The notes under the pieces: generated by a model
Database searches by the model: none
What the model was told of the DNA's origin: nothing
Seen by the model: only the letters and a program-made list of their open reading frames with translations
Translations under genes and position numbers: made by a program
Source of the DNA: Fistulifera solaris
Lineage: Eukaryota
Direction of reading: 5' to 3'
Assembly: GCA_030295235.1 (NCBI GenBank)
Contig: AP026140.1
Span: forward strand, 744,001-808,000
DNA: 64,000 bases
Shown here: piece after piece, positions 1 to 64,000 of the stretch
Numbering within the stretch: position 1 is the first letter of the stretch
Layout of the letters: each line of letters begins with the position of its first letter

Positions 1-578
1 TTGGCTAATTTCATGCGCAACGCTTGTATTTGTTCGTACCCATGCCGGAATATTTCGGGTATTTCTTCGTCTTCTTCTGAATGTTGCCTTCCTCTAACAG
101 TGGGTTCGGCCTCGTCTCGTACGCCCATCGCATTTGGCACTCGAGTCGCCAGGTTAAGCTTTCGTTTCATTACATGATCCGCCGGCCCTTCCACACAATA
201 CAATCGTGTCGAAGCACCAAATTGTAAAACATCCCCCGGCGAAACGACAATACCGCGAGCACCCGGCGTCGTCCGATTGCTTTCCTCTGAACCACACGCT
301 TCGGGCGGCAATTTCCGTTTGTTGCAAAACGTCCCGTGCGTCGAACCCAAATCCCGCAACCACAATGTCCCCGAAAAATCAAAGGCCAATCGAGCATGCA
401 GGCGCGAACAACTTTCGTGTGCCACGGGGATCTGGACCCAATCTTCGGCCCGTCCCACAAAGGTACAAGGACGACGCAAGGCGTGTTGCGCGATTGTGAC
501 GCCTTGTTTGATTTCCGTCAAGGACCATGTCTCATCGGTGGGTGTTACGGCCCATGGTGGTGCTTGTGGATGTGGCAT
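1..578 (-). CDS. FHA-domain protein (kanadaptin/SLC4A1AP-like), 5' part, runs off the window edge
   Basis: Manual translation from ATG 578, absent from the ORF track: MPHPQAPPWAVTP..WSLTEIKQG..FVGRAED..HESCSRLHARLAFD..LRDLGSTHGTFCNK..GDVLQFGASTRLY. These are the FHA signatures GR, SRxHA, DLGSTHGT and FGASTR. Confidence 0.85.
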   Translation of the reverse strand, partial: MPHPQAPPWAVTPTDETWSLTEIKQGVTIAQHALRRPCTFVGRAEDWVQIPVAHESCSRLHARLAFDFSGTLWLRDLGSTHGTFCNKRKLPPEACGSEESNRTTPGARGIVVSPGDVLQFGASTRLYCVEGPADHVMKRKLNLATRVPNAMGVRDEAEPTVRGRQHSEEDEEIPEIFRHGYEQIQALRMKLA

Positions 579-951
579 TTGTTGTTTCGTATTAGTTGTT
601 GGTGATAAGAAGTGCAGTTATTGCATCGAGTTTGTTATCATATAACATTAGCATGTCGTGAAATACCAAAAGTGCTGGATAAAGACCCATTTCTCAAATC
701 TACCAAACCAACTTCTTGACCACATGGCTTGTACTTTTCATCTCATACAGCCGAACGAAACCTACACACCAGTGGATAGTCCTTGGTACCTGGTACTGAT
801 GCTACGCGGAAAACGGCGTCATTATTTTTTTTTTATTTTCTCCACTTTTTTTTCCTTTTGCGACGGCCGCGATGATGAATAAAGAATAAAGATCTTTCAA
901 AAAACAGAAAACAAAGCCAAACAACACAATAAACAAGTGTAAGACGATATT

Positions 952-2114
952 ATGTTACCCATTTTGCCTCTACTCCTTCTTCTACTCCCTGGCAGTCATG
1001 CGTTTGTTCCGCTGCAAAAGGACGACGACACGGCCGTTGTTTGCCGCGCCAGACGACTTTGGGGGGAAACCACCAAGTAAAGCGGATATCTATTCACAGG
1101 AAGATTTGCAAGCTATTTTCGATTTACACAACAATTTGCAGGAATTTCGGGACACGTATCGGCCTGCGAACTCTGTGAATGAACTACCGAATATTCAAGA
1201 TTTAGTGCAACAATTTCTACAAGAATCATCATCGACCCTTGAAAAGGAAGAAACGATCAAATTGCAAAACATTCGTGCCATTGCTTCCGATGTCGATGGG
1301 ACTTTGTTGACGTCGAATCACACGATGCATCCTCGGACTACCGCTGCTTTGTTGCAAATTCTCCAGCAAGTCCAAGATCCGTCGTCTCCCCTCCAATACT
1401 TTTTTTCTCGCCACGGGGAAAACGCGCCCGGGAGCCTGGCATCATATGCCACCGGAATTGCAATTGCTACTACAAACATGTCCGGGTGTCTATATACAAG
1501 GCCTGTATTGTGTGGATTCGCAGCAACAAGTAGTATTTGAACAAACCCTTTCCGCTGAATCCGTACAAGCGGCCGAAGACTTTGCCGCACAACATCAATT
1601 GACCTTATTGGGGTATCAGGCGGATCAACTGTACGCAACAGAATCCTCCCATCCTCATCATGTCCAAGAAATTCATTCCAAATACGGTGAACCGGAACCC
1701 ATTTTGGTACCGACCTTTCAAGGCCGCACCTGGCATAAATTAATTTTAATGGGCAGTGACAATGAAGTCTTGCAACGTGTCTATCGGCCCTTGTGGGATG
1801 ATTTGGCCGAACGACACGGTGCCACCACAACACAGGCGGTCCCACTCATGTTGGAATTGTTGCCTGCGGGTTGTAATAAAGGCGTGGGCGTCCAACGGTT
1901 GTGTCATGAGTTGGGCATTGATCCCCAAACGGAATTGTTGGCCGTGGGAGATGGTGAGAACGATAAAGAAATGTTGGAAATGGCGGCGTGGGGTATTGCG
2001 CTGGGGAATGCCGTTTCAATCACCAAAGATGTCGCGGATGTGGTGATGACGGAAACCAACAATGAAGGTGCCGCAGGAATGGCTCTTGAACGGTATGTTT
2101 TGCACCAAAGATGA
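952..2114 (+). CDS. Cof-like HAD subfamily IIB hydrolase, predicted plastid-targeted; two apparent frameshifts
   Basis: Motifs ASDVDGTLL, (F)LATGK rebuilt across the T-run near 1400, LELLPAGCNKG, AVGDGENDKEM and ALGNA. N-terminus MLPILPLLLLLLPGSHA-FVP is a signal peptide followed by Phe. Confidence 0.88.
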
Positions 2115-2205
2115 TGATGATGCTGAAGTTGTAAACAAGAAATCATAATACAACTACAATGTGATTCTATTTTATTCATTACTAAACCAGCTAGATAGTT
2201 GTTCC

Positions 2206-3483
2206 TTAACTGCCAGTTCGTTTTGTTTGTGCAGCCTGCTCCTCTGTGGCTGCGACGGCCACGTTTACATCCATGCATTCCGCAGCCACTGATTTTTGTT
2301 GTTCTTGCTCTTCTTTAGCATGTAATTTGGATACGACCTTATTCATGGCCTCTTGTAATTTGGTAATAGTTTCCAAACTATTCTCATTGTACTTGTATAA
2401 GCCGTAGAACAGATCGAAACTGTCGGCTGTAGTACTCCCTACCAGTTTCAAGACGGATTGAAAGCCACTAGTATCAATGGGTGTCTCGGTTAATCCTTGA
2501 CTACCTAGTACTCGTCCTATGAGATGCGTCACGAACTGCGAATTGGCGGCGTATTCGTCATGTTCTTTGCAACTCATGGGCACCATACGACAACCTTCTT
2601 CTTCCCAAATGGACAAGAAGCGCTCCATACGATCGACTCCTTCGACGTGTGCCTCGCTGTCTTCATGTACAGAATGCAATTTCCCCCCGGTTGCTTCCTT
2701 TAGCTGTTCTGGATCCCCACTACCACTTTGCGCCGCGTCCAGGATAATCTTATCAATACGAGTTTTCTCGTAAACAAAATTCAAATGATTCCAACCATGT
2801 TTTCCCGAATCTGGACCAAACATGGGATGCGTACAAAGAATGTCACATTCTTCGGGTAGAAGCTCAATCATGACTTTACGGGCGTGTTCCTTCACGGACA
2901 AGACATCCACAATCAAGGGGCCACGAACCCCGTCTCCGGTCAATTCCTTCCGCCGCCGTAGATCTTGTTCCAAAAAAGGAGCAAATTCTTCCAAGGTGGA
3001 TCGGAAACTCATTATACTGACCGCAAAGACAATGACATCGAGATCATGTGAAAGAAACGCCGCCGGATCCGATAAGGGAACATACGTGACACCCAATCCG
3101 GCAGCCAAATCGGTGTAATCACTCCGACTCGTCGCGACGACCGTCGCATGTCTCGCAAAGGTTTGTGCGATGAACTGTCCGAATCGACCAAAGCCGACAA
3201 TTCCAATTTTGAGTGGCCTCGATCGCAAGGCCGACCGTTTCTCTCGTCGGACGGCCGCCAACTGTGCCGACAATTCTGCCTCCATTTGTTTTAATTCTTC
3301 CAATCGACCGGGTTCTAATTTCCCGTAATAGTGATCATGATCTTCGGCAGCTGACTGCCATAATTTGATTCTTTTATTGTTGGTAGAATAGTCCGACATG
3401 TCACCCGCTTTCACATAGAATGCCGAAGTCACTTCTCGGAACCAGAAGATTACCAGAGAAAAAACAATGCGTTGTCGTATCAT
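2206..3483 (-). CDS. tyrA: Arogenate/prephenate dehydrogenase (TyrA family, plant-like), predicted plastid-targeted
   Basis: Rossmann KIGIVGFGRFGQF, VDVLSVKE, CTHPMFGPDSG, EGCRMVPMSCKEHD and DSFDLFYGLY; presequence ending VTSA-FY. Confidence 0.92.
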   Translation of the reverse strand: MIRQRIVFSLVIFWFREVTSAFYVKAGDMSDYSTNNKRIKLWQSAAEDHDHYYGKLEPGRLEELKQMEAELSAQLAAVRREKRSALRSRPLKIGIVGFGRFGQFIAQTFARHATVVATSRSDYTDLAAGLGVTYVPLSDPAAFLSHDLDVIVFAVSIMSFRSTLEEFAPFLEQDLRRRKELTGDGVRGPLIVDVLSVKEHARKVMIELLPEECDILCTHPMFGPDSGKHGWNHLNFVYEKTRIDKIILDAAQSGSGDPEQLKEATGGKLHSVHEDSEAHVEGVDRMERFLSIWEEEGCRMVPMSCKEHDEYAANSQFVTHLIGRVLGSQGLTETPIDTSGFQSVLKLVGSTTADSFDLFYGLYKYNENSLETITKLQEAMNKVVSKLHAKEEQEQQKSVAAECMDVNVAVAATEEQAAQTKRTGS

Positions 3484-3899
3484 AAAAGGCGCTGTTCCCT
3501 TGGAGTATAAGCACTGATTCAAGTTCTATCGGATGTCAGTTATCTGGTTGACATTCCATTCCGATCGTCTCAGCCATGCGCAAACGTGAATTAATAATAT
3601 CGCCATCGTCGTCGCGTCGGCATCTTCGGCAACGGATGGTTCCTCGCCGTTCTCGATGAGTGGTGCTGCGACTTTTGAAGATAAATAAAACAGAAGTCTT
3701 GCAGAAAGACTGCAGGGCAGGACGCAGCATAGGACACAGAGGAGCTGTCGATCGACGTACGTGCCGTTCCAATTCAGCACCAAGAAAAAAGTGGACGACG
3801 AGAAATAACGCGCATATTTGAAACTTTTTCTTCCTGCCGACATCATTATATTTCTTTGATAGATAAACCACATACATTACAACTTTAAGGCTTCGTATA

Positions 3900-4525
3900 A
3901 TGGGAAAACGGAAAGAAGGAGAAACAAAGGAGGAGAAAAGAGAACGGAAACGACAAAAGAAGGAAGCGAAACGGCGGTCTTCTGAAGCTCCAATTCAAGC
4001 CGACGAAAGTCAGGAGGATTCTATCCCTGTATTTTTCGAAAATCCATTGAATTGAATGTATCACTATTACCGTCAGCACTCTCCGATGTGAAGAAGAATA
4101 TTGAAGATTCTTTACGAGCGTTCTTGCTCAAATATTCGGAAGGAGTGAAAGGCATTCTCCTGGCATTTGATAATGTAGAACTGTTGGGAAAAGGCGCGAT
4201 TTTCAATGAATTGCCGCATATTCATTACACCGTTGCTGTGGATGCGGTCGTCTTTGCTCCGTCGTCCGGTTGTTCCCTCGAGGGCGTTGTCAAGGAAACA
4301 TCGTTTCCTTCTCATTTGTCCTTGACCGTTCTCAACTACTTCAATGCGAGTATAGCCGCACAAGAAATGAAGCAAGCGGGTTTCGAGTTTGAAGATGAAG
4401 CATGGACCTATCAAGGAAGGACACTTGAGAAAGGCGATGCAGTGTCCTTTGTTTGTCAGAAAATGTATGAATCGGGTGGAATTATATCTATAGCTGGGTC
4501 GAAACCCAGCACTTCGGAACGCTAG
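3900..4525 (+). CDS. RPA43: RNA polymerase I subunit RPA43 (RPB7-like SHS2 + OB fold); one apparent frameshift near 4040
   Basis: Basic N-terminus MGKRKEGETKEEKRERKRQKK from ATG 3900; then LLKYSEGVKGILLAFDNV..GAIFNELPHIHY..VFAP..LEGVV..HLSLTVLNYFNASI. Confidence 0.8.
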
Positions 4526-4549
4526 TCAAAGTGTAAAATGTTTATAGTA

Positions 4550-6281
4550 TCACAACTTATCGGAGTGCACATAGTCCTTGAAAAGAAACAAATCGATCTG
4601 ACGATGAAGTTTTCGTTCTTTGCGAGCAAGAATTAAAATGCCAAGAGTCGACATTCCAATCATGATCCCGACTCGAACTATTAACGCGTTGATCAGCGTT
4701 CGAGTCGTTACCCGGATTGCAAATGGTAGTGACTCCAACGTCAGCAGTCCGATAAATGAGAATATCGAAGCTCCAAGGGCTCCTTGTAAAGCCGTCTTCA
4801 AAAAGGCAGTTCTCGATTGACTGCGACGCAACTTTTGTAGACTAGCCAGGCAGGTAGGACAATGTTTAGTGTGTGTATTGTAGCGATCGAGCATAACGGA
4901 TCGTGGCAAGTCGTCGCCGTATTGCTTTTGACCATCTACGGCATCTGCGAGAGTACCGGATGAAGTTTCTCGTGTTTTCCGAGCAGCCGACTCTATAAAT
5001 CGACGGTACGCCAACAGGAGCGTATCGGCAGAACTAGGTGTCGAATAGTCTCGGAAAGTTAGCCCCGCTTCACGCATAAGATTGCCTTGTTTGTGCAGGA
5101 AGATACCGTCACCATCAAATATATCGTGCGCAACCAAGTGGATGTAAGGTTTGCGAGGATCTGTTCGTCGTAAAAGAGCGACTGGAAGAGCTTTGCTTTA
5201 AGTGCACCTGGTGCAATTTGTTTCAGCCATCCACGAAAATCAGCGACTTTGGGAACTGGCGCACTTTTAAAAACATTAAACAAGAAAACGCGACTTCTGC
5301 CTTCCGATACAGGACACATAAATAGCTCTACATGAGTGGCCCTTTCACCAATTTTTCGACGGTAGCGAACGTGGCACGGATCATAATAACCAATACGGGT
5401 AGACATCTCAACACCCGATTTGGCGAATCGCATCATCAACGGATCGTGCTGAGCAGCGTCTATAACTTCCGCTTGATACCGCGGCAGAACGGGATTGTAG
5501 GTCGGGTCTTCTCTTTTTCCCACAGCGCTGCATCCTCACGTTCTCGTTTCGAAAGCATACGTGTGGGCAAAGGGCCACCTTGTTCCCGCTTAAGACCCCC
5601 TACGGAATGATGGGAAAAAGGGAGGTGACTCAAGTCCAACAAGTTTTCTCCTAGAAGCTCAATACCATATGGGAGATCTCTCATGAAGCACGCTTCGTTG
5701 CCGAATCTTGCCACATAATGCCGTAACAGCGGAGAAATGGGTAGGTGTATCTGGTCCGCCAGATCCAGCGAGGATGGATCCATCCATACCCAAAGCATAC
5801 CGGCTTCTTCTCTTGTCGAATACGTTTGTACTGCCGCCACTTTGTTCTCGTCCGTAATTTGAGGAAGCTTTGAGCAAACTCCGGTGGCGGTGTCAAACTC
5901 CCAGCCGTGGTAGGCACACTGCAAGTGCCCCGTCGAAACCATCCGACCTTCGGATAAGGGTGCAAAGCGATGACTGCAACGATCGTCGAGAACACTCCAG
6001 GAAGAATCATTAAACTTTGCCGCAACAAGCGGTTTTCCGAGTACTTGCAGAGCATTCGGTTGAGAAGGCTTTAAAGAGGTGAGAGCTGCAACCGGCCACC
6101 AGTTTTGATGCAATGGACGAATGTTATCCGTCAAATCTTCTTCCGCGCCATGCGGATTCTGCATCTCCTGTCGACCTGTGGAGACCGCATATAAGCCCAC
6201 ATCGGGACTTCGCTTTTGCACAGAAAAGGCAACCGATGTCGACAGCCAAACGAGAAGTAAACTGCAAGCAGTAACAAACAT
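4550..6281 (-). CDS. Rieske non-heme iron oxygenase of the pheophorbide a oxygenase (PAO)/Tic55 family, plastid-targeted; two apparent frameshifts
   Basis: Rieske DRCSHRFAPLSEG..CAYHGWEF; mononuclear Fe site ENLLDLSHLPFSHH; later AHDIFDGD and DRYNTHTKHCPTC; C-terminal TM helices; presequence SVA-FS. Confidence 0.9.
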
Positions 6282-7053
6282 TTTGAAGTTCGCTAAACCT
6301 CTCTCTATTCATGAAAGGTCAATCTGTCGCACTTTCCAATGAGGTTTACTTTAACGCTTGTTGAGAACAGAGAAGTTCGCTGGCAACAAGCCATTTTCCA
6401 AAGAAGAAAATGAATGAGATAAATAAAATAAAGCTTCTCATACCTTTGCGTTTGTATGTTGTCAGTCATCTGCAATTGAGTGTGGGCATGTAAAGTACAA
6501 TTATTTTGTCGTAATTCACGGTCTGTACATAGGTTAATCGGCTTAAAGTGCCTGAAAGCTTATGCGGCCCACCGGCGTGGGCCGAAAAGTGGGCTCGATG
6601 GGTCGGCCCAGTGTACACTAAGCGACTATAATAAACCATGAACAAGCCCAGCATCGAAAAGTTTAGTACACAAATTATTACAGTACCTACACAGGAAAAT
6701 CTCACCTTAATGAACCGAGGGTGCCCGGCGCGCAAGAAAAACACCTTCCGGCCCTCCGTAGAAATTTGCGTACAATTTGTACTGGGCCTGAAGTAAGAAG
6801 TGGGCCTGGGCCTGGGCCTGCTTGACTACTTATTATGCTATACTAAAGATGGAGCCCAACGAGCCCTGTTGGGCCGGTGAAGCTTTCAGGCAAAAGAGCT
6901 GCGCCTGCGCGCATTCATAAAATTCAAACAAAAGCAAAATCATTGCAAGGCGCCATGAGAAAGATGAGCTGATCATAAAGCATCTTTGATGATAAAGATA
7001 GAAAAGAAAGCAACAATTTCCCTTTAAGAAGTTAGTCGTCCTGTTTATTCGTG

Positions 7054-7923
7054 ATGAAGAGACAGATTGACGGATTGAATAACGACAAGTTTCTGTCCGT
7101 ATCCTCGTCGTCGCACAAAAGTATTCCATTTACACGCCATCGATTCAGTCAAGTGGTCGAACTCTTACTCTGCACCGCAGCTCTCGTATTTTCATGGGTC
7201 TTTTACGACTGGGAGCTTCGAGAACGACCGATACCATACCAGTTTCTCCCATCATCTGGCGAATACGTCAAAGATCTTACTCGTGACGAAAGTCTCAACT
7301 ACTTTTTGTGTATCAACAATTTCTTCTTGCATTTGTTTTCCATCTTTTGGCCCATTCTGTTTCAAGTGGGATGGATTCTCACGACTGGAACAGAAAAATG
7401 GTTTGACGAACTGCACGCAATAATTTGTTGCAATTTCTCCGCCATGGCAATGGTTTGGTTTGTTGGTTATGCGATCAAATGTCATGTCGGTTACCTTCGT
7501 CCTGTCTATTACAAGTACTGTGAGCCTTCTGAAGATTACCAAGAGTGTATTCTTAATAAGAGCTTTGTTCACTATTCGTTTCCCAGTGCGCACACGTCCG
7601 ATGCCTTTTGTGGAATGACAATACTCGCATTGTTTTTGGATAGAACCTGGCGTCAGTACAACATCGACCGACGGGTTTCCAAAGCTATAATTAGCGATGC
7701 AGTGATTTCAGAGACTGCTCTGCAGAAACCCGGGTTTATCGAACGCTGGGTATCGTTGCTGTGCGTGGTGGGACCTTTTTCTGTGGCATGCTTGGTGGGA
7801 TGCACCCGTATTTACAATAATTTCCACTATCCCGCGGATGTGCTTGCCGGTGCTATTTTGGGAGCATCGGCCTCGTTCTTTTCTTTGGGTTGTGGTTTGA
7901 TCAAGGGCGCGATGTTTGTGTGA
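7054..7923 (+). CDS. PAP2-family lipid phosphate phosphatase (multi-TM)
   Basis: Three PAP2 motifs: KCHVGYLRP, SFPSAH and TRIYNNFHYPADVLAGAILG, plus hydrophobic segments. Confidence 0.88.
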   Translation: MKRQIDGLNNDKFLSVSSSSHKSIPFTRHRFSQVVELLLCTAALVFSWVFYDWELRERPIPYQFLPSSGEYVKDLTRDESLNYFLCINNFFLHLFSIFWPILFQVGWILTTGTEKWFDELHAIICCNFSAMAMVWFVGYAIKCHVGYLRPVYYKYCEPSEDYQECILNKSFVHYSFPSAHTSDAFCGMTILALFLDRTWRQYNIDRRVSKAIISDAVISETALQKPGFIERWVSLLCVVGPFSVACLVGCTRIYNNFHYPADVLAGAILGASASFFSLGCGLIKGAMFV

Positions 7924-8218
7924 AGTATGTGTCGAAGGAGCTGAATCCAACGATGAGCCCTAGCAAAGCAGTGGTCTTGTCGCCTTCCGCTCAACAACAA
8001 TGCGCGTCCTAACGGTACAGGGTTGGACTCTAGATAAAATTGTACGGCTTTTCGCGGACAGACAACTTCTTGGTTTTGATGCACAATACCTGGTAATAAG
8101 GCGAGTGGATCAGCAGCGTTTGATTTTGCAGAAGCGATGAGCTGTTTTGAGTAATCCTCTCAGTCTTTCACCCTTGCCGGATCATCTTCATCTTCGAGCG
8201 AAGTACCTGGTACCCTTC

Positions 8219-9844
8219 ATGCGTCTATTGGTCGCTGCTTTCGTGGCTTGCTGTCTGTTGATGATGGCAGACTGTTGCATTGAAGCTTTATCACTCTTAC
8301 CTTCCCAGGTGATCGGCAAGCATATTTCGAGCTCACAAGAGCGCGAAGACTCGACAAACCAGCTTTCTTTTTCTACCGATGCTCAAAGATTATGTCGTCT
8401 AATACCATCTCAAGTGATTCGCAGTTCTGCTCTTCAGATGAGCCTTGCTGCCGATGCCGAGGTAGAAGAAGCAACAAAGCACACGCGCGTCGCTCCTCTC
8501 GGAAACGACCCAAAAAGAAAGTAAAGAAAAAAGTCAGCAGAGAAATCTGTGCCGTCTCGTGACCCTTTTCCATTGGAAGGAAATTATCCCGACATTCACT
8601 GGCGTTCGGTACCTTTGGAGCATCTCCGTCTGCATCCGCGAGTGATACCACTTCCCTCGACCGTCGACAAACTAGAACACATCGAAGATGTCCGTAACTT
8701 TCGGCAAGAGTCTTGGCAATGGGATTTGCTGCACCGTGGACGTTGTACTACTTCCCAGGCAGTGGCAGCGTTGGGGTTCCTGGAACCTTCCACGGGCGCG
8801 GCTCTGGGTGTTCCGATGGCCTGGCGACGTGGTGGTGGCGGAGCTTTTGCACGGCTGCGAGAACCAGCACTCCGAACGCTGGATGAAATGAACGCTGTAT
8901 TGTGTGATGGCAAAGCGATGAAGGACTTTTCACATCCCAGTCCTTGGAGTGTCTCTTCCAACAGTTCATTTGTCGCTGATTACAATTATCAGTATTCGGA
9001 ACAAGAAAACAGAACCAGAATAAATTTAGCTCGCAGGTTAGGAACTGACGAGAATGTTGCAAGAGGAATTCGAATGATGTGGGGCAACTCACAGGAGTCC
9101 ACTGCACTTCTGACGGCTCTTAATTACTTTTCTAAAACGGACCCAGGCTTGCAATTAAAAGAAATTGGGATGTGCGGGGCAGGCTTGGATGTGAATATGA
9201 CTTCAGCGCAGTCGTCTTTACTGATCGGAGCAACTCCAGACGGGATACTTTGTTACTCGGACGGGACAATAGAAGCACTGGAGGTGAAAAACCACTGTCC
9301 TTTCTTTTCGGTACGAATGCCGCGCAAGAAAGGTAGTAAGTTATCGAAACGATTCTTTCTTGGAGATCGTGCTTTCGACTCCACCGGAAAATCGGATGGC
9401 GTATTCGCACATTATGTTTCACAACTACAGTTGGAAATGTTATGCTTGGGACCTACGTGCCGGTCAGCAGTGATGGTCCGACAGACAGCTACAAAAGGTG
9501 CCCTGATACTTCGCATGAAACGCGATGATGAATGGATTGAGAAGATGCTTTATTGGCTTCACAAATTTCATTCCGAGTACGTCGAGAAAAGCATTATTCC
9601 TCCGACGAACTTTTTCTGGGAAAATAAAGAGGATGAAGAGGAACAGACACGTTATCGGACTTTTGTGGTAAGACACATATTGCCTGTTTAGAAACAACGC
9701 TGAATGCTGCGAACGCTTACACTCTTGTTTTTGCAGCAAAAGACACAAGAGCTTCGAGATAAGATGGTGGAAAGAGTTGCAATGGTGCCGAACGAGGAAA
9801 TACAGAGAGCTGACTCAATTTCTCCACTTTTCCTGGATGATTGA
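8219..9844 (+). CDS. YqaJ/lambda-exonuclease-like PD-(D/E)xK nuclease with N-terminal signal peptide; frameshift near 8520, intron 9668-9736
   Basis: WDLLHRGRCTTSQAVAALG, MMWGNSQESTA, IGATPDG, LEVKNHCPF and YVSQLQLEMLC match the YqaJ motifs in order. The GT-AG intron restores the C-terminus QKTQELRDK..PLFLDD*. Confidence 0.8.
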
Positions 9845-10181
9845 GTAGCTTATCAATAACCACATTTTTGGGAGCTTATAGATTTGTATTTGTTGCTTGT
9901 AAATAATAACTCGAATTTAGTCCCGCAAAACTTGACCGTCCTCTTTTATTCACGAAGCACGAAGTATCGAGTTTATAGAATTTGGAATCTCCGATGACGT
10001 ATGGCGCCGCTCGCAGCGTTCATTCCCATCGCTCCATAAATAAATTGTTTCGTCCCATTATTTTTTCCATCATCGCATCGCATTCTCGTTCCAAGAAATT
10101 CGAACGCTGAACGGCCATCATTACATCGATATCGGCTGTATTGTTTGTCACCATTCAACTCTGCAACTCAAAGTCCATCAA

Positions 10182-10937
10182 ATGTCAAAAATGAAAAAGA
10201 TTCAGACCTTTATCTGTCCATCCTTGCTTTCCTGCGACCTGTCTCGAATCGCCGAAGATGCTAAACAAATGATTGATTTCGGAGCCGATTGGCTGCACAT
10301 GGACATCATGGAGTAAGTGGATTGTTATTTCTGTACCGGATCTTGTTGATGCCTTGCTCATCTTGTGCTGTGTGTTATTTGTAGTGGTCACTTTGTGCCG
10401 AATTTGACGTTCGGTCCCCCCGTGATTGCTAGCCTTCGAAAAGCTTTACCCGATTGTTACATTGACTGTCATCTCATGGTAACGGAACCAGCCAAGTGGA
10501 TTGAACCCTTAAAGAAAGCTGGAGCCACATCGTTCACATTTCATTTGGAGAGTGTTTTACCGGAGAACGACCCTCGGGTTATGATTCAGCGTGTCCGCGA
10601 CGCCGGCATGAAGGTCGGGATGGTGATTAAACCAGGAACTCCCGTAGAAGAGCTGTTGCCCTATGGTGGTGATCTAGACATGGTGCTTATCATGACTGTG
10701 GAGCCTGGATTTAGTGGTCAGGAATTCATGCCGGACATGATGCCAAAGATAAAAGCTCTGCGACAGCAGTTCCCCGATCTGACGATCCAAGTAGACGGTG
10801 GTGTTGGGCCAAAGACAATTGATGCGGCAGCTGAGGCGGGCGCGAATGCAGTCGTCGCAGCTAGCGCTATTTTTGGGTCTGACGATCGGAAAGGGGTCAT
10901 TGCTTTGCTGAGAGCTGGTGTTGAGAAATACAATTAA
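10182..10937 (+). CDS. RPE: Ribulose-phosphate 3-epimerase (cytosolic type); intron 10313-10384
   Basis: CPSLLSCD..WLHMDIMD/GHFVPNLTFG, DCHLMV, MTVEPGFSGQ and QVDGG; no presequence. Confidence 0.96.
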
Positions 10938-11703
10938 TGAAGCTAGTATGTTACGAAAGAGTCATAGATTCTGCTCTGATTTCCCTTTTGTAGCTTGAGC
11001 TTTTTCTAGGTTAAAATTCTGCTCATAGACTCTAGAGCTCACTATTCACCGCGCGCTGAATCTTATTGCCAACTTCTCTTGTATTATGAAAGCGTTATCA
11101 TGCGAGTCATGACTAAACAAGACTCAAATGTGTCATCCTGCGTGTGTGTTTCGTGACGATGTTCTTCACGTCGAACGAAGTTGATCGTCAATGTCTTCTC
11201 GAAACTCGACTTAAATTCAAAGAAACGTGTTACGAAACTTACAGTACTAAATATATATTGTCTTTCTACTTCTTACTATCAAACTTCCAACAGCAACCGG
11301 TACCGTATTCTGACTTCGCAAATCTTTGTACCTACATTTTACACCACAGTTTCACGAGGTACAGAACCTCTCGTTATTTCCACCAGCTCGCAGTTCGCGG
11401 TTTGTTTTTTCTTCCTTCATCGCGTCGCGTCGCGTGTGTTGTCGTCGTGAACCTGCGAGAGAACCCTTTTGGAGCTGAGCATAACATTGATTAATAGATT
11501 CAGTAATTTAATCGGAAGCAACGATAAGTTTATTGGGAGGATCTTTACTTGAAAGCGATGAAAAAGTGGGTAATAGCAACACTTTGTTAGGAAGTATATA
11601 GAACGCACCTTTGTCGGTATCAAAGATCCAACGTCGGCCGAGGAACTGGAAAGATTTTGAAAGCTGACGTTTGTAGTCTCATGGAAACGGTATGTTTGCA
11701 GTA

Positions 11704-13356
11704 ATGGACGGTTCAAGTTTTAATGCAAGCAGCAACACCCTATTTCATCGAAATGGGACGTCTGGAGAACGACATGCTCCTCCCCGAGTACGGTTCCCAG
11801 ACGAGACACCGCCACAGTCATCGGGTGTAGTAGCTTTCGTTACAAATTTGATCACATCCTTTGTGGCGCTATTATGTATCTTCGGCTTAATGACGATCCT
11901 GGTAGTTCTTTTCGTTACCGTCCGGCCATTCTCACAGAATGTGTATCGGAGGTTGGCAGCCCAGTTGGGGGCTGCTTCCTTTTGGATGCAATAGCTTTAT
12001 TGCTTCCCAACACAAAAATATATCTGACTGGCGATTCAGATATTCCTAGTCCTGTCGGAACCTCTGTCATGATTTCCAAATCACGTTTACGAATCGGATT
12101 GGTGGTGGATGCTGATGCTGGGACGCTGTGTTGGTCTTCGGGGCTCTTTGAAAGTCTTTCTACGAAATGAGTATTTGAATTTGTCAATGAATAGCGGAGA
12201 ACCGCCTTCTACTGCAGTTCGACCGGCGGGTGCGTTAGCGGCATCCAACTCATCGTCGCGCATTGTTACCTTTTCGAGGATAGAGACAAATGGCGAAACG
12301 GGGTCGCCTGGATCGAGTGCCAGTGGTGCTTCATCTCCCACCGACGGACGAAACTTTGCGTCTTGCGACATATCGATCGCCGCAAAACTTTTACATTTGT
12401 TTCTGGAAATGCCTCTGGTGAACGAAGAAGATTATGTGTCGGATCGAGAGCAGCTGTTTCAGCTTCTTCGTTCGTTTGCCGCGGGCGCCGGGGCGTCGTC
12501 CCCCGTGCATCTTCTTTTATTTCCGGAAGGCTGGTCGCTGCATCACGGCGCAGATCGGTTGTCGGTGCACGCAAAAAGTAACGAATTTGCAAAGCGGGAA
12601 AGGCGGCCACAGCTCAAACATCTTTTGTTACCGAGAAATCGCGGCTTTAAAGCGACTCTCGAATGTTTGCGAGAATCGAGTCCGGTTGTTTATGATGTTA
12701 CGATTGTAAGTTTTCATTCATTTTTGAAGTTGCGCTGTGCCATTTGCGTCAAAGATTGGTGGCTCACATTTTTCCTTTTGAAAAGGCATACCCGGGTTAC
12801 GATGGATCGTTGCCTCCGTCTCCAACGTTTTCACTGTTTTCTTTATGGGAGGGTCTATTATGTAAGCTTCCTCGAGAAGTCCACATACGGATCAAGCGTT
12901 ATAGTTTAGAGGAAGTCTTGCAAGACTCATCTTGGATGGACAAAAGTGGGCAGAAAAAGACAGGCTTCTCTCTTATTTTTCGCGGCATCAGTCATTTCCC
13001 ATGGATGCAAGAGGATACCGAAGACCACGGATTTTCGACACACGACACCACTCCATAGAAAGCTCTCTTGTTTCATTGGGCAGACTCTTGCTTCTCCCGT
13101 GTACCGTGCCCATTCTACTTTTGCTCTCCATACCTTTATTTTGGACGCTGCTGACAATTTGGTTAATTCACAAGGGTGTCTTATGGATGTTTGGTGACGA
13201 GACTGTCGGTGGGGAGATAGTCGCCCGGACGGTGCGTCGGAAGCGGCACAAACACCGGGCAGTGTATCAGCTGCAGGCACTCCCTACTGTCCCACCACAC
13301 CATTTGCCTCTCCCTCTGTAGCGACGTGGCGGGATATGTTGTCGGGACGTGGCTAG
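11704..13356 (+). CDS. PlsC-family acyltransferase (LCLAT1/LPAAT-like); intron 12706-12785, several apparent frameshifts
   Basis: Rebuilt catalytic NHVYESD (NHx4D), LLFPEG, KHLLLPRNRGF, YDVTI/AYP, VHIRIKRY and WAEKDRLL; N- and C-terminal TM helices. Confidence 0.82.
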
Positions 13357-13747
13357 GGCATTGCAAGGGATATGCTTCGTAACAGTAGGTTATTAATAGA
13401 CATCAGCTAGACACAATCATTCAGCCAAAGCTATAGCTAGCTATGGCGACCGTACACGCAGCGGCAACTTACAACAGTCGACTTTTCTCTAGAAATCATT
13501 CCACGATAATGTTGGAAGCAAGGACATCCTTAGGCTCATTTATTTTGCGAGTCTTTAGTTAGAAACGTCATCCAGTTTTTACTGTAGCAAATAAAGTATC
13601 TGATGCCTGATGTTTTACGACGCTTTTTCACCCCCCTTTTTTGCCCACCACGAAAACGCGCACAACAAAACATTTTTCTTTCATCAACTAAAGTAAAATA
13701 ACAATATACATTGTAAGCTGACAAAAAACGAATAAAAAGAACACAAA

Positions 13748-14794
13748 ATGATTTTTCGATCCGCTTTACTCATTCACTTCCTGAGCTGCGCGACGGTGGT
13801 GAAAGCACTTTCCGTGGAAGTGTCCAGAGCACGTTTGCAACAAGCCTTTGCGTCGCCCTCGGGCAAATTGACTTATTCCCCGGAACTCATTATTCCGGAA
13901 CCCAACGATCCGACGGCCATCTTGTTGCTTTCGAATGCCGTACAAAATTTGTCGTCGCGCATTCGTGCCTGCAAAGCGAATGCCGCCGTCTTACAGGGCA
14001 GTGTATCGGCGTTGCGGACCTTTGTCAATGAGCAAGAAATCGCGCGGGGAAATTTTCCCGGTCCTGTTCCAGTCATTTATGCTGGATCGCTGGAAGGTAT
14101 GGAAGAGATTGCCGAAGCGGGTGCCGAAGGTATTTTGGTGTCGATCTGTGAGGGTCAAGAAATTTCATCCTTGTCAGATCTCGAGTCAGAAGCGAAGTGG
14201 CAACAAATATGTCAACAAGCCATTCAATGTGGTATTCAACCAGTGCCTGAGATAACAATCGGTCATGTCACGGCTTCAAAATGGACGGAAGAAACTATGG
14301 AGTCTTTAGTCGACTGTTTAGCGAAAACCATCGGTGCAGATCCGGCAGCCCTTATTGTTACAATCAACCCAGAGAGCGACGATGAAGAAACCCCCGTGGC
14401 AATTCCTCCCGTAAACAAAGCACTCAACAAGAGAGTACCAATTTTGGGTTCTGTTCGTGTTACGGCGGGAGAAGGGCGTCTGAATGAGGAGTCACAGCGC
14501 TTCAAGGAGGCCGGCTTTTTGGGGACGTTTCTGCGCAGTGATTGTGTGCCCGGATTTCGCATGAACCCCAATTTAGAGATCGTCGCGGGATTTTGGGCGC
14601 ATTGCATTGCGGATTTGAAAAGTACCAAAAGCAAATCCTTTTCTTTCCGTGCCAAGAATAACATGGAGAAGAATGCTTTGACCAACTGGGCCAATTATCA
14701 ACAGAATGTAATCGATTCGGGCGCTTTAGGGGACCCGAACGATTCCTACTCAATTGTGAACGAAGCCGCTGGTGAATACAAAGGATTCGCTTAA
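13748..14794 (+). CDS. Signal-peptide-bearing TIM-barrel-like protein, distantly IGPS-like, function unknown
   Basis: Intact 348-aa ORF; signal peptide ..VVKA-LS. GSVSALRTFVNEQ..GNFPGPVPVI, IAEAGAEGILV and CGIQPVPEI resemble IGPS-like barrel segments; the fold is inferred. Confidence 0.5.
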   Translation: MIFRSALLIHFLSCATVVKALSVEVSRARLQQAFASPSGKLTYSPELIIPEPNDPTAILLLSNAVQNLSSRIRACKANAAVLQGSVSALRTFVNEQEIARGNFPGPVPVIYAGSLEGMEEIAEAGAEGILVSICEGQEISSLSDLESEAKWQQICQQAIQCGIQPVPEITIGHVTASKWTEETMESLVDCLAKTIGADPAALIVTINPESDDEETPVAIPPVNKALNKRVPILGSVRVTAGEGRLNEESQRFKEAGFLGTFLRSDCVPGFRMNPNLEIVAGFWAHCIADLKSTKSKSFSFRAKNNMEKNALTNWANYQQNVIDSGALGDPNDSYSIVNEAAGEYKGFA

Positions 14795-14835
14795 GTGTTT
14801 ATTATCTAGCTATAAATAGTTGCGTTTACTCTAGT

Positions 14836-16218
14836 CTATTCTAATAGTTCATCGTAACACGACTCGTCCGACTGCTGTGTAAAGCAATGACTGTCCATTC
14901 TATCTTCTTGGAGGGAAGGTCGATCACCATGATTTAACAGTTGCTGCTTGACAACCTCGAGATAGCCCAGGCAATAGCTGTTCATATCCAAAGCGTTCAC
15001 TCGATTTTTGTCGAAAGGGAGCTTCGCATTCTGCAGCAGCGCCGTCGATGCCCAACCAAGCAAATGCACTGGCCGTGACGATCGGAATGGTGGCCCAGCC
15101 CCATGTAGGACCCCAAATATACGGAAAGAAGAGCAAAGCGAACACAATGAAGGTGCGCAAGTGAGTAACGTACACAATCGGCAACGGGGTCCCTCGGACT
15201 TTTCCAGGCCACCACAGCATTCGAGCAATTTATCCACATGCGTTTCCAGTGCCGTCAAATGCCGCGACCGCATGAGAGCTATACCTGCAGGGGTAGTTTC
15301 GTTGACTCGAAACATAGCATTCATATGATAGCGGGCTTGATCCAGAGCGTAAACAGGAGCATGCGAACTATTCGACAAGCGCCTCACTTCCTCTGGTGTT
15401 AAAACCCCGGCAAAATTCAGTACCGGCAGCTGCTTGACTCCGCGGAGTAATTCCATCACCGCAATCACAAAGGCTATAACCCATCGTATAGCTTCATCAC
15501 GGTGATAGTGATCGTGATCCGCATGCGCGATGGCGCTCGCGGAAAATCCTCTCGCACGGGCAATGAGCAAGCCCCACATGGTTCGCGCTCTCCAGAAGCG
15601 ACCGGCCGCCCGATTCAAGCGGAATACCAACAGGAATGACATGGTTGTGTTGACAATAAGTGAAAAGAAGATCTCCCAGCTATCAAAAGTGTGATGTTCG
15701 TCCTTTGTCTTGAACCAAAGCTTGGATACCAGGGTATACACGATTGCGTGCGAGACGAGCACAACAAAGGGTAATAGAAAGAGATCCAGCGCTCTGCCTT
15801 GCAAGACAAACAATGTCTTAATCCAACCATCGCTACTCTTGGGATAGTTCCTTTGACTGCTACCTTCCGCCAACAACTGCGCGGTGCGAACATTCTCGTA
15901 CTGGAGAAGCGACTGAATCAAAGGAGTCGGCTTGTTTACGGAGCAATCTTTTTCCGTTGCTTTCTCATCTTCAGCTTTATTGATTTGCATTCGAGTAGTT
16001 GCCTGTGATTCTTTTGATCTGGAAGATGCTTGATCGGTAATTGACGACAGCAATGAATGATTACTAAATAGTGGATTTCGAAAATAATGATTGCGTGACG
16101 GCAGAATGGGTTTGATGTTTGATGGGCACGTTCTCGCGTCGTCAAAAAAAGAAGAACGTTCAAGCTTCACGCTCGGACTTGGAACAGTAGCGAAAGATTG
16201 AACCGTCTTCATCATCAC
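14836..16218 (-). CDS. Bestrophin-like anion channel (YneE/UPF0187/VCCN type), paralog 1; compensating frameshifts near 15200 and 15015
   Basis: SFLLVFRLNRAAGRFWRARTMWG, E(K)VRGTPLPIVYVTHLRTF, LGIDGAAAECEAPF and NALDMNSYC. Confidence 0.88.
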   Translation of the reverse strand: MMMKTVQSFATVPSPSVKLERSSFFDDARTCPSNIKPILPSRNHYFRNPLFSNHSLLSSITDQASSRSKESQATTRMQINKAEDEKATEKDCSVNKPTPLIQSLLQYENVRTAQLLAEGSSQRNYPKSSDGWIKTLFVLQGRALDLFLLPFVVLVSHAIVYTLVSKLWFKTKDEHHTFDSWEIFFSLIVNTTMSFLLVFRLNRAAGRFWRARTMWGLLIARARGFSASAIAHADHDHYHRDEAIRWVIAFVIAVMELLRGVKQLPVLNFAGVLTPEEVRRLSNSSHAPVYALDQARYHMNAMFRVNETTPAGIALMRSRHLTALETHVDKLLECCGGLEKSEGPRCRLCTLLTCAPSLCSLCSSFRIFGVLHGAGPPFRSSRPVHLLGWASTALLQNAKLPFDKNRVNALDMNSYCLGYLEVVKQQLLNHGDRPSLQEDRMDSHCFTQQSDESCYDELLE

Positions 16219-16488
16219 TACTGTTTACTATGAAGATACTGACGTGGAAATCATTGCTGTTTCTGGCATGGTAAGGTGTCAAGTGATGACGCATGTCAAG
16301 TGACACGTGGTCACGGGTCAAGCTAACGGGGTCGCGTGCTGTTGAGGAAGCAATCCATTCTCAATAAACAAATCTTTCCAAAAATCATCCGGAAGTTTTT
16401 GTAAGGGGCACCAATCAGTATCTGATTTGTATCAAAATTCGTCTCGGGCACCATAGCCCCGATCAAAAATTTCTTTCAGTCCTAACTC

Positions 16489-17534
16489 CTAACGACCTTG
16501 CTCAACAGCCAGGCGCTCAGCATGATTCAATAGTTGCTGCTTGACGACCTCAAGATACCCCAGACAATAGCTATTCATATCCAACGCATTCACTCGATTT
16601 TGTCGAAGGGAGCTTCCGCTTCGGCGGCCGCCCCATCAATGCCCAACCACGCAAACGCTCGCCGTCACAATCGGAATGGTGGCCCAACCCCAGGAAGGTC
16701 CCCATAGATATGGAAAAAGAGCAAAGCAAACACGATGAAGGTCCGTGAAATGCGCCACGTACACAATCGGCAGCGGTGTCCCACGGATTCGTTCCAATCC
16801 ACCGCAGCATTCAAGCAACATGTCGACGTGTGTTTCTAGTGCCATCAAATGCCAGCGCATACATCTGTGCCACACCAACAGGAGTATGTTCGGTGACACG
16901 AAAAATGGCATTGATGTGATATCGCGCTTCATCAAAGGCATAAATGGGAGGATGCGTGTTCGCCGACAAACGGTAGACTTCGTCTTTAGACAATATTCGG
17001 AAAAATTCAAAACTGGCAGTTCTTTAACACCCCGCAGTAACTCCATACTGCAATGACGGACGCCACGATCCATCGGATCGCTTCATCGCGGTGATACAGA
17101 TTATCCTCGGCCGTATGGGCAATGATACAAGCGGAAAAGGCCCGAGCCCGGGCAATGAGCAATCCCCACAACGTCCGTGAGGACCAGTACCGATCCGCGG
17201 CTCGATTGAGACGAAATACTAGCAAAAAGGACAAGGTCGTGTTGATGACGAAAAGAACATTTCCCAGCTTTCCATAGCACGATCGTTGCGTTGCAGCCAC
17301 AATTTCGTGAGGCGTATAGGCCGTCGCATGCAACACCAGCAGTGTCAAAGGCAACGGCAATGAGATCGAGAGCTCGTCCCTCAAGAACGAATATCGTTTT
17401 CATCCACCCGTCATTGCTTTTGGGATAATTTCGTTGACAACTGCCCTCGGCGAAAGCAATTGTGCGGTTCGTACATTTTCGGTACTGCAAAAGCGTTTGC
17501 AGCAATGGAATTCTGTTTTCCGGCTCTTCGACAT
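16489..17534 (-). CDS. Bestrophin-like anion channel, paralog 2 (tandem with paralog 1); many indels, either sequencing error or pseudogene
   Basis: Fragments in several frames align with paralog 1: LLQTLLQY, FAEGSCQRNYPKSNDGW, SFLLVFRLNRAADRYW, ERIRGTPLPIVYVAH, PYLWGPSWGWATIP and QLLNHAE..*. Confidence 0.8.
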
Positions 17535-17744
17535 GCGTTTATTCGTTGTTGGGTCAAATAAAAACGGAGAGTAATGAGAATGAAAAAGAAAAAGAAAGAG
17601 AAACAGTACAAAGGAGAAACACTTTTGACGTCAATTGGCGCCGTCGCCGTCTTCAGCGTCATCGTCGTTTTCACTGCAGAACGCCGAAAAACAGAGAACT
17701 GTTACTAATTGCGGGAGCGTTAATTGCGTGGTTATTTGGGTGAG

Positions 17745-17831
17745 CGAAATAAGGCAGTGGTGTAAAATTATGACTACAAGTGTTACATCTACCACGGAGG
17801 CTTCCCGTCTGTACTACACTCGGTTATTTCG
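17745..17831 (-). repeat. 3' LTR of element A (87 bp), termini CGAAATAA...TTATTTCG
   Basis: Identical to 24460-24547 except one C in a C-run; preceded on the minus strand by the purine tract GAGGGGA. Confidence 0.93.
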
Positions 17832-17955
17832 GTCCCCTCACGATGAGACCCGAGCTAGGGCTTCAACGTGTCCTTCATAACCGATAAACCCTTATTTCAT
17901 GGAAAAACAACATAAAAACCATGACGATTCATTCATCGAATCCATCCTTCATCAT

Positions 17956-18025
17956 GTGGAAAATACATCAAAACCACACATCGACTTGTCCGTGGAAAAT
18001 ACGTCAAAACCACGTATCAAACTTG
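17956..18025. repeat. 36-bp imperfect tandem duplication in the 3' UTR of element A
   Basis: gtggaaaatacatcaaaaccacacatcgacttg at 17956 and gtggaaaatacgtcaaaaccacgtatcaaacttg at 17992. Confidence 0.8.
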
Positions 18026-18132
18026 AAACTTCAATCACTGTACCTGGACGAAAAACTTATCCCCAGGAGGCTCATCCCATCGGAATAGTAAACATAACTA
18101 CCCAACCAGTGCATCGGGACCTATCGCCTGCA

Positions 18133-21100
18133 TCACTGATGTAAAATACGCTTCACCAGTGGATCTCGTACATTCCCAGCTTGAATCTTCGTCAGAATAT
18201 CTGCCAAATTCGTCTTCGTAGGCTCGTAGGATACATCAACGATACCCATCGCAACTTCAGCTCACGTACATAGTGATATGCCACCGAATTGGACTTCTTC
18301 TTCAGAACTGATTCAGGAATACTCGAGTTCTTGATCACCGACATATTGTCACCTTTGACAACCGCAGGATCTTCTACCGGAACACCCATCATCTGTAGTT
18401 TGTACCGTAGACCTTCGATTAACTCGACCGCCCGTTTTCATAGCACTAAACTCAGCACCAAATGTGGACGTCTCAATCGAAGTTTGCTTCTTGCTGTACC
18501 ATACTGTCAATGACCTGTTCAAATAGATCAAGACACCTGTACGGGAACGACGAGTAACATGGTCACCCACCAAGTCAGCATCAACGAAACGTTATTTGCA
18601 CAGGCTTACCCAATGGCTTTGGACAATCCGTCGGAATCATAGGCTTAGCATCTCGGTAAAAGTCATTCCAATCAGGTCTAGGTTGTCTGGCGTGCTCTAC
18701 ATACGAAGGATCGAACACAATCTTAGACCTTTCATGTGACTTCAAATATGCAAAGACATGCACAACCGCCGCTAGATGGCCTTTCCTTGGCATCGCACTG
18801 TGAGACGCAAGCATCGAAACTTCACCACAAATATCAACTCTTCCAAGCTCGACCATCCAGCGTAAAACCCCTATCTGCGAGTGATAAAACTGAATTTCGC
18901 CGTCATCGCACTCCGGCGATATGTCAAGCTCCGGACGATACTTCGATGGTAAAACACTTGACGCCTTCTTCGGGTAAAGCCTCATCTCGCTTTTCCAACC
19001 AAAGACAAACGTTTCGTATTGCTTCCTTCACATATTCATTCGAACTCATCGACCAACAAGGCTTTTCATCACCCGGGAATTGATGCTGACCAATCGTCGA
19101 ACCCAAGTAGCGAAGTTGGCTTGCCTATCGAACCTTCTTTCAGAAGAAAGTGTTGATCAAGCTTGTATAGAATAGCTTCCGGCGCCACAGAAACACACAG
19201 GATGTCATCCGTATAGACCAATACCAACTCGTAGTAACTAGTCCCATCCGCTTTCTGTGCCGGCCGTATCCATACATCGTTATCCCATTTCGACAAGGTG
19301 TAAAACTCAACGACTCATGCAAACACTCACTCAGATATGACCTCCACGCAGCTCCAGAACTCTTCAGTCCGTAAAGAGCTTTCACGATTTTCGCCTTTCG
19401 ACCTTTGAACTGTGGACCAAATTCGGCACCGCAAATAATAAAGATTCGTTCTCGAACTGGTGCATTCAAGTACGCATTTCCAATATCTGCCGCCATAATG
19501 TCCAAATCGTTCAATGCCGCTAGTAGGAAGGCAATCCGCACGCTTTCCCTCGATACAACACTAGCATAGGTAATCGAGCTCGGCGGATCCGTCATGTGTC
19601 CCCCCTGCTACGGCCGGGCCTTCCGTGTGAAATCTGGTTTTATATCAAAAACCATGTGAACCCCAATCTTGGTAAAACCAGCAGGATCGGAGCGTCTTCA
19701 TCAAGGATCTGAAACGCCTCAGCTACCGCGACGCATCTCTTCGCAATCGCCGCCCCAAAAGTCAGTTCCCGTGAGCGATCAATCGCCAATGCTTCTTCGA
19801 CTGTCTTTGGCAATGCGATCCCATATTTCTGAGTAACACGAAAGTAGCGCTTAGCCATCGCTTTGATGATCCTGGTCCTTCTCTTGAGCTTTGTAGGGAA
19901 CCCACCATGAGAAAGCAGGCTCCTCAGCAATCTGTCTCGCAACAGCAAATTCCGCTAACTGTAAAGGGTGAGACTGCTTTAGGTCTTTCAGTTTCTCCCA
20001 AGTAGTAGTGCCATCATTCCATAGACAACACAGTTTCCATCCCTTGGTAGTCCGCTTAGGATACTTTCGGTTGTTGTGGATCACGAATGCCTCTTCATGC
20101 GGAACCGCGTCGACTCTTTCTTGTAGTCCACTATTTCCTTTAGGACATAACTCGCACGCCCATGGTCATCCACTTCGGCATAGATGGCTTCAGCGATCTG
20201 ATTCGCATGATAAGCCTCCACTTCACCCGTATCAAATTCAATCTCATACAGAGCGGTATCGAGCAAAGGGTTAGGATGGTACCGGCCAATAGGATTCCCG
20301 TCTTGATCGTGCTTCCGACCTTTAACCGTACCGTACGACATCGAGTCCCCTTGCGGAAGCATTACCCTTGCTGAGATATATTGATTGTATGAATCGTAAT
20401 CAAACTCATCAGCTTCCTTTATCTCGGGAACTTCGGGATCATGCGACTCGGTCGGAACATAGTATTCCAACTCTGGGGTGCTTCGTCTTCCGGTATCTCG
20501 GTCGGATCCAAGGGCATGGCTCGGTCCTTCAGCTTTTGCTCCAACGTCTGCGTGAACTTTGCCTTCAACTCAGCAACGGCTTGGCTATTCTGTTCCTCAA
20601 CTGACAAAGGGAAAACACTTGTACGGGAAATCGGTCGACCAGAAGCGGGTAGGATCCTAGCACATAGGACATCACCGACATCGGAAACTGGGACCAAGGT
20701 ATCTTCCAAGATGCTTCCTTTCCATATTTTTGTCTTGAGGCGAGATAAACCAAACCCAATCATACCAACCGAACTCACAAATGTGTGAAATATCAGCGGT
20801 GTCCCCTGTCAAAAGCGTCTACGGCACTTCACCATCTAACTGTCTTATGGAAAGACAAGAGTGGCTCCGAACATACGCGTGGTAGACCAAACATAGGTCC
20901 CATAGACAACGTGGGGAATTCGTGCGAATCATAGCACGCCTATACATCCTTTTCAATTCACGAATGCCGTCTTCAGCGAGGGTTGGCGTTAGCGTGTGCT
21001 TCGATCGGCCTAATGGTCGCTTGCACTCGCTATGCCTCTTCGCTTAAACTCTCCTGCTGTCAACTCTCCGGCATTGTCTGGAATTAAAGTGTGAGGGACT

Positions 21101-23585
21101 CCGACGACGAAACAAGTTTGTCAAGCGTGTAATGGGCATCGCTTTTCAATCGGGTCCACACATATCCAGTGAAAGGGGGTGCAATACACAGCCGCATATT
21201 TGTTACCCAGCAGTGAGACACATGTACCGACCAGAATGTCGCGAGTACATCTCCGTATTAAGCCGAGGATAACGCAGCTGGTACGCAAATGGTTTGAGAC
21301 GGCGCGTTCCAGAGACTGTCGAGAAGTCCCGAATTGCCCGTTGCGTCGTTTCGCTGGAGCGTTCGCCTAGCCGTCTCGATCCCTATACTCCATCATTTTG
21401 CCAAATCTTCGGGTGTGACATATGCTTTCCGGTTCTTCGTTGAGATTGCGGCACTTGTAAGCGAAGCAGCATACGAATCGATGTCAAAAGCTGCCGAACC
21501 GCTCAGCTGAAATCACAGCAATCGAACGAGCTGGCGGGACAAACGTCGCGCTCACTCGTAACCGAACCAAGCATCCTCTGTCCCCCTAAACGAAGCTCAG
21601 AGTCAAGGGAAACACGCAATGAGTCCTCATCATGCTGGCGTGGTTAGAATCCATAGGATCCCAGAACGACTCGGAGGTGACGTTTACATGGATGCAGTCA
21701 ACGTCCGAGCTCAGTTCTTTGTCGGTCGGTCGGCGAGTGGGGAAATATGAAATAGTCCCCATCAGTTTCAAAGGAATCTGGAGAGCTGGCTCAGAAAACA
21801 AAATAGAATGGCTCTCCGGGCGACGTTGTTCCGGGAGGTAGGTGTAGGAGAGGAGTTTCATTCACAACGACTTGGTTGTGCCGAAGTTGAGCGGGGCTGA
21901 TCAAGTGTCGATGCATGTTTGAAAAGTAGAGTGACTGGTGAAAGAACAAAACGTGGGTTTGCAGCGTCGTGGGGCAATCGTATGCAACCGCGAACTGTAC
22001 CAATGGGAACTTTGGTCACTTTCCCAAGAGAACTAATGAATGGTTCCACCGAAACTGTTTCGGCCGGTATCATACACGAGAACCGCGTCTTTACCGAACG
22101 AGCAAGTATCACAGTGCGAGTCCAATTCAGCTCTACCAGGAGTCTGTTGTCGCATTGCCGCCGCGAACTCGCTGCACCGCCAGTCAAGGTCGTCGACTCA
22201 TGCGGTTACCTGTCGACTCAACCACATCGTCACTATCGGAGTCAGCCGTCTCAACAGCTGAAGCATTTCGCGTCTCGGACTTAGCCCTTTCACGAGCATT
22301 GCGAACTTCTTCCTGTTTCTCTTTCGGTAACTTGATCCACTCCTTCCATTTGTAGTACGGGACACCATCCTTGCCTTTCTTTGCTTTTCCGCCCTTTCCT
22401 TGACCAGATTTGCCGCCACCTTTCTTGTTGTTACCGCCAGAATTTCTGGTAACCGAAGAAATGTTGCGAGTGGAACCACGGGTCTTTGCTGCATCTTGCT
22501 TCTTTCTATCAACCTGCTCAGCCAAGTAGTTCATCGCGTTTTCGAAGGTACTTTCCAACACAGCATCAGCCCGGACGCTCGGCGCTCATCTTTAGTTCAT
22601 CTGCCCAGATGTTGTCTAGAAAGATTCGTACCTTCCTATCTTCAGTCATCACCTCACCCGCCTCTTCCAAGTCCAAGAAAGCCAAGTTAAGCTTCTGACA
22701 GTAGTCTTCAAAGGTAAAGTTACGCCTTTCCATCATAGAAGACTGTCGAAAGGACTCGGTCGGCATGAGCAATGTTGCGCTTCTGATAAGAACGCCCCAT
22801 ATAGTGAGTCTTCAAGGCAAAATAAGCGGCGCGTCCATCTTTGCTGTAAGCAAAAGGCTTAACCCAATTCCAAGCTGGTCCACCGTGTGAAACCTGACGA
22901 ATAACGCTCCACAGCATCATATTGTCTTCTTCATACTGGTCTCCATCATGGCGAACGACGAACAAGTTCCGACATAGCATCAGGGACACCGAAACCTGGA
23001 TCATCAACCCCTTCGATTCCATCGGGATCGACATGCTCCCGCACAAGGTATGACAAAGGCGCACCATAAGCTCCAAGGTGATTGCCAAGTACCTCGTCGA
23101 TGTCTTCAATCGTCTTCCGAGCGTTTTCCACCTTCAACAACACATCGATCTTAGGAAGATCTTTGTTGGTCTCACGCGACGAATGCGCTCACGCCATAAA
23201 GTCCAAGCGCGTTCCAATCGAGCAAGAGTTGCAAAGCCAGGAACAAACTCGCTGCAAGCGGTGCAAGTGGAAAAGGAAGTAGCGAAGCTGACGAACACGG
23301 AGCTCAAGATTGACTCCGATCGCAATACCACGGTTCGGAATCATCGCAGGTACCATCGGTGCAGCCTCCGCTCCAACCGCAGGAAGGACAAAGGCTGGGT
23401 TTGGAATCAAACCCCCAGGGTTTCGAATCTTCGTAAAGATCTCCTGAACGTACTTATCACTCCGGTGCGTCAAGTCGTCAAACGCTGGTAATGCCTTGGC
23501 CATTGATGGCCTGACGAGCTGCCGCATCCTCAATAAAGAGGACATCACGGAGGTAGTTGTTGAATGCAGCAAGATTGGCTGCCAT
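18133..23585 (-). CDS. gag-pol polyprotein of element A, fragmented by many indels
   Basis: Gag start MAANLAAFNNYLRDVL; DGRAAYFALKTHYMG; ITYASVVSRESVR; DIGNAYLNA; KALYGLKSSGAAW; YTDD; SRTGVLIY..WYSKKQ..ETSTFGAEF; GDN; DILTK. Confidence 0.9.
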
Positions 23586-24447
23586 CGTAAACAAGGAGAA
23601 AGGAGAGAAAAGTTCACAAATCGGAATGCGAGGGAGATAAAACGAAACGACGTTTTCTTTTCTTTTTGTGTGCGAAACTGCATAACGCTTTGCACGAAAT
23701 TCCGACCCCTTTACTCTCCCTTCGAGAGTGTTGCTTACTGTAGGGAACTCCAGTGTAAAGCGTCAAAAGTGCCCTTATGTACGTAAGGCCATTGTACACA
23801 CTAGCCCATACAGAACAATCGTCCACACCCTCATTTAGCTCTGAATCCGTTCATAGTCAAAAAGACAGATCGGCCTAAACAGTATAGAACACGACCTCGG
23901 ACAGGCCAAAATACACGCACAACACGATTTCACTTGCGCAACTTCTCGCGAAATCCGACGATGTTGTGCTTTGACCGCCTCTGGAGGAAAAACATCCCTC
24001 CACCATGAGGACTTCGCAACAATCGGGTGAATAATTCACTCATTTATGTATTCTAGCATTAAAGGTGTATTAGCATGCATACGAGGCGTCCCCCATATTT
24101 TACCGACAAGTGACATAATCACTGTGGTCCGATGCATCCATCGACAGAGCCAGAACTGTCAATAAAGGAAAGCAACGGTGCTTCATAAGCGCTAATTACC
24201 TCACAAACCCAGCCATCTAATCAAGACATATGATTAACATGATGACTCCATGGGGTCGACCTATACATAAGGTCATGATCTCACATTTTCATGTGGACAA
24301 TTGTCGACTTCCGACAACGCCGAGATCATCTCCTTGACCACTCAAGCCCAACAGTTAGTAACACATACATAAGGAACATTACTCTTACGATATTACCATT
24401 GTTTTCCTGTGTATTTCATCGTTTCAGAGGGATTCATCGCGAAACCC

Positions 24448-24459
24448 CGGCTTTTAACC
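24448..24459 (-). promoter_or_regulatory. Putative primer-binding site GGTTAAAAGCCG, complementary to the tRNA-Lys(UUU) anticodon arm
   Basis: Directly abuts the 5' LTR. The plus strand reads CGG-CTTTTAA-CC, i.e. stem, 7-nt anticodon loop, stem, in the same register as the hemivirus PBS GGTTATGGGCCC. Confidence 0.7.
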
Positions 24460-24547
24460 CGAAATAAGGCAGTGGTGTAAAATTATGACTACAAGTGTTA
24501 CATCTACCACGGAGGCTTCCCCGTCTGTACTACACTCGGTTATTTCG
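24460..24547 (-). repeat. 5' LTR of element A (88 bp)
   Basis: Direct repeat of 17745-17831. Confidence 0.93.
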
Positions 24548-24639
24548 TGAGCGCGATCTGATTGGCTGTTGGTACGTCATAACGTTCCCATAACGTCTTT
24601 TGAAAACTACAAAAAAACGACGAATGAAGACGAATGAGC

Positions 24640-24666
24640 TGTCTGTCTGTCTGTCTGTCCGTCTGT
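24640..24666. repeat. (TGTC)n microsatellite
   Basis: tgtctgtctgtctgtctgtccgtctgt. Confidence 0.85.
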
Positions 24667-24884
24667 TAGCGCCCTTCGAATGAGTAAAACTCGAAACCCT
24701 CGTGAAAATAAAGTGCGGCGGAGATCCTTATTTTTGGCGCGAAGATGAAGATCTTTCAAATTTTTTTTTTTTTTTTGAAAGCATCCGTCCTTGAATTATT
24801 GGATAAGAATTGACCACAATGAACTAAAAACCCCGCGATCGGTTCGTATTTTTCTTCTGTGAGTTGTCTCGGCGTCAATATTCG

Positions 24885-26111
24885 ATGATGAGCAGCAGCC
24901 ATAAGCGAGCACGCACGCTCGACGAAGATAGTGATGATTCTTCGTCGTCCGCGGACTATTATTACGCCGTTCTTAGCGGAACCGAAACGGGCATCTTGTC
25001 GAGTTGGTTTCGTGTCATGGAATGGACGGGACATGGATTCACTTCCTATCAAAAGAGAGACTCGCCGTTGGAAGATTTGCGACTGGAAATTCGACAACTC
25101 ACTCGACAACTGATCGAAGTCAAACGGAGGATGGTCGGTGATCACTACAAGGAAGCTCGACGAGCCAGTAATCCGTACGAATTTTTGGGAGAAGGTCAGA
25201 ACGGAGGACTCAATTCGCTGTTCATGAATCGTTCCGCGATCAAATTGGCGAATTTGGACGCATTGCTCGATTGGCAACTCACTACGCAACCAAATTTTGG
25301 ACCCTTTCGGTTTGTCGATTTGTGTGGAGCACCCGGAGGTTTCTCGGAATATCTCATGCGTCGATGTGTCAATTTGGGTGTACACGAATGTCAGGGATTT
25401 GGTATGTCGTTGTTGGGTGTCAATGAATATGGTGCGGGCGTGGCTTGGAAAATCGATGACTTTTGTTATTATCAACAACGAACCAAATTAGAGTTTCAGG
25501 TATGCTGGAATGGAAACGGCGATATTTTGGACTGGAACAATGTGCAGGAACTCATTGCGATGGTTACAAAAGACTCGGAAACGTCGAAAGTGCAGTTGGT
25601 GGTAGCCGATGGAGGCTTTGATGCGCAACGGAATGCGGAAGATCAAGAAGGCATGACACAAAAGCTCATTGTGTGTGAAGTAGCGGCTGCTTTGGAGCTT
25701 TTGGACGTCGGAGGCACATTAGTGCTCAAACTCTTTGGCTTTCAGACACCCGTCGTGCAATGTGTGATGCGGTATCTCTATGCATCGTTCGAGCGCATGG
25801 TGGCGTTAAAACCGATCAGTTCACGGCCCGCGTCGGCGGAGCGATATGTCATCTGCTTCAATTTTCGAGGAAATGCTTCCAATTTTGATGGTCAGCGCTG
25901 GAAGAATCAAATGTTTCTCGGTCAGTTTGTTGCAGACGTGCCGACGGAAGAACTGGAGTCGTACCTTTGTGAGTTTGATCGAAATATGCTTGTGCTGAAT
26001 CTCAAAGCCTGTCATACAATGTTGTCGTACGTGAAGAGCGAGGAGTCGTGGGATATCCCAGAGCTTTCGGTCGATGCCGATGATTACCGATTGTGCTGGA
26101 GGCTCATGTGA
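24885..26111 (+). CDS. Cap-specific mRNA 2'-O-methyltransferase (CMTR1-like FtsJ/RrmJ domain)
   Basis: NPYE, FMNRSAIKLANLD, FVDLCGAPGGFSEY, LVVADGG, VLKLF and KPISSRPASAERYVIC; the K-D-K-E tetrad is present. Confidence 0.9.
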   Translation: MMSSSHKRARTLDEDSDDSSSSADYYYAVLSGTETGILSSWFRVMEWTGHGFTSYQKRDSPLEDLRLEIRQLTRQLIEVKRRMVGDHYKEARRASNPYEFLGEGQNGGLNSLFMNRSAIKLANLDALLDWQLTTQPNFGPFRFVDLCGAPGGFSEYLMRRCVNLGVHECQGFGMSLLGVNEYGAGVAWKIDDFCYYQQRTKLEFQVCWNGNGDILDWNNVQELIAMVTKDSETSKVQLVVADGGFDAQRNAEDQEGMTQKLIVCEVAAALELLDVGGTLVLKLFGFQTPVVQCVMRYLYASFERMVALKPISSRPASAERYVICFNFRGNASNFDGQRWKNQMFLGQFVADVPTEELESYLCEFDRNMLVLNLKACHTMLSYVKSEESWDIPELSVDADDYRLCWRLM

Positions 26112-26720
26112 CAGCCATGCCGAAAACTAGATTGTAGATTTGTCTAAGTGGACCTTACTGCGACGATTTGCCACGATCTTGTTTCATTCAAAGCTGAATA
26201 CCCCAAAGAGTAACGTGATATGGTGGAAAAGATGAAACTCTCTTGTTGCGAACAAATCAAAATAAACCAGATGGTGGACGGCTTTTTCATCAACACATTC
26301 ACGGCAATTGTTCTCTACGACAACCCATTGCAGGAAGAAAGGAGAAGATTGGAAATTTGTTGAAAGCGAGCAGGTAAAATGAGCCATACATTGATTATAA
26401 TTGCTTTTAGTCGGTAACTAAAAAAATATAGTTGGACACCTGCGAGGTCACAGGTGATAGCAAGCAATATATCACTGCTTTCTAGGCAAATTCAAAACTT
26501 CCACTTTGATGGGCAGATAGATCATCAACGTCTTAGCTAATTGCTTAATTTGCATCATGAAACGGCGGCTGTTTAGTAGGTCTGCGTTCTCTTGTTGCTT
26601 TGTTCGCGTTGCGAGACGACTACGTACTAGATCTGCATTATGCAATCTAAGCAAAGAATTGACGAAAGCTATTTAGGTACCAGTATCGCCATTTTTCCTC
26701 TGAATTTATGATTGTGTTAT

Positions 26721-28371
26721 TCAGTGTTGCAAATCATGATCCTCTAAAGGGAAAGAAAAATTGATAAATTGACACAAAACATCCGTCTGATCCGACAACA
26801 ACATTGAAGTGAGTTGAAAGTTTTCTGACGCGCTTTCAGTCAGTGCGGTCGCCACTAGCGAGAGTCTCTCGGACGTCGACTCGGCTAGTAGCCTTGCGGA
26901 TCCATTGTAGATATGATTCAGCAAATAAAGGTGTTCGATATTTTTGTTTGAACACCTTTTACCTGACCTTTCAAGTACAGTGATATTTCGGTTGCTTTTG
27001 AGCAACTGCTCCAGCCAGGAATATTGTGGATGGCGTAGTTTTGACTCATCATCGTCATCACAATCTCCCCATTCGTAGCACTGAACAGTGAAAGTACGAA
27101 GTCCTTTGTGCTTTTCCACAGCTTTGAACATCTCCTTCAAATGAGGGCCCCAATCCAAAAACCAATAGGACCCACTTATATCCAAATGCGTCAAATTGGG
27201 ATTCGCATTGATAACACGGATCAATGCTTCCGCAAGAGGTTGTACAAACTCGTATAAGTACAGCGTGCCACTCTCAACGATAAAGTATTCGTCCACTGAA
27301 AAACCAAACCCTTCGAAATGGCCCAACTCGGCCACTCGGTTCAAAAAAAGCGATGCAAACGTCTTCCCAAATGTCATTTTCATCGTGGAAAAATTTCAAA
27401 GTGAGATCCCTAGTCGCAATATTGAGAGATTCAAAATCTTCGGGTCTCATGTACTTCACGTCGACTTGGTAGTCCAAGGCCTTCACGTGGGCGGAGAATG
27501 GAAGAAGGACTGAAATACTGTCCAGGGGACTGAACGCGAGCTTGTCAAATTTCTCCGCAGTATTCAAAATTCGATGCAGGTTGGCGCGGCTGATGGGCAT
27601 CTTATCAGTATTGCAAAGGAGGTTAATGTGATCGTCCATCTCAGCTGCAATAGAAAGCGAACCGAAGGATAATTTTCGTTTTACCAAGGCATTAACAAAT
27701 GCCGTGCCCTCATCATCAAAAATGAAACCGCTCGTCCTTTGAGAAAAAGTCAGCCTTAGATCCAAAGGATACGGTCGTGTTGCTAGAATGAGGGAATGAT
27801 TAGTATTCCAGCACCCTGTCTGTAATTCAAAACACCATCCCGGGTTTGTATCCAGTATACAAACCAGTTGCTCTTCTTGGAGTGCCGCAAAGTCAAAACA
27901 AAATTCTTTGCGATGCGCGACGATTCTCGATCTTTCCTCATGGGCAAAAAGTTTTAAGCGGGCCTTCCCTTCTCCTCCGCTAATAATGGAACAGAAAAAG
28001 ACCATTGTTTCTGCAATCGCGGAATCCGTTTTACCATAAATTGCAAATTCCCCACGAGGTTTACCATCTCGGTAGATATTGATACACACGTGTTTGTCCT
28101 CGTATTGAGCGTAAAGATTGTTGCATACGGTAAGGAGAGTTCCGTTATCACGCCAAATGGCGATTCTCAGAGAATCCTCCAAAGGAAAGTCGTTTAGATG
28201 GCGGGGTTCTCGGCGCAACTTGTACATTGGTAGGAAGGGGCCACTGAACCGTTCCCTGGTAGCTGGTTGAAATGCTTTTTGCTCGACTGACATTCGTTCA
28301 TTGGGAATCAATTCCAAAATGTCTTGCTTTCTACCCTCGAAAAGGGGGTCTTGTGCCATGGGCTGCTCCAT
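26721..28371 (-). CDS. Lineage-specific multigene family protein (degenerate RNI/LRR-like C-terminal half), copy 1; frameshift in the A-run near 27345
   Basis: Shares blocks LELIP, IWRDNGT, IYGKTDSAIAET, FDFAALQ, LATRPYPL, GTAFV, NPNLTHLDIS and YSWLEQLL with copies 2 and 3. Confidence 0.75.
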
Positions 28372-29000
28372 TATAACTTTATTTTGAAGAGGCAGTTGAC
28401 GATTTGAAATAATAAACCGGAATCTGCAACGGATGGTTTGTAACAAAATGCTGGGAAACTGGAAACGAATAAGAAAATCATCATATCGATCGACGGCAAA
28501 ACATTCCAGTACCGGTGCGCTTTGCCGCAGGATCCTTTAGAAAAGAACTAAGGGCATGGTGCTAAAATCATACTCCGAAAGACTTTATAATATCTTACAT
28601 AATCGATAAAAGTGCGACATTTTCGATTCTTGCACTATAGTGATGCAACGAGTATCCATCGGCTGAATGGTCTGTCACTTAATTCAACTACTCCACAATC
28701 CACACGGGTATGCCATGGTTTTCATTTAAAGTGCAGTGATGGAAGCATCGAGGTCGATTTTAAGAGTAAGCCCTTATCCTGGGCCGAATCTGTGCTTTGG
28801 CAGGTTTAAATCTCAAAAGGTTACAATATTTGGTCTTTCATCGAGAAAGGATCATGAATCATGAATCATGAAGCACTCCGGAGCTCTCGGTTGATAATCA
28901 TGATGATCGACTGTAACCAACATTATTTGCCCCTCAAACTCTTGCTGAATTATATGACACGAGGAATATTGCAATTTGCATAAGAACCCAGCCACAGTCG

Positions 29001-30135
29001 CTAAACTTTGTATTGCTCTTTTGAAACTGTTCCATTCCGTTTCGCGTGTTGCTGCAACTGCTGCATGGTTCCTTGGATGACTAGAAGACAATAGCTATCC
29101 ATGTCGAGTGCATTTCTTCGCACGGAAGAAAATGGATACTCGGCATCCATCGACGCCGCCTCAATGCCCAGCCACGCAAATGATGTAACAGCGACAAATG
29201 GAATGGTGGCCCAACCCCAAGATGGTCCCCAAGCATATGGAATCATGAGCAAGGACAAAAGAAGAAAAAGTTCGTAGATGAGACACGTAAACAATCGGGA
29301 GAGGCGTAGCTTTGATTCGCTCCATAGCACCACAACATAACATCAGTTCATCAATCATCGTTTCCATCTTGTTCAAATGTTGTGTTTTACGATTCGCCAT
29401 AACAATAGGAGTGTCGGCATCAATTTCAAACACTTGTGCGAGAAAATGGCGGGCTTGGTCCGCCGCATACATGGGCGGATGATCGACCCCCACCATTTCC
29501 TTAAATTGACGTTCGCACAGCACACCCGCGAAGTTTTCCTTCGGTGGCACCTTGACATCCCGCAGTCGTTCCATAGTCGCAATCACAAACGTCAGAATCC
29601 ATTGAATAGTACGATCACGAGCGTCTTGATGATGTTCAGCGTGGGTGACAAGACCCGAAACCAGGTTTCTCGTAATCGCAATGATTTGACCCCATTTGAT
29701 TCTCGACGTCCACCATCGATCGGCCGCTCGATTCAAACGAAACACCAGTAACAGCGATAACGTCGTACTCAACACAAGAGGAAAGAAGACTTCCCAGACT
29801 TCCACTTCGTGCCGCGCGAGATCCATCACGAGCTCGTGCACGATACAATAGCCGACGGCGTGCAACACGGAAAGGAAAAATGGACTTGCAATCAAATCGA
29901 GAGAGCGTCCTTCCCAAATGAACAAGGTCCGCCACCAGCCATCACGACTTTTGGGATATTCAATTTGGAAGTGACCTTCCCGTCTGAACGTATCAATTAA
30001 AGTCTGATAGCTGAGTGTAATCGTTTGTAATAAATCACGGCTCGTCTGTTGAGACTCCTCATCTTCGTGCGAAGAAACGGTCGGTAACTTTTTAGTGTCC
30101 TGCATTTTCGAAGCCTCCGTTTCGCGAGAATACAT
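29001..30135 (-). CDS. Bestrophin-like anion channel, paralog 3; frameshift near 29260
   Basis: LSLLLVFRLNRAADRWWTSRIKWG, ERIKATPLPIVYVSHLRTF, LGIEAASMDAEYPF and NALDMDSYC. Confidence 0.88.
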
Positions 30136-30483
30136 GTTTCAATCAAAGTCTTGCCTTGTGAGAGACAGTGTGATATTTGTTCGAACAGAGGATCATCATC
30201 ATCATCGCCTCGAAAGAAATGAAAAGAAGAGGAATGAAATAGAAACGCAGCGCGGTGCGAAAAATGATGCAGTCCCATTTCCACGCGATTTGCCTTCAAT
30301 TCCGACTAGGGACAACGGTCGACGTATAGACGGATCATTTATGTTATAGTGAAGACATAGAAGTGACTACATAAGCCTGCAATGTTTTTAACAGCTTTCT
30401 TTGCTGAACTGTGAAGCCTACGTCCACTGGATTGACGTTTTCATCGAACACAAAAGCTACAAAAAGAGACATTTATTTGTATA

Positions 30484-32300
30484 TTAAGAATCGTGGCGAG
30501 CCGCTTTGTGGGCAGCACGTGACGGCTCAGTGCTTGCCCTACGTTTCGACGAACTACCAGTTTGAGAACAGCTTGAAGAAGTAGAAGCAACCGACACGGC
30601 ATCTTTCAAGTCGTCAACTTCCGAGACTGATTGCGGAGCATCAAGCATGTCGAGATTTAAATTCTGGACAAGCTCGCATAATATGTCCGTGTGGTTTAGT
30701 AGAACCAATGCACATGGCCGAAACCTTTCTGAAGCACTTTCAGCCAAAGTTGTCGCCACCAGTGATAGTCGTAATGTCGGGGGTTCATTCAACAGATTTG
30801 CCGATCCGTGGTAAAAGAAATTCTCTTCGTAGAGCTTGCTGATGCTGCTTCCGTTTGAATACCGCCTCCCTCCTACGCTGTTCAACACGATGATGCTGCG
30901 GTTGCAGGAAAGCAACCGTTCCAGCCAAGAATAGTGAGGACAGCGAGTTTTCTTTCATCGTCATCTGAATTGCCCTCACTAGATTCGCTGTCCGAATACT
31001 CATCTTCGCTAAGGTTAGCCCAATCCCAAGCGTCCACAATGAAGGTACGCAAGCTCTTATGCTCCTCCATGGCCTCAAAACAACCCTTTAAGTTGGGCCC
31101 CCAATTTAAAGATGGAAGTGTGTTGCTGACGTCCAAATACGTCAAATTCGGATTACCCTTTATCACACCGACTAGTGCTTCTGCAACAGGTACTGTGGAT
31201 TCAAATTCCATTAGTTCGCTGCCATCATACTCTGGCATCCGGCACTCGTAGTCGGTGATTGAAATAGTGAGTCTCTCGAAATGGCCCACTTTGGCTATGC
31301 AGTTCAACGCAGCAATTGGATAATTCCAGTTAAAACTGCCGTCCAACAGTATCGTCAACTTAAGACCCTTGGTAACGATATCGACGGAAGAAAAGTCCCT
31401 GGGGTTGATATATTTTACGTCCACTTGGTACTCGAGTGACTTCACCCTGGCTGAGAAGGGAAAAAGCACAGTCCCATTGTCAAAGGGACGGATTGTGAGC
31501 TTATCAAAAACATCAGAGAGCTCCAAAAGGCGATGGAGATTTGAGCGGCTAATAGGCATCTTATCGGTATTCACATAATTTTCATAATTGTAGTCGTCCT
31601 TATCATCATCTATCTCGGCTGAAATGCATAAAGATCCGAAGAGAGCTTGCCGTTTCCCCAGCGTATCTACGAATGCAGTCCCACGGTCGACGAAGTCGAA
31701 ATCGTCAGCTTTCTCGGAATAGGAAAAATTCAATTTTAGAGGATAGGGTCTATTTGCGAGAACAATTGACTGTTCTATACCCCAGTTTCCCGTGTGAAGG
31801 TCGAAACACCGTGTCGGATTAGAATTCAAAACACTAGCAAGCTGCTCCGGTTGAAGGGCTGCAAAGTCAAATCGACATTGTTTACCGCTCCCGATTTCAT
31901 CTGTGTCCTCCTTCGTACTATAAACCGAAAGACCGGTGTCACTTGTTTCTGACTGTTTCAGAGACCAAAAGAAGGTCGCAGTCTCTGCGATTGCAGCGTC
32001 GGTTTTGCCATAAATCGTGAAACACCGACTAAAAGATCCAACGCCAACCTCAAAGTGAACATGTTTATCCAGATAAAGTGCGCGAGTCCTATCCATACAA
32101 ACCATGGTTCCATTTTCTCGCCATAAGGCAATATGATGGTAATCTTTGTTGTCAAAATCGTCGATACGGCGGGGCTCTCGTAAAAATCGGTACACCGGTA
32201 CATTGTAGTTCGGATTGACCTGTTGGAATGCCTGTTGCTCTACCGACAGCTGTTCTTGCGGAATCAGTTCCAGCAAGTCATCCTTCTTTTCTTTGTTCAT
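30484..32300 (-). CDS. Lineage-specific multigene family protein, copy 2; frameshift near 30945
   Basis: DDLLELIP, LWRENGT, IYGKTDAAIAETATFFWSL, NPNLTYLDVS and LVATTLAESAS. Confidence 0.75.
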
Positions 32301-32666
32301 TTTATTTACGTAAAAACGAAGAGTTGAGTGAGAAGAAGAACAAGTCAACGCGGTTCTTTATTGTTTGCGCCGTATTTTGCATTTTGAAAAAGTACTCTTA
32401 GAGAGTGGTATTTTCCTGACAATTTCAGTTTATTCCAAATTGTACTTATCAGGTCGTACCGGTACTAACAACATTCAGTCACGAGTCTTGCATATCGTGC
32501 GAATGACGAAAGTTGATGCGGTATTTGAAAAGATACTTCCTCAACGAGCCGAAGCTACGCGACACCACAACGTGCCTTGTGTCTTCCCTCTTCGCTCCTT
32601 GTTTAGCAAGTGGATTCTCACTCGATTGCGTTGCTTTAGAATTAATTCACCGGTAATAACACGACC

Positions 32667-33384
32667 ATGAAGTCCTTTTCTGCCCTTGTTGTTGCAGCCA
32701 TGGCCGCTTCGGCCTCGGCTTTCGCTCCCACTGCCACGAAGAGCACCAGCACCGCGTTGAAAGCCGAAGAACGCCTCTGGAACAGCATGGTCGACAAAAC
32801 CCAGCGCTCCAAGGCCGTTCCTTACTTGCCCCGCCCGATCAACTTGGACGGAACTCTTCCTGGTGACCAAGGCTTCGATCCTTTCTACCTTTCCTCAATC
32901 CCCAAGAACTTTGCTGGATTCATTCAACCGCCTTCGTGGGGAGGGAAACCAAGGGCATCCCGACTCTGTACTGGATGCGCGAAGCCGAAGCCAAGCACGG
33001 ACGTATGGCAATGCTTGCCGTCGTCGGATGGATCGTCGCTGACAGCATCCGCTTGCCTTTCTCTCAATTTTCATTCGACGCCATCCCCAACTCCTACAAT
33101 GCTCACAACATCCTTGTGGAGCAAGGAACCATGGTGGTGTTCTTGCACGCTCTAGGACTCGTCGAAGTGTGCAACGGAGCCGCCCTTGTTCAAGTTTCCA
33201 GGGAGAGAGCGACCGTGAGGCCGCTGACTTTGGATTTGACGGTGGATACTTGAAGGGCAAGACAGAAGCTCAAATCTTCAAGCTCAAGACACAGGAGATC
33301 AACAATGGTCGTCTTGCCATGTTGGCGTTCGGAGGCATTGCCACCCAGACTGCTTTGGGACACCCAGACTTTCCCTACTTTTAA
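32667..33384 (+). CDS. Light-harvesting fucoxanthin-chlorophyll protein, Lhcr-like; two apparent frameshifts
   Basis: Perfect ASAFAP presequence; LDGTLPGDQGFDP, WMREAEAKHGRMAMLA, DFGFD and QEINNGRLAMLAFGG. Confidence 0.93.
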
Positions 33385-34045
33385 GCAAAAAGATTTTCAC
33401 GTCGAAATGCTTTGCAAGACGATGCCCTCTCTATCTCGATATTCATCGACAATTACATAGATTGATTTCTAGCTAGATGGTGTTTAGTCTCTCGAACCGT
33501 TTTGAGTGCAGCATAAACTATAGCTAGCTGTTTCAACACTATAAATTCCATCTTGTGCGACTTGTTCTAGTGTGCGTTACAGCCGGCACTCGGCTAGAAA
33601 AGGATGAGCCAAAAGGTACAAGAAGGTAACCGTTTCTGCATCGAGTGTGCAGTTGTGGCCGATGACCATTCCTTTCGACAGCATTCGACCTCGAATTGAC
33701 CTTGACAGATCCAAGAAATATATTCAGTGCTGACTCTTTTACCACTTCGATTGATCGTATATGCATCATTACTATTAGATTGCTTCTTGCTAGTTCACCG
33801 TCCGTGCCCCATGCACCCTAACCGTTAGCAACTGCGGTGCGACGCACAGACCGTCTAGACGTAACCCGGAAGTTGACCCGATCTTTTGAAGTGCGATCCT
33901 TTTCCACCGTACATTCTACCACTATAGTTTCGCCGAGGGCAAATGTTGAAAAAGCGAGATCGCAGCGCTGCCACGACACGCACGCACTTCCTCGTCAAAT
34001 CAAACGCTCCATCGACCTCAAAAGTCCAAAATACCTGTAGCAACC

Positions 34046-34611
34046 ATGAAGACCTTCCAAATCACCACCCTCTTCGCCCTTTTGGCTAGTGCCATGGCTT
34101 TCGCCCCCAGGTATCGCAGGGTGAGTAGATCAATTCGCTGGAGAGCAGGACTGGTGGCTGTTGCAAGCAGTACAGCAATTGCTGCGTGGCGGGGCTGGCT
34201 CATTGCGAAGTGTTTCCATATGTGATATACATGCGATTAGTGGATCAGTCATTTATGTTTAAGAATCTTGATTGTTTTCGCTCCAAGAATCAAAGCTTCG
34301 GGCGATTCATTGTTTTTCTTGTTACTCGGTATCTGATTACGTCATCTTTCTCACTCTAATTGCGTTCCTGATTTGCAGTTGCCAAGGCCGCCACTGCCGC
34401 TGTTCCGGTTGCGGCCCTCTCGGCTCCCGCCTTCGCCTTGGACTCGATTGTTGCCAACATGCCCACAAACACTGTTGCCCTTGAGGTTCAGTTCGGCGCA
34501 TACATGGCCGTGGCTTTGGGAACCCTCCTTCCATGCCTCTTCCTTATTAACCTCTTCATCCAGACTGAATCTCGCAAAGCTGGACGTCAAGGCGGTATCG
34601 ATGCCGAGTAA
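34046..34611 (+). CDS. psbM: Photosystem II subunit M, nuclear-encoded precursor; intron 34121-34378
   Basis: Not in the ORF track. Exon 1 MKTFQITTLFALLASAMA-FAP; exon 2 AKAATAAVPVAALSAPAFA-LDS..LEVQFGAYMAVALGTLLPCLFLINLFIQTESRK. Joining needs one extra C in the C-run near 34105. Confidence 0.9.
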
Positions 34612-35064
34612 AGTTGAAACATTGAGCCTAAGCTGATATAGACTTGAAATTTATTTGGCTAAAACCAGGGTCTCTCTGGCATCTGTTGCGTGTAATGTAG
34701 ATGGAGAGTTGACTTCTTCTCTTGAATTTTGCTTATCTAGTTGCTTTAGCTCTACCCTAGCGTGAACATTGACAAGAAAACTGACGATTCTTCGACTTGG
34801 TTTGTACCAGGTATGATCGATTCAAACCAAGATTCAAACCAAGACGACTTGCTGTGCGGGCGAAAAGGTACGGTACCATACCAGCCGCTCTATATTAAAA
34901 GCCGTGTTCACGTCATAGCGTCACACAACAATACGGCAAAAATGACACACTTCACGAATAAAAATGCTGCAAATTTTTCATTTTGTTGTTGCGCGTCGAC
35001 ATTATTTTACTTTCCGACGCTCGAGAATAATATAAAGACAATACGTATCCCCCGCGATGATCGA

Positions 35065-36822
35065 ATGACATTCGTGCCGCCTACTTCATCATATATTCGA
35101 GCTTCAGAGGATCAAGCAAAGAAGATGGCTACCGATGACGCGCCATCCGAAATTCCGAAGCTGTCCGTTTCACACGAAGGCGAGCATCACAATGATTTCG
35201 GAGGCGATATCCAAATCACGCGATCTACTTATTTGTTTGCGCTCTGTGCTGCACTAAATTCTGTGAATTTGGGCTACGATATCGGCACTAGTACTTCAGC
35301 AGGTTCGTTCTTTAAGTTTGTTTGGTTAGTCTTTTGGTGCGATGATTCATCTCACAAATTATTTTTTTTTTTCAACAGGAAAATTAGTACAACAAGACTT
35401 AGCACTGACGATGTCACAGCGTGAGATCTTCGTTGGGAGTCTTAATTTGTGGGCGAGTAAGTTATTGAGCAAACCCCCTCGTAATTTATTGCTTCGTTCT
35501 CACTCCTTGATAGTGTTTGGGGCACTGGGGTCGAACTTTGTCACAGATCGCTATGGTAGACGGAGATCTTTCGTTGTTGCATCTATATTGTTTATCATTG
35601 GCTCTATCATCCAAACTACGACGGGTTCTTACGGTCTTCTCATGTTCGGTCGCGTATTCGTCGGCTTAGGTGTCGGCTTCGGACTTGCGTTGGATGTGAG
35701 TGTCTTGAACAGCTTTTCTTGTCTCCAATCAAAGCCCTTCTCATGCGACTGGTCGACTCTAGCCTATTTATATTGCAGAAATTACTCCAGCAAAACACCG
35801 TGGTGAGCTTGTGACATGGTCAGAAATATCTCTCAACATTGGCTTGGTTCTGGGATTTTCAATGAAACTGATAACGTCGAACTGGCGACTCATGTTCCTT
35901 GCGGGGGTTATTATTCCATTGTTGATGATATTTCTGGCCCTCAAAGTCATGCCGGAATCTCCCCGGTGGCTGGTTGCGAACAATCAGGAAGAATCGGCCA
36001 AATCCATTTTGCAGCGAATATATCCGGAAAACTTCGACGTCGATGCTGTTGTGAACGACATTAAAGATGCTTTGCAGCGCGAGCAGGCGGCGGAACAGGC
36101 CGTTGGGTGGGGAGTTGTACTGCATCCCACTCCAGCGTTCAAGCGCATGCTTGTTGTGGGTGTTGGTCTCCCGATTGCTCAACAAATCGTTGGAGTTGAG
36201 GCCATTCAATATTATCTTGTCGACATCATTGAAGATGCCGGCTTTGATTCAAGCGTCAAAGAGAGCCTGGTGCTCATACTTATAGGAATTTTCAAGGCAT
36301 TTTTTGTTGTCATTGGAGGAAAATTGTTTGATAGAAGGGGCAGAAAACCTTTGCTGCTCGTATCCTTATCCGGCGTAGCATTGTCATTGCTCATCATCGC
36401 ACTTGCATATGTTATTAACTCGAAAGCTAGCAAAGGCTTTGTGATATTCGCAATCATTGCGTACATGACCTTCTTTTCGATTGGTATTGGTCCTGGAGCT
36501 TGGCTGCTTGCATCAGAAGTGTTCGCGACGTGCATTCGAGCCAAAGCAATGAGTCTGGCGACGATTGGCAATCGGGCTGTGCGAATGCGGTAGCGCTTTC
36601 TTTCTTTTTCTGATGGCAATCTGCTTGATGGTAATAGCTTTTACCTACTTCTTTGTTCCCGAAACAAAGGGGCGCTCCCTGGAAGACATGACTGTTTACT
36701 TTGCCGAGTTAACCGGCGATAAATCTGTTCTAGAAGCCGAGGCGAAAATCCATAAAGCAGTAGAAATGGTCGGTCGTGAAGAGGAGCCACGGTCGAATAC
36801 TTCATCGAGCGAAGTGTTATGA
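35065..36822 (+). CDS. MFS sugar porter (polyol/monosaccharide transporter-like), at least three introns
   Basis: LGYDIG, DRYGRRR, GRVFVGLGVG, YIAEITPAKHRG, MPESPRWL, QQIVG, DRRGRKPLL, IRAKAMS and VPETKGRSLE. Confidence 0.9.
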
Positions 36823-37040
36823 GTTATGAGCTATGAATAGACCCCTACGCGTGTGCCACATCACGTCATTATAATGCATCATAACGCCTCACTAAAAAAT
36901 TACTTCGAAAAGGCTGATTTAGAATTTCCCTAGTGATTGCAAAGGTATGCTATGCTATTGGCGCTTCGCTCAAATGTTGATTCCTTACAAGAATATCAGA
37001 GCAAAGCTAACTAAATCATTTGATTCAACTATACCCCCAA

Positions 37041-37778
37041 TCACATTGATCCCAGTAGTTCATTTACGGCCGCGCTCTCGTCCCACTTGTGCTTTTCTAA
37101 TGCTTTTCGCGCACTAGCCTCATCAAAGCCCATCTCACAAACCCGTTGTACCGCTTCGTCTTTGCTGGTCGGTTTGGCAAATGATTCGGTCCAAAATCTA
37201 GCGGTTCGATCGAATTCTTCACGATTGGACAAGTACATCTTTGCTACTTCTGCATCCTGTGGATCTCCAGGTTCTGGGGAGCACATTAAAGCCTGCAGAG
37301 ACAACAACGCTGTTTTGATGGTCAGAGCCGGACTCCATTGATCCTTCAGAATATCCTGGAATGCAAAATAAAGTGTGAGGTGGTTTTGTAGCAAATCTAT
37401 ACACCGAAATACCGTCTCAACTATCCTACCAGACAAATTGCGCCTGTTTGAGACGAGATGCTACCGATAATTGAGAGTTAAGAAGGGAAATGGTCAGATA
37501 TGCAGTCGCGAAAATTGTTAACGGCGTCTTTCTACCTACTTGGGGTGCCAGATTTTGGTCAAAAATTTCATCTTGGGCGGCTCAAAGGGATATTGCTTTC
37601 CAATTTCGACATTAATCTCAAAAATTCCGCCTTCGTATACAGTTCCGGAAGGACCTTCGACAGTGGCGAGAAGGTGTCGGAGATTGCCTTCCGAAACTGG
37701 AGCAGCTCGCACGCCGGATGTGTCTTTTTTTGACACTTCTTTCAGTTCTTTCACTAATCGCCCGTTTGCTCCGGCCAT
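37041..37778 (-). CDS. UBE2K: Ubiquitin-conjugating enzyme E2 K/Ubc1 (UBC + UBA), two introns
   Basis: [54 protein letters not shown] and [16 protein letters not shown]. Confidence 0.93.
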
Positions 37779-37914
37779 AATGAAAGTAATGCGATTTACT
37801 GACGGCTTTCTGTGCAGTGAGTTAGTTGATAACGATGTTGTTGTTTACGATTATGACTGCAACGGGCCGCACGAGCCGTTTTGTTTTTACACATGCATTT
37901 TTATAGCGCAGAAA

Positions 37915-38185
37915 TGAAAGAATTACACAGTGCTGGAGTGTACCAATCCCGGGTGCAGTCACGGGTTATGGTTCCTTAGCAATTCTCGGAGCTTTTGTTC
38001 TTATTCCGATGGAAAGCGGTCATCCTGATCGTCAAGTAATCGTGGGGAACGATTTAATGTAGAGAATAGAATAATGACCGCTCACTGGGTAGCAAAGGAT
38101 GCAAAACCTTCGCTTCACAAATGGTCACAATTTACGCTAGCAGCTTTTTCACGTCTGTTTATAGCGTTACTTCTATATTCTTACA
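37915..38185 (+). repeat. 5' LTR of element B (271 bp)
   Basis: tgaaagaattac...ttcttaca; no difference from 44928-45198 seen by eye. Confidence 0.96.
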
Positions 38186-38229
38186 GTTTATCAGAAAACC
38201 CAAAGACTTTACAAACCAGCTCAGCTACG

Positions 38230-41200
38230 ATGGACTCCTTTGAACGCATGATGGAACGCGCAATCGAGGTGATTGCAGCCGGTGGGCCCCCGCCAGAGGT
38301 TCCGATTGATATCCCTGAAGGACCGGTCATTCCTCATGTCCCGGTCAACTACCGCATCCCTCAAGGCTTTCCGAACCCGCCACCGCCCGCTCCATTGGAA
38401 GGGGGAAGTCGCTGTGCGCTTCGTGCTCACGCAGTGTGGCTTGAATAACGATCAGGCGACGCGCTTCATGGATATGAGTGTCAACTCCCTTGAGGACCTC
38501 TCCGAGGCAAGAGAGTCCGAGATTGAAGACCACATCAAGTTGTTGAGTACACCTGTTAACCGCGGTGGGGCGATCTTGGGACTCGGGAGTGCATCGAAAG
38601 TGAAGGCCGGGCGTCTCTTTTGCACGAACTTGCTCGAGTTGGTGAGGGTGGTGCAATCGACGTCTACAAGGTCTCTCTTCCGACTCTTCAGCGTGGCAAG
38701 TCGAAGTCGCGCTATCAACGACGTGGATGACAAGATTACAGTCACTCCACCTTCGTTGTTCGACCCAAAGGACTGGGTTTCTTTCAAGGATGGCGTTGAG
38801 AATTATTTCCGCCAAACGAAGGGGACAAGAAAAATTCCGCTCTACTACGTGATTCGCGAGTGATGATCGTCCCGATTTCAGTACTATCAGCTTCGCCCGA
38901 GTCTCGCATGTGGAGCGCCTCACACTCTGGACCCGAGTACGATAACGATAACGCACGTGTCTATCAGCAACTTGTCCAGTTGATGCGCTGAACCGATGCG
39001 TGGACTTACGTGGTTGGGACATCGGAAGCTGAAAATGGCCCTCAAGATGGACGTGCCGCCTGGCGTCGACTTTGTCGCCACTACGACGGCCCTCATGCTG
39101 TCGAGAAACGTGTTGCGCTTGCGACTCAGGAGTTGCAGCAGTTGACCTATAAGTCCGAGGCTGTGTTTCCGATGGAACGTTCACGTCACTCGCATGTCGA
39201 ACTGCTTTCGCATTCTTGCACAAAACAAAGCGCCCGAAATCGACTCGCGACAAAATCAATTTCTTTCTCAACAATATCAAGAATCCAAACGAGTATCTTC
39301 TTTCCTACATTGCTCGTGATACAAGTGTCGAATTGAAGCAGAATTTCAAGCTTGCTGCCGATCTCTTGTTGGAAGCTGTGAGTTCTACTGCCCAGCTTCA
39401 TGAGCGCGCGCCACCGGAAACAATCGAACGTTTAGAACATCAATTCCAAGCGTGGAAACGGTGGAGGCGGTGGAAGCGGATCCAACAAGAAGAAGAAAGG
39501 CAACAACGGGCAAGGACCTCCTAAAGGAGCTTACACTTTGGAGGAAAAGAACGGCAAGAAGTACTGCAATGGAATCGATGTCACCGCACCCAAGCGCACC
39601 TTCACGCGTGAAGAATGGGGAAAACTCGGTGATTACATCGAAGTCTTGAAGAATGCTTGCAAGGTCAGCGTCCGCAAAGTCGAAGAAGTCGAATGATGAC
39701 GAAACGGTGAAGGCAAGCAACGGAAATGGCGGCCGCCCGGCACTGGCAGTTATGATGATTGACGGTCCGGCGGTAGGACCAGTGGTGAGAATAGGAGTGT
39801 TTCGGTGCTCCGAGTGACACAAACACGTAAGCTAGCAAAGCTTTTAACCTCTACACCTAATCCTACTGACGCCTAACTTTAAATCTAGATGTGAACTCGA
39901 TTCACATGCTGACACCACTTGTTTTGGTTCCAATTTCGTTCCGATCGGCTGGACCGACATTACTTGCACTGTTTAGCCTTACAGCGATGACTATGAAGCG
40001 AAGACCGATATTCCGATCGCTCATGCAGCTACAGCATATGATGATCCGGTTACAGGTCGAGTTACTATTTTAGTTTTCTACAATGGACTTTGGTTTGGAA
40101 ATCAGCTAAAAGATTCCCTAATCAACCCAAATCAGTGCCGCTCCTTCGGCATTGACCTTTGCGACGATCCGTGGGATCGATCTCGCGGTTTGCGGCTTCG
40201 TGTTCCCGGCGAAGGCTTCGAAATTCCGTTTACCTACGAGAAGAATGTTGTCTTTTTCGAAAGCGAGTACCGACACAAGAGGAACTTGACAAGTGTTTTC
40301 GCGTAAAAATGACTTCAAAAGTCGCCTGGGATCCTGCAACTATCGGTGCCCCACGATTGTCGCATGAAGAGGAGACAAAACGGCGACTTATCGGCCAAGT
40401 TCGGATCGATCCAGCCATTGTTTCCAACGACACTGCAGCGCTTCAATTGGATAGCAAAGAATTCGATGTATTGTTGAATGATTGTAGCGCAGTTTTCTCG
40501 GAAGAGGTGTTTACTCAACGGTTGATTGCTGCGGTTCAAATTGCCTCCGATTGTGACCCGCCGGAACCTGAGGGGCAGACCTCAGGGGAGTCGAATCAAG
40601 AGGAGCCAAGCTTTCAAGTCGGCGCAATCAACGTTAACCAGCGCCATTCTCGCGCTACTCCGGCAGAAATATCCCGAAGATTTCATTGTGGTCTCGAAAC
40701 GGCGAGTAAAACCATCAACGCCACCACGCAATTTGGAGTTCGGACTGCCGTCGGACCCCTGGTTCGACGATACTACCCAGACTTGTTGCAGATGAAGTAT
40801 CGAAGACTCCGAAGCACCTTTTTCAACGACACCATGTTCTCCAAGACGCTCAGTCTGCGCGGTAATAAAAGCGCTGGAAGTTTTCACAGATGGCAGTTAC
40901 GTTTCCGTAAAGCCGACACCAGACAAGACAGGCGAGACGGTTGCGAACGCTCTCCGTGAGCTCATCCAAGAGGTCGGAATACCCCAGAAGATAGTGACCG
41001 ACGACGCTAAGGAGAAGCTCGGCCCCAAGACGAAGTGGATGGAGCATGTCCGACAGTACAAGATGGATTGGGCAAACACCGAGCCATACTCTCATTGGCA
41101 AAACCGTGCAGAAGATGCGATTCGAGAAGTTCGTCAAAGATGGAAATTGTTGCAACATCGGAAGTCGATACCGAAGCGACTTTGGGACTATGGTTTAACA

Positions 41201-44032
41201 CACATCGCCGAGATTATGTGTCGAACTGTACGAGCTGGATCCGATCGAACCCCCCACGAAATAGTGACAGGAGACACGCCAGATATCTCCGAATACTTGG
41301 ATTTCGACTTCTATGATTGGGTTTGGTACTTAAATAACCCGAACGACAAGGAAGATCCGCTGTCACTTGGACGATGGCTAGGAGTTTCTCATCGCGTAGG
41401 ATCTGCTATGTGCTACTACGTACTGACTCAGAAAGGGATAGTTCTGTCAAGAACTTCGGTTCAAGGTGTTACAGTTCAAGAACATTTATCGGATGAAGTG
41501 CGTGGTCGCATGGAGAAGTACGATCTTGAAATTGGCAGTCGTCTAGCCGATGAAAAGTACACAAATGAAGCAAGTGCCGACGGAATAATTTTCCTCGAAG
41601 ATCTCGAATCTACAGTTGAAGGTGAAGAAGACAGTCCAATCAAAGATGCCGATGATCTGTGGGATGAAGATAACATGCAAGCTTACGACCATTATGTCAA
41701 TGCAGAGATTCTACTCCCAGTCGGTGATGGAAGGATAGCTGGAACTGTCAAGAAACGCAAGCGTGACTCAGACGGGAAACCAGTCGGGAAACGCCACCTT
41801 AATCCTATGATGGATACAAGACTGTACGAGGTTGAACTTGCTGACGGTACTGTGAGAGAACTTCACGCGAACAATATTGCTGAGTGCATGTTTTCCCAAG
41901 TTGATAGCGAAGGACGCCGTGTCGATTGTTAAAGGAAATCACCAATCATCGAAAGAACGCGTCAGCTGTTTCAAAGGAAGACGGAGTTGTACTTATGCCC
42001 AACGGAAATAAAGCGAAGAAATTAACTACGCGCGGTTGGGAGCTACATGTTGATTGGCAAGAAGGGACATCCGATTGGGTACCTTTAAAAGAATTGAAGG
42101 AAGCTTATCCAGTACAAGTTGCGGAATACGCGAGGGCAAACAAGATTGATGATGAGCCAGCATTCGCGTGGTGGGTTGGTCATGTTCTTCGAAAACGGAA
42201 TCGAATTTTGGCGAAAGTTAAATCACGATACTGGAAGACGACTCACAAATTCGGTATTCGAATCCCCAAGACTGTAAAGGAAGCACTTCAAATCGACGAA
42301 GAAACCGGTACTGATTTCTGGCGTCGCGCAATCGAGAAAGAAATGGGCAAGATTAACGCTATGGGCGCTTTCGAACGGTGGAATGGCGGAACTGCCGACG
42401 ATCTTCGGAGTGGAAAAGTCAAACTACCGGGCTATCGAGAGATAACTTGTCACATGATTTTCGATATCAAGATGGATGGAAAATTTACAAGAAAAGCACG
42501 CTTTGTGGCGGACGGTAACCAAACTGGTGAAGTCCCAGCGCACCTCACTTATTCTTCAGTCGTGACTCGTGAATTGGTTCGGATCGCATTTCTTTATGCC
42601 GCACTCAATAATTTGGATATTCTCGGATGCGATGTAACGAATGCTTACTTGAACGCGCCATGCCGAGAAAATTTGGGTGAAAGCCGGCCCCGAGTTCGGA
42701 GATGATTTAGTGGGCGCCTGCATGCTGATACGAAAAGCGCTTTACGGGCTTAAGAGTTCGGGCTATAGTTGGAGGAAAGCACTTTCTGAGACACTTTCCG
42801 ACATGGGCTATCAGTCAACAGTAGCCGATTCAGATGTCTACAGACAACGCAGCACTCGCAAGAATGGAAGTCACTACTGGGAATTCATTTTGACTTATGT
42901 CGATGATATTCTGTGTGTCAGCGAGAAGCCCGTTGAAACTATGGACATTTTGAAAAGACTTACGCACTTAAGGAGGAGGCTGCCGAGCCAGAAAGATACC
43001 TTGGTGCGAACATCGCTAAAGTTCAATTGGCTGATGGGAGAACAGCTTGGTCGATGTCCAGTAATGATTATGTCAAAGCCATTGATGTTGTCAAGGGAAT
43101 GCTTGCGGAAGACCATAAAGTGTTAAAGCAAGGAAAGGGCAGTGATCGACCGATGCCACAAAATTATCGTCCAGAGGAGGATACAACTCGCGTTCTCGGC
43201 GATAGGTTAGCCTCAAGATATCAGCAACTCATCGGGATGTTACGTTGGGCTTGTGAGTTGGGGCGAGTTGACATTTTGCTAGAGACAGCGTTGATGTCGA
43301 CGTGTTTATGTATGCCACGTGAGGGTCATCTCGAAGCGGTCTACAAGATATTCGCGTACTTGGACGCACACAGGCAATCCAATATGATCTTTGATCCGAA
43401 AGTTGTGGAATTGAATGAGTCTGCGTTTAACAAAACAGATTGGGCCGATTCGGTTTACGGTGATGTGAGTGAAGAATTACCCCCGAATGTCGCCCGAGCC
43501 ACTCGGAATGCCGGTGCACATCACGTGTTTCGTTGATGCGAATCATGCTGGTGACACTCAGACACGGCGATCGCAAACAGGGTTCATCATTTACTTGAAC
43601 AACGCGCCGATCGATTGGTATTCCAAGAAGCAGAATACATGTGAATCTTCTACATTTGGGTCTGAGTTTGTTGCAATGAGAATAGCGGTGGAGAGAATTC
43701 GTGCGCTCAGATATAAGCTACGGATGTTCGGAATACCCATCGCAGGTCCAGCTATAATATTGGGAGACAACGAAAGCGTGGTCAACAGTGCATCCAAAAT
43801 GGAAGCGCGATTGAATAAGAAGCATAACGCGATTTGCTTTCATGCTGTCAGAGAAGCTTGTGCAGCCGGTTGGATTCGAGTTGGCTGGGAGCCTACAGCA
43901 ACGAATATAGCAGATTTATTTACCAAGATGCTTCCAACAGAGAAACGGCGGGAACATATGCAGAAGATCTTTATCAAGAAAGTGAGACGGATTTCTAGTG
44001 ACAATTTTCTTAGCAAGTTTGAGTCATGTTAG
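38230..44032 (+). CDS. gag-pol polyprotein of element B, fragmented by indels
   Basis: IPLYYVIR, QDGRAAWRRLCRHYDG, FFNDTMFS, VTDDAKE, EPYSHWQNRAEDAIRE, TGDTPDISEYLDFDFYDWVWY, RKARFVADG, KALYGLKSSG and STFGSEFVA. Confidence 0.92.
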
Positions 44033-44927
44033 TGACTGATTTTCCATAGTATTTGTGTAGTCTACTACTTATACTACACAAAGACGGCGCATCGGTATTG
44101 CTATTTAGACTTCGACTGTCTATTTGAAGATAGAGTCACTTGGATACCATTGGGAGTTATTTGAAGTTGCAGTTACAAGGTTTGGATACCGTTGAGAGTG
44201 CAACGTCGACAATTTTGCAGACGTGGACATGTTTCTTCTCTTGCCACGACTGACTGTCACGTAGACCTTCAGTACATTTCTTACGTGTCGTAGCCAACCT
44301 ACGGAAGCCTACGGAGCTATGTTCATTTTCTACAGGAATCCAGTACTTGTTTTCTTTGCCACCTCAGCACAAGTTCACGAAGATTGGAGAAAGGTGTGCA
44401 ATCATTTTCCATTAGAATAGGTCTCATAAAATAAGAAATCAATCAATCTATACCGAGTTTACTGAGTCTTCTTTTTGTGGTGAAATTCTCAAGGTCACAA
44501 GCCTTGCGAGTCGATCTACATCCTTTGAGTCCAGGCAGGCAGACAGTGAGTAAGTAACAACAAGCGCACTGTGTGGTTGTCTTTGCTGATTATTGCAATC
44601 AAAGAGTGTTTGCGATATCAGTGCTTTCGTTTGTCAGTCGATCATCTCATCAAAGAGTGTTGAGTTGGTTGATTGTCGTCTTTGGCGTGAGGATATTCCG
44701 CATTCCGAATTCCGTGAGCTATCTGTGCGCTCGGAATTTCTGTCATCTAGCAAGAAAGACGATGGCGTGGGATAGCTATCGAGACGCGGGGACTGTCCGC
44801 AGTTCCTCCTGAGCTTCCAAAAGGGTTGTGCGCGATACAAGTGCAGGTTGGATTGATTAAGCGAACTGTGGAATTCAGAAATGAGTTGCGATCGACGGTT
44901 GAGGCACCTTAGTCGACACGAGAGGAG

Positions 44928-45198
44928 TGAAAGAATTACACAGTGCTGGAGTGTACCAATCCCGGGTGCAGTCACGGGTTATGGTTCCTTAGCAATTCTC
45001 GGAGCTTTTGTTCTTATTCCGATGGAAAGCGGTCATCCTGATCGTCAAGTAATCGTGGGGAACGATTTAATGTAGAGAATAGAATAATGACCGCTCACTG
45101 GGTAGCAAAGGATGCAAAACCTTCGCTTCACAAATGGTCACAATTTACGCTAGCAGCTTTTTCACGTCTGTTTATAGCGTTACTTCTATATTCTTACA
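44928..45198 (+). repeat. 3' LTR of element B (271 bp)
   Basis: Direct repeat of 37915-38185. Confidence 0.96.
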
Positions 45199-45419
45199 GA
45201 AAATCATCGCCTGCTCCTTGCGCCTGCTGGCATTTCGTCCGTGTCTCGAGTTCGAGTCCCGGTAGTATTAGGTGTGGTGACGCCAAGGATGACGCTTATC
45301 AATAAGCCGGCAACTTAAATCGAAAATTTGTAATTTACTCATTAATTGCGGATATGACATGGAAATAAACGCATTACAGTGTCGTGGAACTACACAGAGC
45401 AACTTTTAATAGCAATTAT

Positions 45420-47780
45420 CTATGCATACATAGATTCAATGGCATCCTTGTACTTTTCTGCAGCTACGCTGCGTTTCAGCTTCATCGTTGGAGTCAGTTC
45501 GCCTACTTTCTCACTAAAGTCTGTATCGATCAAAAACCATTTCCCCACTCGCTGAGCTTGCGATGTTGCTTTTTCATTGGCTTGCTTGAGCCCATTGTCG
45601 AAATAGAGACACCATTTGGGGTCGTCCCGTGCTTGCTCGGTAGTTTCTGCTAAGCTTCCAATGTCTTTGCAAGTATCGAGGCTGATACCAGCAAGCTTAC
45701 TCGATGGAACCCCGTTACTGCTCACTTCCACGTGAAGCGAAATCAAGACCGTTAAAAATTTACGCTTGTCGGCCGATGACCATGGCATTCGATACAGCCG
45801 CCATTGCGTGTTTGATCTCTGTCTCGATAAGGACCGGAGGTATGTTTTCGCCACCGGCTGTAATGATGAGTTCTTTTATCCTTCCCGTTATCGTATAGAA
45901 GCCTGATTGTCCAGGAATACTGGGATGCACATCGTCGTCCACTGTGGCGATATCGCCCGTGCGCAAATATCCGTCGTCATCAAAAGCCTCTTCGGTCAAT
46001 TGTGGCATACCCATATACCCTGCGAAAATGTTCCGACCTCGTAAGCGAAGTTCTCCGGTATCACGGTCAATTTTTGTATCGGTTCCCAGCATGGGCCGTC
46101 CTACTGTTCCCACCTTGAAAGCATTGTATTGATTCGATAAATGAGGACCCGTACTCTCCGATTGGCCGAAAACGTCCAAGATGGGGATATCAAGGGACTG
46201 AAAGTATTGAAGTATCTTAATGTCAATCGGTGCGGCCGAAACGTACAACTCATTACATTGATCTAACCCAAGCTTTTGATGAACCGGCCTGAGTAAAAGT
46301 TGAGCTGCATAGTATCCGAGAGGAAATTCACGTATAATGCTACATTGTTTTTGTCCTTCATAGCTGGCAGCTCTCCAGTAAGCTGCGGCTTCCTCCTTGG
46401 CCCATGTTGATACGATCTTTGTGACGCCTGTGACTGTTTTGGCTACCTCCTGCATCCTGTCTATAGCAATACAATCAGATTCGCTTCGACCTCGTCTTGC
46501 ATCTTCAATGGAATGAGCCACCTAAGACTTACCGTAGATCTTTTCCCATACCTAGAAAGCACGGTGGAGCTGTTTAGCGGCTTTCCGCGCAAAAGCAAAT
46601 CGAAACACTACACACAACTCACCCGAGGCACTCCGAAAAAGACGGTCGGACGTACATCTCGTAGAGTATCGACGAGAGAACCTTTCAAAGCATCTGGTTG
46701 CGCAAAATATACTTTACATCCACTAAAGAGGGGTTGAAACATATCCAACGCTTGGGCAGCGATATGACTGAGCGGAAGATACGACACCAACTTGTCGTCT
46801 TTGTCGAGATATCCTTTGCGAGCTGTCTTGAGCATAGTGCGAGCCGTCCACGTGATATTGTCGTGGGTGATCATGACCGATTTGGGTGGCCCCGTAGTTC
46901 CACTCTTTTAGCAGCATGGGATGGCGTAAGGACAATCACGCTTTCATAGCCCAACACGACTTTTCGAACAAGAAGCGAGCTTACCGTGTAAACAAGTTCA
47001 CATGTTTCACCGGGTTTCCATGATTCGGTACGCTGTTTCAAAAGGACGTCGGATATCTCCGTCCCCAGTTGGATGAATTGATCAAAATGATATATTTTTA
47101 CAGAACCATTCATGTCTCTGTTGATACTCTCCGATCCGTAGAGAACAATGGCTTTTAAATAAGGAAGATCAGCAGCGATTGCATCATACTTCTCCAGTTG
47201 TGAAACACTATCGACCACAACAACACGAGCTCTGGAATGATCGGTAATATATTTGCATGCTTCGGGTCCGTTGGTCGTGTACTATGTTCATGAAGACAAA
47301 CCACGTTGAGATGCGTGAATCCCATATTCTTCACAACAAACAAAACGAACTTACGATACCACTAGCGACACCTCCTGCTGCCATCGCCCCGAAATTACAT
47401 ATAAACCATTCCGGACTGTTGAAACCCATGATATTGATGGTATCGAATCGTTCAAAACCAATGGACAACAAAGCCTTGCCGAAGGCATTCACCTGATCTC
47501 GATATTGCTTCCAGGTCCAGCTGGTCCACGGTGTTTCAGTAAGCGGAACGCCCTGTCGAATCAAATATTGATCAGAATCTTGCGCCAGAAATGGCGTCGA
47601 CTCTTTGTATCGTACCTTTCGTGGCCTTTTCTGAAACAAAGCTTCTTCGTTGCCGTATTCTTGCACCACCTGATCAAACGCATCGAACACTCTCATGGGC
47701 GGGATGGACGCTTGACCGGGTCCCATGCGTATCCGGACTTCTTGACGAATGTCGGAGGTATATAGAGGAAGATCATTCAT
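45420..47780 (-). CDS. Long-chain acyl-CoA synthetase, bubblegum (ACSBG)-like, multi-intron
   Basis: INIMGFNSPEW, LVYT/SGTT..PK.VMITHDN, SYLPLSHIAAQ, PTVFFGVPRV, FGQSESTGPH, LRTGD, ITGRIKELIITAGGENIPP and GELTPTMKLKR. Confidence 0.92.
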
Positions 47781-48171
47781 ATTGTTGTCGTGGTGCTGAT
47801 GGTTATCACGCAGATACTTCTGCAATTATTCATTTTGATTTTTGACATAAAAGGCCTTACCAGGTATAATAATCAACGCGATCCGAAAGATACGACCCGC
47901 GTGCGTGCAAGCCCGCGTGCCGTTTGGCATGCGTTCACTTTAAAACGAGATCGTGTTTGAGAAGTGCTAAGACACAATCTTATTTTGCAGAACTATTTCT
48001 GTTAACCCGAACCTCAATAGGGAGAGGTTAATTATTTCGGCGACCGCAACATAAACGTTTTTATTTACTCCGTACTGGTATTTTTATTCATCGCAAATCG
48101 CAACCCCACGCAAACGTTCAAGTGTTGCTGTACCTGGTAGATTATCAATATCGTTACCCAAACCCCACAAC

Positions 48172-49880
48172 ATGAAAAAAACAGAACACAGGACCTACTG
48201 GAACTGATTCCGCCGGAAAAGTGGTCGATCGAACAGCAAAACTTTCAAGCAGAATGTCCGACAATAAAAGACGTTCTTCTTCTCTACCGATTACGGCGAG
48301 AACTTAGCGAGCTGGAGGACTTTGAATGGGTAGTGCTTCCTACTCGATTCGCTATTTGGCGAGAAAATGGGACTTTTATTTGTGTTAATCACTATTATGA
48401 ACAGAAATACCAAATGAAACACGCTTCATCTATCATAAGGTATGACGAATACAGTTTGTCCTTTGCTATTTATGGTGAAGTAGATGCTGCGATTGCCGAA
48501 ACTGCTACCTTTCTCTGGTCATTGCAGAGTTCAGCAGATCCCGAAAGTAGCCTGACAATTTCAGTTCGCGAAGATCTGAGAAAAGAGTTCTACTTTGACT
48601 TTGCTGCGCTCCAGGTCGAGCAGCTGACGTGCATCTTAGATGCAAATCCGGAACGTTCTTTCGATTTAAATGCAGGGATATGGAGTGAAGAGAAGTCGGT
48701 TGTTTTAGCAACAAGACCTTACCCTTTAAATTTGAAGCTGAGGTATTCTGGACCGTCTCGTGGCTTTTTGTTTGAGGACGGTGGAACGGCATTTGTTGAT
48801 GCTCTGGAGAAACGACAATCATCCTTCGGTTCCCTTAGTATTGCAGCATCGTTTGACGACCCCGTTGCCCATGACACAGATAAGATGCCTGTTAGTCGCG
48901 CGAATCTGAAGCGGATCCTTGAAATGTCTGGAAAATTTGAAGCGCTGGCGTTCAGTCCCTTAGATAGAGATTGTGTCCTGATTCCATTTGCCGCCAACGT
49001 CAAGACTCTGGATTACATGGTGGATGTGAAATTTATGAAACCGGAAGATTTTGAATCTCTTGTTATTGTACCCAAAAATTTGGACTTGACAATATGTCAC
49101 GATGAGGACGAGAGTTGGGATGAGCTTTTGCTCTCGTGCTTGAAACGTGTGGCCGAGTTGGGTCATTTCGAAACACTTGGTATTGCCGTGGATGGAAACT
49201 GGGATTACAATGATGACGATCTACATGACTATGAATCCGTAGCAGTTGTGGCAGAAGCGTTGATCAAGGTAATTGACAGGAACCCGAACTTAACATCTCT
49301 GGATATTAGTGGTTCCTACTGGCTATTGGATTGGGGGCCCCAATTTAAAAGAATCTTCAAAGCGATGGAAAAGCACAGCAGCCTACGTACATTTATTATG
49401 GTGGAGGATTGTGACTGGGAGAGTGATTCGGACATCGAAGACTCAGGCGACGATTCCACGGAATGTTTTGATTACCCTCGATATTCTTGGCTAGAGCAGT
49501 TGCTCTCACGCAACAGAAACATCGAAGTACAGGAAAGCTCAGGAAAACGGTGTTCAAACGGAGCAAGCATCGACAAGCTTTATCTGCTGAATCATTTCTA
49601 CCGTGGTTCGGTACAGCCTGTGAAAGATACTCAAGTTACAGCATGGCGGCCATTACTGGTAGCAACGGCGTTGATGGAAAGCGCTTCGAGGAACTTTAGA
49701 TTTTCTTCGCTGCTCTTGTTCAATCATACGGACGTTCTTTGTGAATTCATGCAAGATCTGAGTCTAGACGAACGCGGTGCCTTGCAATTTGTGTCGGAGG
49801 ATTCTGAAGATCTAATGACGCCGACTTTGCCCCTCCATCAGGATCCGATGAAGACAAAAATCATCCGAGACACCAATTAA
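48172..49880 (+). CDS. Lineage-specific multigene family protein, copy 3; frameshift near the 5' A-run
   Basis: QDLLELIP upstream of the listed ORF; IWRENGT, AAIAETATFLWSL, LATRPYPL, NPNLTSLDISGSYWLLDWGP and YSWLEQLLSRNRNI. Confidence 0.78.
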
Positions 49881-50612
49881 AGAGTCACTTTTAAGTGTAG
49901 CAAGAATGCCCGCTCGTTACAACATATCGCAAAGGACTTCCTTTACCCAGGTATCATAATATATGACTTCTTCAAGTAGCCAAGGTAGCAAAGCAAAGAT
50001 ATTTGGACAGCTTCCCGTCAAAACTAGACACCGCTCCGCGTCCGTTGTCAATTTCCGTATCATTTTCGAATGAAAAAACAGTTCGCTTTTCATGCGAAGT
50101 ATAATCTATCTTGCCCGTGCGATCTTCATGCATACGACCGCTTTATCTAGCCATGCGGAACTAACATTCAATTGCAACAATGCTCCTCTGATTTGGTGCG
50201 CGGAATCATGGTGCGTGTGCTGTCATTTGTCAGACCTCAGGACAAACAGATCTTGTAAGAACGCTCTTCTCTTAAATCAAATTCGGTGTTATGCCGATAA
50301 ACGCACATACCAGTACTCCGCATTATAGGTTGTGTGGCATTCGCGAAGGTTATGCCGACAGTCGTGCATAATGCGTAACAGTAGGAAATACCGCGCGATC
50401 ATATTCTAAGACTCATTCTCTGACGAAACGCCGCGCCACAATGTCTCCTTAGTTTTTCTGGCCTAAGGGTAGGAGGCGATTACCGAGGTGATCTTCAATC
50501 CGTGTTGACTTCCTATTCAGTGACCTCGGAGTCGGAAGTTTTGTATGAGCAAATGAATTGTGATGATAAGATATCATAAAATTTCGACTGTTCAAGGTTT
50601 GCGAAAACATGA

Positions 50613-51437
50613 ATGTATTCCGGCGCGTTCATCTGTACTTCTTTGGTTACTTGTTGGCCATTCGAATTATTCTCTCTGGTGCATTGTGCTCTTGCTCGTT
50701 CGAGAGCACAGGTAGTAACGTCAATGATTGCAGCGAAGTTTTGTGCAATCGACATCGAAAATGATAGCATAGAGTGCGCAGCAACCCAGTCTCCGTGGAC
50801 TTTGCCAGAGACGACATTTATTTCAGGCTGTACGATAGTTGTTTGCCAAGATGGAGCTTGCCATAATACCACGATCGACGTTGGTATCGAGAGCACTGTC
50901 ACTTGCACCACGGGCTTGCCAAGACGCTGAATTACGCTGCAAGCAACCAGCGTTATCGTCTGTGAAGGCGATACAAGTTGCCCAGCCGATTCCTGTCAAA
51001 CCAACACGTGCGATGGTGCAACGATTGCGGCGGGTGTGGATAGTGAAATTTATTGCACCGGAGATGCGTGTAAAGAAACAATCCTTTCTACAGATTCGAA
51101 CGGTGCCATTACCTGTCAAGGAAGTACCTCCTGCCAAACAGCACGCATGGCGGCAGGAATTGACACCAATGTATCCTGCATTTATACGGGTAGTAGCGCA
51201 AACAATAGCGGCGGTACTTGTCGGGATACAGCGATCATTGCTGACGCATCGTGCAATATTTCATGTCATGGCGATTCGACTTGTCAGGGTATGCAGCTGA
51301 CCTCCGGTGTGGATGCAGTTATTGAGTGCTTAGGAGTGAACGCTTGCCTAGATTCGTCCATGACCATGGGAACGGGATCAAAGACGATTTGCAAAGACGG
51401 AGCTCTTTGCGATAATCAAGGTGCCGTCGAAAACTAA
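50613..51437 (+). CDS. Cys-rich repetitive, probably secreted protein; frameshifts near 50915-50950, ends uncertain
   Basis: Repeated C-x-G-x(1-3)-C units about every 20 aa: VVCQDGAC, IYCTGDAC, ITCQGSTSC, ISCHGDSTC, IECLGVNAC and ICKDGALC. Confidence 0.6.
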
Positions 51438-51906
51438 ACGGTACCCGAAACAGCTCCGCCCGTCCCAGACGTCCAAACAATTTTCGAGCAAAGTACTGAT
51501 TTACCAGCGACAGTTCCAACGAGCGCGCCATCGGACGCTACGTTAGGGCGACTAGTCCCTCCTCCTGGTAAAACTGCTGCACAAGCGGTCTCTCGCACGG
51601 CTGCCCGACCGCGGGAGAGGCAGTATCGGTCGCATCTTCTGCTTCTAATGACTACTTCGTTGCGCGTTGTCTTCCCACCGGTGGCAATGACGGCTCTTCT
51701 TCTTTTTAACGGAAGTACCATGTTCATGATCTAAGCGCAGCGCCGGTCTAGAGAACAGGAGCGCGAAACCAACACCACATGGGCTATTTTTCCTTTTAAC
51801 AAATCATTTGCATCAGTGCCGCCCCACGTGATATTTCAATTAAAATAAATAGAGATCTTGCATATTCATTCAATTTGTACGTTTGCTCGTCGTTGCTTCC
51901 TCTTCC

Positions 51907-52602
51907 CTACTGCTGTACTTCGGTTTCTTTTCGCTCCACCACCAACAAAACAGGCCGTTGCTCCGGATCCATCCGGTTCGAGGCAATCGCTTCCAGCACT
52001 TCTTCAAATGGTTTTTGGGGATCCACCGAGTACATGAAACGCACCGTCTTGGGTTGTCCGATACCTCCTACCATGAGTTGCCACGTCGGTTGTACCATTT
52101 CCATCCGACACGCCGTACAGGCTCGGACCAAGTCACCGACTTGCAAGCCGGCTCCGTTGCTTCGAGGAGCCACTTCATCGACAACGACCGCACCGGGAAT
52201 ATCTTCACTTTCTCCCAACAAAATACCCAGTGGCAGCATGGCTTCGATCACAGTAATAAACGAGGATTCGTTCCAGAGAGGCCGGAAATCACACCGCTCC
52301 ATAATCGTTTGACCGTCGGGTTTCAATATCGGTACCATGGCCGAATAGCGTTCCCGTAGCGCCGTGGCTTCCGCTTGAGCTTCGGCTTTCATTTTTCGTT
52401 CTCGTTCGGCAGCCGTCATCTTTTCTTGTTCGAATGACGCAATTTCCTCTCGCAATTGTGCCGCTTTTTGCTTCAGTAGTTCAGGAGAATCATCGTTCGA
52501 AGAGAAGAGAGCCTTTCGAGGTGCGCGGGGCGTTGGAAGGATCCAGGCGTCGACTATTACTTGCGCCGGCAAATGAAACAGGACTACCGAGATTAATTTC
52601 AT
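51907..52602 (-). CDS. Predicted plastid protein with coiled coil and PDZ-like domain
   Basis: Presequence ..IVDA-WIL; ELLKQKAAQLREEIASFE coiled coil; LPLGILLGE..VVDEVAPRSNGAGLQVGDLVRA (PDZ-like). Confidence 0.65.
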   Translation of the reverse strand: MKLISVVLFHLPAQVIVDAWILPTPRAPRKALFSSNDDSPELLKQKAAQLREEIASFEQEKMTAAERERKMKAEAQAEATALRERYSAMVPILKPDGQTIMERCDFRPLWNESSFITVIEAMLPLGILLGESEDIPGAVVVDEVAPRSNGAGLQVGDLVRACTACRMEMVQPTWQLMVGGIGQPKTVRFMYSVDPQKPFEEVLEAIASNRMDPEQRPVLLVVERKETEVQQ

Positions 52603-52939
52603 GACAAATCGCCTTTGAGACGAATGTAATACTTCGGCTAGCAGTGACACTTCAGGAAGAACGAATGTAATGAGAATAAATGTTGCATGCGTCCTGCAGC
52701 CGCGCGTTATTATTGCGTGTCATTCGTTGATGCTCCGCTGCGACACATAGTCTTTCGTACTTATACACAAAATAAGTTACATGTTTTTGCTTAATTCCAG
52801 CTTCATATAAGACTGTTTCTATATAAGTAGCAAGGTATCTGTACGACATTTAATTGACTTTTCGTGACAATGAACAACACCAATTTTTTATTTTCCTTTT
52901 TTTATCTTATCATCCTGTGCTTTCAAAGTCAACAAAGAC

Positions 52940-53869
52940 ATGAGAAAGTATTATTATCTGCTTTCGTTCCTCCTCTATCCTTTGCTGATACACGCGGACG
53001 CTACTTGCGCCGCGGAAGATGGCGTTTGCACCTTAACAAATAATGAGGAAGCATCATTTCATTCACCACCCGCTTGTCGAACAGTAGTTCTTTCATCATC
53101 AGTTTACGATATTTATTCCAACGGAGGTTCCGCACAAGCTTATAAACCCCATCAGCCCGAAAAGAACGAAATTTGTAATCCATCGCTGTATGAATCATCG
53201 CGGTATCGGACCGCTAGTTGGCCATTTTACTCCTCTTCCTCGGCCAGGGCTCCGCAATTGAAACTAACGATCCAACCTTGGCGTTGTGAAGAATCGACTT
53301 GTTGTGAATGGCAGAATGCGAATGTCACGCTCGAAATATGGCAAACACGTCCAGATGGGACGTACTCGTCCCTTCGTCCCGGACAGCAAGAGGGTGATTG
53401 TCGAGCTCATCAACAGGGTGACATTTTCACTTTTACGACAGTAGTACCGGGATCTACCGGGATTTTAGGAGGCTTGGGTCCCTACGGGTTTGACTTGGCT
53501 CCGTATGGTCCTCCTGTATTACATATTCTAGCGCAGCACCCGGACATGGAGCCCTTGTTGCTCAATGTTCCTATTCTCACACAACGAACAACGCTGGAAT
53601 CAAAACCATTTCGCTATTCCGATTGGAGAGGTGCGGCCTGGACGCAACCCCAAGTAGATGTAGCTCCGTACCATATTGCAATGTGGGAACCCAACAGTGC
53701 GGCAAACTCGATCGACATTCATTTGGATGTTTACTTGCAGCCACAAAAGGACCGAGTGTCTTTGACGAAGAAATTGTGTCGTTCTTGGATCTACGGATTG
53801 CCGTCATCTTTCTTTGTGGAGCCAATTTCTGTGTGTGCGGCGTCCATGCTAGACTTTTTTGCACTTTGA
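52940..53869 (+). CDS. Secreted intradiol ring-cleavage dioxygenase-like protein (degenerate)
   Basis: Signal peptide MRKYYYLLSFLLYPLLIHA; NVTLEIWQTRPDGTYS, CRAHQ, FTFTTVVPG and PPVLHILAQHP. Confidence 0.7.
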   Translation: MRKYYYLLSFLLYPLLIHADATCAAEDGVCTLTNNEEASFHSPPACRTVVLSSSVYDIYSNGGSAQAYKPHQPEKNEICNPSLYESSRYRTASWPFYSSSSARAPQLKLTIQPWRCEESTCCEWQNANVTLEIWQTRPDGTYSSLRPGQQEGDCRAHQQGDIFTFTTVVPGSTGILGGLGPYGFDLAPYGPPVLHILAQHPDMEPLLLNVPILTQRTTLESKPFRYSDWRGAAWTQPQVDVAPYHIAMWEPNSAANSIDIHLDVYLQPQKDRVSLTKKLCRSWIYGLPSSFFVEPISVCAASMLDFFAL

Positions 53870-54043
53870 TGAAAAAGTGACTTGAATTATGCTGTCTCTG
53901 TTTCGTCCACATTATTCAATTTGTAACATCGATTTAGCGATATCAATATTTCGAACACAGAATTTTGTTGTGGATTCAGCGTACTACGTAAGATGCTCTC
54001 AACAAATCATTTGTTATTCGAACGAGTGTCTAATTATATGGCT

Positions 54044-54553
54044 TTACTCATCATCATCGTCTTCATCCTCCTCCTCTTCTTCCTCCCTCGTCATCACCGA
54101 ATTTGTCGAATTTGCTCCAATCATACGTTGTAAATGTCTTTCCTTTGTTGTTGAGTTGCCACATTTTCTCCGTGAATGTTCCCGTCGCATACTCTCCCAC
54201 TACAATCAACATAATCAACCACGAAGCATATCCTGCTGTAGACTTGCCGAATCTATTTTTCACAAAGGCAACCACGAAATAAAGAAAAAACGAGCGTCAG
54301 AACTTTATCAATATTCTAAAGAGAAAACTATCGCACGTTGCTTCAACAGCATCGAAACGAAACGGATGTAACACTAACAATCACTTTAACGGCCCGCGTC
54401 AATACCTCTCTCCGTCGCAAAAAAGAATACTCACGTGTTGTACCAAGTACCGATGGCTCCGGTCATCGAAGGCTTCGGCACAGAGGCGAATGTGCGCTGT
54501 GCAACGAGCCGTTGCACAAGAAGTCGTCGAGCGGCTTGTCGAAAGAGCGCCAT
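54044..54553 (-). CDS. QCR9: Cytochrome bc1 complex subunit 9 (QCR9/UQCR10)-like; intron 54253-54434
   Basis: Spliced MALFRQAARRLLVQRLVAQRTFASVPKPSMTGAIGTWYNT/FGKSTAGYASWLIMLIVVGEYATGTFTEKMWQLNNKGK; single TM, W-x-x-N-N-K-G-K motif, acidic tail. Confidence 0.75.
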
Positions 54554-54885
54554 GGTGATATTGTTATTATGAAAGGTAAAGCTTTTATTTGCTGCGTTTT
54601 ATTGCGATCGGCTTTTGGTGGGACGGGCGAGTTCACAGACGATCGTAGTAGCATTTCTACGCGGCTCGACGCATCGTTCGCTTTGTTCGCTTACGTTTTA
54701 CTCTAAGAGATTAAGTAGGTCGTGGAACCAAGCGGTGACCTTGCATCGACGTAATCAATGACGTCATGCTATGAGTTGTGTCGTGGTACTAGTACGGCTG
54801 CAACATTAGGGACTTATTCTCGTAGCGAGTAGGTCTAAAGGAATATCTAATCTAGTTTACTTTGATTATGATTTCAAACAATAGC

Positions 54886-56432
54886 TCAGTTAAACCACTC
54901 CAGCAAGATAGCATCACGCAACGCAACATAACCAAGTAATTGAAGAGGTTCCACCCAAGCTCTACCGATTCCCAAGTACAAGGCCCTTTCGAACCACCCG
55001 CGGAACAAGTTTGCATAGCCATCGTTGCTTTCACCAACAATAGTCTGAAAGGTTTTAATCAGGCCTTCGCCGGATCCACCATCAATGCCATTGGTTGGGT
55101 CGTTGTCACTGTCGAGCAATATTCGCGTGCGCGCAACGTCAAACGGCGTCGTCAATATACCACAGATAATGGCCGTACTAACGGCCACCAGCTCGTAATG
55201 ACCCAGATTCAACGTTCCCTGTATAAAAAGCCCGTTCAAAACAATACGAGAAATTAAATACGGAATCTCAGTGACGACAAGTGCCGGTAATCGTTCCATC
55301 GACTCCAAGAACCAATTGCCGACCTTCTCGCGGACTCTTTCTTCTCGTTCTTCCTGCTCTATCCGCTCATCTTCTACGCTCTCCATAATAAAATGATGTT
55401 TTCCTTCTTCTCCCGTCGCGACCTGTAAACGCGCCGACAGTGCATCGACGGGGGACCGAAAGGCAATGGAAACCACCGAGCCCAAAAGGCTGCCGCTACC
55501 GCAACATATAATTCCGGTATCGGCAAGGGAGCAAATGTTCGTTCGGAAATGTCACGAATCCCATAATACAGTCCGGTGGCGGGTGCCGTCACCATCAAGG
55601 TCGGCATTAAGCCGGCGTAAAGATTGCCTTCCTTGAAATGTCGCACTATGTTCGATTCCAGAACCCGAAGTCGTCGTCGGAGGCGCAATCGTTTCTGGAC
55701 TTTTCGTTGCCGTCGGTTAATATCGGTTTGCACCCGCGTCTTGAGCGTCAGCAGTGGATACAACAAAGACGTCCGTGCCATTTCCACCACCGTTCCGGCA
55801 ATCACAGCGGCAATCAGTACTTCCGAGTCTGTGGTATTTTTGATAATCTTCGTCCGTGGCACCCAGCGTTCGGGAATCCATGCCGGTAGTTGGATCACTT
55901 TCTTCTTTTGTAAAGTGATGGGATCGAGACTGATCGAAGAACTTCCTTGATGGATGGCAATATTGATGCGAGATTCTCGAACGACCTGCGTGAAATTCAC
56001 CGGAGCGATTCGTTCTCCCTTGGCGATGGGTGGTGCATCATGATAATAGTGATAAGCTGTAATCCCTGTAACAACACTGGTAGTCACGATAGCGGTAGTA
56101 GCCTTCCACCATTCTCTGCGAGAGAAAAGCGTCGGTGGTGTCGTTTCGCGGGTTGCTATCTGATTGTGGGATGTAATTTGTTTATAATTGTGAATCGACT
56201 CCTCGTCTTCTAACAAAAGTCGTTCGACTGGAATTATTTCATCGTCAACTAGCACTAAATCTGTTACTGCGTCTTGTGTCGATTCCGTCGGTTCCGGATC
56301 AGCTGACAAAGCATCGCCTTCTCCATCCGAAGACTGTGCAGCAATAATCCACTTATTATGGTTTCTTCTCGAAAGAATGACAAAGGCCTCGCTGCTGCGA
56401 ATAATGACGATCAGCAGTACGTGCCATCTCAT
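54886..56432 (-). CDS. Mitochondrial-carrier-family (SLC25) protein with plastid-type presequence; frameshift near 55485
   Basis: Three carrier signatures YPLLTLKTRVQ, SPVDALSARLQ and TPFDVARTRI; LYAGL and LFRGW; presequence ..SSEA-FV. Confidence 0.82.
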
Positions 56433-56513
56433 CTCGCTGTTGCTTGTCACAGCTGCAGCGTTTCGTTTTCCCCTAAATGCACATTCCTCTCATTCGAAAG
56501 TGATCTGCTGGTT

Positions 56514-56548
<35 letters not shown>
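56514..56548. repeat. (AAC)n microsatellite, about 11 units
   Basis: aacaacaac... upstream of the carrier gene. Confidence 0.95.
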
Positions 56549-56549
<1 letters not shown>

Positions 56550-56987
56550 AAACCATCTCACTTGCAATGATGCGACGTCGTTTTCCTGTTGTTGCTTTTT
56601 TTTCACTCGAAGGGCCTCTGACGTCACGGTGGGTACCGGTGCGGACTGGTTTGTTTAAACGAGGAACTGCTTTATTCAGTACCAATATCAATTTTGAACG
56701 GTTATCTGGACCACTGTCTGGACATTCCGTGGCTCGCGCGCTCGCGCGTCGACATCGGAATAAGCATTTCAAAACGTGTTTTCGATCTTCGATGACCTTC
56801 TCGTTTCGAAGATTTTCCATGGTGTCAAACTGAAACTATTCTTTCGTATCAATGACACTCCTTTGGCAAAGACTTCGAAAAGAGAACAAGGCAACACGAG
56901 ATAGCAAAGAAACAAATAAGGAATCCCTCTCTCGTAGTCGAACAACTCTTCGCACGGTCGCGAAAACCATTGTTTCTCTCACAACTG

Positions 56988-57472
56988 ATGATGTTGGTGC
57001 TGATTCGCCTTCTCTTCGCATTTGCTCCAGTGAACTCTTTCTTCATTTCGACTCCAAAAGCAACAAAATTAACTCAACATCACGCTTCACACTATGATTT
57101 CAATTATGTATTGGCCAAGGCTCGTGTTTGTGCTTACAACGATCATGCGACCGCCGCCGAAGCCTTCCAATTTCTCCAAGAAATCCTCGCGTTTGAAGAT
57201 GCCTGTCAAAGTGGTTCCTTGAGCGGAGAGCCCCGCTGTGAGGATATAGCGGAAATTGCTGACACCGTGGCTCATCTTCGTGGCATTATTTTGCGCAACG
57301 AAGAGGAAGATCGGTGCGTCATGACGGATATAAAGGAGTTATTCGTTGTGAAGTGACTTTTGTACTCACATTTGTGTTTCCATGTTCAGAGGTTTTTCCA
57401 TGTTGGACGGCGCTGCACCGTGTTCTCCTCTTCTATAGAAAGAGCCTACACACGATCGTCACCGCTTATGCG
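56988..57472 (+). CDS. Small hypothetical protein with plastid-type presequence; probable intron after about 57313, 3' end uncertain
   Basis: MMLVLIRLLFAFAPVNS-FF; helical domain AKARVCAY..EILAFEDACQSGSLSGEPRCEDIAEIADTVAHLR. Confidence 0.55.
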
Positions 57473-57717
57473 TAGAAACGAATGATTTTAGGCTGGGGCA
57501 ACAGAATGCTTCTCAAACATTGCTTAAACATGCGTTGATAATTGTCCTTATCTTGGCTTGTTCAACCAAGGTGTTCATCCCCTCTCCTGTTCTCGATAAC
57601 TCATTATTCTATCATAATCTCCATCGATATCTCTAAAACTACTCTATTATTAATTGTCACTAGTTTTCAGATACTTGCAGTCCTCGTTCGCATATCACAT
57701 AGAACTCAGTCCAACTC

Positions 57718-60700
57718 TTAGTCTTCCTCCCAGAAATATTTGGTTTTGGTTGGTCGACGGGTTTCGGGTTCAGCTTGCTGTGCATCCATCATTGGTTGGT
57801 CATACACGCGTTCCCCAAACAAGCGTCGAATATTCATAGCGGTCAACTCATTGAACGAATTCGACGTCGTGTCGGCCGAAAGTAATTCATACCGCGGGTA
57901 GGGACCAATAACGCCCACACTGCGCATTTCCACTTCATGAGCCGCTGCCGACGCATGCGGAGTCGTATCAAACACGACGCAGTGGTCGGGTCGGCGTTCA
58001 TTTCGTAGGGCAGCGCCGAGCATCTGTTGACTTTCACGGCTGTATCCACTGCTCATAGAAACACGCTTGTCGAGCTCGAAAAGATCCGAGAGCCCCGCAT
58101 ACTCTAGCAAAATATCGACCTGATCCTTGTCCAGAAAAGATATCACCGAACATGGCATTTCTACATTGCGAAGGGAACTCACCCAGTTCCTTACACCATC
58201 CATGACTGTGACTGGAGGGAGCTTGTTAGCTTCGCTCGACGATCCAGCAGTATCAATTTCATTAACTGAATGAGCCCACGTTTGACGTCGAGTTGCTAAT
58301 TCATCCTTGTAAATCTTTGTTATTTCGTTGACGACATCAGCTTCTTCGGTCCATTGGAATCCAGTCCTAATGGCGTCTTCTTGGCCAACCGTTAGCGCAA
58401 AGATGACTTGCTCAGGATCTGGTGCTGTGTACCCCATTCGAAATGCTGTTGCGACCCATGCATCATACGCTACTTTATAAATTAGGTCTTGATCAACGCC
58501 GCTTTCCTTCTTTTGAGTCGCCTGTGAAATAGAGCTTTGAGGAGTAGATGAATTATCGCGCTCACTCTCCGACCTCCACGTTTTTCGTTTTTCTAGCTCT
58601 TTTCGATATAGGTCAACAAGCTCTGCTGCCCGTCTGGGGTCTGATGTCCACTGAAATCCTGTAGTTATGGCCTCTTCTGGTCCAACCGTCAGAGCAAACT
58701 GGATTTGTGCAGTATCAGGAACTCCGTGACCGAGATAAAACGACACCGCGGTCCATGCTTCCTTGGAAATTCGAAAAATCTCGTCCTGAGAAGGAAAATT
58801 GTGCATGCTTTCGGATTCATGAGAAGCTTTCATTTTTTCCCCTTCTAAGTCTTTGGAAGGCTGTCCAAGAAGACTTCGTATTGTTTCTTGGAACATATCA
58901 ACTGCTTGGTTTATGACAATTCTGTCCTCAGACCATGCAAAACCGTCTCGAACGGCGATCAATGGGTCGTTGATCACAAAGGCGGCCGCAACTTCATCGG
59001 GAGTAGGCTCATCAAAATCGAAAGCAGCTGCAACTTTTAACCAAGCGTGAAAGTGGATTTCCATTACCTCCGTCTTACTCAAAGGGCGATTATGCTGAGG
59101 TTGTCGCGGTTCCTGTTGAGTGGACTTGCTGGCAGAATTGCCAGACAAAAGAGTCTGAATTTAGATGCAATCGCATCTATCTCTGTTGGATTGCGAGTCC
59201 AGCGGAATACTTCAGCAACGGCTATATCAGGACTAAGAAGAGTAGATCTCAGAACTTCATCGTAAGTTGGTATTTGCTTCCCAAACTCTTGCGCTGTTTT
59301 CTCCCACGCAGTTGTGAAGCGCTGAATTGCCTCTGTTTCCCCACCAGCTAATCGCACTGTCTGTCTTTGTTCTGAACGAGGTTGCTTTTGCACTAATTCC
59401 TCGCCAATAGCAAGACTTCCCTGCGTTCCTTGCGCATCGAACTTTAATTCAGGTAGCGTCACCCCAGATTGCTGAGACCATTCGTTAAACACCTCAGAAA
59501 ATATTTTGTGATGCGCGATGGCTACTCTTGTGCACTGCATAAAATCATCGGTCCAAAACAAGCAGTCCTTCACTGCTATATCTGGGCGAGTCACAGAAGC
59601 CCTTCGAACATCCTCAACGGTAGGAACTCGATAGCCGAAATCGGCGGCGACGCGCGTCCATGATTCAAGGTGCAATCCGGTAAGGTCGACCAAAACGCCC
59701 TCCAAGCGAAAGATAGCACCAAAATCCTTAAATGGTTTATTGACGCGCGGTATGTATTGTGAGAACCCCGTTGAATACGTAGAGTCTCTGTGGTCGATCA
59801 AGGCATTCAGCTGTGCCACATCCAGTTCCGTGTATTCCATCAAATCCGCTTTACGACTAGCAAAGCTAACTGACCCCCAATTATCTTGTCTCCCTCTCTG
59901 ATAATCATTATCGAATTTGTAGTCAGCGTAATCGTCAGTCTCGAGTATGCTCCTTCCGAGAACATCGCTGATGTCGATTCCCATTTGACGCCCCTTGCCA
60001 GCCCGTCGACGTTCATATTCAGCAAGCTGCCTCAGGTTTTTGTCGTAATCTGTGTCGTCAAAAACCTGGTCGATGGTGTTTCCCGGAAAATTCTTCGGCC
60101 TCCCATTGCGTGATCTAGCCTCGTCCTGCTCCCGACGTAACCACTCTGGCATGTCTGGAGGGTAATCAGATTCTAAACTCTGCAAATTGTTACGCAAATC
60201 TTCTTCAATCTCGTCCTCTTCCTCGTCATCGTCGTCATCGTCTTGCTCGAATGCCAATGCCCCTCCCTGATCGCTGAACTGTCCTTCATCAAGGATCCGA
60301 ATGCGTTTTGGCTTCGGCCGTGGACCCAGCGATGCGATTACTTGATTCGCGTACTCTACATCGTCTAAGCTAGTCACATCGAGATCCGGATCAACAGAAT
60401 CATCCGACTGTATTGACTCTCTGATCTCCTTCTCTTTGTTTACAATTTCTTCATAATAAGCTTTTTGTTTTGCGTATTCGTCGGGATCGTCTCTATATCT
60501 TCCTCCTCCAACAGCAGAAACGGAGCGAAACATAGAGTCAATAACTTCCTTTTCATTTATCGAGGATTTCTGATCTTGAGCAACTGTATTGGAGTCAATT
60601 TTATTCTGTGAGTCGGAATCCTTCCTCCTTCTTTCTGGCCTCTTGCCGATTGTAGCGAGAATTTTGTCCGCATCGAAGTCGCCGTCACTTGTCATCACAT

Positions 60701-62682
60701 CCTCCAGCTTGTACTTGATGTTTGCTGTCAACACATCCCCTGATTCTCCACTAAGTCCGGACAAATCACGCTTTTCTTTTCAGTGGCCTTGAAATCTTCC
60801 CACTGTTCTCTGATAAGCCTCCGCTCCTCCGCTGTGCGTGCACCAGCACGACGGAACATTGCTTCGAGTTTCTGATCTTCCATGGAACCCAGTACGCCAG
60901 AAGAAGGCGCATACGATTGTTCACCTTCACCAGCGTCCATAAAAAACGGCGTCGAAGGTGGTCGAACTTTCGGAGTACTTTCTCCCAAGCTTTCCCTGTC
61001 AGCCGCATCCGTAAAGAAGGGCGTAGCAGGAGGCTGTAATTTCCGATTTATCTCCTCCGCCTTTTCGTTGAGAGTTTCGCCTTGATCCGGCTCGGACGTG
61101 AAGAACAATTTTTGGGGAGGCGTTTCAAACGGAATTGTCTCATATAAATTGTCATCATCCTGGGATGAAAAGACATCGCGGAGGTCCACAGGACTCTGGT
61201 CGATAATCGAAGCAGCCAAGGAAGTCTCATCCACGTCAAGATAATCGTTGGACTCTAAAGTGGATTTCAAATAATCGATTTCCGCTTGTAACTTGTCTCG
61301 TCTCTGTGCATCGCTGGTCGTCAGCAAGCTCTCTAACGCTTCAATTGACATTCGATTAATCTCTTTCCGTGTTTTGATTCGCTGTTGTAAATCTTCCGCG
61401 GCCGATAGGTGCTCTTGTCGTGATACACTTTGTGAGAGACTAGACTCCTGCCACTCAAACGGTAATTTCGGACCTCTCGCTAAACCGGACTGCCTCCGAA
61501 AGTCGTCTTCTTTAAGAACGTACTCCTTCCACGACGCCAAGCGTTCATTGATTTGCCCTTCAAACTGTCGTTCCGAATCCAGATAGTCACTCCCACTACT
61601 CGACCCCCCTGTCAATCGCGTAGCAATCGCTCTGTACATTTGCCATTCTTTCAGGGTCTCGGGTCGTATTGACCCTTTGGAGCGCTCTTCCTTTTCTATC
61701 CTCTCGCGCAAGTCTTCAATATTCGCATCGAGAATATCGAGAATAGTTTCCCCTCCTTCTTCGTATTGTTTCCCAGACGCAATAAGTTCCAAGCGACTCA
61801 GGACCCACTGATCTAAATCTTGTCCCTCGGACGGTTTTGCCAAAGGGTCTATATTACTATCTTTGGCCGCTTTCCGAAAAGCATCTTCTTCGTACTGCAA
61901 AACTCCTCTCTTTGACTTTGCAACGCCTCCCGTTGTCGGAACTCTTTCTCACTCTGCTCCATAAGCTGTTGTACTTTTTCACTGGGAGGTTCCATTGCCA
62001 AATCCTTTTCATTCACCATAGCTTTCAATTCGGCTTCCAACTGCATCATATTTTCCACCTGCAAGGTTTCCTTGGTTTGTTGAATTTCTCGTTCCATTTC
62101 CTGATTCATGACCGATCGTATCATGGCTTCGGCATTCTCGGGCACCGAATCCGGATCGTCTCGTCGTTGCTCTTCCAACAAATCCAATGTATCTTGCATC
62201 ATTTCGTTATAACGACCAACAATCTTTTGTCGTTCTTGTTGAAACCAGGTCTCATCGTTTCCTTTGCCTTTTCTTGTTTTCTCTTCTTCTACTTCCTCAC
62301 TCGGCTCCCCTAATATATCCGACAAACTCGGCATACCGGCAAACAAACTTTCGAATTTACTTTTTACGCGTGCCGGTGGTTCCACCGTACTCCCATCGTC
62401 GACATTGATGGATTGTACCATGGGTGATGAATTTGTAGAAGAAATCCATTCGCGCAAACGATCCCTTTTCCGTTTGCGATCTTCGCGACTCGTTCGAAGA
62501 ATATCGAGCAAATTTGGTGGTTCATCATCGCTTTTGCTGGCGTAGTGTCGTGTCGAACGGGGAGAGATGTGAGAGCGCAGTGAAGGGACGCTGAATCCCT
62601 GCGCCGAATAATAATAACACGATAGGAAAGCGAGTAGGTACGCGACGACGACGCGCGGGTTGTTGGCGGGGAAAAAGTACAT
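57718..62682 (-). CDS. Very large (about 1650 aa) predicted plastid protein: acidic coiled-coil N-terminal half plus HAD-like (CbbY/subfamily IA) domain with five cap repeats; three apparent frameshifts
   Basis: Four overlapping same-strand ORFs; presequence ..SAQG-FS; FGAIFRLEGVLVD, MDGVRNWVSSL, ERRPDHCVVFD and YPRYELLSAD..FNELTAMNIRRLF. Confidence 0.75.
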
Positions 62683-63293
62683 CGTGTTTCAGCCAATTCT
62701 CTGTCTTGACGCGATTCTTGATGTATTTAACTCGAAAGAATTTGTAATTTATTTTCAAATAAAGCATTGAATAGAATAATGTTCTCTTGCGTTTCGATTT
62801 GCTGCTCTTTTTCGCGGCGATGATGACACGCAACGCCGCGTCTTCGCGAAGCGTTCGAAAATTGTCGTATGTAGAAGCAGGTACTTGTGAACAGGAATCA
62901 AATCGAGACCCGAAATGGAAAATCGCTAACCTTAACGAAGCATTAGAATAATACGGAGTAAAATGCGCGACACACAAAAAAAAAAAAACAGAGAAATGAT
63001 ATAGGCACGCCGTAAACCTTATCATAATCAAATAAGATAAACATTACAAAATGAATTCTATGCCCAGGGTCTACGCCCCCATTTCGTCTCGGAATGATAG
63101 AATCATATCATTACTTTCTGCTGTTTTGATGCGAAAACTGAGCACGACGCGAGACATTTCTTCTTGGGAAATTGGTACTACCACCGTAGCTATTGTTTTA
63201 TTTTCCAGCAGTATCACGTTTCGGCAGTACCTGACTCAATTCACACGCCATACGTGTCTCCATTTGTTTGTGATCGATGTCACAACGACGAAA

Positions 63294-63632
63294 ATGGCAG
63301 TCCGAGAACAACTGGAATCTCTTCAGAAATTGCTCGATCCGAGTATTCCCCTCTTTCTCGTTGCGGACGGTGATGTTCCTGACTCAACAAGTTTCTTGTT
63401 CAATTCGCGTGTTGCGACACATACCATTCACTTGTTCCCGTCTCGAATTCCGGCATCCGCAGAATCTCAATTGGTTTTGTTGACGGACGAGCATCACATC
63501 CAAGCCTTGTTTCCCGAGACAATTTTTGCGGTTGTTCCCGCCGAAGCCAAGACGAATGATGTGTGGAAGTGTCGCTTGATATTGAAATATATTCAGGCTA
63601 TTTTGCATGTGCAGCAGCGCTCTCGACTGTGA
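63294..63632 (+). CDS. Short hypothetical protein
   Basis: Open frame MAVREQLESLQKLLDP..KCRLILKYIQAILH; no recognised motif. Confidence 0.35.
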   Translation: MAVREQLESLQKLLDPSIPLFLVADGDVPDSTSFLFNSRVATHTIHLFPSRIPASAESQLVLLTDEHHIQALFPETIFAVVPAEAKTNDVWKCRLILKYIQAILHVQQRSRL

Positions 63633-64000
63633 TGTAAGTGATTGTAATTCGTCTTTACAGATAATATAACGACCTCAACACCACTACTTGATCCAAATAG
63701 AATTATTCATCCCCCTGTATCGCAAACATTACAGGTTCAAAACGCCAATTATTAACGATTCCTCGACAGTCGAAAGTGAATGCTTTTCGAAGACGACTTA
63801 GAAAGTTCAGGCTGACCGGTTCGACATAGCTTCGAAGCGATGACCTTCAATTTTCAACCCTATAAGCTGCTTATTCTTATCCTGCGATAGAACCTGAACC
63901 CTATAATATAACAACCAATTTGTCGATCTCCTTTTTCAAATGGACGCAAGAACATGACCAGGTATAATAAAAGCTGCACCGCATGCGCTTTTCCTTTCTT

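Follow-up and report, generated by a model that had tools for sequence, protein, structure and literature searches.

The window, a stretch of 64,000 nucleotides from Fistulifera solaris, probably contains a young Ty1/copia insertion of the autonomous, CoDi/Blackbeard-like kind of diatoms, which lies on the minus strand, is bounded by 87-bp long terminal repeats (LTRs) with CG...CG ends and would have duplicated the 4 bp TGAG upon integration. On its own strand the element would consist of the 5' LTR, a primer-binding site (PBS) followed by a ~860-nt leader, then gag, pol with integrase, reverse transcriptase (RT) and RNase H in this order, a polypurine tract (PPT) and the 3' LTR (Table 1). The family would have several copies, with open-frame members elsewhere, and its integrase would join a ...CG-3' end instead of a ...CA-3' end.

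Table 1 Features of the element in window coordinates (TSD: target site duplication)
Feature	Coordinates	Strand	Basis
TSD TGAG, left copy (4-bp reading)	17741..17744	.	read directly; X1 empty-site contig
3' LTR, 87 bp; minus strand CGAAATAACC...CTTATTTCG	17745..17831	-	direct repeat; divergence of contigs from other copies immediately beyond 17745/24460
Terminal G of U5 on the coding strand	17745	-	part of the 3' LTR
PPT region; minus strand TCGTGAGGGGAC immediately 5' of the 3' LTR CGAAATAA	17832..17843	-	read directly
pol: integrase, RVT_2 RT, C-terminal RNase H-like block	18136..22167	-	tblastn colinearity with P0003; at least 23 frame segments in the assembly
Integrase core	~21240-20950	-	solved integrases matched by the family profile
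gag (ORF1), its frame likewise interrupted in the window copy	22184..23585	-	homology to L001 ORF1; ORF fragments
Untranslated leader, ~860 nt	23586..24444	-	inferred: between putative PBS and first gag methionine
Putative PBS; minus strand GGTTAAAAGCCGGGG directly 3' of the 5' LTR	24445..24459	-	position only
5' LTR, 88 bp (one extra base in the C/G run)	24460..24547	-	direct repeat; X1 and X2 contigs span the internal junction without gaps
TSD TGAG, right copy	24548..24551	.	read directly

Terminal repeats and the CG ends of the window copy

The two LTRs are 98.9% identical across 88 columns and differ only in the length of a C-run, by one C. Each of them starts with CGAAATAA and ends with TTATTTCG, and within each LTR these termini form a perfect inverted repeat of 8 bp that is broken from base 9. 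With probes of 27-30 nt from both LTRs, the two LTR sites were the sole matches in the window (none expected, 100 shuffles). The near-identical 87-bp LTRs, the 8-bp inverted termini and the TGAG flanks proposed in the first-pass annotation can all be read directly, with lengths of 87 and 88 bp, so that a pair of direct LTRs with a short TSD abutting both outer ends is present.

TG...CA at the LTR ends is usual for Ty1/copia elements, although it is not strictly defining. The window copy has CG...CG instead. The identity at the two outer junctions comprises 7 nt and not 4 (GTGAGCG, 17740-17746 and 24547-24553), and therefore TSD lengths from 4 to 7 bp are compatible with the sequence alone. A 4-bp duplication requires three chance matches (1 in 64), and the same holds for every rival placement. 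No placement of the boundary within these 7 nt yields TG or CA, which bears out the earlier claim that the ends are not TG...CA.

Empty site, other copies and the position of the boundaries

Contigs from the public sequencing runs X1, X2, X3 and X5, of which X1 and X3 are metagenome runs, were compared with the window. Contigs from X1 and X3 contain the empty site, in which GTGAGCG occurs once. The X1 contig joins 17739 to 24547, with 83 letters on its shorter side and 7 ambiguous letters, and the X3 contig reaches 17746, beyond which it follows a right flank of diverged sequence. The inspection of the empty allele for a single target copy, which had been suggested beforehand, thus gave the expected outcome in both runs, and these contigs agree with the claim of a recent insertion.

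Among the matches listed, two contigs from X2 and two from X1 start to match exactly at C17745/C24460, and the flanks of these four contigs look mutually unrelated (agreement 0.6). Since the X1 and X2 contigs may represent the same genomic copies twice, the number of independent copies is possibly only two. A flank shared by the consensus strings of the X1 and X2 loose ends was also considered and rejected, as an agreement of ~0.6 is the level of unrelated sequence for two contigs; our guess is that the likeness of these strings results from tie-breaking in favor of A and C. In X5, one contig among the matches listed starts to match at 17741 and so carries TGAG beside the LTR, which could indicate a target preference or a coincidence (1 in 256).

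These contigs fix the U5 end of the LTR at ...CG-3'. It is very improbable that C17745 belongs to the target sequence instead, with a TSD of TGAGC, GTGAGC or GTGAGCG and an LTR starting with G or A in the orientation of the window. The window copy taken by itself permits such a placement, but the C is kept at the outer left boundary in all five listed contigs of other copies (four start there and one runs 4 nt further), while a flanking C is expected in each independent copy with a probability of ~1/4. In addition, X2 contains an LTR variant that has diverged but in which CGAAATA is preserved beside the same internal sequence. As the CG termini are kept in other copies and in this diverged variant, the CG ends would be the working ends, and an altered end specificity of the integrase may be inferred from them.

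The situation differs at the U3 end, since no loose end was found at 24547 or 17831 among the matches listed. The proposal that other copies would settle the termini therefore holds for the left end, where C17745 is kept and no TG...CA occurs, but finds no support at the outer boundary 24547 (start of U3 on the coding strand). This end could shift by one base, which would give the same element a 5-bp TSD GTGAG (17740-17744, 24547-24551) and an LTR without base 24547/17831. The termini would then be asymmetric, with a coding-strand start GAAATAA and the end TTATTTCG, and the extra shared G by the PPT would be due to chance. This placement agrees with the junction identity, which spans GTGAGCG, with the fact that 5-bp duplications are the commonest among copia elements generally, with the TSD ACAAG given for one CoDi family in the accessible part of PMC2806351, and with the lack of any other copy among the matches listed that fixes the U3 boundary. 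On the other hand, it offsets one arm of the terminal inverted repeat, whose 8 bp then no longer pair perfectly, the TSD of Blackbeard has 4 bp according to the same part of PMC2806351, and the second copia element of the window is simplest with 4 bp, too. In the best metagenome relative (L001, see below), CG stands right after the same PPT, though this is compatible with the 4-bp and the 5-bp reading alike. We consider GTGAG rather unlikely. Of the shifts by one base that had been named as possible refutations, TGAGC is thus disfavored by the other copies, and GTGAG is the one with which the preferred TSD TGAG still has to compete.

In X2, the contig depths add up to about 200-317 across the bulk of the element, apart from two bins with 120, compared with 23-43 in the flanks. 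This gives no more than a hint of the copy number, since this depth measure is not meant as a copy count. The family is apparently multi-copy and polymorphic between populations.

A metagenome scan with the related protein P0003 resulted in 35 loci, the best of which, L001, shows 58% amino acid identity. None of the 35 loci shares the LTR DNA of the element. Terminal repeats in three of the 15 loci longer than 4 kb are contig-end overlaps or truncated LTRs and offer no usable termini. L001 may possess an LTR with CG...CG ends, tentatively 132 bp long, and a PBS-like motif after it, and the tail of this locus has no similarity to the leader of the window element. In viral contigs, a 16-mer gave nine matches, none of which extends past the pattern, a 19-mer gave none, and a protein scan of these contigs detected no relatives.

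Coding content, priming and frame breaks

The copia identity assumed from the outset is confirmed by the RT domain RVT_2 (PF07727), which is found on the minus strand at 19140-19607 (E 2.9e-11; 43.9 bits vs a cutoff of 31.6) and also occurs in the relatives P0002, P0003 and P0005, as well as by an integrase core upstream of the RT. Among 19 ORF fragments searched with Pfam, RVT_2 alone passes, DUF3102 (20.2 bits) lying under its cutoff of 24.4 bits. P0003 (1348 aa) is 93% identical to the element in the RT fragment and colinear with 22167-18136 of the window. The integrase model of Pfam itself gave no match at E<=1. The integrase was recognized with a 39-sequence family profile (A1), which was compared with solved integrase cores. 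Positions 320-408 of this profile match the integrases of PFV (E 6.6e-5) and Ty3 (E 2.7e-4), with RVT_2 following at residues 839-1033. The profile also matches 7z0h_W, a chain of 635 residues titled 'Integrase' which we take to be that of Ty1, at E 0.02. The first ORF of L001, 521 aa long, can be aligned with 23578-22617 at 32-53% identity, spread over three frames.

The genes of the element lie on the minus strand, and the PBS and the PPT had therefore been swapped in the first-pass annotation. The PPT and a putative PBS lie just inside the LTRs as described, but with the ends reversed: the PPT adjoins the left repeat and the PBS side adjoins the right one. On the minus strand, GAGGGGA stands 1 nt (C) before the start of the LTR and is kept in L001 and in a variant contig from X5, whose match holds to 17843 and diverges beyond. 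L001 has an identical GAGGGGAC, then CG; the PPT together with the CG start hence recurs in this locus.

The complement of the 15 nt that follow the 5' LTR, CCCCGG-CUUUUAA-CC, is shaped like an anticodon arm with the anticodon UUU. Reverse transcription may be primed from an internal tRNA fragment. Neither the window nor the 35 metagenome loci yielded a tRNA gene with ARAGORN, and Rfam gave no tRNA-like match for the PBS region. Folding the 5' LTR together with the leader gave a z-score of 0.06 and hence no indication of a hairpin for self-priming. The split of the LTR into U3, R and U5 is putative, as is the primer. With little room in U3, transcriptional control is probably located partly in the long leader.

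The gag and pol frames are not open in the window copy, and pol contains 22 frame switches. The twelve indels listed in the comparison with the short-read contigs coincide with pol frame switches. As the bases in question are single ones that are missing in the short-read contigs of four runs, the switches are probably indels of an unpolished assembly, and the frameshifts of this copy would then be assembly errors. If the indels are real, the window copy may be dead. Relatives with open frames comprise 1346-1348 aa.

The indels raise the question whether the CG ends, or even the whole structure, could have arisen through poor polishing of a long-read assembly, or alternatively through post-integration mutation of TG...CA. 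In a 3.1-kb piece, the element differs from short-read contigs by 46 gaps vs 16 substitutions, mainly single-base indels, and the best runs contain 63% of the element's sampled words. An artefact at the termini is nevertheless contradicted by the contigs that cross them. The junction of flank and LTR is spanned by X2 record 9 (17416-17772), the internal junction at 24460 by X1 record 8 and X2 record 16 with no gaps, and 17831 by X3 record 17 and X5 record 25 with no other letters; moreover, matches of short-read contigs end exactly at CG. The motif is common to the four ends of the window copy, to other copies and to the diverged variant, which is not expected from independent mutation. Both explanations are therefore hardly credible.

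Relation to known elements and implications

The nearest Atlas cluster carries the automatic name 'Blackbeard family protein' (0.99). This name is the only lead to a CoDi/Blackbeard-like kinship, which is hence putative. The adjacent cap1 methyltransferase likewise indicates a diatom host, sharing 40-42% identity with proteins named from Nitzschia, Cylindrotheca and Mayamaea. According to the accessible part of Maumus et al. 2009 (PMC2806351), the element shares with Blackbeard, CoDi3 and CoDi4 the diatom host, the copia domain order, gag and pol in separate ORFs and very short LTRs, and with Blackbeard (LTR 163 bp, 4-bp TSD TTCC) additionally the 4-bp duplication and an insertion that is specific to a haplotype or strain and for which an empty allele exists. 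In contrast, its LTRs of 87/88 bp lie outside the range of 153-844 bp given there for CoDi elements and are about half as long as the shortest of them. The same part of that study lists three of 26 CoDi families without TG/CA (CoDi3.2, CoDi4.2 and CoDi4.3), compared with which CG...CG is only possibly new.

Non-TGCA copia elements are also documented in plants, for example Tos17 (TG..GA) and AtRE1 (TA..TA) in the accessible part of 10.1101/137141 and TARE1 (TA..CA) in that of PMC3701649. As far as the former describes them, they resemble the window element in their non-canonical ends, in LTRs far shorter than those of canonical copia elements and in their insertion near genes; the element in the window lies upstream of the cap1 methyltransferase gene, ~335 bp from its start. 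They differ in that their seven motif types have an invariable T as first nucleotide, whereas the window element starts with C and has a 3' G, and in their mean LTR length (272 bp vs 87 bp). Because non-TG/CA diatom families (PMC2806351) and short-LTR non-TGCA plant copia elements (10.1101/137141) are already on record in these sources, the novelty implied in the first-pass annotation has to be reduced, and only a modest effect on the field is expected. A limited search of the open-access literature found no report of CG-type termini or sub-100-bp LTRs, which does not prove their absence, and we rate the novelty of a CG-ended element with short LTRs as moderate.

LTR finders are often set to a minimum LTR of 100 bp, and a TG/CA filter is often added, so standard repeat finders would miss a CG-ended variant with 87-bp LTRs. 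LTRharvest, for instance, was set to LTRs of 100-1000 bp in one study (accessible part of PMC5445492). With such a minimum or filter, the CG-ended family would stay unannotated in diatom genomes, and the load of transposable elements and their recent activity would be underestimated. If the family transposes with CG-3' ends, it would represent a natural test of the need of copia integrases for a terminal CA and would show how short an LTR can be and still accommodate a promoter, an R region and polyadenylation.

Taken further, the element might belong to an active lineage in which the end required by the integrase has changed at both termini, from ...CA-3' to ...CG-3'. Its 87-bp LTR would then be the smallest working one described for an autonomous copia element, its control elements would reside in the 860-nt leader, and its reverse transcription might start from a tRNA fragment. 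Under such a switch, both ends would be CpG sites. In this combined form the proposal is tentative, and we would sooner doubt it than rely on it.

The second copia element of the window (37915-45198, plus strand) belongs to the same genome and superfamily, shows 27-50% amino acid identity to P0003 and likewise has a PPT directly before its 3' LTR, its simplest TSD being the 4 bp GAAA. It differs by canonical TG...CA ends and LTRs of 271 bp, so both types of ends occur side by side in the host genome.

Structure of the element and coding state of the window copy

The interval between the TGAG motifs at 17741-17744 and 24548-24551 is bounded by two direct repeats that share 98.9% identity over 88 columns (self-BLAST), the sole difference being one additional C within a C-run. 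The first-pass annotation had described near-identical 87-bp repeats with a perfect 8-bp terminal inverted repeat flanked by TGAG, and direct reading of the window bears this out, as each copy opens with CGAAATAA and closes with TTATTTCG, and TGAG directly adjoins both outer LTR ends. Two LTR probes matched at the two LTRs only within the 64 kb (chance expectation 0), and the self-BLAST revealed neither an additional element copy nor a solo LTR in this window.

The region enclosed by the LTRs contains no long ORF. Minus-strand ORF fragments match RVT_2 (PF07727; E 2.9e-11, 43.9 bits, cutoff 31.6), and a protein search with the RT fragment resulted in 3009 relatives, among them three pol proteins (P0002, P0003, P0005) with open frames of 1346-1348 aa and 86-93% identity to the query at 68% query coverage. 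In a profile built from 39 full-length relatives, positions 320-408 match the solved integrase catalytic cores of PFV (E 6.6e-5) and Ty3 (E 2.7e-4) as well as chain 7z0h_W, titled 'Integrase' (E 0.02), which we take to be the Ty1 integrase chain; the Pfam integrase model did not detect the domain. Since this core lies ahead of RVT_2 (residues 839-1033 in the relatives), the domain order is that of copia. ORF1 of L001, the nearest related metagenome locus, aligns at 23578-22617, upstream of pol, which locates gag there. The PPT region abuts the 3' LTR, with the purine run one base away. The tracts assigned as PPT and PBS in the first-pass annotation are therefore present, with their ends swapped since the coding strand is the minus strand.

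Features of the copia element in coding order
Feature	Position	Strand	Length	Basis or remark
5' LTR	24547-24460	minus	88 bp	direct repeat; first in coding order
PBS position, GGTTAAAAGCCGGGG	directly after 5' LTR	minus		putative, by place
Leader	between PBS position and gag	minus	~860 nt	
gag	after leader, before pol	minus		L001 ORF1 alignment
pol	22167-18136	minus		colinearity with P0003
PPT, TCGTGAGGGGAC	between pol and 3' LTR	minus		
3' LTR	17831-17745	minus	87 bp	direct repeat; last in coding order

Alignment to P0003 breaks pol into 23 or more frame segments, with 22 switches between them. Four public runs, the best of which contain just 63% of the sampled words, supplied contigs that were aligned to 17000-25300. 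In all four, single-base indels account for most differences between the dominant contig version and the window, and one 3.1-kb piece shows 46 gaps and 16 substitutions. There are 96 indel places in total; the 12 listed span 20683-22062, and every one of these coincides with a pol frame switch or lies no more than about 16 nt from one. Relative to the short-read contigs, the window mainly carries extra single bases, with indels far outnumbering substitutions. Nearby single-copy genes are open, for instance the cap1 methyltransferase ORF (427 aa, 93% identity to P0121), and the pol of a second copia (37915-45198, plus strand) is also broken, in alternating frames. The indel excess next to open single-copy neighbours suggests that repeats in this assembly are unpolished, and the frame switches are probably residual long-read assembly indel errors within repeats. 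It is possible that the window copy has truly decayed. Whether decayed or misassembled, it belongs to a family that has open-frame members.

Insertion polymorphism and copy number

The first-pass annotation had proposed a search for the empty allele, and contigs of two metagenome runs, X1 and X3, are empty sites with a single GTGAGCG. The X1 contig joins 17739 straight to 24547, with 7 letters assignable to either side, and the X3 contig extends to 17746 and then passes into right-flank sequence that has diverged from that of the window. The filled site is found in run X2 (record 9, covering 17416-17772). Summed contig depth in X2 is about 200-317 across most of the element (120 in two bins) versus 23-43 in the flanks, which hints at several element copies, summed depth not being equal to copy number. 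The element is real and young, and its family looks active.

The intergenic region around the element seems to be present as several divergent haplotypes. Two contigs omit 7.3 kb around the element, with joints from 17481 to 24802 (X1) and to 24846 (X2). Another X2 contig starts to match the right flank at position 24548 exactly, and its preceding >250 nt resemble neither LTR nor left flank. An X2 contig of single-copy depth (17773 to 24478) carries an LTR variant with an apparent 10-bp tandem duplication inside the LTR. Directly next to the insertion site, a short repeat accompanies a (CTGT)n microsatellite at 24630-24783, and this stretch was skipped in the contig alignment because it is repetitive.

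Termini and target-site duplication

The non-canonical ends are real under all boundary placements. The empty site has no power on the length of the duplication, since every placement from 4 to 7 bp predicts the identical empty sequence; each of them requires three chance matches (1 in 64). Among the 23 loose-end contig rows listed of 37, two X2 and two X1 contigs begin matching exactly at C17745/C24460, with flanks that look mutually unrelated (agreement 0.6, the level of unrelated pairs), and one contig of run X5 begins at 17741. The C is thus kept in all five listed contigs, possibly just two independent copies, which argues against TGAGC, GTGAGC or GTGAGCG as duplication. Since the 17745/24460 boundary is the U5 end on the coding strand, ...TTATTTCG-3' is the true 3' terminus. 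A diverged X2 LTR variant retains CGAAATA beside the same internal sequence, and in an X5 variant the PPT is preserved along with 27 nt at the start of U3. In the X5 copy that begins at 17741, from another organism's run, the flank is unrelated and TGAG nonetheless stands directly outside the LTR; either a preference for this target site or a 1-in-256 coincidence may explain this.

The outer boundary at 24547 is touched by no informative contig among the rows listed, so the other alternative of the first-pass annotation, a 5-bp GTGAG duplication with an LTR shorter by one base at the U3 start, has to be weighed. We consider it unlikely. A 4-bp duplication with CG...CG instead leaves the 8-bp inverted repeat flush at both ends, the simplest reading of the second copia gives TG...CA ends and a 4-bp GAAA duplication, and Blackbeard, the named relative, produced a 4-bp TTCC duplication (PMC2806351, available text). 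For these reasons, the 4-bp duplication with CG...CG ends is preferred. L001 (58% aa identity) has an identical GAGGGGAC tract followed by CG, compatible with both the 4-bp and the 5-bp reading. At L001 6399-6543, the PPT and CG are followed 132 nt on by ...TACG and a motif resembling the PBS that copia elements usually have for the initiator tRNA. A possible explanation is an LTR of 132 bp with CG...CG ends, its far end provisional, in an assembly that has collapsed.

Relation to known elements and proposed mechanism

The neighbouring cap1 methyltransferase gene marks the host as a diatom. Automatic naming labels the nearest Atlas cluster 'Blackbeard family protein' (0.99), a lead rather than a test. 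According to the available text of Maumus et al. 2009 (PMC2806351), LTRs of the diatom CoDi families range from 153 to 844 bp (Blackbeard: 163 bp), inverted termini comprise up to 8 nt, 23 of 26 families carry TG/CA, and Blackbeard and Surcouf are tied to the CoDi3 and CoDi4 groups. The three exceptions, CoDi3.2, CoDi4.2 and CoDi4.3, share the absence of TG/CA with the present element. In plants, the available text of the LTR_retriever preprint (10.1101/137141) describes seven non-TGCA types, mostly copia, with a mean LTR of 272 bp, insertion near genes and a reportedly invariable first T. Neither CG...CG ends nor copia LTRs below 100 bp turned up in a limited search of open-access text. The element is a further, more extreme example of short-LTR copia without TG/CA, a type already on record, diatoms included. 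The main practical value is that it escapes finders using a TG/CA filter or a 100-bp LTR minimum, as in one published run (PMC5445492, available text). The second copia is distant (27-50% aa identity to P0003) and differs in its 271-bp LTRs; its PPT, GAGAGGAG, lies directly ahead of the 3' LTR.

The element combines short LTRs and termini conserved across copies with a target duplication and presence/absence polymorphism. The family integrase would join a CG-3' end, each end being presumably one transition away from TG...CA; as U3 and U5 are distinct sequences, the integrase would have had to tolerate each of the two changes. In retroviruses, bases at the LTR ends are removed by 3' processing, and by analogy the one or two bases between purine run and LTR may be lost in this way.

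No tRNA gene was detected in the window or in 35 related metagenome loci, and Rfam gave no match for the PBS region. Taking the complement of the 15 nt behind the 5' LTR gives CCCCGG-CUUUUAA-CC, which is shaped like one strand of an anticodon stem followed by a 7-nt loop (anticodon UUU) and two return-strand bases. Drosophila copia uses an internal tRNA fragment as primer, and such a fragment is a candidate primer of reverse transcription here. Folding of 5' LTR and leader showed nothing special. Since U3, R and U5 have just 87 bp between them, part of the control probably resides in the 860-nt leader, by analogy to Ty1 and Drosophila copia, where some control is leader-located.

Follow-up and report, generated by a model that had tools for sequence, protein, structure and literature searches.

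The closest described systems are copia-type elements primed from within a tRNA. According to the available part of PMC1181622, cDNA synthesis in Ty5, copia, Osser and 1731 starts at the 3′-OH of tRNA nucleotide 40, in the anticodon stem-loop, and the use of half tRNAs does not follow the full-length reverse transcriptase (RT) tree. In plants, half-tRNA priming has been inferred by complementarity, with Met and Ile as the only tRNAs named in the accessible portion of Neumann et al. 2019 (PMC6317226): Bianca is assigned 1/2 tRNA-Ile with inosine at position 34, and Osser, Bryco and Gymco-II are assigned 1/2 tRNA-Met. In fungi, the available text of PMC10886601 describes anticodon-loop priming with Tyr, Ile, Asp, iMet and Asn tRNAs, and the primer tRNA of fungal Copia elements has changed repeatedly, with at least five changes in one fungal group. 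A fungal element, FunCo1, has a primer-binding site (PBS), ATTAAGAGTCT, that is given as complementary to an internal region of tRNA-Lys in the part of PMC5445492 at hand; by our reading of the complement, this site would fit the CUU anticodon arm.

Diatoms are not the subject of PMC10886601 or PMC5445492, as far as the available parts of these two papers extend. The diatom CoDi elements, which belong to the Ty1/copia group, have short LTRs, that of Blackbeard being 163 bp (Maumus et al. 2009). The main texts of Maumus et al. 2009 and Llorens et al. 2009 make no mention of primer sites or tRNA for the CoDi elements, and their supplements could hold such data.

The locus considered here lies in a 64-kb stretch of DNA, which we call the window. 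It contains a Ty1/copia-type LTR retrotransposon, element 1, of 6,803 bp at positions 17745-24547 of the minus strand, with the following features in the order in which the element is read.

24548-24551, minus strand: upstream target-site duplication CTCA, read from the sequence; it matches the four bases beyond the 3′ LTR
24460-24547, minus strand: 5′ LTR of 88 nt with termini CGAAATAA...TTATTTCG, found as a direct repeat
24446-24459, minus strand: putative primer-binding site GGTTAAAAGCCGGG, complementary to nt 27-40 of tRNA-Lys(UUU) (CCCGG CTTTTAA CC)
22168-24445, minus strand: leader and gag-like region, frame-broken as assembled, seen as ORF fragments
18136-22167, minus strand: pol region in the order protease-integrase-RT-RNase H, from tblastn of proteins P0123 and P0001, with at least five frame changes
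17832-17839, minus strand: polypurine tract GAGGGGAC, directly 5′ of the 3′ LTR
17745-17831, minus strand: 3′ LTR of 87 nt, found as a direct repeat, one G different from the 5′ copy
17741-17744, minus strand: downstream target-site duplication CTCA, read from the sequence

The two LTRs are very short and, apart from the single G indel, identical; their ends form an 8-nt inverted repeat and are not of the TG..CA kind. The start of the 5′ LTR was set by analogy with the 3′ copy, whose start directly follows the polypurine tract. The target-site duplication is given as 4 bp, and it can be read as 5 or 6 bp (GCTCA, CTCAC or GCTCAC) if the LTR boundary moves one base. Among the 12 fragments scanned, the sole match to an element family is to RVT_2 (PF07727) at 19140-19607 of the minus strand (E=2.9e-11). 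By tblastn, element 1 covers Pol residues 1-1348 of P0123, an intact relative, and the comparison with P0001 and P0123 places the integrase before the RT and the RT before RNase H, the order of a copia-type Pol. The gag-like region includes a K/R/G-rich piece among its ORF fragments (22184-22585), and a Pfam scan of 22168-24445 gave no match. With its pol cut by frame changes as it is, the copy as assembled cannot be called active. On either side of element 1 lie bestrophin-like ORFs (PF25539; 14836-16224 and 29161-30138, both on the minus strand) that share a 103-nt stretch of 72% identity. The window is otherwise gene-rich, with matches to HAD hydrolase, Rieske, PAP2, FtsJ, sugar transporter and mitochondrial carrier families.

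The junction between the 5′ LTR and the site reads, on the minus strand, ...GCCTTATTTCG followed by GGTTAAAAGCCGGGGTTTCG; across the whole site the order is ...CACCACTGCCTTATTTCG, then GGTTAAAAGCCGGG, then GTTTCGCGATG, such that GGTTAAAAGCCGGG directly abuts the 5′ LTR. The reverse complement of these 14 bases, CCCGG-CTTTTAA-CC, can be divided into five bases of stem, seven of loop, in which U33 and the anticodon UUU fall, and the first two bases of the return strand. In fact, GGTTAAAAGCCGGG is the exact complement, at 14 of 14 bases, of nt 27-40 (CCCGGCTTTTAACC) in the tRNA-Lys(UUU) genes of contigs L040, L005, L009, L015 and others, and the first base after the 5′ LTR pairs with tRNA nt 40. 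The initial annotation of this DNA had described a motif that follows the 5′ LTR with no gap, lacks an initial TGG, complements the anticodon stem-loop of tRNA-Lys(UUU) and stands in the register of copia and Ty5. All of this was borne out. The 12-mer GGTTAAAAGCCG lies at 24448-24459 of the minus strand, beside the LTR, as its single occurrence in the window; the minus-strand sequence has no TGG start; the complementarity extends to 14 bases of real tRNA genes; and the first base of the PBS pairs with nt 40, as in the available part of PMC1181622. Judged from its sequence, the site is placed as a hemivirus-type primer-binding site would be, and agrees with one in length and register.

The tRNA genes against which the site was read come from a scan of viral contigs for the 14-mer, which returned at least 120 loci. 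By eye, many of these, uncounted, lie in tRNA-like sequence, with a D-arm before and a T-arm after, and none of the 120 matches listed has an LTR context. ARAGORN was run on five loci, four from the scan for the Lys 14-mer and one, L213, from a separate scan; it called tRNA-Lys(ttt) in all four of the former (L005, L009, L015 with three genes, and L040). The tRNA-Lys(UUU) of L040, a giant-virus contig, reads G26 and then CCCGG CTTTTAA CCGCG. The same contig has, at L040:219-1199, ten tRNA genes within about 1-1.2 kb: Ile, Gln, Gly, Met, Lys-UUU, Lys-CUU, two Leu, Asn and Arg. A printed probe for yeast tK(UUU) contains GGTTAAAAGCCG (PMC3568405), and therefore a cytoplasmic tRNA-Lys(UUU) of a eukaryote includes the 12-mer CGGCTTTTAACC. 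Apart from this probe, a literature search for the sequences of the primer sites turned up nothing but primers and probes.

What can be said of the host's own tRNA-Lys? ARAGORN finds no tRNA gene in the 64-kb window. The contigs of four sequencing runs were aligned to a bait, L040:566-750, that holds the giant-virus tRNA-Lys(UUU) and tRNA-Lys(CUU). One of these runs, from organism A, contains 63% of the sampled words of element 1, and it yielded one contig of 78 nt, at a depth of 48, over positions 582-637 of the L040 contig (nt 8-63 of the tRNA), where 51 of 56 positions agree with tRNA-Lys(UUU). The same tRNA-Lys-like contig of 78 nt is also present in metagenome run X1. Beyond nt 63, the organism A contig continues with ACCATAGGTGCTATC; this loose end implies a T-stem return strand CCCAC, and therefore two of the five differences would be placed at nt 49-50. 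The other three could fall inside the 14-base arm (up to five if the T-stem argument is set aside). Hence there is a lower bound on the match between the organism A tRNA-Lys and the primer site: at least 9 of the 14 positions, or at least 11 with the T-stem argument. In the run of organism B, the Lys(UUU)-like pieces diverge from the bait after the loop, where they read TCCGA..., which means that the arm of tRNA-Lys(UUU) varies between organisms and is not universal. We infer that the tRNA of the element's host would match the site. Bulky modifications of tRNA-Lys(UUU), found at its positions 34 and 37, might weaken pairing with the site; the iMet and Ile half-primers, which are established, likewise carry a modified A37.

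The intact relatives of the element 1 RT fragment, P0121-P0125, have 86-93% RT identity and are known as proteins only. Alignment of 13 relatives led to 79 metagenome loci (L121-L199) that are at most 61% identical to P0123, and a scan of contigs from metagenome-assembled genomes (MAGs) added 11 loci that are at most 50% identical. The Lys-type 14-mer, with up to one error allowed, is found in 0 of the 79 metagenome loci and 0 of the 11 MAG loci, none of which is among the closest relatives (P0121-P0125). The 11-base core of the site, with up to one mismatch, matched four loci, none of them at the PBS position. Counting the two elements in the window together with these loci, the Lys-type site is present in 1 of 92 elements examined.

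A different 14-mer, GTTTATCAGACCCA, stands at this position in the relatives. It is exact in 22 of the 79 metagenome loci and present in 29 with up to one error (for example at L177:534-547 and L181:5754-5767), and it follows divergent LTR ends; two of the 11 MAG loci have an Ile-type site. The PBS of L151, L157, L161, L170, L174 and L193, among other loci, was assigned to no type. In the 14 loci where both features could be paired, GTTTATCAGACCCA lies 119-492 nt after the polypurine tract, and short LTRs with inverted termini such as TGAATAAA...TTTATTCA occupy the interval. The search for LTR ends by inverted termini was noisy and was used only where it agreed with the polypurine tract and PBS. 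The two bases that precede GTTTATCAGACCCA are CA in 14 cases, TA in five, GA in two and CG in one. Conservation was counted by anchoring on the central nine bases, in 25 distinct contexts of which three are chance anchor matches; it is confined, at 0.88-1.0, to the 14 columns of the site. The unanchored columns 1-2 and 12-14 are conserved at 0.88-0.96, and column 15 falls to 0.44.

The complement of GTTTATCAGACCCA, TGGGT-CTGATAA-AC, equals nt 27-40 of the L213 gene, a tRNA-Ile(AAT) gene called by ARAGORN in a giant-virus contig, except at position 34, where G stands in place of the gene's A. The nearest subclade (L121, L122, L123 and L124) carries a second Ile-type 14-mer, TGTTATCAGCACCA. The base of the site that lies opposite position 34 is C in 22 of 22 loci with GTTTATCAGACCCA and in three of three for the second Ile type. 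As far as sequence can tell, this C is what a tRNA with inosine at position 34 predicts. The members L121, L122 and L124 are 57-59% identical to P0123, and their LTRs start with CG after GGGGAC, like those of element 1. In the relatives, too, the polypurine motif GAGGGGAC stands directly before the LTR start; the 11-mer GAGGGGACTGA, which joins the polypurine tract to the LTR start, is present in 21 of the 79 loci, and a non-coding motif, GTTTATCAGAC, in 23. On these sequences, the place, length and register of the putative site are a property of the lineage, and element 1 has the arm of another tRNA there, the Ile-type 14-mer and the Lys-type site being different at 7 of 14 positions.

Several further observations concern these loci. 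A search of viral contigs with P0123 found no relative, and ARAGORN on the 79 metagenome loci gave only one tRNA-like call, in L186. The iMet-like sequence GGTTATGAGCCC in L140 was not counted as a primer site, as the contig around it is truncated or rearranged and the sequence precedes a motif like the polypurine tract. Measured against the LTR end that L121 and L124 imply, the repeat common to the two LTR copies of L122 (L122:7412-7510) is five bases longer; the extra bases, TGTTA, are the first five of its primer site, and no matching target duplication was seen beside them. The extension may be an unprocessed end that keeps a copy of the primer, or it may be a recombinant. The LTRs of L130 (6661-6920) and L172 (4640-4900), of 260 nt, include a stretch like the reverse complement of a tRNA, with a T-arm-like GGGAATCGAAC and with no call by ARAGORN; this recalls the tRNA-like LTRs of Helenus elements. 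One metagenome contig of 18 kb (L183:1-18224) repeats a single element with a period of 7,014 nt; it is either an assembly loop or a tandem array with shared LTRs. Terminal redundancy is found in many more contigs, 6-7 kb long, which look like elements that run from LTR to LTR and have collapsed into circles. The 11 MAG loci (L238-L248) are contigs that are assigned to bacterial MAGs and encode a eukaryotic copia polyprotein, L248 within a contig of 62 kb; they are probably eukaryotic DNA binned by mistake.

The second copia-type element of the window (37915-45198, plus strand) has 271-nt LTRs of the TG..CA kind that are 98% identical, a target-site duplication GAAA and a polypurine tract GAGAGGAG at 44920-44927. 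Its primer site, from 38186 onward, reads GTTTATCAGA, then a three-base insertion AAA, then CCCA; because of the insertion, only 10 bases of the 14-nt Ile-type site are contiguous. Its polyprotein is 99% identical to a protein whose source name is Fistulifera solaris, and its frames are also broken as assembled. The LTR pairs of both window elements (17745-24547 and 37915-45198) are 98-99% identical, and yet there are several frame changes in pol; these could be indel errors of the assembly and not decay.

We propose that element 1 primes its minus strand in the manner of hemiviruses, from a 5′ portion of cytoplasmic tRNA-Lys(UUU) that ends at nt 40, on the 3′ side of the anticodon stem, and we consider this reading of the sequences a probable one. 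Nucleotides 27-40 of the primer, which comprise the 5′ strand of the stem, the anticodon loop and the first two bases of the 3′ strand, would pair with GGTTAAAAGCCGGG abutting U5, and the 3′-OH at nt 40 would be extended into the 88-nt LTR. Plus-strand strong-stop DNA would later copy the primer, and so could rewrite the primer site. Because the primer is copied at this step, a switch of primer would install a new site, and this would explain both the inosine signature in the relatives and the ability of the family to change its primer. It is tempting to propose that the family of element 1 has switched in just this way, from tRNA-Ile(IAU), which the nearest sampled relatives appear to use, to tRNA-Lys(UUU).

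What, then, would set the length of the site? In eukaryotes, the G at position 26 is often modified to m2,2G, at which reverse transcriptase comes to a hard stop. The sharp 14-nt limit of the site falls at this very position, and both reference tRNAs (Lys in L040 and Ile in L213) have G there. A stop of reverse transcriptase at the modified G26 would set the site at 14 nt.

Other accounts of the site have to be weighed. One of them keeps both the site and the tRNA, and supposes that intact tRNA-Lys(UUU) anneals through its anticodon arm once this has opened, and that the RNase H of the element or a host nuclease then makes the nick after nt 40 while the tRNA is on the template; transposition would therefore be independent of the cell's pool of tRNA fragments. 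We regard this as an unlikely account, though one that must be taken seriously. In its favor, the site needs a 3′-OH at nt 40, and the classical stress-induced tRNA halves, which end in the anticodon loop, would lack nt 36-40. Pulling the other way, copia particles are said to contain the tRNA fragment itself, a report attributed to Kikuchi and the year 1986. The nuclease that makes the nt-40 end is unnamed in the available portions of PMC6317226, PMC1181622 and PMC10886601, which again suits nicking on the template. The cleaved 5′ half of tRNA-Lys that the initial annotation had put forward as the primer thus agrees with the place, length, register and exact complementarity of the site, and these features do not separate a fragment made beforehand from one nicked on the template. 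To tie retrotransposition to tRNA-fragment production, as the same annotation did, was to overstate the case: since halves cut in the loop lack the nt-40 end that the site needs, the link to tRNA-fragment biology is weak. A literature search on diatom tRNA fragments returned nothing usable.

It is also conceivable, if rather improbable, that the site is the fossil of a single mis-priming, in which a fragment of tRNA-Lys served a single time as primer on an Ile-type template and was copied into this insertion by plus-strand synthesis, the site never being used again. The presence of the Lys-type site in a single element out of 92, the Ile-type sites of the nearest sampled relatives and the broken frames of this copy would all suit such an event. 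Nevertheless, all 14 bases of the site are complementary to tRNA-Lys(UUU), although the Ile-type 14-mer differs from them at half its positions, and mis-priming on an Ile-type template would be expected to leave a mixed or partly repaired site. That the likeness to an anticodon arm arose by chance, with priming by some other means, seems to us very improbable. A 12-mer match with up to one mismatch is indeed expected 0.21 times per window, and at least one such match was present in 18 of 100 shuffles; the significance of the site therefore comes from its position, with 14 of 14 bases abutting the LTR, and not from the rarity of the 12-mer. At a fixed position, the chance of such a match is about 4^-14 per tRNA species by our own arithmetic. 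Moreover, the site shares its register with the 14-nt complement of tRNA-Ile in the relatives, this register fits the nt-40 rule of PMC1181622 as given in its available part, and no alternative primer site was seen. We give the least credence of all to self-priming of the Tf1 kind, with the 5′ end of the transcript folding back on the site, or to conventional priming from the CCA end of a tRNA. Some copia lineages, the plant TAR lineage among them, are known to self-prime (PMC6317226, available part). In the window, however, complements of the 14-mer with up to three mismatches number nine, and none of them falls within 24460-24547; the fold of the LTR plus the site is no more stable than that of shuffled sequences (z = 0.04). 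As for the CCA end, the site does not begin with TGG.

Returning to priming from a tRNA-Lys(UUU) portion that ends at nt 40, if it is confirmed, tRNA-Lys(UUU) would join the short list of internal (nt-40) primers of copia-type elements, and the nt-40 mode of priming would be extended to diatom-type algae. No new mechanism is opened by this, and the finding alone provides no link between transposition and stress-induced tRNA halves. The result at the level of the lineage is the more useful one: dozens of environmental relatives carry a sharply bounded 14-nt complement of tRNA-Ile with the signature of inosine 34. This site gives a simple rule for annotating the primer site of short-LTR elements, its inosine signature hints, at the level of sequence, that it is the mature, modified tRNA which is used, and the lineage would offer a concrete case of primer switching.

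A wider reading can be offered tentatively, as one that we hold possible and would not yet favor. A large copia lineage, whose priming is apparently undescribed and which is abundant in environmental assemblies and occurs in a diatom by the source name of one protein, would prime throughout from tRNA fragments that end at nt 40; its site would always be 14 nt long, owing to the stop of reverse transcriptase at the modified position 26, and element 1 would represent a recent switch from tRNA-Ile(IAU) to tRNA-Lys(UUU). If this is true, the lineage would be a natural series for studying primer change and the making of nt-40 tRNA fragments.

The initial annotation, which knew of no such description for diatom elements, overstated the novelty. 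A literature search found no description of a Lys(UUU) half-primer or of primer sites in diatom copia elements; published work on plants and fungi already covers half-tRNA or anticodon-loop priming. Element 1 most likely primes from a cut tRNA, which is a known mode, with a tRNA that is unreported in this role.

Compared with the described systems, element 1 resembles the hemivirus-type elements copia (Drosophila), Ty5 (yeast), Osser and 1731: all are of the Ty1/copia type, with an anticodon-arm site that abuts the 5′ LTR and an nt-40 end, and the likeness is one of primer site. They use half tRNA-iMet, whereas the site of element 1, known from sequence alone, fits tRNA-Lys(UUU). The arm of the tRNA-Met(CAT) of L040, for instance, is TCGGG CTCATAA CCCGA, and the complement of its nt 27-40 would begin with GGTTATGAG, the form that the initial annotation quoted for copia and Ty5. 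Bianca resembles the relatives of element 1 in having C opposite position 34; like Osser, Bryco and Gymco-II, it differs from element 1 in its green-plant host and in the tRNA used. The fungal Copia elements primed from the anticodon arm differ in their hosts, and the Lys site of FunCo1 is not that of the UUU isoacceptor. Finally, the diatom CoDi elements are, like element 1, copia-type elements with short LTRs.
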